Origin: Escherichia phage AV122
Direction: 5' to 3' (one strand)
Length of the DNA: 64,000 nt
Sequence record: OR352952.1
In this document: one piece after another, positions 1 through 64,000 of the stretch
Numbering within the stretch: the stretch's first letter is position 1
How the letters are laid out: each line of letters starts with the position of its first letter
The notes under the pieces: generated by a model
What the model saw: the letters and a program-made list of their open reading frames with translations, nothing else
Databases searched by the model: none
Told to the model about the DNA's origin: nothing
Translations under genes and position numbers: made by a program

Positions 1-92
1 AGCAATTCATTATCTTTATTCTTTTCAAGAATTGCTTGCTTCTGCTTAGTTGAACCAATAGATGCTATTTCGTTCAGAATTTTAAGAATCAT
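1..92 (-). CDS. 30: DNA ligase (gene 30), N-terminal fragment; rest of gene lies beyond window start
   Basis: Minus-strand ATG at 92-90 followed by codons reading MILKILNEIASIGSTKQKQAILEKNKDNEL, matching my recollection of T4 DNA ligase N-terminus; ATGA overlap with stop of upstream ORF. Confidence 0.8.
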   Translation of the reverse strand, partial: MILKILNEIASIGSTKQKQAILEKNKDNEL

Positions 93-358
93 TGTTCATC
101 CTTTAGAGTTTGGTTTACAGCTCTATTATAAATCAATTCATCATTAAGCTCAGTCAAAGACCTGTGGTACGTTGTTCTAACTTTATTTCCTTGCATCCAG
201 TGCTTGACGTAAATGAAACCTTGCTCTACACATTTTTTAAAAATTCGTTCGTCTTTTTGAGCTCGGAATTCTGGATTGCATCTAAAAAATTGATTTACGT
301 GACCGTAATCACGTGTAGTATTACCTTCATTTTCATAAATAGTGTGAACGACAAACAT
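89..358 (-). CDS. hypothetical protein (T4 30.1 position)
   Basis: 89-aa ORF, stop overlaps gene 30 start; first of nine ORFs between 30 and rIII as in T4. Confidence 0.6.
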   Translation of the reverse strand: MFVVHTIYENEGNTTRDYGHVNQFFRCNPEFRAQKDERIFKKCVEQGFIYVKHWMQGNKVRTTYHRSLTELNDELIYNRAVNQTLKDEQ

Positions 359-1197
359 TAGAATGCTCCTTGGAAAATATTATCACCACTAGTAGGTCTA
401 TTATACAAATACTCTATGCCACCAGGTTTAATATAGTTCCATGTCTGAAACGGATGTGTCTGATATGGATGATATAGATGATTATAAGGATTAAATCCAG
501 GAGTTCTCCAGGTAGTGTTCCAAGGAAAAGAATCGTTTTTGATCATCTTCTCAATTACATCTTTTATAAATTTTTCACTATCAAAACTTTCTTTATTTTC
601 CTTCGATGGAAAAAGCTTATTCTCTACATCATTCCATGTATAAACTCGCTGTGCAGTTTTTGGAATACTGTCACGCTCTCCTCGAGCCATCCAATAAACT
701 GGAACATTTAATATTTCACTCGCATGATCGCAGTGGTGAGCGAGATCGTCAATATAACAAATTACGTTATATTTCTCTTTTGCCTTTTTGAACAACTCTT
801 CTTTTGAAGAATCATGACCACACATCAATATTTCTGAGAAGGCACCAGGAAAAAGAGCATTCAAATTAAATTGACGATTCAGCAAAGCATCAATAGAATC
901 ACCCAATGCTGTAACAGCTACAAAATTATAATCTTCTTTTAATTTGTTAATTACACACAGGGCATCTTTATATGGAGACAAGTAACGAATAAAATCTGAA
1001 CGATTGTATTTTTCAATTAACTTGACGCCAAGTTCTTCATCACAATTAAAGAGTTTACCAGGAGAAATAAATTTCTCATCTTGGATCATTTTTAAAATAT
1101 GTTCTAACGGAAGATTATATTTCTGAGCAAAATAAGGAAGGCCTGATTGCCAGCTTAAACATACTCCATCAATATCAGTCAAAATAGTAGGCTTCAT
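358..1197 (-). CDS. hypothetical protein with HAD-like hydrolase motifs (T4 30.2 position)
   Basis: 279 aa; N-terminal DIDGV and later YIDD motifs typical of HAD phosphatases; aromatic/Pro-rich C-terminal tail. Confidence 0.65.
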   Translation of the reverse strand: MKPTILTDIDGVCLSWQSGLPYFAQKYNLPLEHILKMIQDEKFISPGKLFNCDEELGVKLIEKYNRSDFIRYLSPYKDALCVINKLKEDYNFVAVTALGDSIDALLNRQFNLNALFPGAFSEILMCGHDSSKEELFKKAKEKYNVICYIDDLAHHCDHASEILNVPVYWMARGERDSIPKTAQRVYTWNDVENKLFPSKENKESFDSEKFIKDVIEKMIKNDSFPWNTTWRTPGFNPYNHLYHPYQTHPFQTWNYIKPGGIEYLYNRPTSGDNIFQGAF

Positions 1198-1658
1198 AGA
1201 GAGTCTCTTAATAGGTTTAACACATCAATAAATTCAGCTTCGGTTAGTATTGTATCATCTTTTGTTAGATCACTAGCCATGCTGTGCTTCAAAACTTTTC
1301 CTTTCGAGGCTTGTAATGCATCACGAAAGCCCTTGTTTTGGATCGCTGCTTCAAAATATGCATTTGTGTATAATTCTTTCCACGCCGGGGAGTATCTTGA
1401 AAACGGAACTCCAAGCCAGAAGAGGGTCCCACGGTCCTGAGCTCTAGCATAAGACCTTCCAGCTTGTTGGGCGGCAAGCCCGGATAACCCAAATATACGA
1501 CGTTGTTGTTCAACATTTTTCACCTTGCATCCTTGGAGGAATCCTTCAAGACCTCCAAATTGAATACCATCCATGACGAAAGGCCATTGGGCGAAATTAC
1601 TTAATGCACATGATGGCCACCTAAAATTGCTTCTAATCTCTAACTCAGACATTTTCAA
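1194..1658 (-). CDS. NADAR/YbiA-like domain protein (T4 30.3 position)
   Basis: 154 aa; motifs LSNFAQWPF and G..F.Q..K resemble YbiA/NADAR family signature. Confidence 0.7.
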   Translation of the reverse strand: MKMSELEIRSNFRWPSCALSNFAQWPFVMDGIQFGGLEGFLQGCKVKNVEQQRRIFGLSGLAAQQAGRSYARAQDRGTLFWLGVPFSRYSPAWKELYTNAYFEAAIQNKGFRDALQASKGKVLKHSMASDLTKDDTILTEAEFIDVLNLLRDSL

Positions 1659-1851
1659 TGCTTATAATTTCAACATCAGCCCAATGACCATAGCAAGGAA
1701 GACGAAATTCAACTGGCCAGTTAGGGTCCTTTTCTAATATAATAGACTTAACTTGTGGTTCTTCATGTTCATCAGTATATGGATTTTTATCTGTTACTTT
1801 ATATGTGACCTTAATGTACTGAATTCCAAAAATCTTATTAATTATATTCAT
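1645..1851 (-). CDS. hypothetical protein
   Basis: 68-aa ORF in operon context, overlaps neighbours by a few nt. Confidence 0.5.
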   Translation of the reverse strand: MNIINKIFGIQYIKVTYKVTDKNPYTDEHEEPQVKSIILEKDPNWPVEFRLPCYGHWADVEIISIENV

Positions 1852-2045
1852 ACTAGTTCCTTTAATCCGTAAATAGGAGATAATTCATCACCCATACGAA
1901 GGTCTTCATTTCCATCTACCCAGGAAACAATATAAGCCTCTTTTATTTGAACACCACTCCATTTAAATGGAGGTAGAACCTTAGAAATTAATCCAGGTAT
2001 ACCAACTCCCTTTAATTCAACAGTTTGACCTAAAAAGAATTTCAT
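1848..2045 (-). CDS. hypothetical protein
   Basis: 65-aa ORF, ATGA-type junctions with neighbours. Confidence 0.5.
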   Translation of the reverse strand: MKFFLGQTVELKGVGIPGLISKVLPPFKWSGVQIKEAYIVSWVDGNEDLRMGDELSPIYGLKELV

Positions 2046-2332
2046 TAGAACCTCATCTGAAAACCGTGCGATTTAACATTACCGCCACCAATATCAGAAA
2101 TGTTAATTTCACTCGCAATTGAAGGGTCAATGTCAATTTCACGATTGAGTTTAGTGATAGCTAAAGTATCGCGCCCATTTACAGTACGAAACTCTAAAGG
2201 ACAAACCACATCAACGTAGTTTTTAATCGATTCACTGGTAGGTTGCAAATGAGCAGGAAGGCCTTTGGGCGCCTTTGAGAAAACCACTTCGCAGAAGTTT
2301 TTACGGGTATCAAAATAAGTAGTCATAAACAT
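2045..2332 (-). CDS. hypothetical protein (start trimmed to ATG after intercistronic hairpin)
   Basis: ORF track start is TTG inside upstream gene; ATG at 2332 has GAGGA SD 7 nt upstream and follows hairpin at 2350-2363. Confidence 0.55.
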   Translation of the reverse strand: MFMTTYFDTRKNFCEVVFSKAPKGLPAHLQPTSESIKNYVDVVCPLEFRTVNGRDTLAITKLNREIDIDPSIASEINISDIGGGNVKSHGFQMRF

Positions 2333-2372
2333 AACATTTTCCTCAGTAAGGGGCCAAAGCCCCTCATTTATT

Positions 2373-2738
2373 TTAAATATCAAATTCGTTAAGAACTACA
2401 TCAAAGATTGCTTCAAGATGCTCAGGTTTAGCTCTGTTACTCAGAATATGACGAATCCAAGTTTTAACCAAAAGCTTGCGATTATCACCATTCCAGCAAG
2501 GATGAGTCCCTAAATCGCGTTGACGAAAATCATCATCCAGAGCGATTTTAAAGTTGGAACCTTCCATTGTGATTGAAACCGTGATGCCATTTTCAAATCG
2601 CATATAAACATAGTTAGGAGTCATATACTGTTCAATTTCGCATACTGAACCATTTTGATGTTTCCAGAGGCAAATAGTATCAATAGAACCTGCAATACCA
2701 TTAGAAACATATTTACGTTCAAAGTTGATGTAGTTCAT
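2373..2738 (-). CDS. hypothetical protein
   Basis: 121-aa ORF in 30.x cluster. Confidence 0.6.
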   Translation of the reverse strand: MNYINFERKYVSNGIAGSIDTICLWKHQNGSVCEIEQYMTPNYVYMRFENGITVSITMEGSNFKIALDDDFRQRDLGTHPCWNGDNRKLLVKTWIRHILSNRAKPEHLEAIFDVVLNEFDI

Positions 2739-2806
2739 TTTTATTCTCCGAGATGTTTAATTGCGGTACAGGTATATAATATCATATCCTGTACCAAAGT
2801 AAACAA

Positions 2807-3139
2807 TTATTTTACTACTTTCCAATGTTGCATGTCAAGTTTACCAACTTTTTTCATCTTCTCAATCAAACGTTCGGCACGTTGGCGAGCTGTAACATAA
2901 TACCATTCACCTAATTCATTTTGTTCAATTTTTCCAACGATTACTGTATTCAATTCATAAATCCAACCAGTAAAGAAATTATGAACTTGAATTGTAAAGG
3001 TGAAATCTGTTCCCATACCTTCTGTTGTTTCTACTTCAATAATATCACCTTCAACTGCCATTAAGAACCACATAGTTTCATCATATTTACCATTGAAGCA
3101 TTTAGTTTTAACTGTAGCGTTCAGATTAATCGTTTTCAT
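2807..3139 (-). CDS. hypothetical protein
   Basis: 110-aa ORF with early promoter at 3167-3196 upstream. Confidence 0.6.
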   Translation of the reverse strand: MKTINLNATVKTKCFNGKYDETMWFLMAVEGDIIEVETTEGMGTDFTFTIQVHNFFTGWIYELNTVIVGKIEQNELGEWYYVTARQRAERLIEKMKKVGKLDMQHWKVVK

Positions 3140-3166
3140 TTTATTCTCCTTTGTTTGTATAAGATA

Positions 3167-3196
3167 ATACTATCACAAAGGAGCTATACTGTAAAC
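3167..3196 (-). promoter_or_regulatory. early promoter (sigma70-type)
   Basis: GTTTACA, 17 nt, TAGTAT on minus strand upstream of ORF ending 3139. Confidence 0.55.
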
Positions 3197-3215
3197 AACT
3201 TTATGCAATCTTTGG

Positions 3216-3244
3216 AAAATAAAAAAGGACTCCCGAAGGAGTCC
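3216..3244 (-). terminator. rho-independent terminator
   Basis: Hairpin GGACUCC-UUCG-GGAGUCC followed by U-run on minus-strand transcript. Confidence 0.55.
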
Positions 3245-3249
3245 TCAAC

Positions 3250-3468
3250 TTATGCTTTCTGCTTACCAAAACGAGAAGCATCATCTCGAAGAACCGCACG
3301 TGCTCGGCGCATGATCTTCTCAACAGTTTGATTGATACGAGAGTTCGACCCACGCTTGTAGCCAGCGCGTTTAGAATCACCAACTTTCTTTTCAACTGCT
3401 TTCTTTGCTTTAACTTGTTTTGCCATTATAAATTCTCTTTTAAATGAAAATGCAGGACTTATTGGCAT
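3250..3468 (-). CDS. small basic protein (alternative ATG at 3426)
   Basis: 72-aa ORF, Lys/Arg-rich; followed by terminator hairpin 3216-3244. Confidence 0.5.
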   Translation of the reverse strand: MPISPAFSFKREFIMAKQVKAKKAVEKKVGDSKRAGYKRGSNSRINQTVEKIMRRARAVLRDDASRFGKQKA

Positions 3469-3714
3469 TGCCTGCGCAAGCCCTCAAGGGGTACTTAGGT
3501 TTTGAATATTTACCGACAGGATAACCATAAACCTCGTCAACATACCACCAAGACTTACACAGATAACACTTTTCTGACGCATGATAGTAACATTCAAGAG
3601 GTACACCATAAAACTGCCGGGGTCTTAAAACTATAATGATTCGCAAATCATTAATCAGACAGTTCGACGGCTCCTCGATTTTAGCTCACACTAAGGCAGT
3701 GAATCTCCAATAAA

Positions 3715-3963
3715 TTACTTCAGTGTTACCACAAAGTGACGAACTGCTTTTCGTGCAGCAGAAGCCAGAGGCTTAGCATATTTAAGTTCATCTTTTTCCT
3801 GAAGCTCAGCAGCTAATGCAGTTTGAGCAGGATTCAGATGTTTGAAATAACGCAGGATTTCAAGAGCTTCGGCTTCAACATCAATAGATGCGCCATAGTT
3901 TTCGTGACCATTATTCCATGCGTTTCGTTGCAGTTCAAGAGCGTGTTGTAATTGTTTAATCAT
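3715..3963 (-). CDS. rIII: rIII lysis-inhibition accessory protein (by size and position)
   Basis: 82 aa, located between 30.x cluster and gene 31 as in T4. Confidence 0.7.
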   Translation of the reverse strand: MIKQLQHALELQRNAWNNGHENYGASIDVEAEALEILRYFKHLNPAQTALAAELQEKDELKYAKPLASAARKAVRHFVVTLK

Positions 3964-4110
3964 TTAAAAATTCTCGTTAGAGATTAAAACTCGGTAGTCA
4001 CGTTCTTCTGAATTTCATCTTCTTTCGACAGATCTCTCAGTTGTAGACTACCACATAGAATTGTTCGGTTAACTTATTATTCCGACACCCAATTCATATT
4101 ATTATTTATA

Positions 4111-4446
4111 TCACTTATAAAGACACGGAATAGCTTTATAGTGACAGGTAACGAATTTTTGCTTAATTTCTTTTGGCTGCTTAAGACCCAGAGCTACAAA
4201 AGGATGTGGAACGTTTCGAATTTGACCAACTGGAAGAGAAGTCAAATCACCAACTTCACAGAAACCTTCAGGAACATCAGGACCAACAGAGTGAATTACA
4301 CACAGTTCAGGAACTTCACCTTGAACACGTTTACCGATAATAAGTCCTGATTCTGTAACTTCTTCATCACCGGCTTGTGCAGGTTCAGAAACTAAAATAA
4401 CATATTCACCGACAGCACGAATTGGTAGCTGTTGTACTTCAGACAT
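4111..4446 (-). CDS. 31: gp31 co-chaperonin (GroES-like)
   Basis: 111 aa; sequence [19 protein letters not shown] recognised as T4 gp31. Confidence 0.9.
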
Positions 4447-4502
4447 CGTTTTTCCTTTTTGTTAACAGATGAATTAATAATAACAAATAATTCTTAAAGC
4501 AT

Positions 4503-4811
4503 TTATTTACCAATAAATTGGAGTAAATGCTCAACTTTCATACCATTAACAGAAATCAATTTGTCAATAGAAAAACCTCGCCACTCGCCAAGCTCAACAT
4601 CAAATACTGGAATCATGTCAGTAGATTCTTTCCGAGTAGATTCAGTCAATTTACCGGTTTGCATGGTTGGCATAAAGTCTGCATCACGAGTACCTTTCAT
4701 AGTACGAATAGTACCATCAGACTTTTCAAAAACTATGTTTGAAACACCCATGGACAATTTAGTTTTCAAAATTTCACGAACTGCTACTTTCTGCTCAGTT
4801 GTCAGTTTCAT
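4503..4811 (-). CDS. hypothetical protein (31.1 position)
   Basis: 102-aa ORF. Confidence 0.6.
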   Translation of the reverse strand: MKLTTEQKVAVREILKTKLSMGVSNIVFEKSDGTIRTMKGTRDADFMPTMQTGKLTESTRKESTDMIPVFDVELGEWRGFSIDKLISVNGMKVEHLLQFIGK

Positions 4812-5048
4812 TTATTTACCTATCACAGTTTTAATATGAGTTGTTCCACGTTCTTTAAGGGTGGAAAGTAATTTTTGGCATTTTTCTAAATCAGATTTCC
4901 AACTATATGGTCTATCAATACTAGTCCAATCAGTTTTATAATACTGTTTCCATTTAGAGAAAAAATATTTCTTATACTCTACAGCAAATGAAATGTTCTC
5001 GTTAGAATAAGAACTAATTGCTGTGAGCTTTACCAAACGAAATTTCAT
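4812..5048 (-). CDS. hypothetical protein (31.2 position)
   Basis: 78-aa ORF abutting cd. Confidence 0.55.
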   Translation of the reverse strand: MKFRLVKLTAISSYSNENISFAVEYKKYFFSKWKQYYKTDWTSIDRPYSWKSDLEKCQKLLSTLKERGTTHIKTVIGK

Positions 5049-5629
5049 TATTCACCACAGAATTCGTTGATATTTTCCCAGTTTAACTTATTCAAGTTTT
5101 TCTTAGGAACATTAAACACTTCAATACCTGCATTTCGCAGAATATCATCCCAGCCAGGTTTATTTTTATCATATGTTTCGCAATAAACCAGCTTTTTAAT
5201 TCCAGATTGGGCTATCGCTTTTGCACAATCTGGGCAAGGAGAAAGTGTTACATACATAGTAGCACCTTCAATTGAAGAACCGTTTCGTGCAGCAAACAAA
5301 ATTGCATTTAGTTCAGCATGAATTTCATTTTTAGACGACCATTCAGAGTGAGCGCTACGGTGTTCTTTCGCCAAGACAAAACGATCAGTTGAACCAAACG
5401 ATACACATTCAGGCTTATGACCTTGAATGATAGTATGTTTAGGTTTATTCAACAACCAACCTTGCTCGGCAGCATAATCGCAGCAGTTCACACCCCCGGC
5501 AGGTGAACCATTATATCCGGTAGAAATAATACGTCCATTCTTTTCAATTACTGCTCCTACCTTCCAGGAGCAACATTTTGATTCTTGTGATACTAAATAT
5601 GCAATTTGAAGTACTGTACTCGCTTTCAT
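5048..5629 (-). CDS. cd: dCMP deaminase
   Basis: 193 aa; zinc-binding HAE and PCxxC motifs (HAELNA, SPCPDC); matches T4 Cd. Confidence 0.9.
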   Translation of the reverse strand: MKASTVLQIAYLVSQESKCCSWKVGAVIEKNGRIISTGYNGSPAGGVNCCDYAAEQGWLLNKPKHTIIQGHKPECVSFGSTDRFVLAKEHRSAHSEWSSKNEIHAELNAILFAARNGSSIEGATMYVTLSPCPDCAKAIAQSGIKKLVYCETYDKNKPGWDDILRNAGIEVFNVPKKNLNKLNWENINEFCGE

Positions 5630-5964
5630 TTCATAATCACCAGATAAGCAGATTTAGCAGTTTCAACACGATAAATTTCGTGACGAAGTTTAGTTATACT
5701 TTTAATAACAGAACTAATTATATTCTGCCCATCTTTAAAGCGGTTTTTCTTATCAATAAAAATTGCGCCAACAATCTTTTTGTGAAGCTCAACTGGATAC
5801 TTCGTCACAATAATAGCATCATACACAGAAGGATGAATACTATTCACTAAAGTATCATTCATTAAAGTTATTCTAATGAACTGTGCTGTTTCAGAGTCAA
5901 GCGCTCTATGATCGCCAGTATCATTTTCAAGACAATTATCAATTATATCAGTTAAATTCATCAT
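5626..5964 (-). CDS. hypothetical protein (cd.x cluster)
   Basis: 112-aa ORF. Confidence 0.6.
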   Translation of the reverse strand: MMNLTDIIDNCLENDTGDHRALDSETAQFIRITLMNDTLVNSIHPSVYDAIIVTKYPVELHKKIVGAIFIDKKNRFKDGQNIISSVIKSITKLRHEIYRVETAKSAYLVIMK

Positions 5965-6197
5965 AGTACGCCATACACCCTTTGTGCTTCAACTAATCCA
6001 TCAAAATCCAATTTGAGATGTGTTATTTGGTCACCATCACCTGGATTCACAATTACTAATACTGAACGAGGAGTTTCGGTAATAACGCGAACCGATGTTT
6101 CTGGAAATCGTTCAGAAACCTTATTTACCAATTCCTGAGCAAATAGTTTAACTTTTTCTTGGAATTCTTTAACAGTAATTGGTTTTTCACTTAGCAT
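5961..6197 (-). CDS. hypothetical protein (cd.x cluster)
   Basis: 78-aa ORF. Confidence 0.55.
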   Translation of the reverse strand: MLSEKPITVKEFQEKVKLFAQELVNKVSERFPETSVRVITETPRSVLVIVNPGDGDQITHLKLDFDGLVEAQRVYGVL

Positions 6198-6718
6198 GTT
6201 AATCCCAGCTCCTTACTTTCAACGTTTTTAACTAATTTGACAGAAACTAATTCGGCATCTTGGGTAATCATTACCGGGCCTTCTTCATACTCTTCAAGAT
6301 ATTCTAGAGCTTTCTTTTTAGCTTCTTCCTTCGTATCAGTTTGAGCATAGATATAAAACATGCAACCAGTAATACCTACTACTTTCCACTTAATTTCTTT
6401 ATCAGTTTTAATTTCAAATTTACTGACAGAATCATCTTTTTGAACTTCTTCGAAAAAATAATATTCTGACATATAAGTAATTGAAAATAGCGGGCTATCT
6501 TTGTAGCATTCGCCCATTACATCAACAGCTTTATACCAGCAGTCATCAATTTCGCGTTTAATGCTAATAACATTTTTCGCAGGATCTATTTTTACTTTAA
6601 ATGAATTTTCCCCAATAAATTGAGCAATTCGTTTATTAGCCCCACAAGTTTCATTAAAAATATCTTTATATCCAGCTTTAAAGCGATAAACCTTATCTTC
6701 TTCAAACCATTCGCTCAT
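6191..6718 (-). CDS. hypothetical protein (cd.x cluster)
   Basis: 175-aa ORF with early promoter 6750-6779 upstream. Confidence 0.6.
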   Translation of the reverse strand: MSEWFEEDKVYRFKAGYKDIFNETCGANKRIAQFIGENSFKVKIDPAKNVISIKREIDDCWYKAVDVMGECYKDSPLFSITYMSEYYFFEEVQKDDSVSKFEIKTDKEIKWKVVGITGCMFYIYAQTDTKEEAKKKALEYLEEYEEGPVMITQDAELVSVKLVKNVESKELGLTC

Positions 6719-6749
6719 TTCAATTTCCTCATTTGTTTTTGGTAGAGCT

Positions 6750-6779
6750 ATAATATCACAACTCTACCGTAAAGTAAAC
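6750..6779 (-). promoter_or_regulatory. early promoter
   Basis: GTTTACT, 17 nt, TATTAT. Confidence 0.55.
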
Positions 6780-6781
6780 TA

Positions 6782-7057
6782 TTAAATTGCTTTGAATTCT
6801 GATGTCTGCGATTCAAAACGAATATCGCCTTTGATGACTAGCTCAGCATCAAGACCGAATACGACAATGATATGCGCTGAACCTGGATACAGCGTAATGG
6901 CAATAGAATCCACCTGGTCTGGAAGCAAAGTGTTCAACACATGAGTCACTTGAGCATGAATTCGAAGCTCAGCTGCGTTATCAAGTTTTTCAAACATATT
7001 ATTAGCAATAATTTGACTAAACACTACTTCTACGATTTTAGAATAAGTCGGAAACAT
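6782..7057 (-). CDS. hypothetical protein (cd.x cluster)
   Basis: 91-aa ORF. Confidence 0.55.
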   Translation of the reverse strand: MFPTYSKIVEVVFSQIIANNMFEKLDNAAELRIHAQVTHVLNTLLPDQVDSIAITLYPGSAHIIVVFGLDAELVIKGDIRFESQTSEFKAI

Positions 7058-7059
7058 AT

Positions 7060-7252
7060 TTACCTCACATAATTTTCTTCAAGCCAATTAATAACATCCA
7101 ACGCATTGTCAAAAGTTGAACCATCTACTTTATCTTCTGTTTCATAATCAAGAACATCTAAGCCTACTCTTCCATCAACAATAGGCCATAAACAAAATAG
7201 ATATTTCTTTTCTTTTTCAATTTTATCACAAAGTCGATAAATCTTTTCTATG

Positions 7253-7260
<8 letters not shown>
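7060..7260 (-). CDS. hypothetical protein (cd.x cluster)
   Basis: 66-aa ORF. Confidence 0.5.
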
Positions 7261-8675
<1,415 letters not shown>

Positions 8676-8678
8676 TTA

Positions 8679-8909
8679 TTATTTCTCAACCAATGATTGA
8701 ATATAATCATGTAGGTCTTTAGATGCTTTACCCCACTTATTTTGGTATTCATTTTTAAGATTAGCACGTGATTGAGCTAATAAAACATCATTAGTTGGAG
8801 GTAAAGATTCTAACCGCTGAATCTGGCGTCCGTAAATCATTGCAGCCATCTCGGATTCATAAATCAATCCTTTGAGATGTTCAAATTGATGCCATGAAAT
8901 CATTTGCAT
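8679..8909 (-). CDS. hypothetical protein (pseT.x cluster)
   Basis: 76-aa ORF. Confidence 0.5.
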   Translation of the reverse strand: MQMISWHQFEHLKGLIYESEMAAMIYGRQIQRLESLPPTNDVLLAQSRANLKNEYQNKWGKASKDLHDYIQSLVEK

Positions 8910-9199
8910 TTATCCTCTTTTAACTCTTGGCGATAATAACATATCATAGTTTTCTGATCATGTACATATCGTTTTACATCATTAAGCCAAATACGAAATT
9001 CCTGGGAATCTTCGAATGGCATACCGACCCAAGCTTTACCATCAATAACTTTAACTTGCCAGGATAGTTTAGCTTCATCGTATGACTTTATTTGTACTGG
9101 CCAATTAGGATGAACTGTTTCTTTCTTTACTTCTAGAGGCTTTGTCGAACAACCAACTAGAAGACCAATAGATAATATTACTGCTGATAGTTTAATCAT
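8900..9199 (-). CDS. putative lipoprotein
   Basis: 99 aa; signal peptide with lipobox LLVGCS. Confidence 0.6.
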   Translation of the reverse strand: MIKLSAVILSIGLLVGCSTKPLEVKKETVHPNWPVQIKSYDEAKLSWQVKVIDGKAWVGMPFEDSQEFRIWLNDVKRYVHDQKTMICYYRQELKEDKCK

Positions 9200-9549
9200 T
9201 TAGAAAGGTCCTGGATGTCTTCTGCAAACTTGATGAAGGAGTTGTTGATTTGTTTTTCAACCAATCCTGGCTTATGAGCCACCACATCCGCCTTCTTTGC
9301 ATCTTTGCGCAGTTTTTCATTTTCACGCTCAATAGCAGCAATTGCCTCACGATTTTTATTATTCATCGCATCAATATAATTATACTGAATTCGCAAATTA
9401 TTTAATGCTAAAGCGTTTTCATTGGCCGTTTTTGTAATTTCTACAACAGACGTTTCTAATCTTTCAATTTTATTTTTTAAAATTAAAGAAGTTCCGCCCA
9501 ATGCAATTACAATTAATAGCAAGCCTGCTGTCGTATTACTTAATTGCAT
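9196..9549 (-). CDS. membrane-anchored coiled-coil protein
   Basis: 117 aa; N-terminal hydrophobic segment then charged helical region. Confidence 0.6.
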   Translation of the reverse strand: MQLSNTTAGLLLIVIALGGTSLILKNKIERLETSVVEITKTANENALALNNLRIQYNYIDAMNNKNREAIAAIERENEKLRKDAKKADVVAHKPGLVEKQINNSFIKFAEDIQDLSK

Positions 9550-10043
9550 AAAGTTTTAATAACCTCTATAATATCGTCTTGAGAAAGACCGTTAATTAAA
9601 ATATGATGTTCAGCAGGAGATTTAGAAATTTTAAAGCATGCCTCAACATCTTCTGCCATATCCGATGCACTACGATTTGGATTACTAATACCAAGGCGGT
9701 GTTTTCCTGTCAAAGGATTAACGATAATATAGCATTTACAGCTATTGATATGAACATTAGGTTGAGTCTGATTAATGAACACTTCACAATCATACTTAGC
9801 GAGTTGATTTTCTAAAAAGACTTTCATCTCTTCAACCGCATCAGGAAGCATATCACGGGCTTGCTCAAGACGACGATTTCGATATTCTTTAATGGTCGTT
9901 TTCCGCTTGACTTGCTTAGCTAAATCTTTCTTAAGATCGGTGATATATCCAACTCGACGATTTCCTTTAAATACAGAAATCCCATCTGTAGTATCACCGT
10001 ATGCTTCAACGACCATTTCAGTAGTAATAAGCTGCAAATCCAT
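9540..10043 (-). CDS. alc: Alc transcription-termination factor (by size and position)
   Basis: 167 aa from second Met; located between pseT.x and rnlA; early promoter 10075-10104 upstream. Confidence 0.7.
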   Translation of the reverse strand: MDLQLITTEMVVEAYGDTTDGISVFKGNRRVGYITDLKKDLAKQVKRKTTIKEYRNRRLEQARDMLPDAVEEMKVFLENQLAKYDCEVFINQTQPNVHINSCKCYIIVNPLTGKHRLGISNPNRSASDMAEDVEACFKISKSPAEHHILINGLSQDDIIEVIKTLCN

Positions 10044-10074
10044 CATAAAGTCCTCATGTTATGTCAGTAAGACT

Positions 10075-10104
10075 ACTATAACACAACACGAGGGACTTGT
10101 AAAC
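10075..10104 (-). promoter_or_regulatory. early promoter upstream of alc
   Basis: GTTTACA, 17 nt, TATAGT. Confidence 0.55.
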
Positions 10105-10107
10105 AGC

Positions 10108-11695
<1,588 letters not shown>

Positions 11696-11722
11696 AATAA
11701 AATGGGCCTTGCGGCCCACTCC

Positions 11723-12901
11723 TTAAAAATATTTTTTAAAACTCATCATAACTTTATCATCAACATCATTATCAATCTGTGCAACAAGGTAAGATGACAG
11801 TTCTACTTCTTGTGGCGCGGATTGAACATTATCAGAATTAAGATATTCACGAATCCAAGGATATGGATGTTTAACCGGAGCATCGGTAATTGGGCATGGA
11901 AGACCACACTGTTTCATACGAGATACGGTTAAGTAATCAATAAAGCTCCACATGCTATTTGTATTTAATCCAGGAACATCGCCATCTTTAAATAAATGAA
12001 CTGCCCAATCTTTTTCTTGGCGGTTAACTTCCATGAAAATATCAACTGCTTCTTGTTCACACTCTTGAGCAATTTTAACCCATTCATCGCCGTCAGTGCC
12101 AAGTTGAAGTTGACGAATAATATATTGGGTGCCTTTAAGGTGAAGCTGTTCATCGCGTGCAATGAACTTCATAATCTTGGCATTACCTTCCATGATTTCC
12201 ATGTTCTTATGGAAGTTAAAGGTACATGCGAAAGATACATAAAAACGAATAGCTTCCAATGCGTTGATTACATGAAGGCAAAGGTAAAGGGATTTCATTA
12301 GCTCACGCTTCCAATACATCTCATGCTCAATAGCATCTTCAATATCGTCTTCGTCTGCATTAATTTCTTTTTGGTATTCGATATCAGCTTTAGCATTCTG
12401 CCAATAGCGAGTTTTCTCAATAACGTCGTCGTAATAACGACCGATAGATTCAGCACGTTTCATGATAGCGTCATCTAACAGAATTTCATCAAATACCTTA
12501 GATGGGTCTGTATAGAGGTTACGCATGATATGGGTATATGAACGAGAGTGGATAGTCTCACTAAAAGTCCATGTAGCAACCCATGTATCAAGACTTGGGT
12601 CTGAAATTAATGACATAAGTGCAGAAGACGGTGCACGACCCTGAATGCTATCTAGAAGTGATTGATACTTCAGGTTATTAGTAAAAATATCTTGCTGATA
12701 CTGAGGAAGCTTGTTAAATTGCGCAGCATCCATCATTAAGTTTACTTCTTCAGGACGCCAGAAAAATGACAACTGCTTTTCGGTTAAATCTTCAAAAACT
12801 TTATGGCGTTGAATATCATAACGCGCAATACCAAGACCTGAACCGAAGAACATAGGTTCTTTTAAAACATCAACTGGATTTGTATTAAAAACTGTGCTCA
12901 T
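11723..12901 (-). CDS. nrdB: ribonucleotide reductase small subunit, uninterrupted
   Basis: 392-aa continuous ORF with di-iron ligand-rich helical sequence; no intron gap. Confidence 0.9.
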   Translation of the reverse strand: MSTVFNTNPVDVLKEPMFFGSGLGIARYDIQRHKVFEDLTEKQLSFFWRPEEVNLMMDAAQFNKLPQYQQDIFTNNLKYQSLLDSIQGRAPSSALMSLISDPSLDTWVATWTFSETIHSRSYTHIMRNLYTDPSKVFDEILLDDAIMKRAESIGRYYDDVIEKTRYWQNAKADIEYQKEINADEDDIEDAIEHEMYWKRELMKSLYLCLHVINALEAIRFYVSFACTFNFHKNMEIMEGNAKIMKFIARDEQLHLKGTQYIIRQLQLGTDGDEWVKIAQECEQEAVDIFMEVNRQEKDWAVHLFKDGDVPGLNTNSMWSFIDYLTVSRMKQCGLPCPITDAPVKHPYPWIREYLNSDNVQSAPQEVELSSYLVAQIDNDVDDKVMMSFKKYF

Positions 12902-12952
12902 AAATTTTCCGCTTAGTTAATAGATAGTGACTCGTCCGTGAGTCAAATTATA

Positions 12953-15217
12953 TCATAATTTACAGGATGAACAATCTTCAGCTTTTGGAGTTTCTATTTC
13001 ATAATCATCAGTACCGGAACCGTCGCGGGTATTATGATAATAGAAATTTTTTCCGCCAAAATACCAAAAATACAAAAGGTCATCAATCATTATTGACATT
13101 GGAACCTTTCCTTTTGGAAAAATCTGCGGGTCATAATATGTATTCGCTGAAGCTGATTGACATACCCATTTAAGCATAATAGCTACCTGCGTAAGATAAG
13201 GTTTATTACCTTTCTTAGCTAATTTCCACGTATAATCATACAGGTCTATGTTATGCTCAATATTGGGCACGACTTGATTAAAGGAACCCTCTTTTGATTC
13301 TTTAACAGAGACTGGTCCACGTGGAGGCTCGATACCGTTTGTACTGTTAGAAACTTGGGAAGATGACTCACATGGCATAAGTGCTGATAATGTGCTATTA
13401 CGGATGCCAAAGAGCTTAAGGTCTTCCCGCAGCGACGACCAGTCACAAACGTATTTTGGAGCTGCGATTTGGTCAATCTTTTTATTGTACCAGTCGATAG
13501 GTAATTCGCCTCGAGACCAACGAGTGTCTGAATAATATTCGCAAGGTCCTTTTTCTTTGGCGAGCTTAATGGATGCTTTAATGAGTCCATACTGTAATCT
13601 CTCAAATAGTTCATGTGTTAAATCGTTAGCATCTTCATAAGAAGCAAAATTACTTGCCAGCCAAGCTGCATAGTTAGTAACACCGACGCCAAGGTTTCGA
13701 CGCTTTTTAGCTTTTTCTGCTTCAGGAACTGGATATCCTTGGTAATCCAAAAGATTATCAAGAGCGCGTACTTGAACTTCTGCTAATTCATTAATTTTAT
13801 CTTGGTCTTGCCAATCGAAGTTATCCAACACAAACGCAGATAATGTACACAATCCAATTTCAGCATCAGGACTATTCACGTCATTTGTTGGAATAGCAAT
13901 TTCACAACACAAGTTACTCTGACGAATAGGTGCCTTTTCACGAATAAACGGAGTATAGTTATTCGTATTATCAATGAACTGTACATAAATCCTTGCTGTT
14001 CCTGAGCGTTCAGTCATGAGTAATTCAAACAGTTCACGCGCTTTAATACGCTTTTTACGAATATTAGGGTCTTTTTCTGCGGCTTCGTACAATTCACGGA
14101 AACGGTCTTGGTCTTTAAAATAAGAATAATAAAGTTCGCCACCCATTTCATGTGGACTGAACAAAGTAATGTAGTCGTTCTTTCCAAAACGTTCCATCAT
14201 CAAATCATTCAGCTGGACGCCATAATCCATATGACGGATACGGTTTTCTTCTACACCTTTGTTATTTTTCAAAACGAGAAGATTTTCAACTTCCAAATGC
14301 CAAATAGGATAATAAGCAGTAGCAGCGCCGCCACGAATTCCGCCTTGTGAACATGATTTAACTGCAGTCTGAAAATGTTTCCAAAAAGGAATAACACCAG
14401 TATGACGTACTTCACCCATGCCAATCTTAGAACCTTCGGCACGAATCATACCAACATTAATACCAATTCCAGCGCGTTTAGAGATATATTCAACAATTGA
14501 AGCGGAAGCCTTATTGATAGACTTCAATGAATCACCTGCCTCAATAACAACACATGAACTAAACTGTCGAGTCGGAGTACGACAACCAGCCATAATAGGA
14601 GTTGGCAATGAAATCTGTCGAGTAGATACTGCTTCATAAAAACGGATAACATGTTTTAATCTATCAACAGGTTCATCTTGATGCAGTGCCATTCCAATAG
14701 TCATAAATGCAAACTGCGGAGTTTCATAAATTTGACCGGTGGTTTTATCTTTGACTAGATATTTTTCTTTTAATTGCATCGCTCCGGAATAAGTAAATTC
14801 CATATCCCGCTCGTGCTTAATTTTTGATTCTAAAAATGTAATTTCTTCCGCAGAATATTTTGACAATAATTCAGGGTCATATTTCCCTTCATTTACGCAA
14901 TAAGAAATATGGTCAATAAATGAACGCGGTTCATACTGCCCGTAAACATGCTTACGAAGAGCAAACATTAAACAGCGTGCAGCTACATATTGATAATCAG
15001 GCTCTTCAACCGAAATAGAATTCGCAGCAGCCTTAATGACAATAGTCTGAATATCATCAGTTGTCATTCCATCACGGAGATAAGATTTAATATTTTCATA
15101 TAATTCATAAGGATCTACTGATGTTCCTTCAGCTGCCCAAGATAAAACTTTAATAATTTTTTGTGGGTCGAAGCTCTGAGAAACACCACTACTTTTGATA
15201 ACATTAATTAATTGCAT
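12953..15217 (-). CDS. nrdA: ribonucleotide reductase large subunit
   Basis: 754 aa; class Ia RNR catalytic motifs incl. NLCCEI and C-terminal CxxC. Confidence 0.93.
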   Translation of the reverse strand: MQLINVIKSSGVSQSFDPQKIIKVLSWAAEGTSVDPYELYENIKSYLRDGMTTDDIQTIVIKAAANSISVEEPDYQYVAARCLMFALRKHVYGQYEPRSFIDHISYCVNEGKYDPELLSKYSAEEITFLESKIKHERDMEFTYSGAMQLKEKYLVKDKTTGQIYETPQFAFMTIGMALHQDEPVDRLKHVIRFYEAVSTRQISLPTPIMAGCRTPTRQFSSCVVIEAGDSLKSINKASASIVEYISKRAGIGINVGMIRAEGSKIGMGEVRHTGVIPFWKHFQTAVKSCSQGGIRGGAATAYYPIWHLEVENLLVLKNNKGVEENRIRHMDYGVQLNDLMMERFGKNDYITLFSPHEMGGELYYSYFKDQDRFRELYEAAEKDPNIRKKRIKARELFELLMTERSGTARIYVQFIDNTNNYTPFIREKAPIRQSNLCCEIAIPTNDVNSPDAEIGLCTLSAFVLDNFDWQDQDKINELAEVQVRALDNLLDYQGYPVPEAEKAKKRRNLGVGVTNYAAWLASNFASYEDANDLTHELFERLQYGLIKASIKLAKEKGPCEYYSDTRWSRGELPIDWYNKKIDQIAAPKYVCDWSSLREDLKLFGIRNSTLSALMPCESSSQVSNSTNGIEPPRGPVSVKESKEGSFNQVVPNIEHNIDLYDYTWKLAKKGNKPYLTQVAIMLKWVCQSASANTYYDPQIFPKGKVPMSIMIDDLLYFWYFGGKNFYYHNTRDGSGTDDYEIETPKAEDCSSCKL

Positions 15218-15534
15218 AAGTCCTCAACTTGAAAATCGTCTTTAAACACTCGGTTAACTATATGAGCTATTATATCACCATGACACGGCTTTGGTTTACA
15301 TGTGCATCCTAGCCTCATTCCACGTAAAGGCTCTAAATGTGCTTTAGTTATTTCTCCGGATTTAATTCGACGTATAAAATCTTTTTTGAATAATTCAATG
15401 GCAGCCTCCCGGCTGCCAGCATCTTTACCGACGTAATTTCCCCAAAATGTACCGCGGTGAATATTAACATCAAAGTCGGATTTGTATTTATTCACTACCC
15501 GGCATAGACGGCCCACGCTGGAATAATTCGTCAT
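15208..15534 (-). CDS. hypothetical protein (nrdA.1 position)
   Basis: 108-aa ORF. Confidence 0.55.
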
Positions 15535-15751
15535 ATTGTTTTTCCGTTAAAACAGTAATATCGTAGTAACAGTCAGAAGAAGTTTTAACTGTGGAAATTT
15601 TATTATCAAAATACTCACGAGTCATTTTATGAGTATAGTATTTTTTACCATAAATGGTAATAGGCTGTTCTGGTCCTGGAACTTCTAACTCGCTTGGGTT
15701 AGGAAGTGTAAAAAGAACAACGCCAGAAGTATCTTTAAATCGTAAAATCAT
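15488..15751 (-). CDS. hypothetical protein (nrdA.2 position)
   Basis: 87-aa ORF. Confidence 0.5.
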
Positions 15752-16608
15752 ATTGCCATTTTCCCTTTAATTGCTGGATGCGATTCATAATTTTCAAGGA
15801 TAAAATCTTTCGGTTTCATGTATTCAGTTAACCAGTAAAGCTGTGTTTCGGTGTCACAATTTCCAAACTCTATAGGCCAATCAATTTTAAGTTCACATAG
15901 TTCTTTAGGCTCACGACGTAAAATTTCTTTACATTGCTCAGTATGATTCATATAGATGTGAGTATTACCACCAGAAAATATCAAATCTCCTGGGATAAGA
16001 TTACACATCTTAGCCACAATATGCGTCAAGGCAGCGTACGAGGCAATGTTGAATGGCAATCCCAAGAAAACATCTACACTTCTTTGGTACCATTGTAAAT
16101 CAAGATAACCATTACGCACATTAAACTGATAGAACATATGACAGGGCGGTAATGCCATTTGATTGATTTCAGCTGGATTCCATGCTGAAACGATTTGACG
16201 TCGATCAGTTGGTAATTTTTTAATACGATCAATAGTTTCAACTAATTGATCCACACCGCCGAAATCACGCCATTGTTTACCGTATATAGGACCAAGTTCA
16301 CCACTATGATATCCTAGGTCTTTAGCCTGGTTTTCATAGTTATCGTCCCAAATAGTTTTACCTTGAATAAGACTACCATGTGTGCGAAGACGTAAATCAT
16401 TAACATTGGTAGAACCGGAAATAAACCATAGAAGCTCAGCAATGCATGCATTCCACGCAAGCTTCTTAGTTGTTACCGCAGGAAAACCTTTAGTTAAATC
16501 CCAACGTAATTTAGTACCGAACAAAGCAATTGTTCCTGTGCCTGTTCGGTCATCGGTTTCATAGCCATTTTCAAAAATGTCTTTAATTAAATCTTGGTAT
16601 TGTTTCAT
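15748..16608 (-). CDS. td: thymidylate synthase, uninterrupted
   Basis: 286-aa continuous ORF; ThyA active-site region PCH and folate-binding motifs. Confidence 0.93.
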
Positions 16609-16653
16609 TTAGTACCTTATATAAATTATAATACATTTTATGAAGCTAAATAA

Positions 16654-17001
16654 TCAATACGGTTTAGCATCAAATTTTCTCTCAATTTCAGGCGTGAAAT
16701 ATAATTCTTTACCGCGTTTGGAAAAGCGACCAATAATATGATAATTATTCTCATCAAACGTGATATTACCAATATCCATAGCTTTCAACCAAATATCGAT
16801 ATTTCTATCCAGCTTTATGTCAAAATTCCAATACGCAGAACTATTACCGAAAATACTGCAAGCGGATTCAGTGAAACAACTGCTATAAATCTTGTCTTTA
16901 GGAACTACTAATTGATATACACCTTTAATAAACTGAGGACCCTGCCACTTTGGTTGTTTCTCATCTTTTTCTAATAGAATAGGGTAATAATTAAAATTCA
17001 T
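16654..17001 (-). CDS. hypothetical protein inserted between frd and td
   Basis: 115-aa ORF; no recognisable motif. Confidence 0.55.
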   Translation of the reverse strand: MNFNYYPILLEKDEKQPKWQGPQFIKGVYQLVVPKDKIYSSCFTESACSIFGNSSAYWNFDIKLDRNIDIWLKAMDIGNITFDENNYHIIGRFSKRGKELYFTPEIERKFDAKPY

Positions 17002-17020
17002 ATTTCCGCCACGCGTTATT

Positions 17021-17847
<827 letters not shown>

Positions 17848-17858
17848 ATTATCTCCTA

Positions 17859-18191
17859 TTAAAAAGGATCAGGAACATATCCGCTAGCTTTAATCATTTT
17901 AATTAACGTTACCATTCCTTTGTTAACTGCTCGTGAGATTTCATCAAAAACTTCATCACTAAAAAGTTCTAACACGCCCTTCTGAACTTTTAATTTACAG
18001 CCAACAATTTCTTCATCGCCTATAGTAAATTCATTACCACCAATTCCACCGAAAAACTTAATTACACCAGTTAACTGTCTTCCACGAGAATATGGGTCGT
18101 GTGATAAAGTAATATGAGTCACCCCGGGTACAGTTTTAAATTGGCAGCGAATATTTACTTGTGAAATTCCAGTTACATGAATGTCAGACAT
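17859..18191 (-). CDS. hypothetical protein (frd.x cluster)
   Basis: 110-aa ORF. Confidence 0.6.
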   Translation of the reverse strand: MSDIHVTGISQVNIRCQFKTVPGVTHITLSHDPYSRGRQLTGVIKFFGGIGGNEFTIGDEEIVGCKLKVQKGVLELFSDEVFDEISRAVNKGMVTLIKMIKASGYVPDPF

Positions 18192-18201
18192 AATATTTTC
18201 C

Positions 18202-18444
18202 TCAAATAGACTTTTTCACAATTTTCCAATCAGCTTTAAACTGATCGACGTCAGAATGATAAATCCAGAATCCTGCGCTTTCTCCATCTTCATAAAGCGG
18301 ACACCCATCACATTCATCTTCCCATCCCATGCCACGTAAAAGGTGTTCAGCTTTTTCAACAAGTTCAGAATCTTTACCGATGATATTAAAATACCATTTA
18401 CCTCTAACTTCTGAATCTTTGATGCTCTGGCGTTGTAATCTCAT
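18202..18444 (-). CDS. hypothetical protein (frd.x cluster)
   Basis: 80-aa ORF; early promoter 18473-18502 upstream. Confidence 0.55.
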   Translation of the reverse strand: MRLQRQSIKDSEVRGKWYFNIIGKDSELVEKAEHLLRGMGWEDECDGCPLYEDGESAGFWIYHSDVDQFKADWKIVKKSI

Positions 18445-18472
18445 TTTATTCTCCTCGGTAGTTGATAGGGTA

Positions 18473-18502
18473 ATAGTATCACACTACTACCCTTCTGTAA
18501 AC
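18473..18502 (-). promoter_or_regulatory. early promoter
   Basis: GTTTACA, 17 nt, TACTAT. Confidence 0.55.
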
Positions 18503-18882
18503 TACTTTTTGAAAGTTTTTCGCAAAAGTTCAATGATTTCATCTACATTGTTTTCGTCAACAATGCAGTGAATTTTTGTTACGCCAGAAACCTTGTCTTT
18601 GACTTCATCTTCTTCAGAAGTCGGTTCTTTATACTCACGAAAACAATGAAATTCATCTTCGCAAATTTCTAAAAGTCTATCTTTGAGGTAAAAATGCTTT
18701 CCATTTGCGCATTCAATGTGTTTTACTGCTTTATATCCATTAGCAACGGAAACTTCTTTAACTTCAAACCATCCGCCATTATCTCGAATAGCTTTAACGA
18801 TTGATGAATTAGAACGTGGGCTATAATTAATAAATGTATCAATAAGTCTTGGAACAAGTTCATACTTTTTACCAGTATACAT
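18502..18882 (-). CDS. hypothetical protein
   Basis: 126-aa ORF. Confidence 0.6.
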   Translation of the reverse strand: MYTGKKYELVPRLIDTFINYSPRSNSSIVKAIRDNGGWFEVKEVSVANGYKAVKHIECANGKHFYLKDRLLEICEDEFHCFREYKEPTSEEDEVKDKVSGVTKIHCIVDENNVDEIIELLRKTFKK

Positions 18883-18925
18883 TACGTTTCCTCATTTTGA
18901 TAGGGGCTTGATAGCCCCTTGATAA

Positions 18926-19156
18926 TTATTGTTCAATCAGTCCCATGTAAAATTCTGCGTCTTCAGAATCCATACCATCACAATATTCATTAGCCATAAA
19001 GCGGGTGAGGTCTTCAAGAGGACCTTCAATGACAATAGAAAAATTGCAATAATTGGGATCATCATGAATACTTGTGATACTAAGTTCAGGATAACGATTA
19101 CGAATAATCTCTTCAATATATTCAAAATCAACGATGTCAATATCAACTTTAGCCAT
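18926..19156 (-). CDS. hypothetical acidic protein (start trimmed)
   Basis: ATG at 19156 with AAAGAGGA SD; early promoter 19200-19229 upstream. Confidence 0.5.
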
Positions 19157-19199
19157 ATCATTTTCCTCTTTAATCATCAGCAGTATTGCCGATAGTTGT

Positions 19200-19229
19200 A
19201 TAGTACCATAAAGCTTTATGCTTGTAAAC
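19200..19229 (-). promoter_or_regulatory. early promoter
   Basis: GTTTACA, 17 nt, TACTAT. Confidence 0.55.
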
Positions 19230-19249
19230 TGTTTTGTGAAAAAATTTTT

Positions 19250-19279
19250 GAAATAAAAAAGGGGACCTCTAGGGTCCCC
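19250..19279 (-). terminator. rho-independent terminator after gene 32
   Basis: Hairpin GGGGACC-CUAGA-GGUCCCC then UUUUUUAUUU. Confidence 0.6.
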
Positions 19280-19301
19280 AATTAATTAGTAATATAATCT
19301 A

Positions 19302-20210
19302 TTAAAGGTCATTCAAAAGGTCATCCAGGTCCGTGTCATCAGCACTAGATGAACTGCCAGAGCTTGAGCTCATAAAATCATCTTCAGTTTTTGTATTGAA
19401 GTCATCAACATTGAATGCATCCAAATCATCAGCAACTTTATCAGCTTTCTTAGCAGCAGTTGCAGCGGCACCGCCCATCACAGCAGTTCCCATAACTTGA
19501 CCGAATTTAGTATTCAGTTCTTCAAACGATTTGAATTTATCTTTAGAAGTCATTTCAGAAAGGTCAACCATTTGTTCGAACAGTTCTTTCTGGAAAGATT
19601 CATCGTCAATGTTTGGAATCGCAGATTGATTCAGGAATTTAGATTCATCGTAGTTACTAAATCCAGAAACCTGTTTAACTTTCAGTACAAAGTTAGCGCC
19701 TTCCCACGGACAAGTTACATCAACCGGAGTTTCACCCATTTCAACATCAACCGCAATCATCGCGTTGATTTTATCCCAGATTTTCTTACCGAAACGATAT
19801 TTAAATACTTTACCTTCATTTTCTGGAGCAGCTGGGTCTTTTACTACAAGAATGTTAGCCCAGTAAGAAGTTTTACGTTTAACAAGACTGTACTCTTTAT
19901 TGTCAGTGTTGTACAAATCATTTTTACTGATGTACTGACATACTGGACAAGAATCGTAATCACCGTGGGTAGATGAGCAATTTTCGATATACCATTTACC
20001 GTTTTTCTTGAAACCGTGATTTACAAGAATTGCGAATGGTGCTTGTTCATCATTTTTAGACGGAAGAAAACGAATTACTGCTTGACCGTTACCCGCATTG
20101 TCGAGTTTCAGTTTCCACTCGCCTTTATCTTCAGAAGAAAAACCACCTTTATTTCCAGCCAGTTTAGCCATTTGTGCAGCGAGTTCAGCAGTAGATTTAC
20201 GTTTAAACAT
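19302..20210 (-). CDS. 32: single-stranded DNA-binding protein gp32
   Basis: 302 aa; [24 protein letters not shown]-terminus and acidic C-terminal tail recognised as gp32; terminator immediately downstream. Confidence 0.95.
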
Positions 20211-20293
20211 TTTTATTTCCTTTTTAATTTAATTAACAGTTGGTGCTATGACGATGTATGACCTCATAGCTGGTCAGTGAGATAATTATAATC

Positions 20294-20301
20294 TATTTAT
20301 A
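20294..20301 (-). promoter_or_regulatory. late promoter box upstream of gene 32
   Basis: TATAAATA on minus strand about 85 nt upstream of gene 32 ATG. Confidence 0.45.
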
Positions 20302-20309
20302 ATAAGCAA

Positions 20310-20963
20310 TTAATACTTGCAAGATTTCACAGTTTCAATGAAAACATTTTTAGCTTTCTGTGAATCAATATTTAAAATTTTTCTATAAGCCTTTAACTTT
20401 ATAGAATAATTATTCCAGACTAAATTATCAGTCTGTTCATCATGTTTATCAATTATATTTAAAAATGAATCAAGCAAGATAAACGTTTCAAACGAAATTA
20501 TGTTCGACTGAAGCAGTTTAAAAATATAACTTGATTGAACTTTTGAATTATATTCAAAGATTTCTTTAAAAGCAGAAACTTCAACTTTTTTACTAAAATA
20601 ATAAATGTTGCGAATATCTTCTTCAAACTTAAATTTAATTTGCTTTAAGCGTCCGATATATTCACGATAAAACACAAGTGCATCAGCGTCAGAGATGTCA
20701 CCAATCCAAGCATCTTGGTTAGCAACCAAATTACTTATAAAGATTAAAGCAAGTTCCTTTAATTTATATTTTTCTGATAACTTCTGGAAAAAATACTTAT
20801 CCCTTCGCTTTTGATAAGCGGCATCAGACACCCGCATGCACCAATTATACTTAATTACATCATACTTTCCATTCATATGCTGTTTTATCATTAAGTATAA
20901 TTTATAAACTGATTTACCATCAATGTATCTTTCACCACCAGCAGGCATGCGGAGTTTAATCAT
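20310..20963 (-). CDS. 59: helicase loader gp59
   Basis: 217 aa; position between 33 and 32. Confidence 0.85.
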   Translation of the reverse strand: MIKLRMPAGGERYIDGKSVYKLYLMIKQHMNGKYDVIKYNWCMRVSDAAYQKRRDKYFFQKLSEKYKLKELALIFISNLVANQDAWIGDISDADALVFYREYIGRLKQIKFKFEEDIRNIYYFSKKVEVSAFKEIFEYNSKVQSSYIFKLLQSNIISFETFILLDSFLNIIDKHDEQTDNLVWNNYSIKLKAYRKILNIDSQKAKNVFIETVKSCKY

Positions 20964-21298
20964 AGCAGAAAATCTAATGTATTAGTTTTTTCACAACGAA
21001 CAACAGAAGGACGTAAAAGATTTTCGTCAATAGCTTCTGACTGAATTTTTTCAATTATACCCGAAGGAATAAATTTAGCAAATTGAGTTTCAGGAATAGA
21101 GTTTTCTTCCAAGAATGCTGTCGTAGCTTCAAGATAACTCATTCCAAATTCTTCTACCATCTTTTCAATAATAAATCCATTTTCTTGACGATCAAGAAGC
21201 TTTGCTATTTCATCCTTTTCTTTCTTAATTGAAAGTTCTTTTTCTGAAAGCCCGGCCTCATCGACCGGGCGAATATCATTTAGAGAAAACTGTGTCAT
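20960..21298 (-). CDS. 33: late transcription co-activator gp33
   Basis: 112 aa from ATG at 21298 (MTQFSLNDIRPVDE); track start is TTG. Confidence 0.85.
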   Translation of the reverse strand: MTQFSLNDIRPVDEAGLSEKELSIKKEKDEIAKLLDRQENGFIIEKMVEEFGMSYLEATTAFLEENSIPETQFAKFIPSGIIEKIQSEAIDENLLRPSVVRCEKTNTLDFLL

Positions 21299-21545
21299 AA
21301 AGTTCAACTACCTCTTCAGTTTCAGCTTCAAACACATCACGGTTATCTTTATGATACAAAGCTAATAGACGATTAAACATCTTACCATCAACACCAAGTT
21401 CATCTTTGGCACGAATTCGAATATCTTTAATCAGTTCATTATAACCGGAAATTTTCAGTTTATGATCAGATGCTTCTTTAATAAATTTAGCCAAGTCTTC
21501 GCCGTGGATAGCTTCATCAAATTCAACCATTTCTTTTTTAGCCAT
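21276..21545 (-). CDS. dsbA: dsDNA-binding protein DsbA
   Basis: 89 aa; position between rnh and 33. Confidence 0.8.
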   Translation of the reverse strand: MAKKEMVEFDEAIHGEDLAKFIKEASDHKLKISGYNELIKDIRIRAKDELGVDGKMFNRLLALYHKDNRDVFEAETEEVVELYDTVFSK

Positions 21546-21553
21546 TATTCACC

Positions 21554-22471
21554 TCAAAATTCATTAATGCTATTAGTTAATTTAGAAAGACCCGCTTTTA
21601 CAAAATATGAATAAATTTTGCCACGCGGTGGTAATTTATATGAATTATAGTAATTCACAATGTTTGAAGCAATATTATCAGGAATATAATCAAAATCAAT
21701 TAGAACTAAATTTTCTTTATAACGATTATATTCAGATTCTGTGAGAAGCACCTTAGCTTGCTCACGGTCATTAGCAATAGCTTCAACGATTGAAGTTTTC
21801 ATTGAAGGAGTTCGTTCACCTTCAACTCTGGTAAACCAAAAGTCAGATCGTACTTTAACTGAAGCAACGTTATCCTTTTTGTCGCCTTTAAGGATTTTAG
21901 TCATACAGTCAATTTCAGCAGAACCGCTTTTAATTTTAACCCATTTCTTATGCATTGGTGACCATTGCTTAACATTTGGGTATTTATGAAGCTGTGTAAA
22001 GTCACCATCCGATGAAATGATTAAAATCTTATGTCCTTCTAAAGAGAACTTTTTAACAAGAACAGCAATGTGGTCATCTGCTTCATACTTATCAATATCC
22101 ATAACAATGTATGGCATATAAGCTTTCAATTCATCTATAACTTTATGACTAGATTCAAAATAACCTTCCCAGTCCCAAGTCGATTCTTCTCGTGCTTTTC
22201 CACGGTTTTTCTTATAATAATAAGCGAAATCACGACGCCAGTATCCAGATTTCGCGTTATCAATACACAGTACAATTTTAGTGTATCCAAGCGTTTTTGC
22301 TTTTTTGACATTAAACTTAATTGAGTTCAATATCAAATGACGAACCATTGATAAATTAATTTTTTCTTTATCTGGGAAGTTTACTAAAGCAGTTGAAAGC
22401 GCAATTTGACTAAAGTCAATAAAGCAAATTCCTTCTTTGTAATCTTCATCCAGCATCATTTCTAAATCCAT
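21554..22471 (-). CDS. rnh: RNase H (5'-3' exonuclease/flap endonuclease)
   Basis: 305 aa from ATG at 22471 (MDLEMMLDEDYKEG); track start is TTG inside promoter. Confidence 0.9.
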   Translation of the reverse strand: MDLEMMLDEDYKEGICFIDFSQIALSTALVNFPDKEKINLSMVRHLILNSIKFNVKKAKTLGYTKIVLCIDNAKSGYWRRDFAYYYKKNRGKAREESTWDWEGYFESSHKVIDELKAYMPYIVMDIDKYEADDHIAVLVKKFSLEGHKILIISSDGDFTQLHKYPNVKQWSPMHKKWVKIKSGSAEIDCMTKILKGDKKDNVASVKVRSDFWFTRVEGERTPSMKTSIVEAIANDREQAKVLLTESEYNRYKENLVLIDFDYIPDNIASNIVNYYNSYKLPPRGKIYSYFVKAGLSKLTNSINEF

Positions 22472-22500
22472 ATGAACCTCGTTCAATTAGTGAGATTTCT

Positions 22501-22530
22501 ATTATATACCATCCAAATCTTAAAGTAAAC
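22501..22530 (-). promoter_or_regulatory. early promoter upstream of rnh
   Basis: GTTTACT, 17 nt, TATAAT; back to back with gene 34 late promoter. Confidence 0.55.
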
Positions 22531-22533
22531 AAG

Positions 22534-22541
22534 TATAAATA
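22534..22541 (+). promoter_or_regulatory. late promoter box for gene 34
   Basis: TATAAATA 35 nt upstream of ATG. Confidence 0.65.
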
Positions 22542-22575
22542 CTTATTATTGAAAACACAATAGGAGCCCGGGAGA

Positions 22576-25500
22576 ATGGCCGAGATTAAAAGAAAGTTCA
22601 GAGCAGAAGACGGTCTGGACGCAGGTGGTGATAAAATAATCAACGTAGCTTTAGCTGATCGTACCGTAGGAACTGACGGTGTTAACGTTGATTACTTAAT
22701 TCAAGAAAACACAGTTCAACAATACGATCCAACTCGTGGATATTTAAAAGATTTTGTAATCATTTATGATAACCGCTTTTGGGCTGCTATAAATGATATT
22801 CCAAAACCGGCAGGAGCTTTTAATAGCGGACGCTGGAGAGCATTACGTACCGATGCTAACTGGATTACGGTTTCATCTGGTTCATATCAATTAAAATCTG
22901 GTGAAGCTATTTCAGTTAACACCGCAGCTGGTAATGATATTACATTTACTTTACCATCTACCCCAATTGATGGTGATACTATCGTTCTCCAAGATATTGG
23001 AGGAAAACCTGGAGTTAACCAAGTTTTAATTGTAGCTCCAGTGCAAAGTATTGTAAACTTTAGAGGTGAACAGGTACGTTCAGTACTAATGACTCATCCA
23101 AAGTCACAGCTAGTTTTAATTTTTAGTAATCGTCTGTGGCAAATGTATGTTGCTGATTATAGTAGAGAAGCTATAGTTGTAACACCAGCGAATACTTATC
23201 AAGCGCAATCCAACGATTTTATCGTGCGTAGATTTACTTCTGCCGCACCGATAAATATTAAACTTCCAAGATTTGCTAATCATGGAGATATTATTAATTT
23301 CGTCGATTTAGATAAACTAAATCCACTTTATCATACAATTGTTACTACATACGATGAAACGACTTCAGTACAAGAAGTTGGAACTCATTCCATTGAAGGC
23401 CGTACATCGATTGACGGTTTCTTGATGTTTGATGATAATGAGAAATTGTGGAGACTGTTTGACGGGGATAGTAAAGCGCGTTTACGTATCATAACGACTA
23501 ATTCAAACATTCGTCCAAATGAAGAAGTTATGGTATTTGGTGCGAATAACGGAACAACTCAGACAATTGAGCTTCAGCTTCCGACTGATATTTCTGTTGG
23601 TGATACTGTTAAAATTTCCATGAATTACATGAGAAAAGGACAAACAGTTAAAATCAAAGCTGCCGGTGAAGATAAAATTGCTTCTTCAGTTCAATTGCTG
23701 CAATTCCCAAAACGCTCAGAATATCCACCTGAAGCTGAATGGGTTACAGTTCAAGAATTAGTTTTTAACGGTGAAACTAATTATGTTCCAGTTTTACAAC
23801 TTGCTTATATAGAAGATTCTGATGGAAAATACTGGGTTGTACAGCAAAACGTTCCAACTGTAGAAAGAGTTGATTCTTTAAATGATTCTACTAGAGCAAG
23901 ATTAGGCGTAATTGCTTTAGCTACACAAGCTCAAGCTAATGTCGATTTAGAAAATTCTCCACAAAAAGAATTAGCAATTACTCCAGAAACATTAGCTAAT
24001 CGTACTGCTACTGAAACTCGTAGAGGTATCGCAAGAATAGCAACTACTGCTCAAGTAAATCAGAACACCACATTCTCTTTTGCAGATGACCTTATCATTA
24101 CTCCTAAAAAGCTGAATGAAAGAACTGCTACAGAAACTCGTAGAGGTGTTGCTGAAATTGCTACGCAGCAAGAAACTAATACAGGTACTGATGATACTAC
24201 AATCATCACTCCTAAAAAGCTTCAAGCTCGCCAAGGTTCTGAATCATTATCTGGTATTGTAACTTTTGTATCTACTGCAGGTGCTACTCCAGCTTCTAGC
24301 CGTGAATTAAATGGTACGAATGTTTATAATAAAAACACTAATAATTTAGTTGTTTCACCTAAAGCTTTGGATCAGTATAAAGCTACTCCAACGCAGCAAG
24401 GTGCAGTAATTTTAGCAGTTGAAAGTGAAGTAATTGCTGGACAAAGTCAGGAAGGATGGGCAAATGCTGTTGTAACGCCAGAAACGTTACATAAAAAGAC
24501 ATCAACCGATGGAAGAATTGGTTTAATTGAAATTGCTACGCAAAGTGAAGTTAATACAGGAACTGATTATACTCGTGCAGTCACTCCTAAAACTTTAAAT
24601 GACCGTAGAGCAACTGAAAGTTTAAGTGGTATAGCTGAAATTGCTACACAAGTTGAATTCGACGCAGGCGTCGACGATACTCGTATCTCTACACCATTAA
24701 AAATTAAAACCAGATTTAATAGTACTGATCGTACTTCTGTTGTTGCTCTATCTGGATTAGTTGAATCAGGAACTCTCTGGGACCATTATACCCTTAATAT
24801 TCTTGAAGCAAATGAGACGCAACGTGGTACACTTCGTGTAGCTACACAGGTTGAAGCTGCTGCAGGAACATTAGATAATGTTTTAATAACTCCTAAAAAG
24901 CTTTTAGGTACTAAATCTACCGAATCGCAAGAAGGTGTTATTAAAGTTGCAACTCAGTCTGAAACTGTGACTGGAACGTCAGCAAATACTGCTGTATCTC
25001 CAAAAAATTTAAAATGGATTGTGCAGAGTGAATCTACTTGGGCAGCTACTACTGCAATAAGAGGTTTTGTTAAAACTTCATCTGGTTCAATTACATTCGT
25101 TGGTAATGATACAGTCGGTTCTACTCAAGATTTAGAACTGTATGAGAAAAATAGCTATGCGGTATCACCATATGAATTAAACCGTGTATTAGCAAATTAT
25201 TTACCGTTAAAAGCAAAAGCTGCTGATACAAATTTATTGGATGGTCTAGATTCATCTCAGTTCATTCGTAGGGATATTGCACAGACGGTTAATGGTTCAC
25301 TAACCTTAACCCAACAAACGAATCTGAGTGCCCCTCTTGTATCATCTAGTACTGCTACGTTTGGTGGTTCAGTTTCGGCAAATAGTACATTAACTATTTC
25401 TAATACTGGAACTGCAACTCGTCTGATTTTTGAGAAAGGACCTCAAACTGGAACTAACCCAGCACAGACGATGACTATTAGAGTTTGGGGAAATCAGTTT

Positions 25501-26445
25501 GGCGGCGGTTCAGATACAACACGTTCTACTGTATTTGAAGTTGGTGATGAAACGTCTAATCACTTTTATTCTCAACGTAATAAAGCTGGGAATATAACGT
25601 TTAGTATCAATGGTACTGTAATGCCAATAAACATTAATGCTTCCGGTTTGATGAATGTTAATGGCGTTGCAACATTTGGTCGTTCAGTCACAGCCAATGG
25701 TGAATTCATTAGCAAGTCTGCAAATGCTTTCAGAGCAATTAGCGGTGATTACGGATTCTTTATTCGTAATGATGCTGCTAATACCTATTTTATGCTTACT
25801 GCATCCGGTGATCAGACTGGCGGATTTAATGGATTACGTCCTTTAGCTATTAATAATGCATCTGGCCAAGTAACGATTGGTGAAAGCTTAATCATTGCCA
25901 AAGGTGCTACTATAAATTCAGGTGGTTTAACTGTTAACTCGAGAATTCGTTCTCAGGGTACTAAAGCATCTGATTTATATACCCGTGCTCCAACATCTGA
26001 TACTGTAGGATTCTGGTCAATTGATATTAACGATTCAGCCACTTATAACCAGTTCCCGGGTTATTTTAAAATGGTTGAAAAAACTAATGAAGTGACTGGA
26101 CTTCCGTACTTAGAACGTGGCGAAGAAGTTAAATCTCCTGGTACACTGACACAGTTTGGTAACACACTTGATTCGCTTTACCAAGATTGGATTACTTATC
26201 CAACGACACCAGAAGCGCGTACCACTCGCTGGACACGTACATGGCAGAAAACCAAAAACTCTTGGTCAAGTTTTGTTCAGGTATTTGATGGAGGTAACCC
26301 TCCTCAGCCGTCTGATATCGGTGCTTTGCCATCTGATAATGCTACAATGGGGAATCTTACTATTCGTGATTTCTTACGAATTGGTAATGTTCGCATTATT
26401 CCTGACCCAGTGAATAAATCTGTTAAATTTGAATGGATTGAATAA
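22576..26445 (+). CDS. 34: long tail fibre proximal subunit gp34
   Basis: 1289 aa; TATAAATA late promoter 22534-22541; repeated beta-rich fibre sequence. Confidence 0.95.
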   Translation: MAEIKRKFRAEDGLDAGGDKIINVALADRTVGTDGVNVDYLIQENTVQQYDPTRGYLKDFVIIYDNRFWAAINDIPKPAGAFNSGRWRALRTDANWITVSSGSYQLKSGEAISVNTAAGNDITFTLPSTPIDGDTIVLQDIGGKPGVNQVLIVAPVQSIVNFRGEQVRSVLMTHPKSQLVLIFSNRLWQMYVADYSREAIVVTPANTYQAQSNDFIVRRFTSAAPINIKLPRFANHGDIINFVDLDKLNPLYHTIVTTYDETTSVQEVGTHSIEGRTSIDGFLMFDDNEKLWRLFDGDSKARLRIITTNSNIRPNEEVMVFGANNGTTQTIELQLPTDISVGDTVKISMNYMRKGQTVKIKAAGEDKIASSVQLLQFPKRSEYPPEAEWVTVQELVFNGETNYVPVLQLAYIEDSDGKYWVVQQNVPTVERVDSLNDSTRARLGVIALATQAQANVDLENSPQKELAITPETLANRTATETRRGIARIATTAQVNQNTTFSFADDLIITPKKLNERTATETRRGVAEIATQQETNTGTDDTTIITPKKLQARQGSESLSGIVTFVSTAGATPASSRELNGTNVYNKNTNNLVVSPKALDQYKATPTQQGAVILAVESEVIAGQSQEGWANAVVTPETLHKKTSTDGRIGLIEIATQSEVNTGTDYTRAVTPKTLNDRRATESLSGIAEIATQVEFDAGVDDTRISTPLKIKTRFNSTDRTSVVALSGLVESGTLWDHYTLNILEANETQRGTLRVATQVEAAAGTLDNVLITPKKLLGTKSTESQEGVIKVATQSETVTGTSANTAVSPKNLKWIVQSESTWAATTAIRGFVKTSSGSITFVGNDTVGSTQDLELYEKNSYAVSPYELNRVLANYLPLKAKAADTNLLDGLDSSQFIRRDIAQTVNGSLTLTQQTNLSAPLVSSSTATFGGSVSANSTLTISNTGTATRLIFEKGPQTGTNPAQTMTIRVWGNQFGGGSDTTRSTVFEVGDETSNHFYSQRNKAGNITFSINGTVMPININASGLMNVNGVATFGRSVTANGEFISKSANAFRAISGDYGFFIRNDAANTYFMLTASGDQTGGFNGLRPLAINNASGQVTIGESLIIAKGATINSGGLTVNSRIRSQGTKASDLYTRAPTSDTVGFWSIDINDSATYNQFPGYFKMVEKTNEVTGLPYLERGEEVKSPGTLTQFGNTLDSLYQDWITYPTTPEARTTRWTRTWQKTKNSWSSFVQVFDGGNPPQPSDIGALPSDNATMGNLTIRDFLRIGNVRIIPDPVNKSVKFEWIE

Positions 26446-26453
26446 GAGGTATT

Positions 26454-27569
26454 ATGGAAAAATTTATGGCAGAGTTTGGACAAGGATATGTCCAAACGCC
26501 ATTTTTATCGGAAAGTAATTCAGTAAGATATAAAATAAGTATAGCGGGTTCTTGCCCGCTTTCTACTGCAGGACCATACGTTAAATTTCAAGATAATCCT
26601 GTTGGAAGTCAAACATTTAGCGCAGGTCTTCATCTAAGAGTTTTTGACCCTTCCACCGGAGCATTAGTTGATAGTAAGTCATATGCTTTTTCTACTTCAA
26701 ATGATACTACATCAGCTGCTTTTGTTAGTTTCATGAATTCTTTGACGAATAATCGAATTGTCGCTATATTAACTAGTGGAAAGGTTAATTTTCCTCCTGA
26801 AGTAGTATCTTGGCTAAGAACTGCAGGAACGTCTGCTTTTCCATCTGATTCTATATTGTCAAGATTCGACGTATCATATGCTGCTTTTTATACTTCTTCT
26901 AAAAGAGCTATCGCATTAGAGCATGTTAAATTAAGTAATAGAAAAAGCACAGATGATTATCAAACTATTTTAGATGTTGTATTTGACAGTTTAGAGGACG
27001 TTGGAGCCACAGGATTTCCTAAAAGAACATACGAAAGCGTTGAGCAATTTATGTCGGCGGTTGGAGGAACTAATAACGAAATTGCACGTCTACCAACTTC
27101 AGCTGCTATAAGTAAACTCTCTGATTATAATTTAATTCCTGGTGACGTTCTTTATCTTAAAGCCCAGTTATATGCCGATGCTGATTTACTTGCGCTTGGA
27201 ACTACAAATATATCTATCCGTTTTTATAATGCATCTAATGGATATATTTCCTCGACACAAGCTGAGTTTACTGGACAGGCTGGGTCTTGGGAATTAAAGG
27301 AAGACTATGTAGTTGTTCCAGAAAATGCAGTTGGATTTACGATATATGCACAAAGAACTGCTCAAGCTGGACAAGGCGGTATGCGAAATTTAAGCTTTTC
27401 TGAAGTATCAAGAAACGGCGGCATTTCAAAACCTGCTGAATTTGGTGTCAATGGTATTCGTGTTAATTATATCTGTGAATCTGCTTCACCTCCGGATATA
27501 ATGGTACTTCCTACGCAAGCATCGTCTAAAACTGGTAAAGTGTTTGGGCAAGAATTTAGAGAAGTATAA
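26454..27569 (+). CDS. 35: long tail fibre hinge protein gp35
   Basis: 371 aa; operon position after 34. Confidence 0.9.
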   Translation: MEKFMAEFGQGYVQTPFLSESNSVRYKISIAGSCPLSTAGPYVKFQDNPVGSQTFSAGLHLRVFDPSTGALVDSKSYAFSTSNDTTSAAFVSFMNSLTNNRIVAILTSGKVNFPPEVVSWLRTAGTSAFPSDSILSRFDVSYAAFYTSSKRAIALEHVKLSNRKSTDDYQTILDVVFDSLEDVGATGFPKRTYESVEQFMSAVGGTNNEIARLPTSAAISKLSDYNLIPGDVLYLKAQLYADADLLALGTTNISIRFYNASNGYISSTQAEFTGQAGSWELKEDYVVVPENAVGFTIYAQRTAQAGQGGMRNLSFSEVSRNGGISKPAEFGVNGIRVNYICESASPPDIMVLPTQASSKTGKVFGQEFREV

Positions 27570-27574
27570 ATTGA

Positions 27575-27598
27575 GGGAGCCTTCGGGTTCCCTTTTTC
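27575..27598 (+). terminator. rho-independent terminator after gene 35
   Basis: Hairpin GGGAGCC-UUCG-GGUUCCC then UUUUU. Confidence 0.6.
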
Positions 27599-27600
27599 TT

Positions 27601-27608
27601 TATAAATA
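27601..27608 (+). promoter_or_regulatory. late promoter box for gene 36
   Basis: TATAAATA 24 nt upstream of ATG. Confidence 0.65.
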
Positions 27609-27631
27609 CTATTAAAATAAAGGGGCATACA

Positions 27632-28297
27632 ATGGCTGATTTAAAAGTAGGTTCAACAACCGGAGGCTCTGTCATTTGGCATCAAGGAAATTTTCCATTG
27701 AATCCAGCCGGTGACGATGTACTCTATAAATCATTTAAAATATATTCAGAATATAATAAACCACAGGCAGCTGATAACGATTTCGTTTCTAAAGCTAATG
27801 GTGGTACTTATGCATCAAAGGTAACATTTAACGGCGGCGTCCAAGTCCCGTATGCTGTAAACAACACAAACCCATGCGGTATTTATCCAGGTAACGGTGA
27901 TAATGCTACTTTTGCTGTAGCAAATATTGATATTGTTTCGTGGAATGGTATTGGTTTTAAATCATCGCAAGGTTCAGCAGCCCGAACTGTTGTAATTAAT
28001 GCACGTAATGGTGATATTAATACAAAAGGTGTTGTGTCTGCGGCAGGTCAAGTAAGAAGTGATGCAGCTGCTCCTATAGCAGCGAACGACCTTACTAGAA
28101 AGGACTATGTTGATGGAGCAATAAATACTGTTACAGCAAATGCGAACTCTAGAGTGTTGCGTTCTGGCGACACTATGATAGGTAATTTAACCGCGCCAAA
28201 CTTTTTCTCACAGAATCCTGCGTCTCAACCTTCACATGTTCCACGATTTGACCAAATCGTAATTAAGGATTCTGTTCAAGATTTCGGCTATTATTAA
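27632..28297 (+). CDS. 36: long tail fibre distal connector gp36
   Basis: 221 aa; own late promoter 27601-27608. Confidence 0.9.
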
Positions 28298-28305
28298 GAG
28301 GACTT

Positions 28306-31300
28306 ATGGCTACTTTAAAACAAATACAATTTAAAAGAAGCAAAACTGCAGGTCAACGTCCTGCTGCTTCAGTATTAGCCGAAGGTGAATTGGCTATAAA
28401 CTTAAAAGACCGTACTCTTTTTACTAAAGATGACTCGGGAAATATTATTGATTTAAGCATTACCGCTGGCGGTAATATTAGTGGAAATATCACTCAAACT
28501 GGCGATTATACACAGACTGGAAAATTTAATTTAATTGGTCCGCAAATTGTAGCAAGCGGTGGATATATTGAGTTTAATTATCGTACTACTGGAAGTGGGG
28601 CTTGGTCCGGTCAACACACTGCAAAAGCTCCAATTTTTGTAGATTTAAGCTCAGCTACTTCCACATCTGAATATAATCCTATAATTAAACAGCGCTTTAA
28701 AGATGGTACTTTTTCATTAGGTACTTTAGTTTCTGAAGGTTCGTTGAAGATTCATTATATCAATGAATCTGGCGATTCGAAATATTGGACGTTTCGACGT
28801 GACGGCGGATTTACTGTTGACGGTGGAGGTTTAGCAGTATCAGGAGGTAGTATAACTACAACCGGAAATATTGCAGCTCTCGGAAATATTACTTCGCCTC
28901 AGATTAATACTAAAAATATTATTTTAGATACAAAAGCATTTGGACAATACGACAGTCAGTCTTTAGTTAATTACGTATACCCGGGCACCGGTGAAGAAAA
29001 TGGTATAAACTATCTTCGTAAAGTTCGGTCTAAATCAGGTGGAACTATTTACCATGAAATTTGTACAGCTCAGACTGGGCTAGCTGATGAAGTTTCTTGG
29101 TGGACTGGTAATACACCGTTATTTAAACTATACGGTATTCGTAACGACGGTAGAATGATTATTCGCAATAGCTTGGCCATCGGGACCGTGACTGAAGGAT
29201 ACCCGTCAAGCGATTATGGAAATACCGGGGTAATGGGAGATAGGTATTTAGCTATTGGCGATAATGCTTCTGGACTTAAATGGGTTCGTACTGGCGTTTA
29301 TGACCTGATGGCTAATGGTATTTCATCTGCTACCATTTTGAACAACGGTATTAACAGCACCAAGAAATTGATGGTTGGTTATAGTCGAGATTCCGGTTCT
29401 ACTTGGGATTTTCCAAATAACAACCAGGCAATGTTTACTGCGCGTACCGATGTTGATGGTAATAATAACGGTGATGGGCAAACTCATATCGGTTATAACA
29501 GTAATTCTAAAATGTATCACTATTTCCGTGGTGCAGGTCGTATGTCCGTTAGTATGGGCGATGGACTTCTTGTTGAGCCGGGTATTTTAGACATTAAAAC
29601 TGGGTCTAATAGAGTTGCTATTAGAGCAGATGGTACATTTGACTCAACCCAACGTATTTCTATGCGTACGGGCTTGTTTTTAAATGGTGATGATAATACT
29701 AATGCTTTATCGTTTAAAGCTCCTACCGGTGTTGACGGAACCAAAACCATTAACTGGGATGCAGGCACTCGTAACGGACAGAATAAAAATACTGTTTCAA
29801 TTAAAGCATGGGGTAATGCCTTTAACTCAGTTCCCGGTATTAGAGAAACTGTATTTGAAGTATATGATTCACAAGGTTATTATTTTTATTCACAACGCCA
29901 GCGCCCAGAAGGTTCTGAAACTGTTGGGCCCGTTGTAACCCAGTTCAATGGACCAGTTAATGCTAACGGCTCTATTAGCACTGCAGGAAATCTTAAAGTT
30001 GATGGTTTAAGCACTTTAAACGGTAATGTTACAATGAAGAACGGCTTGTTTGTCCAAGGTGGTTCTTCTATTACTGGGCAAGTTAAAATCGGCGGAACAA
30101 CAAATGCATTAAGAATTTGGAATGCCGAATATGGCGCTATTTTCCGTCGTTCAGAAAGTAACTTTTATATTATTCCAACCAATAAAAATGAAGGCGAAAG
30201 TGGAGACATTCACAGCTCTTTAAGACCTGTGAGAATAGGATTAAACGATGGCATGGTTGGGTTAGGAAGAGATTCTTTTATAGTAGATCAAAATAATGCT
30301 TTAACTACTATAAACAGTAACTCTCGCATTAATGCCAACTTTAGAATGCAATTAGGACAAAATGCTTATATAGATATTGAGGCTTCTGATGGAGTTCGCC
30401 CAACAGGTTGTGGTTCCTTTGCATCTCAGAATGACGTAAACGTCAGAGCTCCAATTTATATGAATATAGAGCGTACTGCTACTTCTGAATACATTCCTAT
30501 TGTTAAACAACGGTATGTAAAGGGTGATAGTACTTATTCTATTGGTACCTTGATTTCTCAGGGAGACTTCCGCGTCCATTATCACCAGGGAACTAGCACC
30601 AATGGCGTAGATTTGAGTTGGGAATTCCGTCGCACAGGCGATTTCCGCGCGCCAGGTAAAATTATTGCCGGTGCTGCTACTCTTGGCACGGATGGTAATA
30701 TTACTGGCGGTTCTGGTAACTTTGCTAACTTGAACACAACTATCGAATCATTAAAAACCGATATTGTTTCAAGTTACCCAATCGGTGCTCCTATTCCATG
30801 GCCAACGGATACTCCTCCTGACGGTTACGCTATTATGGAAGGCCAGACCTTTGATAAGTCTGCATACCCAAAATTGGCTATGGCTTACCCATCTGGCGTA
30901 ATTCCAGATATGCGCGGGCAAACTATCAAGGGTAAACCAAGTGGTCGTGATGTATTAAGTGCAGAAGCTGATGGTATTAAGGCTCATAGCCATAGTGCAT
31001 CGGCTTCAAGTACTGACTTAGGTACTAAAACCACGTCAAGTTTTGATTATGGTACTAAAACATCTTCAAGTTTTGATTATGGTACGAAGAACACTAATAG
31101 TACTGGTGGTCATACTCACTCTGTAAGTGGTACAACAAGTGCTGCTGGTGAGCATGCTCACCACTTAGGTCTGTTATTAGTTAACGGTGGTGATGCTTTG
31201 TACGGGTATACAACCGTTGGTAACAGCCTCCCTAGAACACTTGACTGGCTTGACAGAAGAGACAATAAATTCCCCAACACTAACACAACTGGTAACCATA

Positions 31301-31509
31301 CACATACATGGTCTGGCACTACAAGCAATGCTGGTGCTCATACACATACTGTAGGTATTGGTGCTCATACACATACTGTAGGTATTGGTGCTCATACTCA
31401 CTCGGTAGCAATTGGTTCGCATGGTCATACTATCACTGTAAATAGTACAGGTAATACAGAAAACACGGTTAAAAACATTGCTTTTAACTATATCGTTCGT
31501 TTAGCATAA
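28306..31509 (+). CDS. 37: long tail fibre distal subunit gp37 (receptor-binding tip)
   Basis: 1067 aa; C-terminal His-rich GxHxH repeats; tandem coding repeats. Confidence 0.92.
31021..31090 (+). repeat. tandem 30-nt coding repeat in gene 37
   Basis: GGTACTAAAA..AGTTTTGATTAT repeated 2.3 times, encoding GTKT[TS]SSFDY. Confidence 0.8.
31333..31440 (+). repeat. tandem 27-nt coding repeat in gene 37 (His-rich)
   Basis: GGTGCTCATACACATACTGTAGGTATT x2 exact plus two diverged copies, encoding GAHTHTVGI. Confidence 0.8.
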
Positions 31510-31539
31510 GGAGAGGGGCTTTGGCCCCTTCTAAATATG
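31508..31539 (+). promoter_or_regulatory. gene 38 translation initiation region with hairpin between SD and AUG
   Basis: AAGGAG at 31508-31513, stem-loop GGGGC-UUUG-GCCCC at 31515-31528, AUG at 31537. Confidence 0.5.
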
Positions 31540-32088
31540 AAAATATATCATTATTATTTTGACACTAAAGAATTTTACAAAGAAGAAAATTACAAACCGG
31601 TTAAAGGCCTCGGTCTTCCTGCTCATTCAACAATTAAAAAACCTTTAGAACCTAAAGAAGGATATGCAGTTGTATTTGATGAACGTACTCAGGATTGGAT
31701 TTATGAAGAAGACCATCGCGGAAAACGAGCATGGACTTTTAATAAAGAAGAAATTTTTATAAGTGAAATTGGAAGCCCGGTTGGTATAACTTTTGATGAG
31801 CCTGGCGAATTTGATATATGGACTGATGACGGTTGGAAAGAAGACGAAACATATAAGCGAGTTTTAATTCGTAATAGAAAAATTGAAGAATTATATAAAG
31901 AGTTCCAAGTTTTAAATAATATGATTGAAGCTTCTGTCGCCAATAAAAAGGAAAAATTTTATTATAAAAACCTTAAGCGGTTCTTTGCTCTTTTAGAAAA
32001 ACATGAGCATTTAGGTGGTGAATTCCCTGCATGGCCTGAAAAAGAACAGAAGCCTTGGTATAAGCGTTTATTCAAGCATTACGTATAA
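31537..32088 (+). CDS. 38: tail fibre assembly chaperone gp38
   Basis: 183 aa, MKIYHYYFDTKEFYKEENYKP recognised as T4-type gp38. Confidence 0.9.
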   Translation: MKIYHYYFDTKEFYKEENYKPVKGLGLPAHSTIKKPLEPKEGYAVVFDERTQDWIYEEDHRGKRAWTFNKEEIFISEIGSPVGITFDEPGEFDIWTDDGWKEDETYKRVLIRNRKIEELYKEFQVLNNMIEASVANKKEKFYYKNLKRFFALLEKHEHLGGEFPAWPEKEQKPWYKRLFKHYV

Positions 32089-32091
32089 ATA
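32084..32091 (+). promoter_or_regulatory. late promoter box for holin t
   Basis: TATAAATA inside 3' end of gene 38, 18 nt upstream of t ATG. Confidence 0.65.
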
Positions 32092-32108
32092 TCTTAAAAG
32101 GAGGGTCT

Positions 32109-32765
32109 ATGGCAGCACCTAGAATATCATTTTCGCCCTCTGATATTCTATTTGGTGTTCTAGATCGCTTGTTCAAAGATAACGCTACCGGGAAAGTTCT
32201 TGCTTCCCGGGTAGCTGTCGTAATTCTTTTATTTATGATGGCGATTGTTTGGTATAGGGGAGATAGTTTCTTTGAGTACTATAAGCAATCAAAGTATGAA
32301 ACATACAGTGAAATTATTGAAAAGGAAAGAAATGCACGCTTTGAATCTGTCGCCCTGGAACAACTCCAGATAGTTCATATATCATCTGAGGCAGACTTTA
32401 GTGCGGTGTATTCTTTCCGCCCTAAAAACTTAAACTATTTTGTTGATATTATAGCATACGAAGGAAGATTACCTTCAACAATAACTGAAAAATCACTTGG
32501 AGGATATCCTGTTGATAAAACTATGGATGAATATATAGTTCATTTAAATGGACGTCATTATTATTCTGACTCAAAATTTGCTTTTTTACCAACTAAAAAG
32601 CCTACTCCCGAAATAAACTACATGTACAGTTGTCCATATTTTAATTTGGATAATATCTATGCTGGAACGATAACCATGTACTGGTATAGAAATGATCATA
32701 TAAGTAATGACCGCCTTGAATCAATATGCGCTCAGGCGGCCAGAATATTAGGAAGGGCTAAATAA
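32109..32765 (+). CDS. t: holin T
   Basis: 218 aa; single N-terminal TM segment, large periplasmic domain; late promoter 32084-32091. Confidence 0.92.
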   Translation: MAAPRISFSPSDILFGVLDRLFKDNATGKVLASRVAVVILLFMMAIVWYRGDSFFEYYKQSKYETYSEIIEKERNARFESVALEQLQIVHISSEADFSAVYSFRPKNLNYFVDIIAYEGRLPSTITEKSLGGYPVDKTMDEYIVHLNGRHYYSDSKFAFLPTKKPTPEINYMYSCPYFNLDNIYAGTITMYWYRNDHISNDRLESICAQAARILGRAK

Positions 32766-33038
32766 TTATTTGTTCGTATACATCTCTAGATATCGATATA
32801 CACCCTCAAAACCCTCGTTGAATTCGTCGATGAGGGTTTTCTTATCTTCTTGAGTTAATTCAGAAACAATTTTACGGAATGAATTCTGATTTAATTTTCT
32901 ACCTTCATGCGTTACTCCAATCTCATTCAGAAATGCAATAAAATTAGCACGATTTTCAACAATATCTTCTCTGGAAAATTTAATCAAAATAGACGCAACA
33001 GTAATAATTTCACGAACTGTATCAATGTTTTTATTCAT
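32766..33038 (-). CDS. asiA: anti-sigma70 factor AsiA
   Basis: 90 aa; MNKNIDTVREIITVASILIKFSREDIVENRANFIAFLNEIG recognised; early promoter 33070-33099. Confidence 0.93.
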   Translation of the reverse strand: MNKNIDTVREIITVASILIKFSREDIVENRANFIAFLNEIGVTHEGRKLNQNSFRKIVSELTQEDKKTLIDEFNEGFEGVYRYLEMYTNK

Positions 33039-33050
33039 TAACTATACCAC

Positions 33051-33203
33051 TCAATTAGTTGACTTTGTTATAATATCATCAGACGCTTGATTTGTAAACT
33101 GGTCTGTGTTATTTTCTTCAAAAATTTTTTCTACGAATTCCTTGAACGACTTACGTTCCTGAGCTACATTATGCTCGATTACCTTTTCAAGATTATGACT
33201 CAT
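33051..33203 (-). CDS. small ORF between arn and asiA
   Basis: 50-aa ORF found by manual translation, ATGA overlap with arn stop; contains asiA promoter. Confidence 0.3.
   Translation of the reverse strand: MSHNLEKVIEHNVAQERKSFKEFVEKIFEENNTDQFTNQASDDIITKSTN
33070..33099 (-). promoter_or_regulatory. early promoter upstream of asiA
   Basis: GTTTACA, 17 nt, TATTAT. Confidence 0.55.
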
Positions 33204-33478
33204 TCGAAATAATCTTCAATTTCATAATCATGGACATAAATCATTATAGTTTTTAATACATCATCAATACTTTTTCCTGGAGCTGGAATTACGTAAAAAT
33301 ACCCTGCTTTTGAGAGGTCTTTATAAGTTCCAATCAAGAAATCATTATTCTCAAGATGTAGTTCTTCAACTAATTCATTAACAATTGAATGGTATAGGTT
33401 TGGTAGAAACTTATATAGCTTTTCTAGAATATCAATTTTGATTGTGTATTGAACCACAGACTGAGAATCAATAATCAT
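33200..33478 (-). CDS. arn: Arn anti-restriction protein (by size and position)
   Basis: 92 aa, acidic; first ORF upstream of asiA as in T4. Confidence 0.65.
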   Translation of the reverse strand: MIIDSQSVVQYTIKIDILEKLYKFLPNLYHSIVNELVEELHLENNDFLIGTYKDLSKAGYFYVIPAPGKSIDDVLKTIMIYVHDYEIEDYFE

Positions 33479-33561
33479 AGACCTTCCCCTTATGTTTCTG
33501 TTTGCGATTAGATTCTTTAAACGCTTTCTTCTTATCCTTATGAACAGAAGCTTTATTAAAA

Positions 33562-33780
33562 TTATGTTTTGCGACTAAATTGTTCATAGTGCTGAATTAC
33601 CTCTCTCAAACATTTGCATGTGAATGAAAACTTTTTAGCTACACCACATTCAAATATATGTTCTCTTAAATCACGTGTATCGGTATATCCCATCTCAACG
33701 ATAAAATGCCGTATTAGATTTTTATCTTTATCATTGAGAGAATTAAAATAATCGGATTTTGAATTAATTTCCCTGGCCAA
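33562..33780 (-). CDS. hypothetical protein (arn.x cluster)
   Basis: 72-aa ORF with several Cys. Confidence 0.5.
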   Translation of the reverse strand: MAREINSKSDYFNSLNDKDKNLIRHFIVEMGYTDTRDLREHIFECGVAKKFSFTCKCLREVIQHYEQFSRKT

Positions 33781-34060
33781 ATTGAATCACCTTCAGTTGA
33801 CGTTTTAATTCTTTTATCATCTCTTCGTTCATCGCAATATAAAGATCGCGTAAAGCAGGTTTTAACATTCCATTTACTGGAGAACTAAATGGACATACAT
33901 AATCTTTTCCTACGAGCTTTTTAGTGAATTCAATATTACAGAACTGAAATGCCGGCTCATTGGTATAAATTCCCCAATTAGTTGACATCATTTTATTGGC
34001 ATATTCCAGTGCCTGGATTTGATTCATAATTCCATCAATTTGAAACTGTTTAATATTCAT
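33764..34060 (-). CDS. hypothetical protein (arn.x cluster)
   Basis: 98-aa ORF. Confidence 0.55.
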   Translation of the reverse strand: MNIKQFQIDGIMNQIQALEYANKMMSTNWGIYTNEPAFQFCNIEFTKKLVGKDYVCPFSSPVNGMLKPALRDLYIAMNEEMIKELKRQLKVIQFGQGN

Positions 34061-34521
34061 TAGTAAAGGTCCTCAGAATAAAGTTCTTTTTCACTACCAC
34101 CACGTTCAATACGTACTTGTCCAGCGTAAGTTGCAATAATCATTGCTTCTTCACGTGTCCAATAATTACTATATTGGTCAATAAACCCTTGGTCATCATC
34201 ACAAACTTGTTGAGTAACTAATTGAGGTTTAACTACATCTAAAACTTCTGCCATATCTTTAGAATAATGACGAGCACCTGGAATAATAAGAGTTCGTCCA
34301 TCTTTTAATTTAAAACGATTAGCTGCACAGACAATTCGTCGTTGATACTTTTGGTTTTCATCCCAATACAGAGTCTGCCAACAGATTTCAGGAACTTCAT
34401 CTAAAACATTTTGTTCTGTATATTCACCACCGTAAGAAGCTAATTTAGCAGCCAGACTTTCCGGAGTCTCACGAGATAAAGCTTTATCTAACAGAGCTAA
34501 ACGTTCTTTAAAAGTTTTCAT
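34060..34521 (-). CDS. hypothetical protein (arn.x cluster)
   Basis: 153-aa ORF. Confidence 0.6.
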
Positions 34522-34847
34522 TTAAACCATCCTTTAATACGCTGCCACAAAGTTTTCTGTTGAGCTTTGTTGACGCCAATTGAGCGAATAACTGGTTGAG
34601 ATTCCTGGAATTCTTTATAATCAGCAAGGTAAATTTCGTAAGCTGCATCCGTAAATGAACTTATAGCTGCCATAAAATTATTGCGAATACCTACTGGAGC
34701 ATCTTTACTTTCACGAATAATCATGTATTTACCAGTCTTAATCTTTACAATAGTTCCAAGATAAGCTCCATGGTACCAAATATCCCAACCCTCTTGAGTA
34801 GGTTCTGCACAACGACGAAGTTCATTGACAATTTCTAACTTGTTCAT
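34518..34847 (-). CDS. hypothetical protein (motA.1 position)
   Basis: 109-aa ORF. Confidence 0.6.
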
Positions 34848-34857
34848 TATTTATTCC

Positions 34858-35493
34858 TCACAGTTCAGATGCTACAGTGATTACAGCTTCAATGTTTTCT
34901 ACCGAGCGTTTAATGTCAAGATACACATTACCGTTTTTAGCGATTTTACATGACATTCCGATATCAGTAAATTTCTGAATATGATGTTCCATCATTTTGT
35001 ATCCAAAAATTCGCATATTTCCATTGTTGTTAATTTCAAAATTGCGAATTCCGTGAGTGCGTTTTTCTAAAATAGCGAGATAGTTACTGCGATAAGTTTC
35101 AACCTTTTTAAGAACAAATCCATTTTCATCTAAAAGTTTTAACATGAAGTCTTTATCTTCTTCCATATCAGAAGTAATCTCACGAGCTTTACGAGTTGCT
35201 CGTTTTTTCAGCAGTTCCGGAGCATTTTCTTGTGCGTATAAAGTTGCTGCATTTGAAATAATATCCTGAGCTTCACCAGTAATGATTAATCCATCACCAG
35301 ATTTCTCCACCAGGCCTTTTTTAATCAATACCCCAATATTACTATTAACTACTGCGTTACCTAAATCTGGATGCACCTCACGAACTTCTGCAGCTGTAAT
35401 GAAATCTTTCTTAGCAATAGTAATTAAAATCGCAGCAGTTTTTTCATTCAGAACATCGTTAGAAGCTTTGATGATGTAAGTTACTTTAGACAT
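34858..35493 (-). CDS. motA: middle transcription activator MotA
   Basis: 211 aa; sequence recognised as T4 MotA; early promoter 35535-35564. Confidence 0.93.
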   Translation of the reverse strand: MSKVTYIIKASNDVLNEKTAAILITIAKKDFITAAEVREVHPDLGNAVVNSNIGVLIKKGLVEKSGDGLIITGEAQDIISNAATLYAQENAPELLKKRATRKAREITSDMEEDKDFMLKLLDENGFVLKKVETYRSNYLAILEKRTHGIRNFEINNNGNMRIFGYKMMEHHIQKFTDIGMSCKIAKNGNVYLDIKRSVENIEAVITVASEL

Positions 35494-35534
35494 TTTCTAA
35501 TCTCCGTAATTCTGTATCAGTAGTTGATAGTTGT

Positions 35535-35564
35535 ATAGTACCACAGTATGCTTTGGTTGTAAAC
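35535..35564 (-). promoter_or_regulatory. early promoter upstream of motA
   Basis: GTTTACA, 17 nt, TACTAT. Confidence 0.55.
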
Positions 35565-35583
35565 CGTTTTGTGAAAAAATTTT

Positions 35584-35614
35584 AAAATAAAAAAGGGAGA
35601 GCCGAGGCTCTCCC
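35584..35614 (-). terminator. rho-independent terminator downstream of gene 52 operon
   Basis: Hairpin GGGAGAGCC-UCG-GCUCUCCC then U-run. Confidence 0.6.
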
Positions 35615-35619
35615 TAAAA

Positions 35620-35769
35620 TTACTGCATGAATGTGATAACTATCATGATAACACGTTGAATTCCGAACGCAAGAAGACCTCCTGCTACGGCTGGAACAAC
35701 GCCTAAACCCGCCAGTAAAATGCTACCAGATACTAATGCAGCGCTTGTAATACCAATGAATGGACTCAT
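35620..35769 (-). CDS. small hydrophobic protein downstream of gene 52
   Basis: 49-aa ORF from manual translation, ATGA overlap with gene 52 stop; followed by terminator. Confidence 0.35.
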   Translation of the reverse strand: MSPFIGITSAALVSGSILLAGLGVVPAVAGGLLAFGIQRVIMIVITFMQ

Positions 35770-37094
35770 TTGATTTCCTCTAAATCTTTGGTGTATTCGG
35801 TAACTACATCAGTAGTTTTCCAATATTCGTTTTCTTCTTTTTTAGCTTTAGCTTCTTCATCAAGTTTCTTTGCTTCATCGGAAGTCATATGAAAAATATT
35901 CATTCCAACTAGTTTATCAACATAAGAAGAATACATCTCAATTTTAGAAAGTTCTTCAGTCAGTTCTTTACGAGTTTTACCCTGTACAACAATTTCACCT
36001 GAAATTACTTTCTTAATGAAATGCGCCTTGGCAAAGGCTAAACGAAATGCTGATTCAGTTTCTTTGATTTTGTTATCAATTCGTTTTTGGACATAAGTTT
36101 TACGAACTTCAACGAAGTCTTTGATTAAATCAACTACGTTATCGTAAACTTGCAGCTTTCCTTTCTCATTAATAACAGTAATATTCTGTGAACGACGCTC
36201 AATCAACCCGAAGTCTTTCATAATTTTAGCGTGACGTTCTTCTTCATTATCGCTCAAAGAGTATTCTTTGCGGAATTTAACTTTGAAGCCAAAACCATGC
36301 TCACCACAAGCATCATCCCACGTAATGAAGCCTTTATCTTCAAGCGGGTCTAAGATTTTACTCACATAAGTTTCACGATCATACTTATACGGAATCTCAG
36401 TGATATGCATTTGAGTTCGTGAAGTAAACTTATATGTTCCACGAATTTCATACTGCCCATCAATTTCAACAACTTCACCACGAAATTCTGGGAATTCTAC
36501 CTTCGGTTTAGTTACTTTCTTTCCTTGAAGAGCTTGTAATACAGCTTTCCTGACAGAAGAAACACTATGAGGAAGAATGTAAGTTGCATAACCAGTTGCA
36601 ATACCGGAAACACCATTAAGAAGAACAGTAGGAATAATAGGCAAATAGAAAGCAGGCGGAATGTGTTCTTTATCTTGATGTACCGGAGCATATTCAGTAT
36701 CTTTATATACGTTATAGAAATTTTTACTTACACGAGCAAAAATATAACGACTTGCGGCTGCCTTTTGGACAGTACGAGAACCGAAGTTTCCTTGGCCATC
36801 TAACAGAGGAAAGTTATTATTCCAAGTATTAGCCATCAAAGCACCTGCGTCTTGCGCAGAGTTTTCACCATGATGATATCCAAGGTCCGCTACACCACCT
36901 GCAATAGAAGCGAGTTTGTGAAACTTATCTTTATTTCCTCGTGCCAAATCAAGAGCTCGAGCAATAACAAATCGTTGAACTGGCTTAAATCCGTCAATCA
37001 TATTTGGGATAGCACGATTTTCAACCGTGTACATAGCATAAGCCAATGCTTCATTATCAATGATACTTTTTAAATCGCGATTATTCAGTTGCAT
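35766..37094 (-). CDS. 52: DNA topoisomerase II medium subunit gp52
   Basis: 442 aa; GyrA-like catalytic region, recognised as T4 gp52. Confidence 0.95.
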   Translation of the reverse strand: MQLNNRDLKSIIDNEALAYAMYTVENRAIPNMIDGFKPVQRFVIARALDLARGNKDKFHKLASIAGGVADLGYHHGENSAQDAGALMANTWNNNFPLLDGQGNFGSRTVQKAAASRYIFARVSKNFYNVYKDTEYAPVHQDKEHIPPAFYLPIIPTVLLNGVSGIATGYATYILPHSVSSVRKAVLQALQGKKVTKPKVEFPEFRGEVVEIDGQYEIRGTYKFTSRTQMHITEIPYKYDRETYVSKILDPLEDKGFITWDDACGEHGFGFKVKFRKEYSLSDNEEERHAKIMKDFGLIERRSQNITVINEKGKLQVYDNVVDLIKDFVEVRKTYVQKRIDNKIKETESAFRLAFAKAHFIKKVISGEIVVQGKTRKELTEELSKIEMYSSYVDKLVGMNIFHMTSDEAKKLDEEAKAKKEENEYWKTTDVVTEYTKDLEEIK

Positions 37095-37098
37095 AAAT

Positions 37099-37239
37099 TT
37101 ACCATACTAGTGAATGTAGTGCCATAATAACATCAGAAATGAAAAGCACGACTTGAATTAATCCGAACATTATTCCGTAATATAATGCTATCAATAAAAT
37201 AGCAAGGGCTAATGAATAGCCCAAGATTTTCTTAATCAT
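37099..37239 (-). CDS. small membrane protein (52.1 position)
   Basis: 46-aa hydrophobic ORF, manual translation. Confidence 0.35.
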   Translation of the reverse strand: MIKKILGYSLALAILLIALYYGIMFGLIQVVLFISDVIMALHSLVW

Positions 37240-37390
37240 TAGTAGATAACAACACAAATGTTAAATATGCACACATACCCTGAGCTAAAGCTTGCGAAAA
37301 CACACTGCTGGCATCAATACAGATAGTTAAAACACATGCTACTATCCAACAAATAAATGAAATAACTCCTAATAATTTTGCAATATTCAT
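37232..37390 (-). CDS. small membrane protein (ac position, possible acridine-resistance determinant)
   Basis: 52-aa hydrophobic ORF between 52.1-like ORF and stp. Confidence 0.4.
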   Translation of the reverse strand: MNIAKLLGVISFICWIVACVLTICIDASSVFSQALAQGMCAYLTFVLLSTND

Positions 37391-37397
37391 ATTTTCC

Positions 37398-37478
37398 TCA
37401 CTGGCGTCCGAAGACGCCTTTGGTTTTAAGATTGTTACGATAGAACTGCATCACGTGTTCGTTGTGGAAATTACTCAT
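37398..37478 (-). CDS. stp: Stp peptide (26 aa)
   Basis: Manual translation gives [26 protein letters not shown], matching my recollection of T4 Stp; ATG overlaps ndd stop (TAATG). Confidence 0.8.
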
Positions 37479-37933
37479 TAATATGCCTGCAAAACAAATT
37501 TAAAGTTATCAGCCAACATACGGTTCATTTCTTCAAGTGTTTGATACTCAGAATGATGATTACGAGTAAACGCTAAAGCTAACTGACCTTTACCAAATCC
37601 CGTCGTCAGAGGTTTCATCTTAGAAGCAGGCAGATAAAATACTGTGTATGGAACATTGTTATTTGCAATAGTACGCGCAAGCTGAGACCGACGCTGACGA
37701 ATATGACTTAGAACCGCACTGAATCCTTGCTTAGAACGCTGATTACCTACATAAAATCGTGCAGACACGCACGGATTACTAAATGGACGACCATCTAATT
37801 TACACACTAAAAAGTAAAATCCAGGTTTAGATAAAATATCTTTATGTGGAACTCCCAAAAACCATTCACCGTTCTTGATTGTACCAATAACGGTAGCGCC
37901 TGCGTTGTTCAGATCAGTAACAGTCATATATTT
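37478..37933 (-). CDS. ndd: nucleoid disruption protein Ndd
   Basis: 151 aa from ATG at 37933 ([13 protein letters not shown]); track start is upstream extension. Confidence 0.9.
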
Positions 37934-37996
37934 CATATTAATTTCCTCTAAATTATTTTCTACTCCAAGGCCGCATGAATACACACGGCCATTAAA

Positions 37997-38212
37997 TTAA
38001 TCGTCGCAGTCGACGCTCAATTCCCAGAATTCTTCTACGGTATAAGTTTCAGTATCATTTTCAATACAGAAACGTTCATTACTATTATTTGCTAAAGTAG
38101 CATTAACTGTCGGTTTCTCGCTAGTGCTCTTAAGAGGTGAAATACGAATTAACTGATCACCGTTATCTAAACAAAAAATTTCACCAACTTTTACATCTTT
38201 AAAACTTTTCAT
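37997..38212 (-). CDS. hypothetical protein (ndd.x cluster)
   Basis: 71-aa ORF. Confidence 0.5.
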   Translation of the reverse strand: MKSFKDVKVGEIFCLDNGDQLIRISPLKSTSEKPTVNATLANNSNERFCIENDTETYTVEEFWELSVDCDD

Positions 38213-38327
38213 AATTCACCTCAAGGAGTATAAAATCCAAATGCAGTTGTTGACCATCCCATCCAATATGGGAAATTTGCACCAATGTAAAACATAAGAA
38301 TATAAAACCAAATGCTTAGTAAATTCA

Positions 38328-38546
38328 TCATTTTACACCATTCCAAATTGTTTCAACCACAGATTTTAAACCATTTTGATGAATATCAATTCCGACTACT
38401 GTCATCAAATAGATTCCAACTACAACTGAACCTAAGGCAAAAATCAGCATGAAAATGAATAAAGCCGGAAAAATATTATCGAAAAACCATTCAATAAATG
38501 TAAAAGCACTGCGTTTACGTTTCATATTTTCCTCACATAAATCCAA
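38328..38546 (-). CDS. small membrane protein (ndd.x cluster)
   Basis: 72 aa with hydrophobic core. Confidence 0.5.
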   Translation of the reverse strand: MDLCEENMKRKRSAFTFIEWFFDNIFPALFIFMLIFALGSVVVGIYLMTVVGIDIHQNGLKSVVETIWNGVK

Positions 38547-38646
38547 AGTAAGCGTTTAATACATCAATCATTAAAACGATTGGGAATATACTCAAAACTA
38601 CTAGTATTATAACTACATTCCATATAGCTTTAACAATCTTTTTCAT
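38533..38646 (-). CDS. small membrane protein (start trimmed)
   Basis: 37 aa from ATG 38646; track extension overlaps promoter 38675-38704. Confidence 0.35.
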   Translation of the reverse strand: MKKIVKAIWNVVIILVVLSIFPIVLMIDVLNAYFGFM

Positions 38647-38674
38647 TTTCTGTTCCTCCGTAGTTGATAGGGTA

Positions 38675-38704
38675 ATAGTACCACGGAAGAACAGTCTTGT
38701 AAAC
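38675..38704 (-). promoter_or_regulatory. early promoter
   Basis: GTTTACA, 17 nt, TACTAT. Confidence 0.55.
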
Positions 38705-38889
38705 AACTTTTTTAAAAATATTCGTAATAAATGTGAATACCAACTACTACCGCTGAAACCTGTGCAACCCACCACGCACAAGCAATAAGTACAGAATTCA
38801 AAATTTTCATAATAACCTCATCACAAAAGTAAATGTTAAACAAATTAATGGAATACTAATTAACCAAACAAAACACCACCATAATGAAC

Positions 38890-39153
38890 TCATAGTTCAA
38901 TCTCAATGATTTCCAGGTGTTTTTGTTTTATTGCCTTTTTAACACAATCATGGACTAAATATGACCATGAATCATTATATTCTCCATTAACTAATCGTTG
39001 GAGATCTTCACGTGATGATAAGTAAGGTTGATCTGATTCCCATTTTGATAAAAATACTGCAGTAAAAATATCTCCTTCACCTGTAGTTGAAGTCGTAAAT
39101 GCAATAAATTCACCGGTAATTTTATGTTTAGCGTAATAAAATTTAAATTTCAT
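38890..39153 (-). CDS. hypothetical protein (start trimmed)
   Basis: 87 aa from ATG 39153; promoter 39181-39210 lies inside track extension. Confidence 0.5.
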   Translation of the reverse strand: MKFKFYYAKHKITGEFIAFTTSTTGEGDIFTAVFLSKWESDQPYLSSREDLQRLVNGEYNDSWSYLVHDCVKKAIKQKHLEIIEIEL

Positions 39154-39180
39154 TTTTACTCCTCCGTAGCTGATAGTTGT

Positions 39181-39210
39181 ATAGTACCACGGTCCTTGTG
39201 GTATGTAAAC
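39181..39210 (-). promoter_or_regulatory. early promoter
   Basis: GTTTACA, 17 nt, TACTAT. Confidence 0.55.
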
Positions 39211-39228
39211 CATTTTGTGAAATTTTTT

Positions 39229-39786
39229 TTAAATGGAAAGATACCATCCGTTGTAGTTGCTTTTTCTTACAACCTTACGAAGGTCTTCTCTGTCACCGAT
39301 GAACTTCGGAGTGTACTGGATGACACCTGGATGAATTTCTTTAGTGTTGAATATAATTATACAGTCAGCGACTTGATGATTTAGAATGGGCCCTAGATTT
39401 ATTCCAGAACCGTATGGATACTCTCCGCTGCATCCTGTTGTTACAGAAATCCAACGTGAGTCAGTTTGATGTGTTTTGACTTCTACACGAAGCCCGCAGT
39501 ATCTTGGATGCGCCAATACATCCCATGCGTATGTATACGGGTCATTAACATCCTCTTGGCCTTTATTAACATACCCGCTTAACCAATCTGCTACAAAAAA
39601 TTCTGCGTACACAGCGATACGACATCTTTCAATAACTTCTGCTTTATCCTGGTTCGGGTTTTGTTTTAAAGAGTATCTTGCTGTATCAGCAATTTTGACC
39701 TTCATTTCACTAGTCAAGTCACTGTTCGATAGGGTAAATGTCGGAATCTGAAATAGTCTCTGTAAACCCGGATTCGTTTTCTGCAT
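39229..39786 (-). CDS. denB: endonuclease IV (by size and position)
   Basis: 185 aa; located between ndd.x cluster and rIIB as in T4. Confidence 0.7.
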   Translation of the reverse strand: MQKTNPGLQRLFQIPTFTLSNSDLTSEMKVKIADTARYSLKQNPNQDKAEVIERCRIAVYAEFFVADWLSGYVNKGQEDVNDPYTYAWDVLAHPRYCGLRVEVKTHQTDSRWISVTTGCSGEYPYGSGINLGPILNHQVADCIIIFNTKEIHPGVIQYTPKFIGDREDLRKVVRKSNYNGWYLSI

Positions 39787-39840
39787 TTAGACTTTCCTTT
39801 ATGTTGGAATCACTGATATTCATATAAATCATAATTTCTC

Positions 39841-39865
39841 TTAAAACAAAAGGGCCGAAGCCCTT
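39841..39865 (-). terminator. rho-independent terminator
   Basis: Hairpin AGGGC-UUCG-GCCCU followed by UUUUGUUUU. Confidence 0.5.
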
Positions 39866-39868
39866 ATT

Positions 39869-40063
39869 TTATTTGAATTGTGCAATTCTTTTCTCTAAAC
39901 ATTCAGCATAAGATTTCATTGAGATAAACTGCGAAAGTAGCAGTTCTTGCTCAACTGCGTTAACTGTTAGAAACTTTGCGCTTTCTAAAAATTTACTCAG
40001 TGCATTAATTTTGAGCATTAATTGATCGTATTCTTCTTTTACTCGTGCTTGATAACCTAACAT
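39869..40063 (-). CDS. hypothetical protein (denB.1 position)
   Basis: 64-aa coiled-coil-like ORF; hairpin before SD and terminator after. Confidence 0.5.
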   Translation of the reverse strand: MLGYQARVKEEYDQLMLKINALSKFLESAKFLTVNAVEQELLLSQFISMKSYAECLEKRIAQFK

Positions 40064-40095
40064 AATTTTCCTTAATGTGATAAGGGCCGAAGCCC

Positions 40096-41034
40096 TTATT
40101 TAAATTGTTCTGTAACGTCTTCAACTACTTCGTATTGGCAGGTACGCATTTTAGCATCGTTGTAATCAATCGGAATTGATACTACATCGCGAGGATGAAC
40201 TTTAACTTTTACAACTCGGCTGGTTGAACTGCCAAAGTGACGAATATAAGATTTAGAACACACATGCAGACCGCGAGAACAAGTTTGTGTATCATCGTCA
40301 TTCACACGAGTACGTGGCATTTTAACTACTTTACCCGGACTGTTATCAAAGGTGTTTGAGTGACAGTCAAAGTAATTGCTGCGAACTACTTTCCAAGCAT
40401 AGAAGTAACCATCTTCGGTGATTTCAATATCGTTTGCTACCAAGAAATCAAAGAGTCGAGATACCGCTTTTTGGCTTGGGTTTTCCAGCAGATTTTCCAA
40501 GAACGGAAAATAAAATTCAAAGTTTTCACCTTTTTCCATCGAGTCAAGAATACGATCAACCAAACCAGACCGCAATTCAATATTTTGATAGAACAAGCTT
40601 CCACCTTCAATTCGAACATCGCCGGAAATATATTTTTCAACAGCACGACGAACATTAATTTTTTGTGCCGCTTCTTCCAGCTTATCCGCTACAAGCAGAT
40701 TAAGAATTTCCTGGAAGTTTGAATGAGTATTAGGAGTTGCGTTATAAGTTACACCGTCAACAGTAATTGAAATGAATTTTTTAGATGCATTCCAAATAAT
40801 GTCAGATTTAGCAACTGGAGCAATAACTGCATCGCTATTAACTTTAACTGTAATGTCACCGCTAATAGTAACTTTAGGGCGTTTAGCTTCTTCAGCATTT
40901 TTCAAAACACGACGGATTGTGTCAACCGATACATCCTTCCAATAAGCCAATTCCTGTTGAGTGTAATTACCGCTTGAATACAGTTTAACAATTTCAGCTT
41001 GTTCGTTTTTGGTCAGGCATTTAATATTGTACAT
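40096..41034 (-). CDS. rIIB: rIIB protein
   Basis: 312 aa; MYNIKCLTKNEQAEIVKLYSSGNYTQQELA recognised. Confidence 0.93.
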   Translation of the reverse strand: MYNIKCLTKNEQAEIVKLYSSGNYTQQELAYWKDVSVDTIRRVLKNAEEAKRPKVTISGDITVKVNSDAVIAPVAKSDIIWNASKKFISITVDGVTYNATPNTHSNFQEILNLLVADKLEEAAQKINVRRAVEKYISGDVRIEGGSLFYQNIELRSGLVDRILDSMEKGENFEFYFPFLENLLENPSQKAVSRLFDFLVANDIEITEDGYFYAWKVVRSNYFDCHSNTFDNSPGKVVKMPRTRVNDDDTQTCSRGLHVCSKSYIRHFGSSTSRVVKVKVHPRDVVSIPIDYNDAKMRTCQYEVVEDVTEQFK

Positions 41035-41045
41035 AATTTTCCTTA

Positions 41046-43223
41046 TTAGGCCGCAAGGGCCTTCATAGTTTTAGCGATTTGGGAAACTTCATCATCACTT
41101 AAAGAGTTGCGATAACCGATGAAGTCGGAAACAATACGGAATTTCTTGGTAAACTCAGCAACCATTTTATCACTATTTTTTGAAGCATTACGTGATAATT
41201 CATCAAAGAGATTAGTTACTGTCCAGATGTCATGACCGATGGTATCTTTTCCACCATTAAAATATACACCCTGTAATGAACTAACCATATTAGCGAGTCG
41301 TGTATATTCTTCAGAAACTTCATCTACACTGAAGTACTTCATCATAAAATCTAGCTCAGGATACTTGATAATTTTATCAATATATCGTTTAGCTGAACTT
41401 GAATAACCTACATACTTATCATAATCTACATCATCAAAAGCATCTACATATAAATCACGCAAAGCTTCAAAAATACATTGGCACTGACCGAGCTCTTTTA
41501 CCTTTTTCTGTAAAAGCGGACGAATAACATAAAATTCATTAATGCCAATAAGATTAGCCATACGAATCAAAATATTCATAGATGGATGACAAAGAGATGT
41601 AGTACCATCCATAGAGAAAATATCAGAACGATGCATATACGCTACATAACCAGTAATTTCATCTGCTTCTGATGTGAGCGTAAATAGTTCCTCTTTTTCC
41701 CAACGTCCGTCTTTAATTTCAAACTTAAATGCTGTAGCAGCTTTAGGACGAGGAGCTTTACTTTTAACTACCTTTGGAATATAACTTTTAACTAAAGCTT
41801 CAATTTCTGACAAATAATGAATGTTAACTTCATCACTTTCAAACATCGCCATAATATCAGGGAGTAAATCAATCTGCGATTCTACTTCTGGATTAATAAA
41901 CAGAAGACGCTCATTATGATGAATATTCAAAGTGTTATTAAATTCACTATCATCTAACGCACGTGCTAATCCACGAACAATATTAACACGATTTTTAATA
42001 TTATCAATAACGATATTAATTTTTGTTGTATTAATACCAAACAGACGATAACTTGATGCAACGGCTGAAGTTTCATGACTTTGCTTAATTCGCTTCAGTC
42101 GAGGGTCAAGATTTACTTCATACACAACTCCTGCATTACATAACTTACTGTCAGGCTCAAACATGCTCTGCATCTTTTTATATGACAGATTTTTAGTCGT
42201 GAATTTGACTGAATTACTAATCATATAATCTCGAGCAGAATATCCCATCTTCATCAATTCACGATATGTGTGACGAGGAGATGTAGATTCTTTAAATCGT
42301 TTTACATCTTCATTAAATGCTTTCTCACTGAGTTCTTTAACTCGTTCAATGATATTTTTACGAGTGCGATCATCTAATGAAAGAGCCTCGCGAGATGGAG
42401 CAATATCCAGTGAACCCATTGGAAACTTAATGTAATTCACTTCATTGCGAATGCTTAGCCAGTTACGGTCTCTAATAACACCATCGATAGGATAAACAAT
42501 ACCGCCATAGATAGCATATAATCCGCCGCGATCAGGCCAGTATCTTTCTGGATTTACACCGTAATAGTCATCAAAATCCGGAAAATAATCAATTTCGCGG
42601 TCAAGGCCATTAATGATAGCCAAATCTTTGAATGGTCGCATGATATAAGAAACTTCATAAGCAAAGTTTCTAAAGTCTTTTTCTTCAACTGGAACTACGA
42701 TTTCAATACCAGTTTTATCATCTGGACCCATTTCTTTTACGAATGTAGGTTTAATCTGTGGACCATCACCATCCATATAAGCTACATAACCACGAATTTC
42801 ACCTTTATGATACGAAGTAATACTAAATGTATCAGTATAACTAAACGGAGATTTAGAACCTAAACCAAATCCGCCAATGAAATCGTTAGATTCAGCCTTA
42901 GATGAACTAAAGTATGAATTATACAACCCAGGAGAATTATCATCACCTTGAATATCAAAATCGCTCATACCCGGACCAAAATCTCGACAAACAAATCGTG
43001 GATCTAAACGTCCAGGAACTTGTATGATAAATTTTTCAGGATTTCCATTGAGAGCATGGGCATCAATCATGTTGGTAATCAATTCACGGACTACTGCGCG
43101 AATTTTGTTTGTATACAAATCAGATGACAGAATTTTAAATACTTTAGGAGATGCTGTGATGCTAAATGCTTTTGATTTAGAACCATTACCAAGAATTGTT
43201 TCTTTTTCAGTGGTGATAATCAT
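41046..43223 (-). CDS. rIIA: rIIA protein
   Basis: 725 aa; GHKL-type ATPase-like N-terminal region; recognised as T4 rIIA. Confidence 0.95.
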
Positions 43224-43233
43224 AATTTCCTCA

Positions 43234-43437
43234 TTAATTCATATTACGCTTAATAACTTCAGCAACTTCTAGTAGTTCATCTTTAGTTGCAGTGTCGGAT
43301 TGAATTTTATCTCTAATATCCTTAAAGCGGTTTTTAAATTCTTCGGCTTCTCCCATATCGAAAAAGCGTTGAATGATTCTATATTCTCGATGAACTGCTT
43401 TATCAAAAAGTTCTAAATTTACTTTATATGATTTCAT
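43234..43437 (-). CDS. hypothetical protein (rIIA.1 position)
   Basis: 67-aa ORF; early promoter 43463-43492. Confidence 0.55.
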
Positions 43438-43462
43438 TTCAATATCCTCATTTGCCCAATTA

Positions 43463-43492
43463 ATTATACCACATCCTTGTGGTAAAGTAAAC
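43463..43492 (-). promoter_or_regulatory. early promoter upstream of rIIA.1/rIIA
   Basis: GTTTACT, 17 nt, TATAAT. Confidence 0.55.
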
Positions 43493-45309
43493 TACTGACT
43501 CATCCATTCTTTGCGAAGGTCAGCATTATCTCCCATGAGCATTTCAAAAAGCTCTTTCCAATTCTCAGGAAGTTTAACAACATCATATACTGGGTTTTGA
43601 ATCATCTCACGATATTCAGATTTTTCCAAAGAGCCAAGTCCCTTAATATAACGGATGCTATGTTTAGGTAGAGCATCTTTGGCACTCTCATATTCAGCGA
43701 CTGTATAAAACCATTCTTGTTTTTTACCGACCTGAGCGATGATTACAGGAGTTTTGACGAAACGAATTCTTCCTTGTTCAAACAGTTCTGGCCAATTACT
43801 AAAAAATCCGAGCAGAGAAGGATAAATGCTCCCTAGACCATCATGGTCAGCATCAGTCATAATAGCAATATTATGATAATTCAAGTTTTCAGCTTTTTCA
43901 CCAAGAACTAATCCAGTGATTGCGCAAATGTCAAACAGTTCTTTGTTTTTAAGCATATCGGCATATGACATACCCCAACTGTTGAGAACTTTACCACGCA
44001 ATGGATAACCACCATGAAGTTCTTTATCACGAACATCAATAAGATATCCGATAGCAGAATCACCCTCAGTCAAGAAAAGAGTAGTGTCAGCGTCTTTACC
44101 ACAAAGATTCGCTTTAATATGTTTATGAACCTTAGCTTTAGAAGCCTTTTTAGCTGCTTTAGTTTCTGCTGCTTTTTCTGCCGCCAATTTACGAGCCAAG
44201 GCAGCTTCAATAATTGGCATCAGAATTGCTTCATTATTTAGAATAGCGCGTGAAATCTTTTTAGCGTCAAGTTGAATATGACTACGAATTTCGCCAAATG
44301 GAGAAGTCAAACGCTCTTTAGTTTGAGAATCAAATCGCATGTTTTTCATATCACGAACAAACATAACGATAGTCAAACATTCTTTAACACGCGCTTTAGT
44401 TACATCAATTTTGAACTTACGTTTGATTTGTGGAATAAGGTCTTCACAAATATCATCCATAACACAGTCAATGTGATGGCCACCATTCTTAGTATGAATG
44501 TTATTGACGTATGTTAATTGACGAAAACCATCCGGTGAACGACCAACCGCAATAGAACAATTTTCTTGTTCTTGAACAATAGCATGCTCATCATATTGGC
44601 GTGCATATTTCTTAAAATTACCCTGAACCTTTTTACCATTAAAGGTAAATTGAATATCAGGATAAACTACTGCAAGTGTCTGGAGGCGATCTAATGTAAT
44701 GTCAAGATAAACTTGAGATAGCTCATTAGTTTCAAATGACATAAAATCAGGAATGAAAGTAACACGTGTTCCTTTCCATTTTCCAGGAATAGTTTCCCAT
44801 GATTTATTTTCCATGCCATTTGAACAACGAACTACAATATTATTTTGACCGTCGCCAGTTTCACCGACAAACATCACAGAAAAAATGTTTGTCAAACTAG
44901 AACCAACACCGTTCATACCGCCGGTGACGCGTTCTTTATCATCACCGAAGTTACCACCTGCTTTTGGAATAGTCCACGCAGCAACAGGACCAGGAATTTC
45001 TTCACCTGTAGGTGTTTTAACCATCGCCTGTGGAATACCACGACCGTTATCTTCAACTGTTACTTGATTGTTTTTAATAGTAACATTAATTTTATTTGCG
45101 AATTTAAACTTAGTACGAATACCTTCATCTACTGAGTTATCGATAATTTCATCAATAAGCTTAACAAGACCAGGTACATACTGAACACTTTCCCATTTAC
45201 CAAACAGAAAGCGCTCATGCATTTCATTAGCAGAAGAGCCAATGTACATGCCGCTACGCTTTTTGATATGTTCAATATCGCTCAGAATTTTAATTTCATT
45301 CTTAATCAT
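43492..45309 (-). CDS. 39: DNA topoisomerase II large subunit gp39, uninterrupted (includes region encoded by gene 60 in T4)
   Basis: 605 aa from second Met; GyrB-like ATPase and TOPRIM motifs; continuous through ...GLVLGEKAENLNYHNIAIMTDADHDG... Confidence 0.93.
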   Translation of the reverse strand: MIKNEIKILSDIEHIKKRSGMYIGSSANEMHERFLFGKWESVQYVPGLVKLIDEIIDNSVDEGIRTKFKFANKINVTIKNNQVTVEDNGRGIPQAMVKTPTGEEIPGPVAAWTIPKAGGNFGDDKERVTGGMNGVGSSLTNIFSVMFVGETGDGQNNIVVRCSNGMENKSWETIPGKWKGTRVTFIPDFMSFETNELSQVYLDITLDRLQTLAVVYPDIQFTFNGKKVQGNFKKYARQYDEHAIVQEQENCSIAVGRSPDGFRQLTYVNNIHTKNGGHHIDCVMDDICEDLIPQIKRKFKIDVTKARVKECLTIVMFVRDMKNMRFDSQTKERLTSPFGEIRSHIQLDAKKISRAILNNEAILMPIIEAALARKLAAEKAAETKAAKKASKAKVHKHIKANLCGKDADTTLFLTEGDSAIGYLIDVRDKELHGGYPLRGKVLNSWGMSYADMLKNKELFDICAITGLVLGEKAENLNYHNIAIMTDADHDGLGSIYPSLLGFFSNWPELFEQGRIRFVKTPVIIAQVGKKQEWFYTVAEYESAKDALPKHSIRYIKGLGSLEKSEYREMIQNPVYDVVKLPENWKELFEMLMGDNADLRKEWMSQ

Positions 45310-45336
45310 CACTTATCCTCGTTTGGTTTCGGGAAT

Positions 45337-45361
45337 ATTATACTCCAATAATCATAAAGCT
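45337..45361 (-). promoter_or_regulatory. possible middle-type promoter upstream of gene 39
   Basis: TATAAT with AGCTTTA (MotA-box-like) about 12 nt upstream. Confidence 0.3.
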
Positions 45362-45378
45362 AGAGGCCCGAAGGCCTT

Positions 45379-45648
45379 TTATTTAAAACGAATAGTCGAA
45401 TCCTTGAAGAATAGTCCAGAACATACTGTTCCTTCTACTTTCTGCCCAGTAGGTCCAATAGCACGAAATCCAGTATGCTGGAAATCATTTTCAGAGCAAC
45501 CGAACCAATTATATCCAGTGATTTCAATATTAGTAAAACCACTTGAAGACAAAACTTTGGTTGCATTATCAGCATCAGTACATCCTATTAAAGACACTGC
45601 TAATACTAATGCTGCAATAGAACGATTAATATATTTCATAATTTTCAC
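45379..45648 (-). CDS. putative lipoprotein (39.1 position)
   Basis: 89 aa; signal peptide with lipobox LIGC. Confidence 0.6.
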   Translation of the reverse strand: MKIMKYINRSIAALVLAVSLIGCTDADNATKVLSSSGFTNIEITGYNWFGCSENDFQHTGFRAIGPTGQKVEGTVCSGLFFKDSTIRFK

Positions 45649-46016
45649 TTAAATTTAATGGCTTGAAGAAGACTAATAATTCTTAAACGGCTTCTTTCAT
45701 CTTTAACTGTAAAGGAAAGAGGGTCGCCAGATTTCATGGTAATAGTGCATTCAAAATCAAAATCTTCTGTGACTTCTTCGAAGAAGTCAAATTCTTCAGC
45801 ATAAATTAGAACATTACTCTGACAACTATGAAGAATTTTTCCATCATTTCCAGATGCTGTACTAATCATTGTAACATTATGACCTTTCATATCTTCAACG
45901 ATAAATTCACTAGTCAATATTACAGCATTAATAGAACTATTCCTATTACTAGCAGAAAGTAGATATTTCTGTTCTTCACCTTCACGAATGCGATATTTCT
46001 TACCGATTTTAAACAT
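45645..46016 (-). CDS. hypothetical protein (39.2 position)
   Basis: 123-aa ORF. Confidence 0.6.
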   Translation of the reverse strand: MFKIGKKYRIREGEEQKYLLSASNRNSSINAVILTSEFIVEDMKGHNVTMISTASGNDGKILHSCQSNVLIYAEEFDFFEEVTEDFDFECTITMKSGDPLSFTVKDERSRLRIISLLQAIKFK

Positions 46017-46018
46017 AA

Positions 46019-46195
46019 TTACCCTTTAAGTAAGTCGTAAAATCCACCATTCACATGCTTAGGAGCAGAAGGCCGACGAGTAGACAAACGATGACATTTA
46101 GGGCAAACATCATTTTCTCGTTCAGAAATCTTTTTAATTTTTTCATATTCATGCCCGCAATCTTTAGATTGGCATTTATAATCATACATCGGCAT
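46019..46195 (-). CDS. small zinc-ribbon protein
   Basis: 58 aa by manual translation: MPMYDYKCQSKDCGHEYE...CPKCH, two CxxC pairs. Confidence 0.4.
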   Translation of the reverse strand: MPMYDYKCQSKDCGHEYEKIKKISERENDVCPKCHRLSTRRPSAPKHVNGGFYDLLKG

Positions 46196-46197
46196 AA

Positions 46198-46623
46198 TTA
46201 TTCCTTAAAATGTGCTTTCAACATCTGATACAAGGACCATGCCTGTTCATTATTTTCAATAGTAACTTTCATGACCGGGAATTCTGTGAAATCTTCTATC
46301 TGTTCTTGCTCTTTCTCTTCCTGCTCTTGCTCTTCGGCTGCCTGGTATGGATTTTCCACTTCATTAAAGAACTCAGCTTCGCTCGCTGAAAGCCAGATAA
46401 AATCTTCATCCAAAATATCTTTACCAGAAGATAACGCCAATTTTCCACTAGATGTCACAAGTTTAGTAGGACGACCAAGATAGTCAATATCTGTAACTCT
46501 AAAAGGTTCCATACCTAAACGTCGTGCATAAATTCCGTTTTCAGTATGATATTTAATAAATTTTTCTTGAGCTTGTTTATTTTTAAATTGATACCATTTA
46601 TTAACTTCAAATTTAATAGCCAT
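46198..46623 (-). CDS. goF: acidic protein at T4 goF (comC-alpha) position
   Basis: 141 aa; size and gene order match my recollection of T4 goF; no motif support. Confidence 0.5.
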
Positions 46624-46838
46624 TAATAAATTTCCTTCCAGTAAGTTGTTCCATCTTCAGTAATTTCACGAAATACACCGTAAATTGGTTGTTTATCACC
46701 GACTTTCTCATACACATAAACTGAAGTCAAGTGAGTAAACTTGACAGTGTGTTCCTTTTGAACTACTACCAAATTTGGATCAAATAATACATCTTCAAAT
46801 TCATCATTAGTGCAGTTCTGAACAATTTTACGTTTCAT
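46623..46838 (-). CDS. cef: protein at T4 cef position
   Basis: 71 aa; size and order match T4 cef; no motif support. Confidence 0.5.
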
Positions 46839-46851
46839 TACAATTTCCTCA

Positions 46852-47121
46852 TTAATTGAACAGTGGAGCGATGCGTTTCAGAAGAGTAGCAGCACCTTTG
46901 GCAAATTTTACATCATGAAAAACAGTTTCTTCTTCCGTTACAACACGAGCTTTAATGTTTTCACAATCCCAATTTTTGCGAACAATCTTCAAAAGCTGCA
47001 GTAAATCTTTACATTCAGCAATATCGATAACACATCCACGAGAATCTTCCATTATCGCACGATAACCGTAAGCCATACCATAATCATTGAAAGATTGCTC
47101 GATGATAATTAAATTTTCCAT
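46852..47121 (-). CDS. hypothetical protein (cef.1 position, start trimmed)
   Basis: ATG 47121 with GGAG SD; track TTG extension overlaps promoter. Confidence 0.5.
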   Translation of the reverse strand: MENLIIIEQSFNDYGMAYGYRAIMEDSRGCVIDIAECKDLLQLLKIVRKNWDCENIKARVVTEEETVFHDVKFAKGAATLLKRIAPLFN

Positions 47122-47162
47122 TTTATTCTCCAAGTTTTTCTGTATCAGTAGTTGATATTGAT

Positions 47163-47192
47163 ATAGTACCATAATCAACTACTGATGTATAT
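47163..47192 (-). promoter_or_regulatory. early promoter (weaker -35)
   Basis: TATACA, 17 nt, TACTAT. Confidence 0.4.
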
Positions 47193-47217
47193 AGTTTTAT
47201 GAAAAAAATTTTAAACT

Positions 47218-47709
47218 TTATGCATAGCGAGCTTTGCTGTAGTGTTTAATCCAACTTTCAGGAATGACTTTGTATGTTCCTAAAAATACCGCGTTGTATA
47301 ACTTAACGCCATCTTCTACCCATTGATCAGTAATGTATGCACACATAGCGCGAGTACGGTTAACAACACCTTCCTCACCTTCAGTAAATTCAAACTCATA
47401 AGGAGCAACGAACTTGATAGCTTGACCGAGTTTCCACTTAAAGTCTACACCTACATGCGAAGTATCAATCGTTTCAATTCCTTTAGCGGGAACAGCTTTT
47501 AAAAACGCAGACTCAAGAAATTTCGCACGAACATAGCCAAACTGGGGTTTAGACTTTCCATCTTTAGGAATGATACGCACTTTTACTTCAGAATCTTCAT
47601 CTTTAACACCGTGTTTAAGCTGAATGCTTACAACTTCAACCAATTTTCCTGCTGCTTTAGAACGGGATTTATCAGATACACGAGCAATTTCACCGATATT
47701 AATAATCAT
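47218..47709 (-). CDS. motB: MotB-position protein
   Basis: 163 aa; size/order match T4 motB; early promoter 47754-47783; shares C-terminal motif with next ORF. Confidence 0.6.
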   Translation of the reverse strand: MIINIGEIARVSDKSRSKAAGKLVEVVSIQLKHGVKDEDSEVKVRIIPKDGKSKPQFGYVRAKFLESAFLKAVPAKGIETIDTSHVGVDFKWKLGQAIKFVAPYEFEFTEGEEGVVNRTRAMCAYITDQWVEDGVKLYNAVFLGTYKVIPESWIKHYSKARYA

Positions 47710-47753
47710 AGTTATCTCTCACTTGTTAAAAAGATTTTATACTCCACGGGACC

Positions 47754-47783
47754 ATTATACTCTGGTCCCAAGAGTTTGTAAAC
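47754..47783 (-). promoter_or_regulatory. early promoter upstream of motB
   Basis: GTTTACA, 17 nt, TATAAT. Confidence 0.55.
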
Positions 47784-47785
47784 TA

Positions 47786-48328
47786 TTAATTCAAAATAGC
47801 TACCACTGCACTACGAGGTACTACGCTAAAATCACCTGCATGAACAACGTTCAGAAGTTCAACACCATCTTCAATCCACTGGTCTGTTACCCAACCACAG
47901 ACCGAAATAAATGGGGTCTTGATAGCTACTGCACGAGTCAAAAGGTCAGTAGGATCAACTTCTTGGAAGAGGATAATCTCTGCTTCAAAGACTATAGTTT
48001 TAATTACTTCATCATTATCTAAGCGATGTGCTCGAATCACGTAAGCTTTATTCTTATCATGCCAATTACTTTTTGAAAAACTTTTAACCACAAACTCACC
48101 TTCACCAAAAACACTGGTCAATGCTTTATAACCCAAATTTAGTTCAGTAGTTTTAATTTCAGTTTCAACCAGTTTGTAGGTTTTGCCAGTTTCGATGGTC
48201 CGAGCAGTCATAAATGTTTCCTTAATTTCTAATGGTTTAACAAGAGTGCCGTACATGCTTGCTATATCCATATCAAACGGTTTATCTACAGGATTCGGTG
48301 TGTATTCAGGATTATAATTAAATTTCAT
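47786..48328 (-). CDS. MotB paralog (motB.1 position)
   Basis: 180 aa; shares TDQW[IV]EDGV[EK]L motif with motB ORF. Confidence 0.6.
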   Translation of the reverse strand: MKFNYNPEYTPNPVDKPFDMDIASMYGTLVKPLEIKETFMTARTIETGKTYKLVETEIKTTELNLGYKALTSVFGEGEFVVKSFSKSNWHDKNKAYVIRAHRLDNDEVIKTIVFEAEIILFQEVDPTDLLTRAVAIKTPFISVCGWVTDQWIEDGVELLNVVHAGDFSVVPRSAVVAILN

Positions 48329-48330
48329 AA

Positions 48331-48843
48331 TTATCTCATTTCAATAAAATCTACAAGTTCAGCATGGGATTTACGGAACATTACTTGATGCCCACCAATG
48401 ATAACTTGGTCATCTGGCACTTCATAAATCGCAATGTACATTCCACGATCTTTTAAGTCTTCACGCTCTTCTCGGGTGAACCATCTCATCATATCATATT
48501 CAGTAGCGAAAGCAAAATGATATAATGCAATAAACCACAATGGAATATAATTTTCAATTCGTGAATAATCTTTATTCCATTTAGTTTTAATAGCATCATT
48601 AGCATTTTCAACTAATAACTTATCATCGTGCGGAATAGGAATACTTTCATGACTTTCATAATTATCGCTATGATGATGAAATGACGATGAATTAATACCG
48701 CAAAATTTTAGCCAAGTTCGAGTTTTCATAGAATCAAATCCACGATAAGGAGTTGATTGAACGCATAACTCTTGCCTAATTTTCATTATACCACTATCAT
48801 CATTTAATGCGCTAAACGATGATTCAACACGATAAATTTTCAT
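48331..48843 (-). CDS. hypothetical protein (motB.2 position, start trimmed)
   Basis: 170 aa from ATG 48843; promoter 48871-48900 inside track extension. Confidence 0.55.
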   Translation of the reverse strand: MKIYRVESSFSALNDDSGIMKIRQELCVQSTPYRGFDSMKTRTWLKFCGINSSSFHHHSDNYESHESIPIPHDDKLLVENANDAIKTKWNKDYSRIENYIPLWFIALYHFAFATEYDMMRWFTREEREDLKDRGMYIAIYEVPDDQVIIGGHQVMFRKSHAELVDFIEMR

Positions 48844-48870
48844 TTTATTATCCTCAGTAGCTATGGTGTT

Positions 48871-48900
48871 ATAATACCACAACTGACCGAGGAAGTAAAC
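48871..48900 (-). promoter_or_regulatory. early promoter
   Basis: GTTTACT, 17 nt, TATTAT. Confidence 0.55.
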
Positions 48901-48906
48901 AACTTT

Positions 48907-49590
48907 TTATCGTTTTGTTGGAAGAGATAGAGGATCGCACTCTTCCTCTGACGGAGCATCTTCAAGACCCATAGCATAGCGCAAAGCATACTTCATCATC
49001 AGGATGTCTTTCGCACAGTCATGAATAGAATCATGCGCAACGAATCCATCTAAGGTTCCCTTTGGAAGAGGACATGTTGTCATATCACGAACAAGCAGAA
49101 GTGCTTCAATTCTAGTACGAATATCACGCTGATTCCAGAATTTACATGGTTCTAACTTAAATGTATCAAGCTCATTCTCGGAAACGCCGTTAAGACGTTG
49201 AATATCGCGAATGAGATCGACTAAAATTGGAAAATCAAACGACATTCCACGGCACCAGCCTTGAGATTTCCAAGGATCGATATTATGCGCATTGATGTAA
49301 TCATTAAATTTTGCAATACCATCGATAGTGCTTACATCTTCATCGGATGGTGCAATATTTTTTCGAGCTTCAGGAGACTGATTTTTCCACCATTCGATAA
49401 TGCTTTTAGTAAAAAGACGATGTCCTTTTTGGCTTTTTAAATCAAATTTGATTTTAATGCCACGTGAAACTAGTTCATCGAATGATTCAACTACTTCTGG
49501 ATTAGGGTCAAAAGCAATTACAGCCAAATCAATAACAGCTGCTTTTTCACCGCTTCCCATTGTTTCAAAATCTATAATAAAATCAAACAT
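48907..49590 (-). CDS. dexA: exonuclease A (DEDDh family)
   Basis: 227 aa; DFET and H-x4-D exonuclease motifs. Confidence 0.85.
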   Translation of the reverse strand: MFDFIIDFETMGSGEKAAVIDLAVIAFDPNPEVVESFDELVSRGIKIKFDLKSQKGHRLFTKSIIEWWKNQSPEARKNIAPSDEDVSTIDGIAKFNDYINAHNIDPWKSQGWCRGMSFDFPILVDLIRDIQRLNGVSENELDTFKLEPCKFWNQRDIRTRIEALLLVRDMTTCPLPKGTLDGFVAHDSIHDCAKDILMMKYALRYAMGLEDAPSEEECDPLSLPTKR

Positions 49591-49847
49591 TAAATTTTCC
49601 TCGCTAAATCACGAATTTGGCCTACAGTATAGTCTTGAATATAAACTTTATTAATAGGCTCATCAATAAATTTTGCCATAGATTCAATATCTTTTTGCAT
49701 CTCTTCAAGACTGTATACTATCTTTAAAGCTTTTTCGCGAATAGTAACATTATCAGGTCCTGAATTTTCTTGAATGACAGCTTTAACATTTGCCATAAGA
49801 GATTTAAACTGGTACCAACTCAACTCAATCATTAATAATCGCCTCAT
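49590..49847 (-). CDS. hypothetical protein (dexA.x paralog 1)
   Basis: 85 aa. Confidence 0.55.
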   Translation of the reverse strand: MRRLLMIELSWYQFKSLMANVKAVIQENSGPDNVTIREKALKIVYSLEEMQKDIESMAKFIDEPINKVYIQDYTVGQIRDLARKI

Positions 49848-50085
49848 AAAGATAGCTAATTTCGCCTAAAACGTAATCATTGATTGTAACAGTTTTCACT
49901 TCACCACAAAAGAATTCTAACGCAATTAAATCTCGTTCAATTTCTTCTAATTGAAGCATCAACTTACTAGATTCAATTTTTACAGTTTCACGATTTTTAC
50001 CATGAGCAATTTCATAAATTTCGCTAACTTTATCCTGAAGAAGATAAAACTGATCTTTAGTTATTTCCACGAATAGCTTCCTCAA
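49825..50085 (-). CDS. hypothetical protein (dexA.x paralog 2)
   Basis: 86 aa; similar pattern to preceding ORF. Confidence 0.55.
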   Translation of the reverse strand: MRKLFVEITKDQFYLLQDKVSEIYEIAHGKNRETVKIESSKLMLQLEEIERDLIALEFFCGEVKTVTINDYVLGEISYLYEAIIND

Positions 50086-50317
50086 ATTTAATTAGTAATT
50101 TACAGACACTTTCATCTAGTGTAATTACCGTATCTGTATTACTGTGATATGATTGTTTTTCAATTCGTTTAATTGCTAATATAGTATCACTTATAAGATA
50201 AAGCTTGTGAAGGAGCTCAGCTCCTGTTACCATAACATCGAGATTATCTTGCTTATTAGTATGCTTCCTTATACCATCTATTAGACGATTTAAATATTTT
50301 GAATTGATGTTAATCAT
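50057..50317 (-). CDS. hypothetical protein (third small ORF between dexA and dda)
   Basis: 86 aa. Confidence 0.5.
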   Translation of the reverse strand: MININSKYLNRLIDGIRKHTNKQDNLDVMVTGAELLHKLYLISDTILAIKRIEKQSYHSNTDTVITLDESVCKLLIKFEEAIRGNN

Positions 50318-50323
50318 ATAGCC

Positions 50324-51643
50324 TCACACATAAAACACATCATAACGACCACGGGTAACACCAACATAAAGAAGTTGTTGGGCCAATTCAGCATCTGCAT
50401 AATGAATACAAGGCGTATAAATGAAAGCACGGTCTACAGACATACCCTGAGCTTTATGGAATGTTGATGCAGGAAGTGCTTTCACTTTACTAAACTGTGA
50501 TTTAGCATCCCAAAAATCACTCCACGGAGCTTTTCCGCCTTTGTTCCAATTTTTATAAGTTTCTGCCGTTTTACCTAAAAATAGGTTAAACTTATATAGC
50601 TCTTCATCAGATGAAATTATTTTAATCTTTTCACGATAATATTCATCATCGCCGTAAGTTTCTACTGTTAAATCCCAATGACGAATTAAGTATTCTCCAG
50701 GAACACCACGAGCTTTAACAAACGTTGATGTATACTCTGCTTCTATAATACGAACTAATTGTCCGTTATTAAAAATAATTTCTGACACAGGCTTTCCATC
50801 AATTTTATATGTTTTAATTAATGGTTCCTGCATTACAATAATTTCACCGACAATAAAATCTTTATCAGTTTCAAAAATCTTTTTACGAATAATGCTATTT
50901 AACTTGTCAACAGATTTATTCGTAAATGCCATTACGCGATTTTCAAACAAATCATCTAGTGATTTGACGATTGAAAAATAATTTACCATAAAATCGCGTA
51001 AAGCGGTATCACCAGTAAATCCACGTACTCCGTGCCCGTCAATGATTTTATCATAAATCCATTTACCATTACGAACATCAGTAGCTACATCAATAATAGG
51101 AGCATTACTGCGTTTAACTTCAGTAAGTTCACATTGATAAAAATCTTTATGTGTAAAGAATGGACTGATATAAGCAGTATTTTCTCCTGGATCAACAGGT
51201 CTAATTTGCTTATTATCACCTATTCCAATTATTGTGCACCACGGTGGAATAGTTGAAAGCAAAATTTTGAAGAGCTTTCTATCATACATTGACACTTCGT
51301 CGCAGATTAATACCCTGCATTTAGCTAAATCTGGTACTTCTTTTTGTTCAAAAAGAACGTTTTCTTCATACGTAACTGGGTTAATTTTAAGAATACTATG
51401 AATAGTACTTGCTTCTTTCCCTGATAGTTTTGAAAGAATCTTTTTAGCTGCATGAGTAGGAGCTGCTAAAATAATACCAGTTTCACCCGTAGATATTAAA
51501 GCTTCAATGATGAACTTAGTAAGAGTAGTCTTACCGGTACCGGCAGGTCCATTAATAGTTACATGGTGTTTCTTTTCTTTAATAGCCTTCATAACAATGT
51601 TAAAGGCATTTTTCTGGCCTTCGGTCAAATCATCAAATGTCAT
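50324..51643 (-). CDS. dda: Dda DNA helicase (SF1B)
   Basis: 439 aa; Walker A GPAGTGKT; recognised as T4 Dda. Confidence 0.95.
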   Translation of the reverse strand: MTFDDLTEGQKNAFNIVMKAIKEKKHHVTINGPAGTGKTTLTKFIIEALISTGETGIILAAPTHAAKKILSKLSGKEASTIHSILKINPVTYEENVLFEQKEVPDLAKCRVLICDEVSMYDRKLFKILLSTIPPWCTIIGIGDNKQIRPVDPGENTAYISPFFTHKDFYQCELTEVKRSNAPIIDVATDVRNGKWIYDKIIDGHGVRGFTGDTALRDFMVNYFSIVKSLDDLFENRVMAFTNKSVDKLNSIIRKKIFETDKDFIVGEIIVMQEPLIKTYKIDGKPVSEIIFNNGQLVRIIEAEYTSTFVKARGVPGEYLIRHWDLTVETYGDDEYYREKIKIISSDEELYKFNLFLGKTAETYKNWNKGGKAPWSDFWDAKSQFSKVKALPASTFHKAQGMSVDRAFIYTPCIHYADAELAQQLLYVGVTRGRYDVFYV

Positions 51644-51951
51644 CGTAAATTCCCTGCAATTGGTATACTAACAATACGCCCAGTATCTAGAATTCGTTGA
51701 TATAATCTTTGTGTATCTACATCAGGCTTAACATGTTTAACTTCTATTTTATTAAACCAAAACTTGCGTGGAGTCTCAACTAGTCTTGGAATTCCCATAC
51801 CTAAAGCTAGTTTATATTGGTCTTTGAGAGTAGTAAAAACTCTATCAGCAATCTCTCTTTCAAAAAACACAGCAGGACGATGTTCATCAAGTGGAACTGG
51901 CGCCGTAAATCCGTCTTTGTCTCGGTAAACTATCGCATATACATAAACCAT
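51640..51951 (-). CDS. hypothetical protein (dda.1 position)
   Basis: 103 aa. Confidence 0.6.
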   Translation of the reverse strand: MVYVYAIVYRDKDGFTAPVPLDEHRPAVFFEREIADRVFTTLKDQYKLALGMGIPRLVETPRKFWFNKIEVKHVKPDVDTQRLYQRILDTGRIVSIPIAGNLR

Positions 51952-51952
51952 A

Positions 51953-52708
51953 TTATCCTCGGATAAGTTTAAAAATTGAACAATTTAGCGGGTATCCTCT
52001 TTTCAGTTTAAGTTTATCAATAAAAGACAAATTTTGATACCGCTCTACACCTTGAATAATTTTATCACACATATCATATTGCATTTCTGCTTCTGACAGC
52101 TTTTTCACAATTTTCCAATCCGAGCCTTTAAGAAGAACGTTCAGTTTAACAACTTCAGCGCCTTCTGCTATGCGAGAACCATCAATACGAGCTTTAAGTG
52201 CTATAATCCTTAGCTTAATGTCAGAGGTCTGTTTTGATTTAGAAAGCTGAGAAATGTGTTCAATTCGATTTTCACGTTTTTTCTGTATAGCTTTAATTTG
52301 ATTATAAGTCTTTTTGATTTTAGCCCATTTCTTTTCATCTAAATTTAGTTTATGAACTTTTTTCGCAGATGAACGACCAATTCGCAAAGCAAATAAATCC
52401 CGTTTTTCAATCAACTCTTCTAAAGTATAATCAGAACGAAATGTATTATACTTTTTCTTTACTGCAATAACATTCCCTTTAATGTATCCAATGTTATTAT
52501 CAAAACGTTCTAATGATAATTTCTCTCCTTCAATACGATTATCAAAAGGTTCTCCTGAATAGGCACAAACTTTTTGATCTAAAATATTCTTAATGTAATT
52601 GAAGTCTAAGTTAAAATCTTTAGAACGTCTTTTTGCAGATGCCTGAGTATGCTCTAAACGACGTTTAATTTTACGAATTTGATTATTAGACATATTATGC
52701 AGTTTCAT
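51953..52708 (-). CDS. hypothetical basic protein with degenerate HNH-like motif
   Basis: 251 aa; CAYSGEPF...LSLERFDNNIGYIKGNVIAV resembles HNH core with substitutions; own early promoter 52744-52773. Confidence 0.6.
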   Translation of the reverse strand: MKLHNMSNNQIRKIKRRLEHTQASAKRRSKDFNLDFNYIKNILDQKVCAYSGEPFDNRIEGEKLSLERFDNNIGYIKGNVIAVKKKYNTFRSDYTLEELIEKRDLFALRIGRSSAKKVHKLNLDEKKWAKIKKTYNQIKAIQKKRENRIEHISQLSKSKQTSDIKLRIIALKARIDGSRIAEGAEVVKLNVLLKGSDWKIVKKLSEAEMQYDMCDKIIQGVERYQNLSFIDKLKLKRGYPLNCSIFKLIRG

Positions 52709-52743
52709 ATTTTTCTCACATCTTACGGACGATTGACTACTAT

Positions 52744-52773
52744 ACTATAACATTTTTACCTTGGCTTGTAAAC
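52744..52773 (-). promoter_or_regulatory. early promoter upstream of 251-aa ORF
   Basis: GTTTACA, 17 nt, TATAGT. Confidence 0.55.
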
Positions 52774-52829
52774 AATTTTATGAAAAATGCTTTAAAAATT
52801 TCATGGTATAATGAATCTAAGTCCTTCCA

Positions 52830-53432
52830 TTATAGATTAAATCCTTCAAAATCAAGAGTATAGATAGTGTATGTTGAATACTTTTTGTACTCATATCTAT
52901 CTGCAATTCTAAATACACTTCCAGCTGGTATCATTACTTCTTGTTCATCTGAAACTAATTCCATATTACGATAACGATGACTATCCGGAAACTTAAAGTT
53001 TGGATTGTATTCTTTACAGCGTAGAGCTTTTATAGCATACTCCTGGAAATTGAATACCATAGGAGCTTTGAATTCAAAAATAACCTGTGTGTTATACTCT
53101 AAACCGGAAGCAAAATGTAGAGCTATATTTTTATCATATGAAGCTGATACGACTTTATCAAATGTAATAATATCAATTCCTTGATTTAATACTTGCTTAG
53201 TCTCAGCTGGAACACCTCTCCAAAGAGGTTTATCGTTTGGAACCAAACGAGATTTGATTATTTCATTTAACCAAGTATGGTCATCTGGCTTATTAGTAAT
53301 ACAATGAATTAAAAGTTCAATTTCAGATAAATTAAACCCTTCAGAAAGTAATTCTTCACGAATAGAAGCACGCACCGATGCATCCATTGATTTTATTTTA
53401 AAATCTTTTAGTTGCATTACTGAGTATTTCAT
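52830..53432 (-). CDS. modA: ADP-ribosyltransferase ModA
   Basis: 200 aa; R (LWRG), STS-like (SAS) and EQE catalytic motifs. Confidence 0.8.
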   Translation of the reverse strand: MKYSVMQLKDFKIKSMDASVRASIREELLSEGFNLSEIELLIHCITNKPDDHTWLNEIIKSRLVPNDKPLWRGVPAETKQVLNQGIDIITFDKVVSASYDKNIALHFASGLEYNTQVIFEFKAPMVFNFQEYAIKALRCKEYNPNFKFPDSHRYRNMELVSDEQEVMIPAGSVFRIADRYEYKKYSTYTIYTLDFEGFNL

Positions 53433-54052
53433 TCAACTACCTCAATATCATAAACTTTAAATGTTCCAAATGAATCGTGTAATTTTTCTTTTGAAATAGA
53501 AGTTATTCTATACTTTCCAATTGGAATCATCCATTCTTGTTCATGTACAATCATCATTAAGTTATCAGTACGCTCTGAATCTAATCCATCAGTGTCTTCA
53601 TACGTGTACTTAAACTCAGTATTAGGAGAAGAAAGTATAATATCGCTGATATGGTCAGAGTAATTAAAAGCTTTATTAGTTTTTAAGCGAAGTATTATTT
53701 TAGTAAAATATTCAGCGTAAGAAAAAGAACACGCTGTATGCAAACTAGTAGTAAATGAATCTACCCTGTTCGTTGAAAACACTTCTCCAACTTGTAAATC
53801 TTTAATGAGTTCTTTTGTCGATTTTGATATACCACGATATAACTGATAAGGCGATTTAGTTAAATGCTTTTTAATGATTTTATTCAACTGTCTGTGAAGA
53901 GCTTCATTCTTTTTGGCTTCCATACATTGCCAAAGAACAGACTGCTCAAAGTCAGTAAATTTTTCACAGACTTTTTTATACATATCATATTGAAAATCAA
54001 CGCTTTCAGCTTTTATAGATAACTGTTCAACATCTGCAGGATTAATAATCAT
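53429..54052 (-). CDS. modB: ADP-ribosyltransferase ModB
   Basis: 207 aa; LYRG, FST, EQEWMIP motifs; tandem paralog of modA. Confidence 0.8.
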   Translation of the reverse strand: MIINPADVEQLSIKAESVDFQYDMYKKVCEKFTDFEQSVLWQCMEAKKNEALHRQLNKIIKKHLTKSPYQLYRGISKSTKELIKDLQVGEVFSTNRVDSFTTSLHTACSFSYAEYFTKIILRLKTNKAFNYSDHISDIILSSPNTEFKYTYEDTDGLDSERTDNLMMIVHEQEWMIPIGKYRITSISKEKLHDSFGTFKVYDIEVVE

Positions 54053-54119
54053 GATAGCCTCCGTATACTTCAGAAGCTATCATATCATCGTTAGAAAGGA
54101 AAGTAAACAACTTTTTGAA

Positions 54120-54302
54120 TTATTTTGCCCAGGGAGCCCAAGGCGGAGGGTCAAGATGGTATGAAGCTAGTTCTTCTAGAAGAGCATCTGGGGCTTCAAT
54201 TCCATAATTCTGTAATACTATACGGTACTCTTTCTTATAATCACTAGAATCATTCTGGATATTCGTAGAATGATTATCTTCTAACATCTCAAATAAATCC
54301 AT
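54120..54302 (-). CDS. hypothetical protein
   Basis: 60-aa ORF. Confidence 0.45.
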   Translation of the reverse strand: MDLFEMLEDNHSTNIQNDSSDYKKEYRIVLQNYGIEAPDALLEELASYHLDPPPWAPWAK

Positions 54303-54310
54303 ATTAATTC

Positions 54311-54781
54311 CTAGCGATAAAAACCAAATTGACGATTAGTTTCAATGATCTTTCTTTCTTCTTCGGACATTCTCCAGCGTAGTCCAACATCAAAATGAGC
54401 CCAGACCATCCTAACAAATGCATTTATATCTTTAATATCTTCAATAATGAATGTTTTACTTTTAGAAGGTTGACTCGCTAATTTAACTTTATCGTCTTCA
54501 AACATGTCAAAAAGACCATATTCATGAGCTCTTTTATAGCCTTTAATAGTTAAAGCTTCAGAAGAAGAAAATGGTGAATCTGTATTCTGCAAAATATCTT
54601 CAGTATGCTTTATAATTAGAATAACATTTTCTGGATATTTTCTTTCTTTTATATCTTTAATTAAAATATCCGGATTTTCTGCTAAAGGAATAATTAACGA
54701 GCATTTTTTATCAAGTGTATTTACTGATTTACCTTCTTTAGACATAAATCCTATTGAATACAGTTTTGCTACTTCAATCAT
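54311..54781 (-). CDS. hypothetical protein
   Basis: 156-aa ORF. Confidence 0.6.
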
Positions 54782-54934
54782 GTGATTTCCTCTTGCCTAC
54801 TAATGGACCATCAGGAATTTTGTTTTCCTGAATGTATTTCTCATTTTCTTCCATCATTTTACTACCGATTTTAAGAAGCAAATCTAAGGCTTCATTTGCT
54901 TTATCCTTAGCCTCTTCTAACGTCATATCTTTGG

Positions 54935-55138
54935 TCATGATTTATCACCATAGATGTCTCTCATCAATTTAAGCGCTGAGCGTTCTAATTTCTTTTCTTT
55001 CTCAGCACTAATCATTGATTTCATCCATTCTTCTGACTCGTTCTGTATTTCTTTATTTGCCTGTTCAACCCAACCATCATCAATATACATTGAGTTTGGT
55101 CTATTGAACCATTCAAGCATTTTCTTCAGAACTTTCAT
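54935..55138 (-). CDS. hypothetical protein
   Basis: 67-aa ORF. Confidence 0.45.
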
Positions 55139-55610
55139 TTGTTTTACCTAAAACGATAGTATGGACACCGTCAAATTCATGAATTTTTAGCAAATTTGGA
55201 TTTAAATTATTCCATAAAGAGGTAATAAAATATGATAGCGCACTTTCGTCCGTAATTATAAATTTATTTCCCTTATCAATTTTCCAGTCATATATTGAAT
55301 CATATGAATAGAAGGATAACGGTTTATTATTATAGTATGCTTCAGCAACATCAATATAGTTAGATTTAGTAAATGCTTGAATTGCCATAAATGGAGAATT
55401 TTGTACAGTTTCAATAATTCCGATCTTTTTAAGTTTTATTTCAACATCTTCTGGAACTGGCATTGAAATAAAATCTTCTACTAGATACATGTCATTGTCA
55501 TATCTTTTATCAATCATTACTGCTACTGTAATTGGAACATCCTTGACAAACGCCATACTAATACTATTGATAGACATTTCAAATAAAATCGCTTCCATAA
55601 TTTTCCTCAA
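55113..55610 (-). CDS. hypothetical protein
   Basis: 165-aa ORF. Confidence 0.55.
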
Positions 55611-55948
55611 TCACAAGATGTAGATGAACAGCCAGAATCACAAGAACTTCCACATGAATCACCTGCCCATACATGAACAGGAACATTGGTGTCATATGAA
55701 TCAGAACTAGACTGTGTATTCTGTGCATTAGATGATGTAGTAGGTACTGACCAGCGCCAAGGATTTTTATAATATTCTTGGGCTTCTTCATAAGTCATAG
55801 TAACTGCTTCTACTGTTCCATCTCCCATATAAACATACTCAACTACAGTTAAAGGAAGGTAGTCATTTGAAATAGGAACTACACCTTCTCCCGGAGTTGT
55901 AGAGAAAAAATCTGTAAAGAAATTTTTAAACCAATTAAAGATAAACAT
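55607..55948 (-). CDS. hypothetical protein with Cys/Ser-rich C-terminus
   Basis: 113 aa ending [18 protein letters not shown]. Confidence 0.55.
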
Positions 55949-56154
55949 TACAAAAAGCCTCTTTTGAATTCGACTTGCTTATCGCCATAATCATATCGAA
56001 TCTCTGCATTAAATTCGACAGAACCATCTGCGTACATCATAAATGAATGCACAACAACTTCTGTGGACCATGGCTGCAGTTCATATTTCTTCATTACATG
56101 CCGTGAAATGATAATATCTAAATCTTCATTTGGTTTAATCCAACGATTTAACAT
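55948..56154 (-). CDS. hypothetical protein
   Basis: 68-aa ORF; early promoter 56181-56210. Confidence 0.5.
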   Translation of the reverse strand: MLNRWIKPNEDLDIIISRHVMKKYELQPWSTEVVVHSFMMYADGSVEFNAEIRYDYGDKQVEFKRGFL

Positions 56155-56180
56155 AGTGCTCTCCTCTATAAGATAATTCT

Positions 56181-56210
56181 ATTATACCATACTCATTTTG
56201 ATATGTAAAC
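56181..56210 (-). promoter_or_regulatory. early promoter
   Basis: GTTTACA, 17 nt, TATAAT. Confidence 0.55.
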
Positions 56211-56213
56211 TGC

Positions 56214-56246
56214 AAAAACGAAAAAAGGAACCCCGAAGGATTCCTT
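56214..56246 (-). terminator. rho-independent terminator after soc
   Basis: Hairpin AAGGAAUCC-UUCGG-GGUUCCUU then U-run. Confidence 0.55.
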
Positions 56247-56251
56247 AAATT

Positions 56252-56509
56252 TTAACCACCAATACCTGGAGTTGGCGTAACAGTCCAAAGACCTTCATTA
56301 GCAGTGATCCATTCAGTACGCTGATTTTCTTCATATACTGTAGAATATGCTGCTTTTTCAGAAGGGAATGTCTGATAATGAGCACCAGAAATTTTGTGAA
56401 CATCAGAATAAAGAGGGAAAGCTACAGAAATTTCTTTACCCTGAATTGTACCACCATCAACTGCTTGGTCAAATGTTTTGATATTAACATAACCGCGAGT
56501 ACTAGCCAT
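56252..56509 (-). CDS. soc: small outer capsid protein Soc
   Basis: 85 aa; MASTRGYVNIKTF...ISVAFPLYSDVHKISGAHYQTFPSEKAAYSTVYEENQRTEW recognised; late promoter box 56540-56547; terminator downstream. Confidence 0.85.
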   Translation of the reverse strand: MASTRGYVNIKTFDQAVDGGTIQGKEISVAFPLYSDVHKISGAHYQTFPSEKAAYSTVYEENQRTEWITANEGLWTVTPTPGIGG

Positions 56510-56525
56510 GTAATTCTCCTTTTAT

Positions 56526-56735
56526 TTAAATTACATGATTATTTATAATAAATTCTCGCGGAACGTTAAAATATCCGATTTTAGTTAATATAACAACATC
56601 ACCGTTAATAATTACCGGAGAATAATCTTCTGGAGCATTAAATTTCCAATGGGCTCTAATATTATATCCATCAGAACCAAATGCTCGAGTAGCCGGTCTC
56701 CCGGCTTTTTGCCACGCGTAGAAATCAAATTTCAT
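56526..56735 (-). CDS. hypothetical protein (soc.1 position)
   Basis: 69 aa. Confidence 0.5.
   Translation of the reverse strand: MKFDFYAWQKAGRPATRAFGSDGYNIRAHWKFNAPEDYSPVIINGDVVILTKIGYFNVPREFIINNHVI
56540..56547 (-). promoter_or_regulatory. late promoter box for soc
   Basis: TATAAATA on minus strand 31 nt upstream of soc ATG. Confidence 0.6.
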
Positions 56736-56932
56736 TTTGAATGCTCTATAATTAATTTTAAGGCTTCTTCGCTGACAAAAATTTCGTCAGGACCTTCTTC
56801 TATAACCCAATCAACCATACGAAGTTGATTAGTTAAGAGCTCACATACGAGCTCCTTGTTATAATCTTTAAATAGCTGGTTAATACGTTTCTTATGGGCT
56901 TTCTTAAGCTGACGCTTATTTAAACGAGCCAT
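56732..56932 (-). CDS. hypothetical protein (soc.2 position)
   Basis: 66 aa. Confidence 0.5.
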   Translation of the reverse strand: MARLNKRQLKKAHKKRINQLFKDYNKELVCELLTNQLRMVDWVIEEGPDEIFVSEEALKLIIEHSK

Positions 56933-57450
56933 TAATAACCTCGGTCTTGACGAGCGAAGTTTTCAGCATTTTTCAGGTAATAAAGTTTAAAGATTTCTTC
57001 AGCTGACATTCCAAGAGCAATAAATTTATTCATGAAAAAGTGAAATTGGTCAATCAGTTCAAATTTAATTTCAAGCTGATCTTCGGGAGATAAATCTTGA
57101 ATTTTCTTGGATTGCATTTCAGAATAACGTTTCTTCCAAGGTTTCCATACAGCAGAAGCTTCTTTTTCACCATTACTCATACCACCAAGAGAAGTATATA
57201 GTTCGCGAGTTTCATCTGCGATATAATCGTCTTGGTTTCGCAACCAAGCAAGAACTTCTCCTGCGGTTTCAAGTGAATCAGGATGACGATTTGTTTCTGG
57301 TTTATCATTAGCCAAACGAATCTGTAAATGCCGCTGCATATCAAGCATAACCTGCAGTGGGTCAATATTGTGCATAATATTCTCAGCATATGCACGATTT
57401 GCTTTATCAACACCTTCGATCAAATGAGCACATTCATTAAAGTAAGCCAT
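56932..57450 (-). CDS. 56: dCTPase/dCTP pyrophosphatase gp56 (MazG-like)
   Basis: 172 aa from ATG 57450 (MAYFNECAHLIEGVDKA) with AAGGA SD; track start is GTG extension. Confidence 0.9.
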   Translation of the reverse strand: MAYFNECAHLIEGVDKANRAYAENIMHNIDPLQVMLDMQRHLQIRLANDKPETNRHPDSLETAGEVLAWLRNQDDYIADETRELYTSLGGMSNGEKEASAVWKPWKKRYSEMQSKKIQDLSPEDQLEIKFELIDQFHFFMNKFIALGMSAEEIFKLYYLKNAENFARQDRGY

Positions 57451-57521
57451 TATTTTTCCTTTCAATTCATGGGTTAGTAGATTAATTATACAATAAATAT
57501 ATAAAGCAATAAGGAGGACAT

Positions 57522-57722
57522 ATGGTACAAAAATTAATGGCACTTGTTAATGCCATAAAAGGTAATAAAAAACGTATAGCTTTTACTATTTCTGCTATGG
57601 TAGGAATTTTACTCTGGAACTTTATTCTATCACCTGTTGCAATTGCGCATGGTATTAATATTCCAGTAGTTACTCTTGATACATTTGTAGATTTAGCATT
57701 TGCTTTAGTTGGGTTGATTTAA
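57522..57722 (+). CDS. small hydrophobic protein on plus strand between 56 and 61
   Basis: 66 aa; strong SD AAGGAGG 4 nt before ATG; two predicted TM-like segments. Confidence 0.45.
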   Translation: MVQKLMALVNAIKGNKKRIAFTISAMVGILLWNFILSPVAIAHGINIPVVTLDTFVDLAFALVGLI

Positions 57723-58747
57723 ATCTTAGCATATTTAGATAGCCGCATTTTAGCCATCAACCCCTGGGCAATATTATTTTTCATATATTCCATAATTTGT
57801 TCAGGGGTTGCACCTTCCTTTCTAATCATATCATTGACATCTTTTGATTTCCAGGGAGATTTATCCCAAAACATAACCCTTTCTCCTGCATCAACTAATT
57901 TAGTCATTCGTTTGATAGTGTCAGGGTGACGAGGTTCATTATCTAAAACCCACACTCGTCTATCTTTAAATGGAACAACTTCTAGGTCTAATTGACCACC
58001 TGTAATAGCTATACCATTTTCAATAAAAAGTGAATCTATAGGTCCTTCTAGAACATATACATCACCATCTTTAACTCGTTCAACACCGTAAATTTTTGTT
58101 GCCTCAGGATAAGCTTTAATGGTGATATATTTTTGAGGAGCATCTTTCTTTAATGCACGTCCTTGAAAAGACTCAGCTTTTCCATTAGCATTATAAATTG
58201 GAATAACAAGACGAGGCTCAGAAATTTCCTTTTTGTATGTTCCCGGTGCTATGCTATTAACTAATTTAGGCCATTCGGTTGTAAACCAAAGATATTTCCA
58301 TTTATCCTTTGGAATACAACGAGCTTTTACATATTTTATAATTGGATGGTCTTCCGCCAGTTTATCTAATCTAACACATGACGGAAGAGATTTAATTATT
58401 TTCTTCTCAGGTTGCTTAGGAAGTTCTTTAGGTTTTTCTACTGGACGACTTTTACCTTTTTCTTTTCTTATTTCAAAGATATACTCACGATATAAATCGG
58501 GTTCAAACTCCTTTAAATATATTCCGATTGGTGCATGATAGTTACAGTTATAACAATGAATATTTCCTTCATTGTTATCACCATAATACCATCCACGAGC
58601 TTTATTCTGGTCGGTTTTTGAATCTCCACAAACAGGACATCTAAACCGCAATTTAAAAGTTGAACTATTATTTACTTGTGTGAATTTAGGTAAATGAGCT
58701 AATGCACGGTATGCAAACTCATTATCAATCCAAGGTATTGATGACAT
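57719..58747 (-). CDS. 61: DNA primase gp61
   Basis: 342 aa; zinc ribbon CPVC...CYNC and TOPRIM-like region; recognised as T4 gp61. Confidence 0.95.
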   Translation of the reverse strand: MSSIPWIDNEFAYRALAHLPKFTQVNNSSTFKLRFRCPVCGDSKTDQNKARGWYYGDNNEGNIHCYNCNYHAPIGIYLKEFEPDLYREYIFEIRKEKGKSRPVEKPKELPKQPEKKIIKSLPSCVRLDKLAEDHPIIKYVKARCIPKDKWKYLWFTTEWPKLVNSIAPGTYKKEISEPRLVIPIYNANGKAESFQGRALKKDAPQKYITIKAYPEATKIYGVERVKDGDVYVLEGPIDSLFIENGIAITGGQLDLEVVPFKDRRVWVLDNEPRHPDTIKRMTKLVDAGERVMFWDKSPWKSKDVNDMIRKEGATPEQIMEYMKNNIAQGLMAKMRLSKYAKI

Positions 58748-58749
58748 TT

Positions 58750-58914
58750 TTACTCTTCTTTTTCTTTAGATTCCTCTTTCTTCTTTTTAGGAATCTGTTC
58801 AGGACCTTTATTTACTACAGCACCTGACGTTGTTCCAGTAGAGATATTTTCAGGATTACCACCTGAATCTCCAGCGACCATATCTTCTTTAATAAATTCT
58901 TTATATGTTTTCAT
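58750..58914 (-). CDS. small Lys/Glu-rich protein (61.1 position)
   Basis: 54 aa by manual translation (MKTYKEFIKEDMVAGDSGG...). Confidence 0.4.
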   Translation of the reverse strand: MKTYKEFIKEDMVAGDSGGNPENISTGTTSGAVVNKGPEQIPKKKKEESKEKEE

Positions 58915-58960
58915 ATTAACCTCTATTCATAAAAGCATTAAAAATTTGGTCATCAATAGA
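58912..58960 (-). repeat. 49-nt repeat copy A at 3' end of 118-aa ORF
   Basis: Matches 59270-59318 with 3 mismatches. Confidence 0.75.
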
Positions 58961-59272
58961 TGGCGCAGTAATATTTTCTGCATCATTTAGCAAATCATTA
59001 ATTTCATCAGATAGCATAACACATGTACCTTTATTTCCTGTAATTGTTACTGCACAATTACGAACGTTTTCTTTATCAAATTTTAGGTTAATATTTTCGT
59101 AGTGAAAATCCTTTAATGCCGAATATATCTTTAAAATGAAATTGTCTTTTACTACAATAAACCCAACCTCACTATTAAAACGCGGTTCATGGAAACTGTA
59201 ATAAACCTTTTCATCTATAAAATCGTATGAAATTTTTTCCATTTTTAAATATGAAAATTCAGAACTATACAT
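58916..59272 (-). CDS. hypothetical protein, truncated paralog of next ORF
   Basis: 118 aa; C-terminus SIDDQIFNAFMNRG shared with 208-aa ORF. Confidence 0.55.
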   Translation of the reverse strand: MYSSEFSYLKMEKISYDFIDEKVYYSFHEPRFNSEVGFIVVKDNFILKIYSALKDFHYENINLKFDKENVRNCAVTITGNKGTCVMLSDEINDLLNDAENITAPSIDDQIFNAFMNRG

Positions 59273-59318
59273 ATTAACCTTTATTCATAAAAGCATTAAA
59301 AATTTGATCGTCAATAGA
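59270..59318 (-). repeat. 49-nt repeat copy B at 3' end of 208-aa ORF
   Basis: Matches 58912-58960 with 3 mismatches. Confidence 0.75.
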
Positions 59319-59900
59319 AACTTTTACTTTAGGCTGTTCTTCAAACGGTAATTCATATCCACATATTACAATTTTGTGATCGATACCAAAATACACAGAA
59401 GCAATATTATTAATATTATTTTCAGTGAAATCTAAATCAACATCAATATCTTTTTGACCACAGCCCAAAGGATAAATAATGCGAGTAATTCGATTATCTT
59501 TAACAAATATTCCACCGACATACTCTGTGCTGCGTTTAAAGTCTACACGCCGACGAAATGAAAAATATTCAGGCTCTTTATGAGCTCGGCTCATAGGACA
59601 CAACGAGTAACTAGAATAAGAGATGTCAAATCCTACACCTTCGATATGAGCCAAAGTGTCATGATTAAACCAATTATAATCGTACGCCAAATCCATTAGA
59701 TTATAATATGTAAAAGGCACCGGATTAACATCATTAGTCACAAGCATGTAATTAGCAACTGCTATAATTTCATTGTTTTTAACGAATACAAACCGTGATT
59801 GATGCGAATGACCTGGACCCGCGTTTTCACGATTAATGATATAACACTGGGCACCTTTATATTTGTATGTATCTTTGCACTTGTGCATTTGATAGAGCAT
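59274..59900 (-). CDS. hypothetical protein (T4 61.2 position)
   Basis: 208 aa; C-terminus SIDDQIFNAFMNKG. Confidence 0.6.
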   Translation of the reverse strand: MLYQMHKCKDTYKYKGAQCYIINRENAGPGHSHQSRFVFVKNNEIIAVANYMLVTNDVNPVPFTYYNLMDLAYDYNWFNHDTLAHIEGVGFDISYSSYSLCPMSRAHKEPEYFSFRRRVDFKRSTEYVGGIFVKDNRITRIIYPLGCGQKDIDVDLDFTENNINNIASVYFGIDHKIVICGYELPFEEQPKVKVSIDDQIFNAFMNKG

Positions 59901-60193
59901 TATTCACCTACCACTTCAGCGATGATATTTTTATTATTAAAGTTTTTATCGCAATACAGAACATAATTATACTGCATTACACCACCAGACTTAAGCTGTT
60001 TTTGCACTTCAGCTTTCATTTCAGGGCGATCGCGCTCAACGATATTCATAATATCTGCTTCAATTTGAGTTTCAACCTCAGTCTGATCAGCAGTCATAGA
60101 CCATTCGCACAAATCTTTATCATAACCTGCCATAGCAGGCTGAGCAGCACAAGAAGCTAAAGCAAAAATTGTGGCAAAGATAAATTTTTTCAT
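59900..60193 (-). CDS. sp: Spackle-like periplasmic protein (61.3 position)
   Basis: 97 aa; cleavable signal peptide ending AQPAMA; early promoter 60222-60251. Confidence 0.65.
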   Translation of the reverse strand: MKKFIFATIFALASCAAQPAMAGYDKDLCEWSMTADQTEVETQIEADIMNIVERDRPEMKAEVQKQLKSGGVMQYNYVLYCDKNFNNKNIIAEVVGE

Positions 60194-60221
60194 GATAATC
60201 TCCTCAGTAGTTTATGTTTAT

Positions 60222-60251
60222 ATAGTATCTCAATTTCCAACAAAAGTAAAC
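60222..60251 (-). promoter_or_regulatory. early promoter upstream of sp
   Basis: GTTTACT, 17 nt, TACTAT. Confidence 0.55.
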
Positions 60252-60253
60252 AG

Positions 60254-60511
60254 TTATTTTAAAACTTCTGCGTAATCACATGTTACAAACTGTTTCTCTA
60301 GCTTAACGATCTTACGAAAATACCTTTTACACTGACGAATCTGTCGCTTCGTAGGACGTACAGCAAACTTAATAAATTCCACTCGACCAAATGGAGGACT
60401 TTCTTCTGCTGGAATATCTAACACCAATTCCCACGTATCTGCAATAAGTGCTTTAAATTGTGTATTTTTCCTGACGTTATACGGAGTAGGTTTAAATAAA
60501 ACAATATGCAT
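60254..60511 (-). CDS. hypothetical protein (61.4 position, start trimmed)
   Basis: 85 aa from ATG 60511; track start overlaps dmd. Confidence 0.5.
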   Translation of the reverse strand: MHIVLFKPTPYNVRKNTQFKALIADTWELVLDIPAEESPPFGRVEFIKFAVRPTKRQIRQCKRYFRKIVKLEKQFVTCDYAEVLK

Positions 60512-60512
60512 A

Positions 60513-60695
60513 TTATCCTCGGCAATCCACTTCACATACTTTCTTGTCATCAATGAAAGCTTCAACTAATGCTTTATTAACTTCAGCATATTGAGTAGTA
60601 GCCCATTGAACGTCATCTTTCATCATTGTGATTTCTTTAGTAAACATGCTTTCATTCTTAAACCACCCCATAAAAACTACCTTTACCAATTCCAT
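60513..60695 (-). CDS. dmd: Dmd antitoxin-like protein (61.5 position)
   Basis: 60 aa immediately downstream of gene 41; early promoter 60725-60754. Confidence 0.65.
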   Translation of the reverse strand: MELVKVVFMGWFKNESMFTKEITMMKDDVQWATTQYAEVNKALVEAFIDDKKVCEVDCRG

Positions 60696-60724
60696 AACAA
60701 TCTCCTCATTTAACCAACAAGACT

Positions 60725-60754
60725 ACTATACCATAGTCTTGTCAGCTTGTAAAC
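60725..60754 (-). promoter_or_regulatory. early promoter upstream of dmd
   Basis: GTTTACA, 17 nt, TATAGT; overlaps gene 41 stop. Confidence 0.55.
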
Positions 60755-62181
60755 TAAAATTTTAATTCATTTGCCAAAGCATCTAACTGAGCTCGAGCTG
60801 ATTCGTTTCTTTGATAGCGATTCTGTTCAGCCTGAATCTGTTGTGAACCTGCTACTTCACTCACTTCAGTTGGAGTAGAATCTTGTTCAATTTCTACCCA
60901 TTTCTGATTTCCCTTTTGAACACCCATTAAAAACTTATTCCACTTATTCTTATCGCCATATCGTGATTTGATTTGCTTAATGAGTTGTTGTTCAGCAGCT
61001 GCTAGCTCCTCGGTTTCAATGACCGCAAGCATAAAATCAGCTGTTGCTGGAAGACCAGCAGATTCTGCAATATCGCTCATGTTAACATCGGAAGAGTCCC
61101 AAGCTTGTTTACCGACCTGTGCTGCAGTCCAAAGAACAGTTTCGGTTTCAACAGCCAGAGCACGCAATTCCTCTGCGATAGCTTTAACAGTTGTGTAACT
61201 ATTTTCTGAGTAAACTCTGATGCGGCAAGATTTACAAATACCTAGATAGTCGACAATAATGATTGTTGGAACAAAATTCTTCTTGAGCTTTAATTCATTT
61301 AAAAGTGATCGAAATGTATTAGCGTCTGCTCCACCAGTAGGATATTGCTTAACGATTAAACGACCAAGGGTAGATTTCTCACGCCATTTTTCCATTTTTC
61401 CTTTATATTCAGCGTAAGAAATATGCCCATCATCAATGTCATCAAGAGAAACATCAAGCATGTTAGCGTCAATACGCTTAGCACAGACTTCTTCTGCCAT
61501 TTCCATGGAAATGTAAAGAACATTATGTCCGAGCTGTAAATAATCTGCCGCTAATGAACACAATCCTAATGATTTACCAACGTTAACGCCAGCCATTAAA
61601 ACGTTCAGTGTTCCAGTCTCAGCTCCGCCTTTAGTAATTTTGTTTAGAATTCTGAGTTTAAATGGAACCTTACGAGCTTTATTCATATAAGATAGCCAAC
61701 GCGCTTCATAGTCATCCATCCAATCATGACCAACGTAGCTATCAAATGAAATTGATAATGCTTGGCGCATGATGTCAGGAATAGCACCTACATCTGGCAT
61801 TTTCTTATTTCGTTTTTCCGGAGGAAGCTCAGCATTAGTTTGAATTTCGATTATTTTAGACGTAGCATTAAACATCGCCCTTTGCTGAACATATTTTTCT
61901 GTTTCTTTTACTAACCAGCTGTGGTCTTCTGGAGAATCAGCCAGTTTTGAAATAAGTGTTTTTACACCAGAATATTCTGTTTCAGTAAATGAACTATTTT
62001 CTAATGCAACATTTAACGCATTAATAGATGGAACGCTATGATACTCATTAACATGAGATTTAATTAATTTGAACGTATTTTTAGCTGGACCACTTTCAAA
62101 ATATTCTGAATCCATATATGGCCAAACTTTTGAAAAATAAGCTTGATCAAATATAAGATGAGAAAGAATAATTTCTACCAC
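60754..62181 (-). CDS. 41: replicative DNA helicase gp41
   Basis: 475 aa; DnaB-like Walker A GVNVGKS; recognised as T4 gp41. Confidence 0.95.
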   Translation of the reverse strand: MVEIILSHLIFDQAYFSKVWPYMDSEYFESGPAKNTFKLIKSHVNEYHSVPSINALNVALENSSFTETEYSGVKTLISKLADSPEDHSWLVKETEKYVQQRAMFNATSKIIEIQTNAELPPEKRNKKMPDVGAIPDIMRQALSISFDSYVGHDWMDDYEARWLSYMNKARKVPFKLRILNKITKGGAETGTLNVLMAGVNVGKSLGLCSLAADYLQLGHNVLYISMEMAEEVCAKRIDANMLDVSLDDIDDGHISYAEYKGKMEKWREKSTLGRLIVKQYPTGGADANTFRSLLNELKLKKNFVPTIIIVDYLGICKSCRIRVYSENSYTTVKAIAEELRALAVETETVLWTAAQVGKQAWDSSDVNMSDIAESAGLPATADFMLAVIETEELAAAEQQLIKQIKSRYGDKNKWNKFLMGVQKGNQKWVEIEQDSTPTEVSEVAGSQQIQAEQNRYQRNESARAQLDALANELKF

Positions 62182-62190
62182 ACTTACTCC

Positions 62191-62547
62191 TTAAAAGAAT
62201 TTAAACTTTTTCTTTGATCTTTTATTAAATGCATCTTGTAGTTGCATTGTAATACATTTTTCTACATGAGGAGCTAACTCAGCTTTTCTTTCTTGGTCAA
62301 GAACAGCAAAGTCCATTACGACTTTTCCATCAACCCAATCTAATTTTGTCACATACACAATGTGTGTAGAACCATCTTCTAGTTTAATGACAATCTCCTG
62401 GATAACATTTTCCATGGCAGATTTAATTATCTTAAGAGATTCATTAAAAAGACGTTCTTTTCTTTCTTCTTCCCCCTCCGAAGAGGGGGATTCATCGATA
62501 ATTTCTAGATCTAAATCATCTTTATTCATTAAATTCTTCCATATCAC
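62191..62547 (-). CDS. 40: gp40-position protein
   Basis: 118 aa between uvsX and 41. Confidence 0.65.
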   Translation of the reverse strand: MIWKNLMNKDDLDLEIIDESPSSEGEEERKERLFNESLKIIKSAMENVIQEIVIKLEDGSTHIVYVTKLDWVDGKVVMDFAVLDQERKAELAPHVEKCITMQLQDAFNKRSKKKFKFF

Positions 62548-63703
62548 TTAGCTGATCTAGGTCAGTTTCTAAATCAGCAGCTGATTTACTTTTACTTTCT
62601 GGAGATTTAAATTTTTCAACTTTTGAGTTAATTAATTCATCAACTTCCGCTTCAACAATTTCATTACTATCAATAGCACCTAACTGATAAGCACGCTTAA
62701 TAGCATCACGGAATGGTTGATGCTTAAATAAAGGACCCCAGAATGTAGTGCAGTTGGTATCTTTTGCACGCCAAGATTTTTCTTCGCGAATCATCTCGCC
62801 GGTTTCTTCATCAAGAAATTCACGAGCATACCAACCATTTTTAGGTTTTACCACGAATCCTAATTCTAGAGCCATATCTAACAATCCAGAATAAGGATCG
62901 ATACCACCGTCAAATTTAACATCAATAAAGAATTTACTTTTTTCTTTAACGGTACGAGATTTTTCTACATTTAGAACAAATTGATACCCCTGAAGATCAG
63001 AACCATCTTTAATTTGACGTTTACCGATAATGAATACAGTATCAGCCGAATACATTACGCCTGTACCACCTGTCATCACGGTTTTACTAAACATTTCAAT
63101 TGTTTCAATTGTATGGTTAACCGCAACGCATGGAATATTTTTAATGCTAAAGTAAGGAGTAACAATACGGAATAATGACTTCAGCGATTTAGCACGAGTC
63201 ATATCTGCCACAGATTTTTCATTCAAGGCATCTTCAGTTTCTTTCTTAGAAGCCATATTACCGATTGAGTCGATGAATACAATAACTTTTTCACCGCGCT
63301 CAATAGCTTCAAGCTGATTCACCATATCAATTTTCAGCTGTTCAACTGACTGGATTGGCGTATGAATTACTCGTTCCGGGTCAACTCCCATGGATCGCAA
63401 ATAAGCTGGAGTAATACCAAATTCGCTATCATAGAATAGACAAACCGCGTCAGGATATTTGTTCAAATACGCCGCAACCATAGTCAAAGACATATTTGAT
63501 TTAAAGTGTTTAGAAGGACCTGCAAAAATAGTTAAACCAGACTGCATGCCGCCATCAATCGCACCAGAAATAGCAATATTAAGCATTGGAATTTTTGTAC
63601 GAATTACATCCTTTTCATTAAAGAATTTAGATGTAGTCAGTTCAGCAGTCATTTTAGAAGTGGAAGCTTTAATCAAACGGGATTTTAAATCTGCAATAGA
63701 CAT
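62522..63703 (-). CDS. uvsX: UvsX recombinase (RecA-like)
   Basis: 393 aa; Walker A GPSKHFKS; recognised as T4 UvsX. Confidence 0.95.
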   Translation of the reverse strand: MSIADLKSRLIKASTSKMTAELTTSKFFNEKDVIRTKIPMLNIAISGAIDGGMQSGLTIFAGPSKHFKSNMSLTMVAAYLNKYPDAVCLFYDSEFGITPAYLRSMGVDPERVIHTPIQSVEQLKIDMVNQLEAIERGEKVIVFIDSIGNMASKKETEDALNEKSVADMTRAKSLKSLFRIVTPYFSIKNIPCVAVNHTIETIEMFSKTVMTGGTGVMYSADTVFIIGKRQIKDGSDLQGYQFVLNVEKSRTVKEKSKFFIDVKFDGGIDPYSGLLDMALELGFVVKPKNGWYAREFLDEETGEMIREEKSWRAKDTNCTTFWGPLFKHQPFRDAIKRAYQLGAIDSNEIVEAEVDELINSKVEKFKSPESKSKSAADLETDLDQLSDMEEFNE

Positions 63704-63756
63704 TCATTTTTTCCATAGGCATCATTATATTTTCCTCACTGGTTAAAGATAGAGTA

Positions 63757-63780
63757 ATTATAACACAATAAATTTAGGCA
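63757..63780 (-). promoter_or_regulatory. possible middle-type promoter upstream of uvsX
   Basis: TATAAT with TGCCTAA (MotA-box-like) 11 nt upstream. Confidence 0.3.
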
Positions 63781-64000
63781 TTAATCAACTGCTATTGGAT
63801 GAATAGCATTAAACTTATGAAATGCTTCTGATTTTTCTTTACGCGAAACACACATGCGAAGAACCTTTAATGGCTCGTCTTCTTCACCCAACGATTTTCG
63901 TTTTTCAATATTCGACGTTTTCCAACGAGCTTGCTCTGGAAACTCTCTATTGATTTGCTCAAGCGCTCTATTATGTTTAGAATTACTACGAATTGAACTA
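63781..64000 (-). CDS. 3' end of unidentified ORF (5' part beyond window)
   Basis: Open frame on minus strand ending ...KSEAFHKFNAIHPIAVD with stop at 63781-63783. Confidence 0.4.
   Translation of the reverse strand, partial: SSIRSNSKHNRALEQINREFPEQARWKTSNIEKRKSLGEEDEPLKVLRMCVSRKEKSEAFHKFNAIHPIAVD

What the first reader, a model, noticed from the sequence alone, without database searches (positions are those of the whole stretch)
51953..52773. 251-aa basic ORF with degenerate HNH-like motif and its own early promoter
Between dda.1 and modA sits a stand-alone 251-aa ORF preceded by a consensus early promoter. Its N-terminal region (CAYSGEPF...LSLERFDNNIGYIKGNVIAV) resembles the HNH nuclease core with substituted catalytic residues, followed by a long Lys/Arg-rich helical tail. 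It could be a free-standing homing-endonuclease relic (mob-like) or a domesticated DNA-binding protein.
Basis: inference. Interest (0 to 1): 0.5.

Follow-up and report, generated by a model that had tools for sequence, protein, structure and literature searches.

The report
Known T4 gene srd, PacI-like domain
This ORF is the already-described phage T4 early gene srd, whose product speeds host mRNA decay through RNase E; the only new point is that its N-terminal third is a PacI-type HNH nuclease fold with that enzyme's catalytic residues still in place, which the database label 'anti-sigma factor' hides.

Summary
A 251-aa, pI 10 ORF lies at 51953-52708 (minus strand) between dda.1 and modA, behind a T4-early-type promoter (GTTTACA, 17 nt, TG-extended TATAGT). 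It is not an unknown gene. It is srd, 244/246 identical to T4 Srd, and it sits at the same locus in relatives as distant as Acinetobacter phage Ac42. Published work says Srd binds the catalytic half of RNase E and stimulates host mRNA decay, and that it is toxic when expressed alone.

The homing-endonuclease-relic reading is refuted by conserved synteny. The sigma-decoy annotation gets no profile support. Whether Srd actually cleaves nucleic acid is untested.

Verdict: known gene, with a modest and testable new structural lead.

The parts
52744..52773 (-). T4-early-type sigma-70 promoter: G-TTTACA (52773-52767), 17-nt spacer, TG-extended -10 TATAGT (52749-52744), with an A/T-rich stretch upstream
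   Evidence: The hexamers are identical in T4 while the spacer differs. No promoter feature is annotated in the T4 records, so function is inferred.
52714..52717 (-). Shine-Dalgarno-like GAGA, 6 nt before the ATG
   Evidence: Read directly from the sequence; inference only.
51953..52708 (-). srd coding sequence, 251 codons plus stop (51953-51955)
   Evidence: 244/246 identical to T4 Srd. phrog_1400 'Srd anti-sigma factor' at E 1.6e-108. 97-99% nucleotide identity to srd in about 500 Tequatrovirus records.
52691..52699 (-). 9-bp in-frame insertion (His-Asn-Met, codons 4-6) relative to T4 srd. Exact placement within the local repeat is ambiguous.
   Evidence: The same N-terminus occurs in Yersinia phage fPS-2.
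52373..52687 (-). N-terminal PacI-type His-Me finger domain, residues 8-112: two helices, the beta-beta-alpha core, then a capping helix
52433..52519 (-). beta-beta-alpha-metal core, residues 64-92: LSL-E67-R68-F-D70-N71-NI-G74-Y75-IKG-N79-VIAVKKKY-N88-TF-R91
   Evidence: Ungapped match to PacI D92 R93 D95 S96 G99 Y100 N104 N113 K116. E67, R68, Y75, N79 and N88 are invariant in 16 orthologues. In 160 distant copies R is 158/160, Y 160/160, N79 160/160 and N88 159/160.
52034..52336 (-). Variable, Lys/Arg-rich region of three long helices, residues 125-225
51956..52033 (-). Conserved C-terminal tail, residues 226-251 (NLSFIDKLKLKRGYPLNCSIFKLIRG). The last 9 residues are predicted with low confidence. 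Candidate partner-docking peptide.
   Evidence: 58% identity to the farthest orthologue, as conserved as the N-domain. pLDDT below 50 for 243-251. The docking role is inference.

Best explanation
This is srd, a non-essential early gene of T4-like phages. It is transcribed from its own sigma-70 early promoter, and by read-through from upstream, as the first gene of an srd-dda.1-dda unit.

The 29-kDa basic product is a host-takeover factor. According to published experiments on the 99%-identical T4 protein, it associates with the N-terminal catalytic half of E. coli RNase E and accelerates decay of host mRNAs.

This analysis shows the protein has two modules:
- Residues about 8-112 form a PacI-type His-Me (HNH) finger. 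The usual catalytic His is Arg68. The PacI catalytic set is intact: metal ligands Glu67 and Asn88, and the omega-loop Tyr75. The Cys4 zinc sites are gone.
- Residues about 125-251 form a poorly conserved basic helical region that ends in a strongly conserved, probably disordered tail.

Inferred mechanism: the N-domain is the nucleic-acid-engaging, metal-binding module, and it possibly cleaves. The helices and tail mediate self-association or docking to RNase E. In this way Srd delivers or prepares RNA for RNase E.

What is shown: gene identity, fold, motif conservation and synteny. What comes from the literature: RNase E binding and stimulation, and toxicity. What is inferred: the division of labour between modules and any catalysis.
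For: Identity:
- 244/246 identical to T4 Srd.
- Annotated srd in hundreds of records.
- phrog_1400 at E 1.6e-108.
- Same locus in T4, Klebsiella Jiaodavirus and Acinetobacter phage Ac42.

Function from the literature:
- Srd binds the RNase E N-terminal half and stimulates host mRNA decay (Qi et al. 2015, cited in PMC4980113, PMC7430671, PMC13232886).
- srd impairs E. coli growth when expressed alone (PMC6070864).

Fold:
- N-domain model with pLDDT 91.
- Family profile against PacI: E 6.5e-4 at PDB-size Z, and hhalign 93% probability.
- PacI and Srd hit the same PHROGs, 1035, 3322 and 3118.

Active site:
- Ungapped correspondence to PacI D92/R93/Y100/N104/N113.
- In PacI the His is absent, a Tyr in the omega loop replaces it, and Asp and Asn bind the metal (PMC5714182; PMC4081073).
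- These residues are invariant in Srd orthologues and about 99% conserved in the wider family.
Against: - No nuclease or nucleic-acid-binding assay of Srd is known to me or found in the held literature.
- The primary paper (Qi 2015) could not be read here, so its claims are second-hand.
- Both PacI Cys4 zinc sites are missing: C63/C66/C109/C112 correspond to C48/S51/K84/Y87. This could compromise the fold or activity.
- The reported effect on mRNA depends on RNase E. That is equally compatible with a purely protein-protein activator.
- Which module binds RNase E is unknown.
Confidence: 0.8

Rival explanations
1. Srd is a catalytically active, Tyr-dependent PacI-type nuclease. Its own cuts in host RNA (or in cytosine-containing host DNA) are the primary event. 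HNH-type cleavage leaves 5'-phosphate ends, which would activate the 5'-end-dependent pathway of RNase E. The outcome would therefore look RNase E-dependent.
For: - The PacI catalytic set (D/E, omega-loop Y, N) and the structural Asn are invariant in Srd orthologues. They are 98-100% conserved in 160 distant domain copies. That pattern is typical of enzymes rather than inactivated relics.
- His-to-Arg and the loop Tyr co-occur, as in PacI.
- Larger relatives carry 2-4 tandem copies, like a covalent version of the PacI dimer.
- srd is toxic when expressed alone (PMC6070864).
Against: - No activity has been reported.
- The zinc sites are lost.
- The literature describes the effect as stimulation of RNase E through binding to its catalytic half.
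- T4 already has dedicated host-DNA nucleases. This point rests on established T4 knowledge and was not tested here.
Confidence: 0.3
2. Srd is a pure protein-protein activator or adaptor of RNase E, comparable in logic to RapZ. The His-Me finger is retained only as a non-catalytic scaffold or nucleic-acid clamp.
For: - Literature statements that Srd associates with the RNase E N-terminal half and raises its activity.
- Precedents exist for inactive His-Me fingers: groups 16 and 21 in PMC5714182.
- Loss of the zinc sites.
Against: - The inactive His-Me groups described in PMC5714182 have lost both the His and the equivalent Tyr. Srd keeps Tyr and both metal ligands, and they are invariant over 39-98% identity.
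- The most conserved parts of Srd are exactly the catalytic core and the C-terminal tail.
Confidence: 0.4
3. Srd is an anti-sigma factor, or decoy, of sigma-70 or sigma-S. This is the database annotation, based on a postulated resemblance to sigma.
For: - Annotation in T4 and hundreds of relatives.
- BLASTP finds one 30-residue patch, Srd 92-121 against RpoD 569-598 in region 4.2, at 43% identity and E 0.008 for that single comparison.
Against: - No Pfam sigma-70 region model matches, even at E 10.
- Profile against RpoD gives hhalign probability 0.2%.
- The patch lies in the helix that caps the His-Me domain. That helix is a conserved part of the nuclease-fold family and also aligns with PacI.
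- I found no experimental support in the held literature.
Confidence: 0.05
4. It is a relic of a free-standing homing endonuclease (mob- or seg-like).
For: - HNH-superfamily fold.
- Relatives in other phages are short stand-alone proteins annotated as HNH endonucleases.
- PacI-like HNH genes occur as presumptive homing endonucleases in Skunavirus (PMC12724721).
Against: - The gene and its srd-dda.1-dda synteny are conserved from T4 to Klebsiella and Acinetobacter phages. It occurs in more than 1300 phage records, unlike sporadic mobile endonucleases.
- Active-site residues are invariant rather than decaying.
- No HNH_3, AP2 or NUMOD Pfam match.
- It has a host-directed function in the literature.
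Confidence: 0.03

Closest known systems
Bacteriophage T4 Srd (NP_049634; gene srd, between dda.1 and modA)
   Same: 244/246 identical residues, same neighbours, same promoter hexamers. It is the same gene.
   Different: Three extra residues (His-Asn-Met) after residue 3, from a 9-bp insertion, and two substitutions.
Restriction endonuclease PacI (PDB 3ldy/3m7k; His-Me finger group 20 of Jablonska et al. 2017)
   Same: - Same atypical motif, (D/E)-R-x-D-x3-G-Y-x3-N-x8-N-x2-(K/R), aligned without gaps.
- The His is absent and a Tyr sits in the omega loop.
- Neither protein reaches any Pfam HNH threshold.
   Different: - PacI has two Cys4 zinc sites. Srd keeps only one of those eight Cys-equivalent positions that could be aligned (C48), and it has helices where PacI has its N-terminal zinc ribbon.
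- PacI is a 142-aa dimeric DNA restriction enzyme. Srd carries a 140-aa helical extension and has no shown nuclease activity.
- Sequence identity is about 15-17%.
Canonical HNH nucleases (Gme HNH 4h9d, Hpy99I, EcoKMcrA, Cas9 HNH domain, T4 endonuclease VII)
   Different: The general-base His is Arg in Srd and the CxxC pairs are lost. Pfam HNH models do not match.
RapZ, adaptor-activator of RNase E in E. coli
   Same: Functional analogy only. Both are reported to act through the catalytic N-terminal half of RNase E to speed RNA cleavage (PMC7430671; PMC13232886).
   Different: Unrelated fold, with no sequence or structure relationship found here. RapZ targets one sRNA, whereas Srd is reported to act broadly on host mRNAs.

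Membership tests
T4 Srd orthologous group | High full-length sequence similarity to T4 Srd | tested here: met
   244/246 identity. phrog_1400 at E 1.6e-108 over residues 6-251.
T4 Srd orthologous group | Position between modA and dda.1-dda in the early region, same strand | tested here: met
   The srd-dda.1-dda order is also kept in Klebsiella phage 15882-6 and Acinetobacter phage Ac42.
T4 Srd orthologous group | Binds the RNase E N-terminal half and stimulates host mRNA decay | not testable with these tools
   Reported for T4 Srd by Qi et al. 2015, as cited in PMC4980113, PMC7430671 and PMC13232886. Transferred here by 99% identity.
His-Me finger (HNH, beta-beta-alpha-metal) superfamily | beta-hairpin plus alpha-helix core fold | tested here: met
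   [not shown]
His-Me finger (HNH, beta-beta-alpha-metal) superfamily | Catalytic general-base His at the end of strand 1 | tested here: not met
   Arg68 occupies this position. It is Arg in 158 of 160 distant family copies.
His-Me finger (HNH, beta-beta-alpha-metal) superfamily | Metal ligands: an acidic residue before the His position and Asn or His in the helix; plus a structural Asn in the hairpin | tested here: met
   E67 (E or D in 159/160), N88 (159/160) and N79 (160/160).
His-Me finger (HNH, beta-beta-alpha-metal) superfamily | Match to curated HNH profile models (Pfam HNH, HNH_3, HNH_5, Endonuclease_7) | tested here: not met
   No such hit for Srd at E up to 10. None for 46 family members at E 0.01. 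PacI itself also fails, with HNH at E 0.027, below the cut-off.
PacI-like His-Me fingers (group 20) | His replaced, with a Tyr in the omega loop positioned as base or nucleophile | tested here: met
   Y75 aligns with PacI Y100, the only Tyr in the PacI loop 94-104. Y is 160/160 in the family. The role of the Tyr in PacI comes from PMC5714182 and PMC4081073. Model geometry was not inspected.
PacI-like His-Me fingers (group 20) | Detectable sequence or profile homology to PacI | tested here: met
   [not shown]
PacI-like His-Me fingers (group 20) | Two structural Cys4 zinc sites | tested here: not met
   PacI C63/C66/C109/C112 correspond to Srd C48/S51/K84/Y87. The N-terminal zinc ribbon of PacI is replaced by helices 8-27 and 36-43.
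PacI-like His-Me fingers (group 20) | Metal-dependent endonuclease activity | not testable with these tools
   No assay is available and none was found in the held literature.
Sigma-70 family / anti-sigma decoy (the current annotation) | Homology to sigma-70 conserved regions | tested here: not met
   No Pfam Sigma70_r1-r4 hit. hhalign against E. coli RpoD gives probability 0.2%. Only a 30-aa patch was found, at E 0.008 for a single comparison.
Sigma-70 family / anti-sigma decoy (the current annotation) | Binding to sigma or core RNA polymerase | not testable with these tools
   No supporting experiment was found in the held literature.
Free-standing phage homing endonucleases (mob/seg-like) | Sporadic presence or absence between close relatives, with insertion between conserved genes | tested here: not met
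   Present in 497 of 500 megablast-matched records at full length, and syntenic across subfamilies.

The most novel reading that the evidence does not exclude
Srd, labelled 'anti-sigma factor' in more than a thousand phage genomes, is in fact an active Tyr-dependent PacI-type nuclease. It belongs to a very large phage family not covered by Pfam. Its own metal-dependent cuts leave 5'-phosphate ends, and these are what trigger RNase E-dependent collapse of host mRNA. T4 host shut-off would then use a phage HNH-fold nuclease upstream of RNase E rather than a simple protein activator.
Probability: 0.25. Interest if true: 0.65.

Novelty: already known. Interest (0 to 1): 0.33.

Why it matters
The gene itself is textbook T4 (srd), so the finding does not uncover a new element.

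The value lies in two corrections. First, the widespread 'anti-sigma factor / sigma decoy' label has no profile-level support. Second, the N-terminal domain is a PacI-type His-Me finger whose catalytic Asp/Glu-Tyr-Asn set is under strict conservation.

How Srd stimulates RNase E is not explained in any paper I could read. This assignment turns the question into a three-point-mutant experiment (E67A, Y75F, N88A).

It may also enlarge the PacI-like group, described in 2017 as a small and mostly giant-virus group. Here the domain is seen in more than 1,300 phage genome records, and the metagenomic hit list may run to thousands of clusters, although that count was made with the full-length profile.

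I found no paper linking Srd to HNH or PacI. However, PHROG cross-hits and a few GenBank 'HNH endonuclease' labels on orthologues show the link is within reach of routine tools.

Tried and rejected
- Pfam, NCBIfam and PADLOC scans of Srd gave nothing significant.
- PDB sequence search with the single protein returned no hits. The full-length profile returned only coiled-coil noise such as TrwJ/TraC and ATP synthase b.
- The A4 profile against the PDB with default filters listed Gme HNH only at E 0.12 and did not list PacI. PacI was recovered only with a domain-only profile using --max, and with hhalign.
- The afdb50 fold library was unavailable.
- Qi et al. 2015 and Shen et al. 2010 are not held. 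Their content is cited second-hand.
- The supplements of the His-Me classification paper are not held. I therefore could not check whether Srd was already placed in group 20.
- Multi-domain relatives gave no informative Pfam partner domains beyond one HTH.
- No second copy of the domain exists in the window.
- Sigma-70 homology was tested and rejected.
- The homing-endonuclease relic reading was rejected on synteny.
- I noticed from memory that the C-terminal ...S-I-F-K-L-I-R-G tail loosely resembles clamp-binding peptides. This was not tested and is not claimed.

Full report

Yes. The ORF listing gives a 251-aa ATG ORF at 51953..52708 on the minus strand. It is flanked on the same strand by a 439-aa helicase ORF (dda, 50324-51643), a 103-aa ORF (dda.1, 51640-51951) and two about 200-aa ORFs (modA 52830-53432, modB 53429-54052).

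The protein is basic: pI 9.99, with 57 K+R against 30 D+E. The quoted motif lies at residues 48-83.

Upstream on the coding strand the sequence reads AAAATTGTTTACAAGCCAAGGTAAAAATGTTATAGTATAG. That is G-TTTACA, a 17-nt spacer and a TG-extended TATAGT, at 52773-52744.

The consensus scan alone is weak evidence in such AT-rich DNA (12 sites found against 9.3 +/- 3.2 in shuffles). However, in the alignment with T4 both hexamers and the TG are identical while three spacer bases differ. The GTTTAC -35 form is the T4 early-promoter type, which I state from established T4 knowledge. No promoter feature is annotated in either T4 record.

The ORF is not transcriptionally isolated. Its stop codon is one base from the dda.1 start codon, and no minus-strand terminator-like site was found nearby.

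**2. What is it?**

It is gene srd of a T4-type phage.
- Megablast finds the ORF at 95-99% identity in about 500 Tequatrovirus records. There it is annotated 'Srd anti-sigma factor' or 'postulated decoy of host sigma70 or sigmaS'.
- In T4 itself srd lies between dda.1 and modA, and the proteins are 244/246 identical.
- The window copy has a 9-bp in-frame insertion (His-Asn-Met) after codon 3. Yersinia phage fPS-2 shares this.
- tblastn with the N-terminal 112 residues finds the gene in 1306 phage records.
- The order srd-dda.1-dda...dexA is kept in a Klebsiella Jiaodavirus and in Acinetobacter phage Ac42 of another subfamily.

**3. What is known about it?**

The primary paper (Qi, Alawneh, Yonesaki and Otsuka 2015, Genetics 201:977) is not held. 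Three held papers summarise it. Srd binds the N-terminal catalytic half of RNase E and increases its activity on host mRNA, which accelerates host mRNA decay (PMC4980113; PMC7430671; PMC13232886).

PMC6070864 records that srd lies in a dispensable region and impairs E. coli growth when expressed heterologously, citing Mosig et al. 1998.

The anti-sigma label goes back to a postulated resemblance to sigma factors.

**4. The sigma resemblance tested**

- No Pfam sigma-70 region model matches Srd, even at E 10.
- BLASTP against E. coli RpoD gives one 30-residue patch: Srd 92-121 against RpoD 569-598, 43% identity, E 0.008 for that single comparison.
- The orthologue profile against RpoD gives an hhalign probability of 0.2%.
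- The patch falls in the helix that caps the nuclease-fold domain. That helix is conserved across the domain family and also aligns with PacI.

I regard the sigma-decoy annotation as unsupported.

**5. The HNH-like motif**

Curated models see nothing: Pfam, NCBIfam and PDB sequence searches were all negative. PHROGs does connect Srd to nuclease families. Besides phrog_1400 (Srd), residues about 6-160 match phrog_3322 'endonuclease' (1e-18), phrog_3118 'HNH endonuclease' (1e-16) and phrog_1035 'endonuclease VII' (2e-7).

An exhaustive profile search with 16 orthologues found 5469 cluster representatives at E <= 1e-3 and 340 at <= 1e-10. Some of the weak ones may be coiled-coil matches. In nearly all of the best 150, the matched part is the N-terminal about 100 residues. 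This domain occurs alone, at either end of larger proteins, or in 2-4 tandem copies.

In 160 domain copies from proteins outside the close Srd clade, the motif is almost invariant:

| Position | Conservation in 160 copies |
|---|---|
| C48 | 158 |
| S/T51 | 158 |
| G52 | 149 |
| E/D67 | 159 |
| R68 | 158 |
| D/N70 | 158 |
| G74 | 157 |
| Y75 | 160 |
| N79 | 160 |
| N88 | 159 |
| R/K91 | 135 |

So Arg at the 'His' position is a trait of the whole family, not a decay specific to Srd.

**6. Fold**

A model of residues 1-114, built with a 54-sequence alignment, reached pLDDT 91.2 and pTM 0.74. It has helices 8-27 and 36-43, strands 64-68 and 80-84, and helices 85-92 and 96-112.

Foldseek against viral models finds 91 relatives at E <= 1e-3. 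Most are labelled 'anti-sigma factor' or uncharacterised, and a few 'HNH' or 'restriction endonuclease'.

**7. Why PacI matters**

PacI is the documented HNH enzyme without the catalytic His. A Tyr in the omega loop takes over, and the metal is held by one Asp and one Asn (PMC5714182, group 20; PMC4081073).

I verified the PacI sequence against the PDB copy. From D92 to K116 it aligns with Srd E67 to R91 without a gap:

| PacI | Srd |
|---|---|
| D92 | E67 |
| R93 | R68 |
| D95 | D70 |
| S96 | N71 |
| G99 | G74 |
| Y100 | Y75 |
| N104 | N79 |
| N113 | N88 |
| K116 | R91 |

Y100 is the only Tyr in the PacI loop 94-104.

Statistics:
- The domain-family HMM scores PacI at E 6.5e-4 for a PDB-sized search.
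- hhalign gives 93.2% probability and E 2.8e-7 over 89 columns. That alignment includes the helix before the core and the capping helix after it.
- PacI hits the same PHROGs as Srd: 1035 at 2.5e-11, 3322 at 1.5e-4 and 3118 at 1.7e-3.
- Like Srd, PacI reaches no Pfam threshold.

What is not shared is the zinc. The PacI site C63/C66/C109/C112 corresponds to C48/S51/K84/Y87 in Srd, and the N-terminal zinc ribbon is replaced by helices.

**8. Conservation within Srd**

Across 16 orthologues (39-98% identity) the N-domain has 36 invariant positions out of 93. These include E67, R68, Y75, N79 and N88. The three helices have 9 of 101. The last 26 residues are again conserved, at 58% identity to the farthest orthologue against 23% for the helices. 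The very end is predicted with low confidence, as expected for a docking peptide.

**9. Most likely mechanism**

Shown here: the identity as srd, the PacI-type fold, the intact catalytic set and the conserved synteny.

Taken from the literature: binding to the RNase E catalytic half, stimulation of host mRNA decay, and toxicity.

Inferred: the N-domain is the metal- and nucleic-acid-engaging module, while the helices and tail provide oligomerisation and partner docking.

Two versions compete. In one, Srd is a non-cleaving adaptor or activator (about 0.4). In the other, Srd really cuts, leaving 5'-phosphate ends that feed the 5'-end-dependent mode of RNase E (about 0.3).
- The strict conservation of Asp/Glu-Tyr-Asn favours catalysis. 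So does the contrast with the His-Me groups described as inactive in PMC5714182, which have lost both His and Tyr.
- The lost zinc sites and the reported RNase E dependence favour the adaptor version.
- Tandem copies in larger relatives fit a domain that works as a dimer, like PacI.

**10. Novelty and verdict**

The gene and its role are already known.

I found no held paper that links Srd to HNH or PacI. However, PHROG cross-hits and occasional 'HNH endonuclease' labels on orthologues, for example Klebsiella phage Roth66, show that routine tools reach this link. PacI-like phage HNH genes are a recognised class (PMC12724721).

The finding is therefore ordinary as a discovery. It carries a modest, concrete lead: the anti-sigma label is probably wrong, and three point mutations would test whether a PacI-type active site underlies T4's RNase E-dependent host mRNA shut-off.

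Noticed in passing
window 50057-50317 (-): An 86-aa ORF sits between the dexA.2 homologue and dda. It has no counterpart in T4, where dexA.2 and dda are 21 bp apart. It shows no similarity to dexA.1 or dexA.2.
   Followed up: partly
window 49590-49847 (-) and 49825-50085 (-): The dexA.1 and dexA.2 homologues are paralogues of each other, at about 29% identity and E 1e-7 to 4e-9. This looks like a tandem duplication of a small early gene.
   Followed up: partly
L001 644-889 (T4 NC_000866 9143-9388): RefSeq names the 81-aa dexA.2 product 'dextranase'. This is evidently an annotation artefact derived from the gene name.
   Followed up: no
window 52691-52699 (-): A 9-bp in-frame insertion (CATAATATG, His-Asn-Met) lies near the start of srd relative to T4. 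It creates a second in-frame ATG at codon 6. Yersinia phage fPS-2 shares it.
   Followed up: partly
proteins P0063, P0116, P0120, P0136, P0112, P0118 (relatives): Larger relatives contain 2-4 tandem copies of the Srd/PacI-type domain; P0063, at 852 aa, has four. P0124 adds an HTH. None has a Pfam nuclease annotation.
   Followed up: partly
window 51956-52033 (-), Srd residues 226-251: The C-terminal tail (...KLKLKRGYPLNCSIFKLIRG) is strongly conserved and predicted disordered at its end. Its partner is unknown. It may be the RNase E docking element.
   Followed up: no
window 52404-52431 (+): A promoter-like site lies on the opposite strand inside srd (TTTTCA, 16 nt, TATAAT, 10 of 12 matches). 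It is probably chance in AT-rich DNA.
   Followed up: no

Follow-up and report, generated by a model that had tools for sequence, protein, structure and literature searches.

The plus-strand open reading frame between gene 56 and the primase gene 61 of Escherichia phage AV122 is almost certainly a genuine T-even gene of the phrog_2024 family, dam.1, and its product is very likely a small protein of the cytoplasmic membrane. On profile comparison, dam.1 is also a probable remote and truncated relative of the 3TM GTA-type holins (PF11351), corresponding to their last two hydrophobic helices. The window, i.e., the whole stretch of 64,000 nucleotides analysed here (record OR352952.1), is a segment of a Tequatrovirus (T4-type) genome; it maps onto phage G4507, to which it is approximately 97% identical, from 126.7 kb via the rIIA end to 23 kb. 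Within the window, dam.1 runs on the plus strand from an ATG at 57522 to 57722 and encodes 66 amino acids plus a stop codon (MVQKLMALVNAIKGNKKRIAFTISAMVGILLWNFILSPVAIAHGINIPVVTLDTFVDLAFALVGLI), an assignment based on the ORF call, the phrog_2024 match, the annotation of phage T4T and selection tests. An earlier, sequence-only reading had placed a hydrophobic 66-aa plus-strand ORF between gene 56 and the primase gene, behind a strong Shine-Dalgarno (SD) element with a 4-nt spacer, and both statements hold. The SD sequence TAAGGAGG occupies 57510-57517 (plus strand) and is separated from the ATG by acat, and a GGAGG or GGAG element lies at the equivalent site in all genera compared. The coordinate 57451 given in that reading is the first base of the intergenic region between gene 56 and dam.1, not the start of the ORF.

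The left neighbour of dam.1 is gene 56 (dCTPase; 56932-57450, minus strand), from which it is separated by 71 nt, and the right neighbour is gene 61 (DNA primase; 57719-58747, minus strand), which is convergent with dam.1. The stop codons of these two convergent genes overlap by 4 nt in the sequence TTAA (57719-57722), and the same overlap is present in T4, AR1, VR26 (second copy), Shf125875, CkP1, S16, Moon and L029; in fact, it is seen wherever dam.1 directly abuts the primase gene. The 56-61 region as a whole is 99.6% identical to that of several E. coli and Shigella phages, with matches in 553 phage records. Farther to the left, the segF homing endonuclease gene, which lies between soc and gene 56 in T4, is absent from AV122, and two small ORFs (69 and 66 aa) occupy its place at 56526-56932; other records label them soc.1/soc.2 or 'virion structural protein'. 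To the right, a 118-aa ORF without a T4 counterpart lies between 61.1 and 61.2 (58916-59272, minus strand); its AR1 equivalent is AR1_036, and its C-terminus (SIDDQIFNAFMN followed by RG or KG) repeats that of the adjoining 208-aa ORF.

Membership in the phrog_2024 family (listed under 'unknown function') is indicated by a full-length profile match, by the conserved position and by conserved residues. The profile match has an E value of 1.4e-31 and places residues 2-66 of dam.1 on profile positions 1-65 of 65, and all 19 diverse family members that were compared (19/19) match the same profile. The gene is already catalogued as a conserved hypothetical gene, uncharacterised, under several names: it is dam.1 in the T-even phage T4T (ADJ39749) and RB69ORF029w in RB69-type records (Shf125875 and ime09 carry the wording 'similar to RB69ORF029w'), and it is annotated as a hypothetical protein in AR1, RB51-type and many other records. 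At the DNA level it is found in approximately 500 records and at the protein level in 698. Our search of the literature for the gene under the names dam.1 and RB69ORF029w, and for ribosome profiling and start-site maps of T4, returned nothing on it. When 1.84 billion representative proteins were scanned in full with HMMER, no more than 19 clusters reached E ≤0.001; hence, the family is small and restricted to phages. A scan for related loci with the single protein returned 5 near-identical loci.

Beyond Tequatrovirus, homologues are 49-55% identical in Mosigvirus and Gaprivervirus and approximately 30% identical in Karam-, Gelderland- and Moonvirus and in one metagenomic T4-like contig. They stand convergent with the primase gene, on the strand opposite to it, in at least six genera of Tevenvirinae (Tequatro-, Mosig-, Gapriver-, Karam-, Gelderland- and Moonvirus) and in the metagenomic T4-like contig. 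The protein is conserved even at 25-30% identity, its length varying only from 57 to 70 aa, and across 23 sequences the residues W32, N33, P38 and G44 are invariant and P48 and G64 nearly so. Two subfamilies can be recognised, which have the invariant W-N, P and G in common. In VR26, the two occur side by side as tandem paralogues (L004 2495-2901), one copy per subfamily, and the second subfamily is the type found in Klebsiella phages. In phage RZ, an HNH homing endonuclease gene is inserted between the dam.1 homologue and the primase gene (L008 2872-3621); the gap between genes 56 and 61 is an insertion hot spot. Purifying selection on the coding sequence is likewise apparent. Among 14 Tequatrovirus copies there are 27 variable sites, distributed 9/3/15 over codon positions 1/2/3, the pN/pS ratio is 0.19 and all amino acid changes are conservative; between genera, dN/dS ranges from 0.12 to 0.35 for moderately diverged, unsaturated pairs.

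These values bear on the question of whether the ORF is only a by-product of a regulatory intergenic region, shaped by divergent promoters, by the end of the primase transcript and by the proximity of oriA, and yields no functional protein. The region does carry such signals. A MotA-type element, which from the published consensus we take to be the middle promoter of gene 56, lies on the minus strand at 57485-57508, with the box TGCTTTA at 57502-57508, a spacer of 11 nt and the -10 sequence TATAAT at 57485-57490; its T4 equivalent, TGCTTAC-12-TATAAT, stands directly upstream of gene 56 and abuts the end of dam. In addition, a terminator-like hairpin (ATGGCATTAACAAGTGCCAT followed by TAATTTTTGT) is found on the minus strand at 57527-57556, antisense within codons 6-12 of dam.1 and approximately 160 nt past the primase stop codon, and this hairpin could end primase transcripts in Tequatrovirus. 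The ORF is also left without annotation in the T4 reference record. Against this, the hairpin is present in T4 and in the window and in none of the other genera, the protein is conserved in length and in its invariant residues, dN/dS is well below 1, and the gene occurs as tandem paralogues and in unrelated genomic contexts. The by-product explanation is therefore very improbable, and a spurious ORF is rejected on the selection tests and the distant homologues.

Two further readings of the nucleic acid itself were considered and dropped. The hairpin at 57527-57556 cannot be a conserved dual-use element, since it is confined to Tequatrovirus, and a known RNA element was rejected since a search of the region against Rfam at E values up to 1 gave no family and a single, meaningless miRNA match of 20 bits. 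Within the 3' end of gene 61 (approximately 57761-57815), GC-rich arms CAACCCCTG and CAGGGGTTG pair as a long-range stem in the minimum free energy fold, and comparable stems are predicted in VR26 and Shf125875. The conservation of these arms may be purely protein-driven, since they encode conserved primase residues.

The second question raised by this locus concerns dam. The sequence-only reading had taken T4 to carry dam near the 56-61 interval, which the T4 record confirms: dam lies between gene 56 and dam.1, and dam.1 lies between dam and gene 61. It had also been noted that the window holds no adenine methyltransferase; consistent with this, tblastn with T4 Dam found no homologue in the window (best E value 2.3), and DPPY is absent from all open frames of at least 80 aa, among which only SPPY, SPPF and NPPW occur, in unrelated frames. 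The search was extended beyond the window in the close relative G4507, where no dam was found either (tblastn, best E value 1.3 over 1-135 kb). From these observations it might be supposed that a cassette swap had put dam.1 where T4 has dam, a replacement that the sequence-only reading considered possible: neither the window nor the G4507 genome contains dam, and dam.1 occupies the 56-61 gap. However, T4, T4T and other dam-carrying phages have dam.1 alongside dam, and five other genera have dam.1 without dam at this locus; the swap is thus extremely improbable, and dam.1 as a replacement for dam was rejected. The sequence-only reading had itself named, as the first part of what would speak against it, an annotated copy of the ORF in a T-even genome, and the T4T record provides one. 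In T4, the counterpart of dam.1 lies at 17738-17938 (NC_000866), within a dam-61 stretch of approximately 310 nt that has no annotation in RefSeq; it also encodes 66 aa and differs by the conservative changes A25T and I45V (97% identity).

A three-way alignment makes the nature of the difference clearer. Compared with T4, the window and AR1 lack the dam cassette; to the right of the cassette, dam.1, its SD sequence and the ATAAATA motif upstream of it are kept, and to the left the promoter region of gene 56 is kept. On this alignment, the dam difference between AV122 and T4 is one of presence or absence of the dam cassette. The contiguous, dam-less arrangement of 56, dam.1 and 61 is found in 397 phage records and T4-type dam in 184, so approximately two-thirds of Tequatrovirus records have the dam-less layout, and no methyltransferase was found at the 56-61 locus in the other genera examined. 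By parsimony, dam would be an insertion in part of the Tequatrovirus lineage. A 249-aa insert in phage RZ was considered as a displaced dam and rejected, as it is the HNH endonuclease described above.

Based on its translation, the membrane-like character first suggested for the ORF is well supported. In scans with 19-residue windows, residues 19-42 form the only strongly hydrophobic segment, and the best window covers residues 23-41 with a Kyte-Doolittle mean of 2.0. The charges are distributed unevenly, with +5/0 in the N-terminal 18 residues and 0/-2 (two Asp) in the C-terminal 24. An AlphaFold2 model built from a 23-sequence alignment contains helices at residues 2-12, 16-42 and 52-63, with a mean pLDDT of 80.7. 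Similarly, TMHMM predicts one transmembrane (TM) segment, residues 21-41, in the RB69 protein RB69ORF029w (PMC1524935, supplement 2). The predicted architecture is therefore a basic N-terminus (residues 1-18), a TM helix (approximately 19-42), an HG-x-x-hydrophobic-P turn and a hydrophobic C-terminal helix (52-63); across the family, the turn is conserved as H/Q-G-hydrophobic-x-hydrophobic-P. In the topology that we propose, the basic N-terminus would be cytoplasmic and residues 19-42 or thereabouts would span the membrane, which would bring the conserved G-x-x-hydrophobic-P...D/E turn to the periplasmic face. The C-terminal helix would then either rest on the outer leaflet or turn back into the membrane from the periplasm.

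With regard to expression, a late-promoter-like sequence of putative function, AATAAATA, is present on the plus strand at 57492-57499 and matches the T4 late promoter sequence TATAAATA at 7 of 8 positions. According to Nolan et al. (PMC1524935), the late consensus spans positions -13 to -6, and T4-like phages show little conservation at its first T, where A as well as T is common. If the motif is functional, this spacing would place the transcript start near 57505 and give a leader of 17 nt with a near-perfect SD element. In all 8 lineages examined, a motif of the type (A/T)TAAATA stands 14-22 nt upstream of the ATG, including phages with an intergenic region as short as 23-40 nt. It is also kept in T4, in which the dam cassette lies between it and the middle promoter of gene 56. 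Its general form is N-ATAAATA, with G or C also found at the first base in other lineages; in Karam-, Gelderland- and Moonvirus it reads TATTAAATA, which is further from the consensus. Only nine NATAAATA sites occur on the plus strand of the window, and four of them are followed by an SD sequence and an ATG, namely those before genes 34, 36, t and dam.1. A sigma-70-type site was looked for on the plus strand and not found.

It is worth noting how these elements are arranged. AATAAATA on the plus strand sits inside the spacer of the gene 56 middle promoter on the minus strand, so that the 71-nt gap offers a neat example of divergent middle- and late-promoter-like elements that are interleaved. 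In VR26 the elements are arranged otherwise, with the box overlapping the start of CATAAATA, and both are kept. On the strength of the motif, we lean towards late transcription of dam.1 from a weak variant late promoter, NATAAATA. The departure of the TATTAAATA genera from the consensus speaks against late expression, as does the RB69 site, since the late-promoter HMM of Nolan et al. gives no late promoter upstream of RB69ORF029w in RB69 (PMC1524935).

The family has one link in sequence to proteins of known type, and this link leads to holins. Searches with dam.1 of AV122 found no Pfam family even at an E value of 10, and Pfam and NCBIfam gave no significant family assignment. Distant family members, in turn, give weak but consistent hmmscan matches to the C-terminal part of PF11351 and to the holin PHROG 3427; on PF11351 these reach 13.6-17.3 bits, which is below the Pfam gathering cut-off of 24.8 bits. 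With tblastn, a 97-aa bacterial family member finds annotated holins, three of which are bona fide PF11351 proteins adjoining an endolysin, a lysozyme or a peptidase M15A. The profile comparison is stronger. With hhalign, 19 family members aligned to 4 holins gave a probability of 81%, and 44 members aligned to 74 holins from viral contigs gave a probability of 96.3% (P 1.5e-9, score 56.3), a result to be read with caution, since short hydrophobic helices can give misleading profile similarity despite clean controls. In these controls, reversed profiles scored 12 and the highest score among 120 column shuffles, half of them made within the hydrophobic core only, was 22.1. The alignment pairs residues 17-66 of dam.1 with the last two hydrophobic helices of the PF11351 holins, and the positions common to both are N-F/Y-x3-P, P-x-x-D/E and a terminal G-L. 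The type member of PF11351 is rcc00556 of Rhodobacter capsulatus, a putative holin for the release of the gene transfer agent (PMC3423380).

Other searches gave no further lead. PADLOC had no match for dam.1 and one match of 13.7 bits for a distant member, and a sequence search of the PDB returned only weak matches to TM helices of nicotinic receptors, at E values of 0.1 or worse. A fold search with the AlphaFold2 model against viral structures found only family members, all other matches having E values above 0.1, and tblastn of P0122 against phages gave no match.

Taking these results together, our best guess, a tentative one, is that dam.1 is a late, holin-like accessory membrane protein. 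According to this proposal, the protein would form oligomers in the inner membrane at a late stage of infection and affect membrane permeability or the timing of lysis. The main holin of T4 is gpT, and T4 t mutants do not lyse; for this reason, dam.1 cannot be a sufficient holin. In its general features, dam.1 agrees with holins in being a small protein with at least one predicted TM helix, whereas the charged C-terminal tail expected of them is missing, as the C-terminus reads ...AFALVGLI and the charges are N-terminal. The proposal is further weakened by the lack of an adjoining endolysin gene in T4-like phages and by the siphophage homologues, which stand between Endonuclease VII and tail-like genes with no clear lysis cassette.

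The genomic contexts of the distant homologues were also compared. On the siphophage contigs L028, L114, L115 and L117, which represent four independent contexts, the homologue starts within or just after the Endonuclease VII gene, and on three of the four it is followed downstream by two conserved proteins, one of approximately 180 aa, which weakly matches a minor tail protein PHROG, and one of approximately 105 aa; these homologues are inside late/structural modules. The same trio, in another order, is found in E. coli prophages, and the E. coli homologue is the last gene at the prophage end, adjoining the host gene alkA. In a Raoultella chromosome and two metagenomic contigs, the homologue is directly followed by a gene with a RelA_SpoT domain (for the Raoultella chromosome and one of these contigs, L023 6001-6811 and L025 681-2049), which may encode a small alarmone synthetase acting as the toxin of a toxin-antitoxin or defence module. 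The homologue on L023 and L025 is 97 aa long and carries an extra N-terminal extension. One distant member lies three genes upstream of a lysozyme gene. For contig L026, we considered whether a small TM gene, the 180-aa and 109-aa genes and the lysozyme gene could form a lysis cassette of holin, spanins and endolysin. However, neither a TM helix nor a lipobox is present in the 180-aa and 109-aa proteins, and the 180-aa protein weakly matches a minor tail protein PHROG; the lysis-cassette reading was therefore rejected. In general, the contexts of the distant homologues fit late expression and do not single out lysis.

Some of these contexts could point instead to a role in particle production, in which dam.1 would be a late membrane protein without a lytic function, serving as an anchor or organiser for DNA packaging and resolution or for tail assembly. 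The tie of all four siphophage contexts to the Endonuclease VII gene, the tail-like ~180-aa and ~105-aa proteins in three of them and the recurrence of the trio in E. coli prophages would agree with such a role. In T4-like phages, however, dam.1 lies apart from the tail genes and from gene 49, which encodes Endonuclease VII, the siphophage association may reflect no more than shared late timing, and we know of no relative of dam.1 with a role in particle production. On balance, this role is improbable.

Others of these contexts recall phage exclusion. Here, dam.1 would be an inner-membrane protein that protects the envelope or excludes superinfecting phages, like T4 Imm and Sp or siphophage Cor/Llp, and it would keep the DNA of competing phages out of the cell or interfere with another of their steps at the envelope. 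The moron-like position of homologues at the end of E. coli prophages by alkA, the neighbouring RelA_SpoT-domain gene of defence-island kind in Raoultella and the two metagenomic contigs, and the early-gene neighbourhood of the T4 locus, which also holds sp, are in keeping with this, as would be a small membrane protein whose conserved turn, in the predicted topology, faces the periplasm. On the other hand, in T4-like phages dam.1 lies on the late strand behind a late-like motif, with no early promoter or sigma-70-type site on the plus strand, the siphophage homologues are within late/structural modules, PADLOC gave no match, and the only sequence link found is that to holins. An exclusion function is therefore considered unlikely.

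If the holin-like proposal is carried one step further, all T-even-type phages, T4 included, would encode an unrecognised second protein of the holin family in the form of dam.1, a generalisation that we regard as doubtful. In this scenario, dam.1 would derive from the 3TM GTA-type holins by reduction to a minimal pair of helices. Its late promoter would be deliberately weak, and the protein would act beside gpT, RI and RIII to fine-tune the permeabilisation of the membrane, the timing of lysis or lysis inhibition. It could have escaped notice through its absence from the T4 reference annotation and through the near absence of detectable tryptic peptides.

The value of these results is modest, in that an apparent gene replacement proved to be an ordinary presence/absence polymorphism of dam, a finding that is ordinary for phage genomics. 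Nevertheless, the T4 RefSeq record has no dam.1 feature though T4T and hundreds of relatives annotate a homologue, and omics studies that rely on that annotation are consequently blind to the gene. In addition, the tentative tie to a known holin family provides a cheap, testable hypothesis for one T4 gene of unknown function.

Finally, dam.1 can be set beside the systems to which it has been compared. With T4 Dam it has only its location in common, and there is no sequence similarity between the two. The dam.1 genes of T4 and T4T are 97-98% identical to the AV122 ORF and agree with it in position, orientation and stop overlap with the primase gene; the difference is that dam is missing on the left in AV122, so that the promoter-like motif interleaves with the middle promoter of gene 56. 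Class II holins and pinholins, such as S21-68 of phage 21, are small late membrane proteins of approximately 65-70 aa. Compared with S21-68 by description only, dam.1 is similar in size and may also form a two-helix hairpin, whereas it has no charged C-terminal tail, its second hydrophobic segment is of only approximately 15 residues with two Asp, and lysis by T4 already relies on an unrelated holin, gpT. In relation to the GTA_holin_3TM proteins of PF11351, dam.1 is half the size, without the N-terminal part of approximately 60 residues and without the charged C-terminal tail, and it ends at the G-L motif; its neighbours are a dCTPase and a primase, whereas the phage members of PF11351 examined have an endolysin neighbour. 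In both dam.1 and these holins, a basic residue stands before the first helix.

Follow-up and report, generated by a model that had tools for sequence, protein, structure and literature searches.

The slot between sp and gene 61.1 in the 64,000-nucleotide stretch of phage DNA analyzed here (hereafter the window) probably holds two old tandem members of the AdfA family, the two-module anti-DarT factor AdfA and a single-module paralog, which we call ORF118. Both genes end in a near-identical 49-nt repeat that would be the hallmark 3′ module of the family, made up of a C-terminal helix (DDQIFNAFM plus three residues), the stop codon, and, for the gene that follows, its ribosome-binding site and start codon. 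We favor, with fair confidence, an account in which crossovers between these tails, by unequal homologous recombination, would remove or add the ORF118 cassette and so produce three haplotypes, and in which gene conversion would keep the tails within one genome alike at the DNA level.

Two AdfA family genes in the sp-61.1 slot

The 1551 nt around the locus were a 100% match to Citrobacter phage PhiZZ6 (MT176424, genus Tequatrovirus). The genes of the block, all on the minus strand, were ordered gp41 helicase, dmd, 61.4 (tifA), sp, the 208-aa ORF, the 118-aa ORF, 61.1, and primase gp61. The anti-ToxN gene 61.4 (tifA) and the anti-RnlA gene dmd occupied 60254..60695 and, with adfA, make up the published "anti-TA island"; the upstream neighbor sp (spackle) lay at 59900..60193, the primase gene at 57719-58747, and the downstream neighbor 61.1 (54 aa) at 58750..58914. 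ORF118 aside, the order sp > adfA > 61.1 > 61 was alike in T4 and RB69, and sp stood immediately upstream of the first tail-bearing gene in every examined locus holding one. No terminator-like sites were seen within 58600-60800, and a good early-type promoter was present upstream of dmd, so that the block looks co-transcribed.

The original prediction had placed the 208-aa ORF (59274..59900, minus strand) in the position of T4 gene 61.2 and had named that gene as a reported anti-DarT factor, and both statements proved correct. The ORF was 94% identical to T4 gp61.2, lay at the equivalent position in a syntenic block, and matched Pfam PF23813 over its full length (455.6 bits against a cut-off of 27; model positions 1-211); gene 61.2 encodes AdfA, anti-DarT factor A (PMC11257639; bioRxiv 10.1101/2022.04.14.488369). 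The AlphaFold2 model of AdfA (mean pLDDT 68.5, weaker than that of ORF118) contained two beta-sheet/helix modules at about residues 18-75 and 112-171, which repeat their strand/helix order, and a tail helix at 196-205. By hhalign, the N-terminal half of AdfA aligned in register with the ORF118 profile, weakly (E = 0.0075), and the N- and C-terminal halves of AdfA also aligned weakly with each other (E = 9e-4), and an internal duplication of an ORF118-like module is suggested as the origin of AdfA. A fusion of a 145-aa-type and a 119-aa-type gene of the family was also considered as its origin and is not claimed, the co-linear similarity being only weak (E = 0.15 and 0.019). No solved structures matching AdfA by sequence were found.

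AdfA is reported to neutralize DarT1 by binding it. The R164H substitution switches binding on in RB69 AdfA, the interaction of AdfA(R164H) with DarT1 having been seen in a two-hybrid assay, and T4 AdfA naturally carries His; deletion of adfA from T4 was without phenotype (PMC11257639). At the alignment column of RB69 Arg164 and the T4 His, the window AdfA has Asn165 (codon at 59406..59408, minus strand). The His of the DarT1-neutralizing alleles is thus absent from the window AdfA, a difference that concerns allele specificity and not family membership. Because Sf21 AdfA likewise has Asn in this column, Asn165 is, by alignment, a third natural allele of AdfA.

ORF118 (58916..59272, minus strand) matched PF23813 only partially, at 31.9 bits (gathering score 27) and over model positions 113-211; it did not match the N-terminal half of the AdfA model, and the two-module architecture is therefore absent from it. 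The precomputed Pfam label of its protein cluster was also PF23813, and it fell into a separate PHROG family, phrog_4122 (E = 2e-72). BLASTP aligned it to AdfA residues 109-208 with 37% identity over 106 aa (E = 2e-10), as diverging bodies upstream of a shared end had been predicted to do. The homology persisted after removal of the 14-aa tails, with a local score of 62 versus 30.9 ± 5.2 for shuffled sequences (0 of 500 shuffles reached it; z of about 6), which confirmed the two ORFs as paralogs. The relationship had been noted before in phage RB32, where the gene is annotated as "similar to gp61.2"; the family was first listed as RB32ORF033c. AlphaFold2 predicted a compact ORF118 fold (mean pLDDT 83.4, pTM 0.71) with the order five strands, helix, strand, second helix, linker, and a tail helix at 106-115, the last at low confidence (pLDDT 54-58).

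A 49-nt repeat ends both genes

The direct repeat predicted at the 3′ ends of the two ORFs, with three mismatches and spanning each stop codon and the following start, was found as described. Copy A (59270..59318, minus strand) comprises the last 14 adfA codons, encoding SIDDQIFNAFMNKG, the TAA stop, and the ORF118 start codon in TAATATG, and copy B (58912..58960, minus strand) comprises the last 14 ORF118 codons, encoding SIDDQIFNAFMNRG, the TAA stop, and the 61.1 start codon, which lies inside the repeat; both ORFs thus end in the predicted [KR]G tail. The copies match at 46 of 49 nt, contain a 26-nt perfect core, and are spaced with a period of 358 nt. Allowing up to three mismatches, the 49-mer had only these two copies in the window, and 100 dinucleotide-preserving shuffles of the window gave a mean of 0.00 matches. 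Copy A ends in AAAGGT, a weak Shine-Dalgarno sequence, and copy B in AGAGGT, a strong one; the only tail in T4, that of adfA, has exactly the sequence of copy B.

Precise indels and proposed gene conversion at the tails

Alignment of T4 with the window gave one gap of exactly 358 bp, equal to one repeat period, and the single T4 tail corresponded to the downstream copy of the window. Similarly, in a second genus, exactly 361 bp, corresponding to the 119-aa gene, were absent from L017 relative to Gaprivervirus VR25, and there the upstream tail variant was kept. In both cases, the indel equals the repeat period and leaves one copy behind. In T2, which is without adfA, only 12 nt (TTAGAGGTTAGT) separate sp from the start of an ORF118 that is 97% identical to that of the window; at this junction, the last 13 nt including the start codon (AGAGGTTAGTATG) match the tail end at 12 of 13 positions. 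The locus had been expected to vary among relatives, and it did so, T4 being without ORF118 and T2 without adfA. These alignments show the differences between relatives to be precise indels, one period in length and ending in the tails.

Three haplotypes were counted in Tequatrovirus by junction-specific searches of 50,697 phage records, the counts being of records and not of independent isolates. Both adfA and ORF118 were present in 157 records, ORF118 only in 141 (including T2), and adfA only in approximately 123 (including T4), the last figure being derived as 421 - 157 - 141. The first two classes sum to 298, equal to the number of records with ORF118 DNA. The 293 records with at least 80% coverage of the locus include T4-type records, as the tail aligns twice, and so do not count the loci with both genes. 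In the adjoining dmd-tifA region, microhomologies of 6-10 bp are known to serve for recombination in T4 (bioRxiv 10.1101/2022.04.14.488369), and a 49-nt repeat whose perfect core spans 26 nt would therefore be ample substrate. Since ORF118-type genes occur in several genera, repeated loss would be favored over gain as the source of the haplotype differences. An apparent second ORF118 copy in phiD1 is uncertain because the region contains Ns, and a two-piece match in Pinarejo, taken for a duplication, proved to be an ordinary two-gene locus.

Gene conversion of the tails, as originally proposed, appears plausible and rests on an excess of shared codons in the tails and on their likeness within genomes. 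The two tails of the window used the same codon at 10 of 12 degenerate positions versus 6.2 expected (P = 0.023), whereas identical residues in the ORF118 and AdfA bodies had equal codons at only 6 of 23 sites versus 11.4 expected, that is, their synonymous codon sites are saturated. Synonymous identity in the tails was thus in excess relative to the bodies. Paralog tails in one genome differed at 1-4 of 36 nt and same-family tails of different genera at 3-6, ranges that overlap and include few informative sites; by comparison, the bodies of orthologs resembled each other far more closely than those of paralogs. Part of the within-genome similarity of the tails could come from codon preferences common to the lineage.

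An alternative is that no conversion takes place, an invariant peptide and T4-like codon bias by themselves giving alike tails, and that the indels each arose once and were inherited. The core has only 8 synonymous sites, the codon test gave a P value of 0.023 and not lower, and the overlap of the within-genome and between-genus ranges would fit this alternative as well. However, the bodies lack comparable codon matching; in VR20, the two tails agree at 38 of 39 nt, with the less common codons TTC, CAG, AAG, and GCC in both; the GAT/GAC pair of Asp codons changes place between the two tail positions when PhiZZ6, Sf21, and RB32 are compared; and the two independent precise indels retain different tail variants. 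We therefore consider the alternative unlikely and attribute the within-genome likeness of the tails to probable gene conversion, with only moderate confidence given the few informative sites and a codon bias that explains part of the likeness.

The tail peptide is invariant and restricted to one slot

When 1.84 billion representative proteins were searched exhaustively with an HMM, five real clusters emerged, all ending in DDQIFNAFM[NK][KR]G. Three of them are ORF118, AdfA, and a 119-aa protein of the VR25 type; the other two are more distant single-domain proteins (125 and 120 aa), which are also encoded directly after sp in T4-like contigs. Another match of this search, P0009 (1921 aa, coiled coil), was discarded as compositional. 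In Dhaka- and Gapriverviruses, the slot is filled by a tail-bearing family of approximately 145 aa (phrog_8539), which ends in G or D and was linked to ORF118 by Foldseek (E = 2e-4); a Foldseek search of ORF118 against BFVD returned family members only, including the 145-aa VR25 protein. All family proteins end in DDQIFNAFM[NK][KR][GD], and when ten diverse members were aligned, 13 columns proved invariant, 9 of them in the tail. Furthermore, a degenerate DNA pattern of the tail located 16 loci in IMG/VR and 12 in metagenomes, every one of them between sp and 61.1 on a T4-like contig, and had 0 matches in 185,579 bacterial and archaeal genomes. These searches show that the tail is limited to genes between sp and 61.1 of T4-like phages, and on their evidence the AdfA family is small and Tevenvirinae-restricted.

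After the tail, the stop codon overlaps the next start or lies one to a few bases from it, usually as TAATATG, and the last two tail codons also provide the Shine-Dalgarno sequence for the gene that follows. These codons, in the sampled genomes, were KG (AAAGGT) or RD (AGAGAT/CGAGAT) before ORF118-type genes and RG (AGAGGT) before 61.1. Also, the tail sequence AATGCTTTT, followed after 12 nt by TAATAT, resembles a MotA-dependent middle promoter.

The repeat might then be kept mainly as a DNA or RNA signal, such as a promoter, a ribosome-binding/translational-coupling junction, or another regulatory site, and not for the protein it encodes. In favor of a signal, the last ~13 nt (A[AG]AGGTTAATATG) include, in every locus, the Shine-Dalgarno sequence, the stop, and the next start that overlaps it, the final two codons track the downstream gene, and the MotA-box resemblance is visible in the window sequence. 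Nevertheless, in 22 tails from at least four genera, a 27-nt core varied at 7 sites, every one of them a synonymous third position, with no first- or second-position change. Gapriver-, Dhaka-, and Mosigvirus have TGCCT or TGCAT in place of the MotA-like TGCTT, with the peptide unchanged, so the resemblance is confined to Tequatrovirus; a sigma-70 scan showed no enrichment and flagged nothing at the tails, and neither of the two T4 records annotates a promoter there. A promoter at the tails was rejected. Coupling of the Shine-Dalgarno sequence, stop, and start accounts for the last ~13 nt of the repeat and not for the rest, and a mainly nucleic acid signal appears improbable. As all seven variable core sites are synonymous, selection acts on the tail peptide; this codon pattern shows strong purifying selection on the amino acid sequence of the tail.

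ORF118 is an old gene

In the original prediction, the tandem arrangement was said to look like a recent partial duplication or gene conversion; the first would be a copy of part of adfA made in this lineage whose alike 3′ end has yet to diverge. A 49-nt tract that is 94% identical beside far more diverged sequence would be expected from such an event. However, the bodies share only 37% amino acid identity and are saturated at synonymous sites, ORF118 has a PHROG family of its own, and its DNA, 84-100% identical, turned up in 298 phage records, including T2, which is without adfA. Counterparts 46-49% identical to ORF118 occupied the equivalent slot in Gaprivervirus VR25 and VR20, and others were found in more distant T4-like contigs, all carrying the tail. 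The distribution of ORF118 and its saturated divergence from AdfA already refute a recent duplication, which we regard as highly improbable; on this sequence evidence, the duplication that separated ORF118 and adfA is old. Of the opposite picture, in which the 118-aa ORF would be a conserved independent gene in all T-even phages with the same terminal repeat, the conservation and the repeat stood, whereas presence in all T-even phages did not.

It is equally improbable that ORF118 is a decaying remnant of an earlier adfA copy without a function of its own, since, although it spans only half of the AdfA model and the metagenome contig L062 may hold an interrupted copy, the ORF was intact and constant in length across the sampled genomes, dN/dS among its orthologs was 0.09-0.35, all five AlphaFold2 models concurred on the compact fold, it is the sole family member in the 141 T2-type records, and distant T4-like contigs carry single-domain members only. 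Judged by these genomic comparisons, ORF118 is a genuine gene, conserved and kept by purifying selection, that matches only the C-terminal domain of AdfA.

A putative function of ORF118

T2 has been described as naturally without an adfA homolog, and T4 and T2 lacking adfN were both DarTG1-sensitive (PMC11257639). As T2 nevertheless carries ORF118, the half-size paralog appears to have been overlooked, and the DarTG1 sensitivity of T2 lacking adfN indicates that ORF118 at its native level does not counter that DarT1. T4 AdfA at native level likewise did not counter that DarT1.

Given its homology, its place within the anti-TA island, and the tail common to the family, ORF118 may be a toxin-binding inhibitor with a target differing from the tested DarT1, an assignment that we regard as possible rather than probable. 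The variable body of ORF118 would set the toxin target and the shared tail helix would supply a common contact or assembly function; speculatively, the amphipathic tail helix, modeled at low confidence, would suit partner binding. A more far-reaching version, which we think doubtful, is that the invariant 12-residue C-terminal helix could be the shared "warhead" or docking motif of a modular anti-toxin family whose bodies choose the target, that its DNA could double as a built-in recombination joint, and that ORF118 could be a new inhibitor. If so, T4-like phages would shuffle, stack, or drop anti-defense cassettes in one slot, a coding repeat and ordinary homologous recombination would yield an integron-like cassette system, and the target of ORF118 would be one other than the tested DarT1.

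Discussion

The closest known relative of ORF118 is AdfA itself (T4 gene 61.2, RB69 gp61.2, PF23813), with which it shares the C-terminal module, the tail, and the operon-like block; AdfA has two modules and ORF118 one, and DarT1-neutralizing AdfA alleles carry His where the window AdfA carries Asn. The large ORF is known, and the small ORF is a single-module variant of the AdfA family, which extends a known system and does not constitute a new kind. In the literature covered, we found no published description of the family-wide invariant tail, the restriction to one slot, or the three-haplotype polymorphism joined at the tail.

The window locus lies in the same genomic block as the region of T4 comprising dmd (61.5, against RnlA), tifA (61.4, against ToxN), and adfA, which Srikant et al. 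named the anti-TA island (bioRxiv 10.1101/2022.04.14.488369). Like the window locus, the T4 island consists of small early genes that inhibit toxins directly, and it evolves by recombination at short repeats. The amplifications in the T4 study, however, arose in the laboratory at 6-10-bp microhomologies, whereas the window has a 49-nt coding repeat and the haplotypes joined at it are standing natural ones. AdfB of Vibrio phage ICP1 (bioRxiv 10.1101/2023.12.14.571748) is a small anti-DarT antitoxin mimic that is reported to block DarT by interaction and to show natural allelic variation in specificity (summarized in PMC11257639). It resembles AdfA as a small phage-encoded DarT blocker whose alleles vary in specificity; no sequence relation of AdfB to AdfA or ORF118 was found, and it was absent from the results of all searches.

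Concerted evolution of tandem families by unequal crossing-over likewise leaves a short tract of high identity in diverged paralogs and copy-number variants that differ by one period. Compared with concerted evolution in general, the homogenized tract here is only ~49 nt and coincides with a peptide under extreme selection, so that the contributions of conversion and selection are not fully separable.

Few phage proteins are known that block a DNA ADP-ribosylating toxin; AdfA is one of them and has been handled in the literature as a lone gene. Approximately 300 sequenced T4-like phage records, including T2, carry a single-domain AdfA paralog, and the slot has three common natural haplotypes joined at the tail, an invariant C-terminal helix whose role is easy to test. 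The locus thus gives researchers of DarTG and of anti-TA systems concrete candidates and constructs, and it shows, in a clean natural case, how an anti-defense island is remodeled by T4-like phages.

Natural Alleles of AdfA

The AdfA residue aligned with RB69 Arg164 has been reported to switch DarT1 binding (PMC11257639). At this column, which is occupied by His in T4, the window encodes Asn165 (codon at 59406–59408, minus strand), and the AdfA of Sf21 likewise carries Asn. Thus, the Asn common to the window and Sf21 constitutes a third natural AdfA allele beside RB69 Arg and T4 His. Furthermore, comparison with loci L004 and L025 divided the N-terminal region of AdfA, approximately residues 1–55 (window 59736–59900, minus strand), into two strongly divergent classes of allele, one typified by T4 and PhiZZ6 and the other by RB69 and Sf21, which were joined mosaically to the more conserved remainder of the protein. 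When the adfA body was used as the query, the match was limited to positions 1–416 in many records.

Tail Copies and ORF118 Variants

ORF118, the single-domain paralog of the AdfA C-terminal half, was examined at its second helix and linker (residues 88–104; window 58961–59010, minus strand). hhalign paired the second helix (SDEINDLLND) with the invariant C-terminal tail of AdfA, so this helix resembles an additional tail that has diverged. Immediately before the real ORF118 tail, the linker was a small hypervariable patch, reading ENITAP, EKVAIP, or EDITVP.

In Yersinia phage phiD1 (L005 2440–3360), the tail genes formed an array in the order adfA, ORF118, a 33-aa ORF118 fragment with the tail, and a second ORF118. 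Because Ns are present within the stretch, the array could reflect either a genuine tandem duplication at the tails or an assembly artefact. ORF118 also seems to be interrupted in a single metagenome contig whose locus is of the T2 type, with ORF118 but no adfA (L062 99–428). The longest Met-initiated frame there spanned just 33 aa, for which either a sequencing error or pseudogenization could account.

When window 58700–60250 (1,551 nt) was used as the query, about 74 Tequatrovirus records, PhiZZ6 not among them, had a separate second match to part of it elsewhere in the genome. Queries with the two gene bodies showed that this second match corresponded to the body of neither ORF118 nor adfA.

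Context and Content of the Anti-TA Island

Upstream of dmd (window 60725–60753, minus strand) lay a strong match to an early-type promoter (TTTACA, 17 nt, TATAGT, with TG), and no terminator-like sites occurred from there down to the primase gene, together suggesting that the anti-TA genes are co-transcribed with 61.1 and 61. The interval separating gene 56 from primase, which holds dam in T4, contains in the window a 66-aa ORF of hydrophobic sequence on the plus strand (57522–57722).

In RB69-like loci (L019 2700–3167 and L025 1751–2217), a region matched 61.1. In L019, it made up the C-terminus of a more extended reading frame of 155 aa (phrog_2086), and the RB69 record splits the corresponding stretch into two annotated genes, 61.1 and RB69ORF032c. 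In loci of the Dhaka-, Gapriver-, and Mosigvirus types (L010–L017, L021, L019, L061, and L063), the slot between the tail gene and 61.1 additionally carried a TifA (61.4) paralog of 73 aa, a conserved ORF of 63–65 aa, or both, indicating that the content of the anti-TA island varies by genus.
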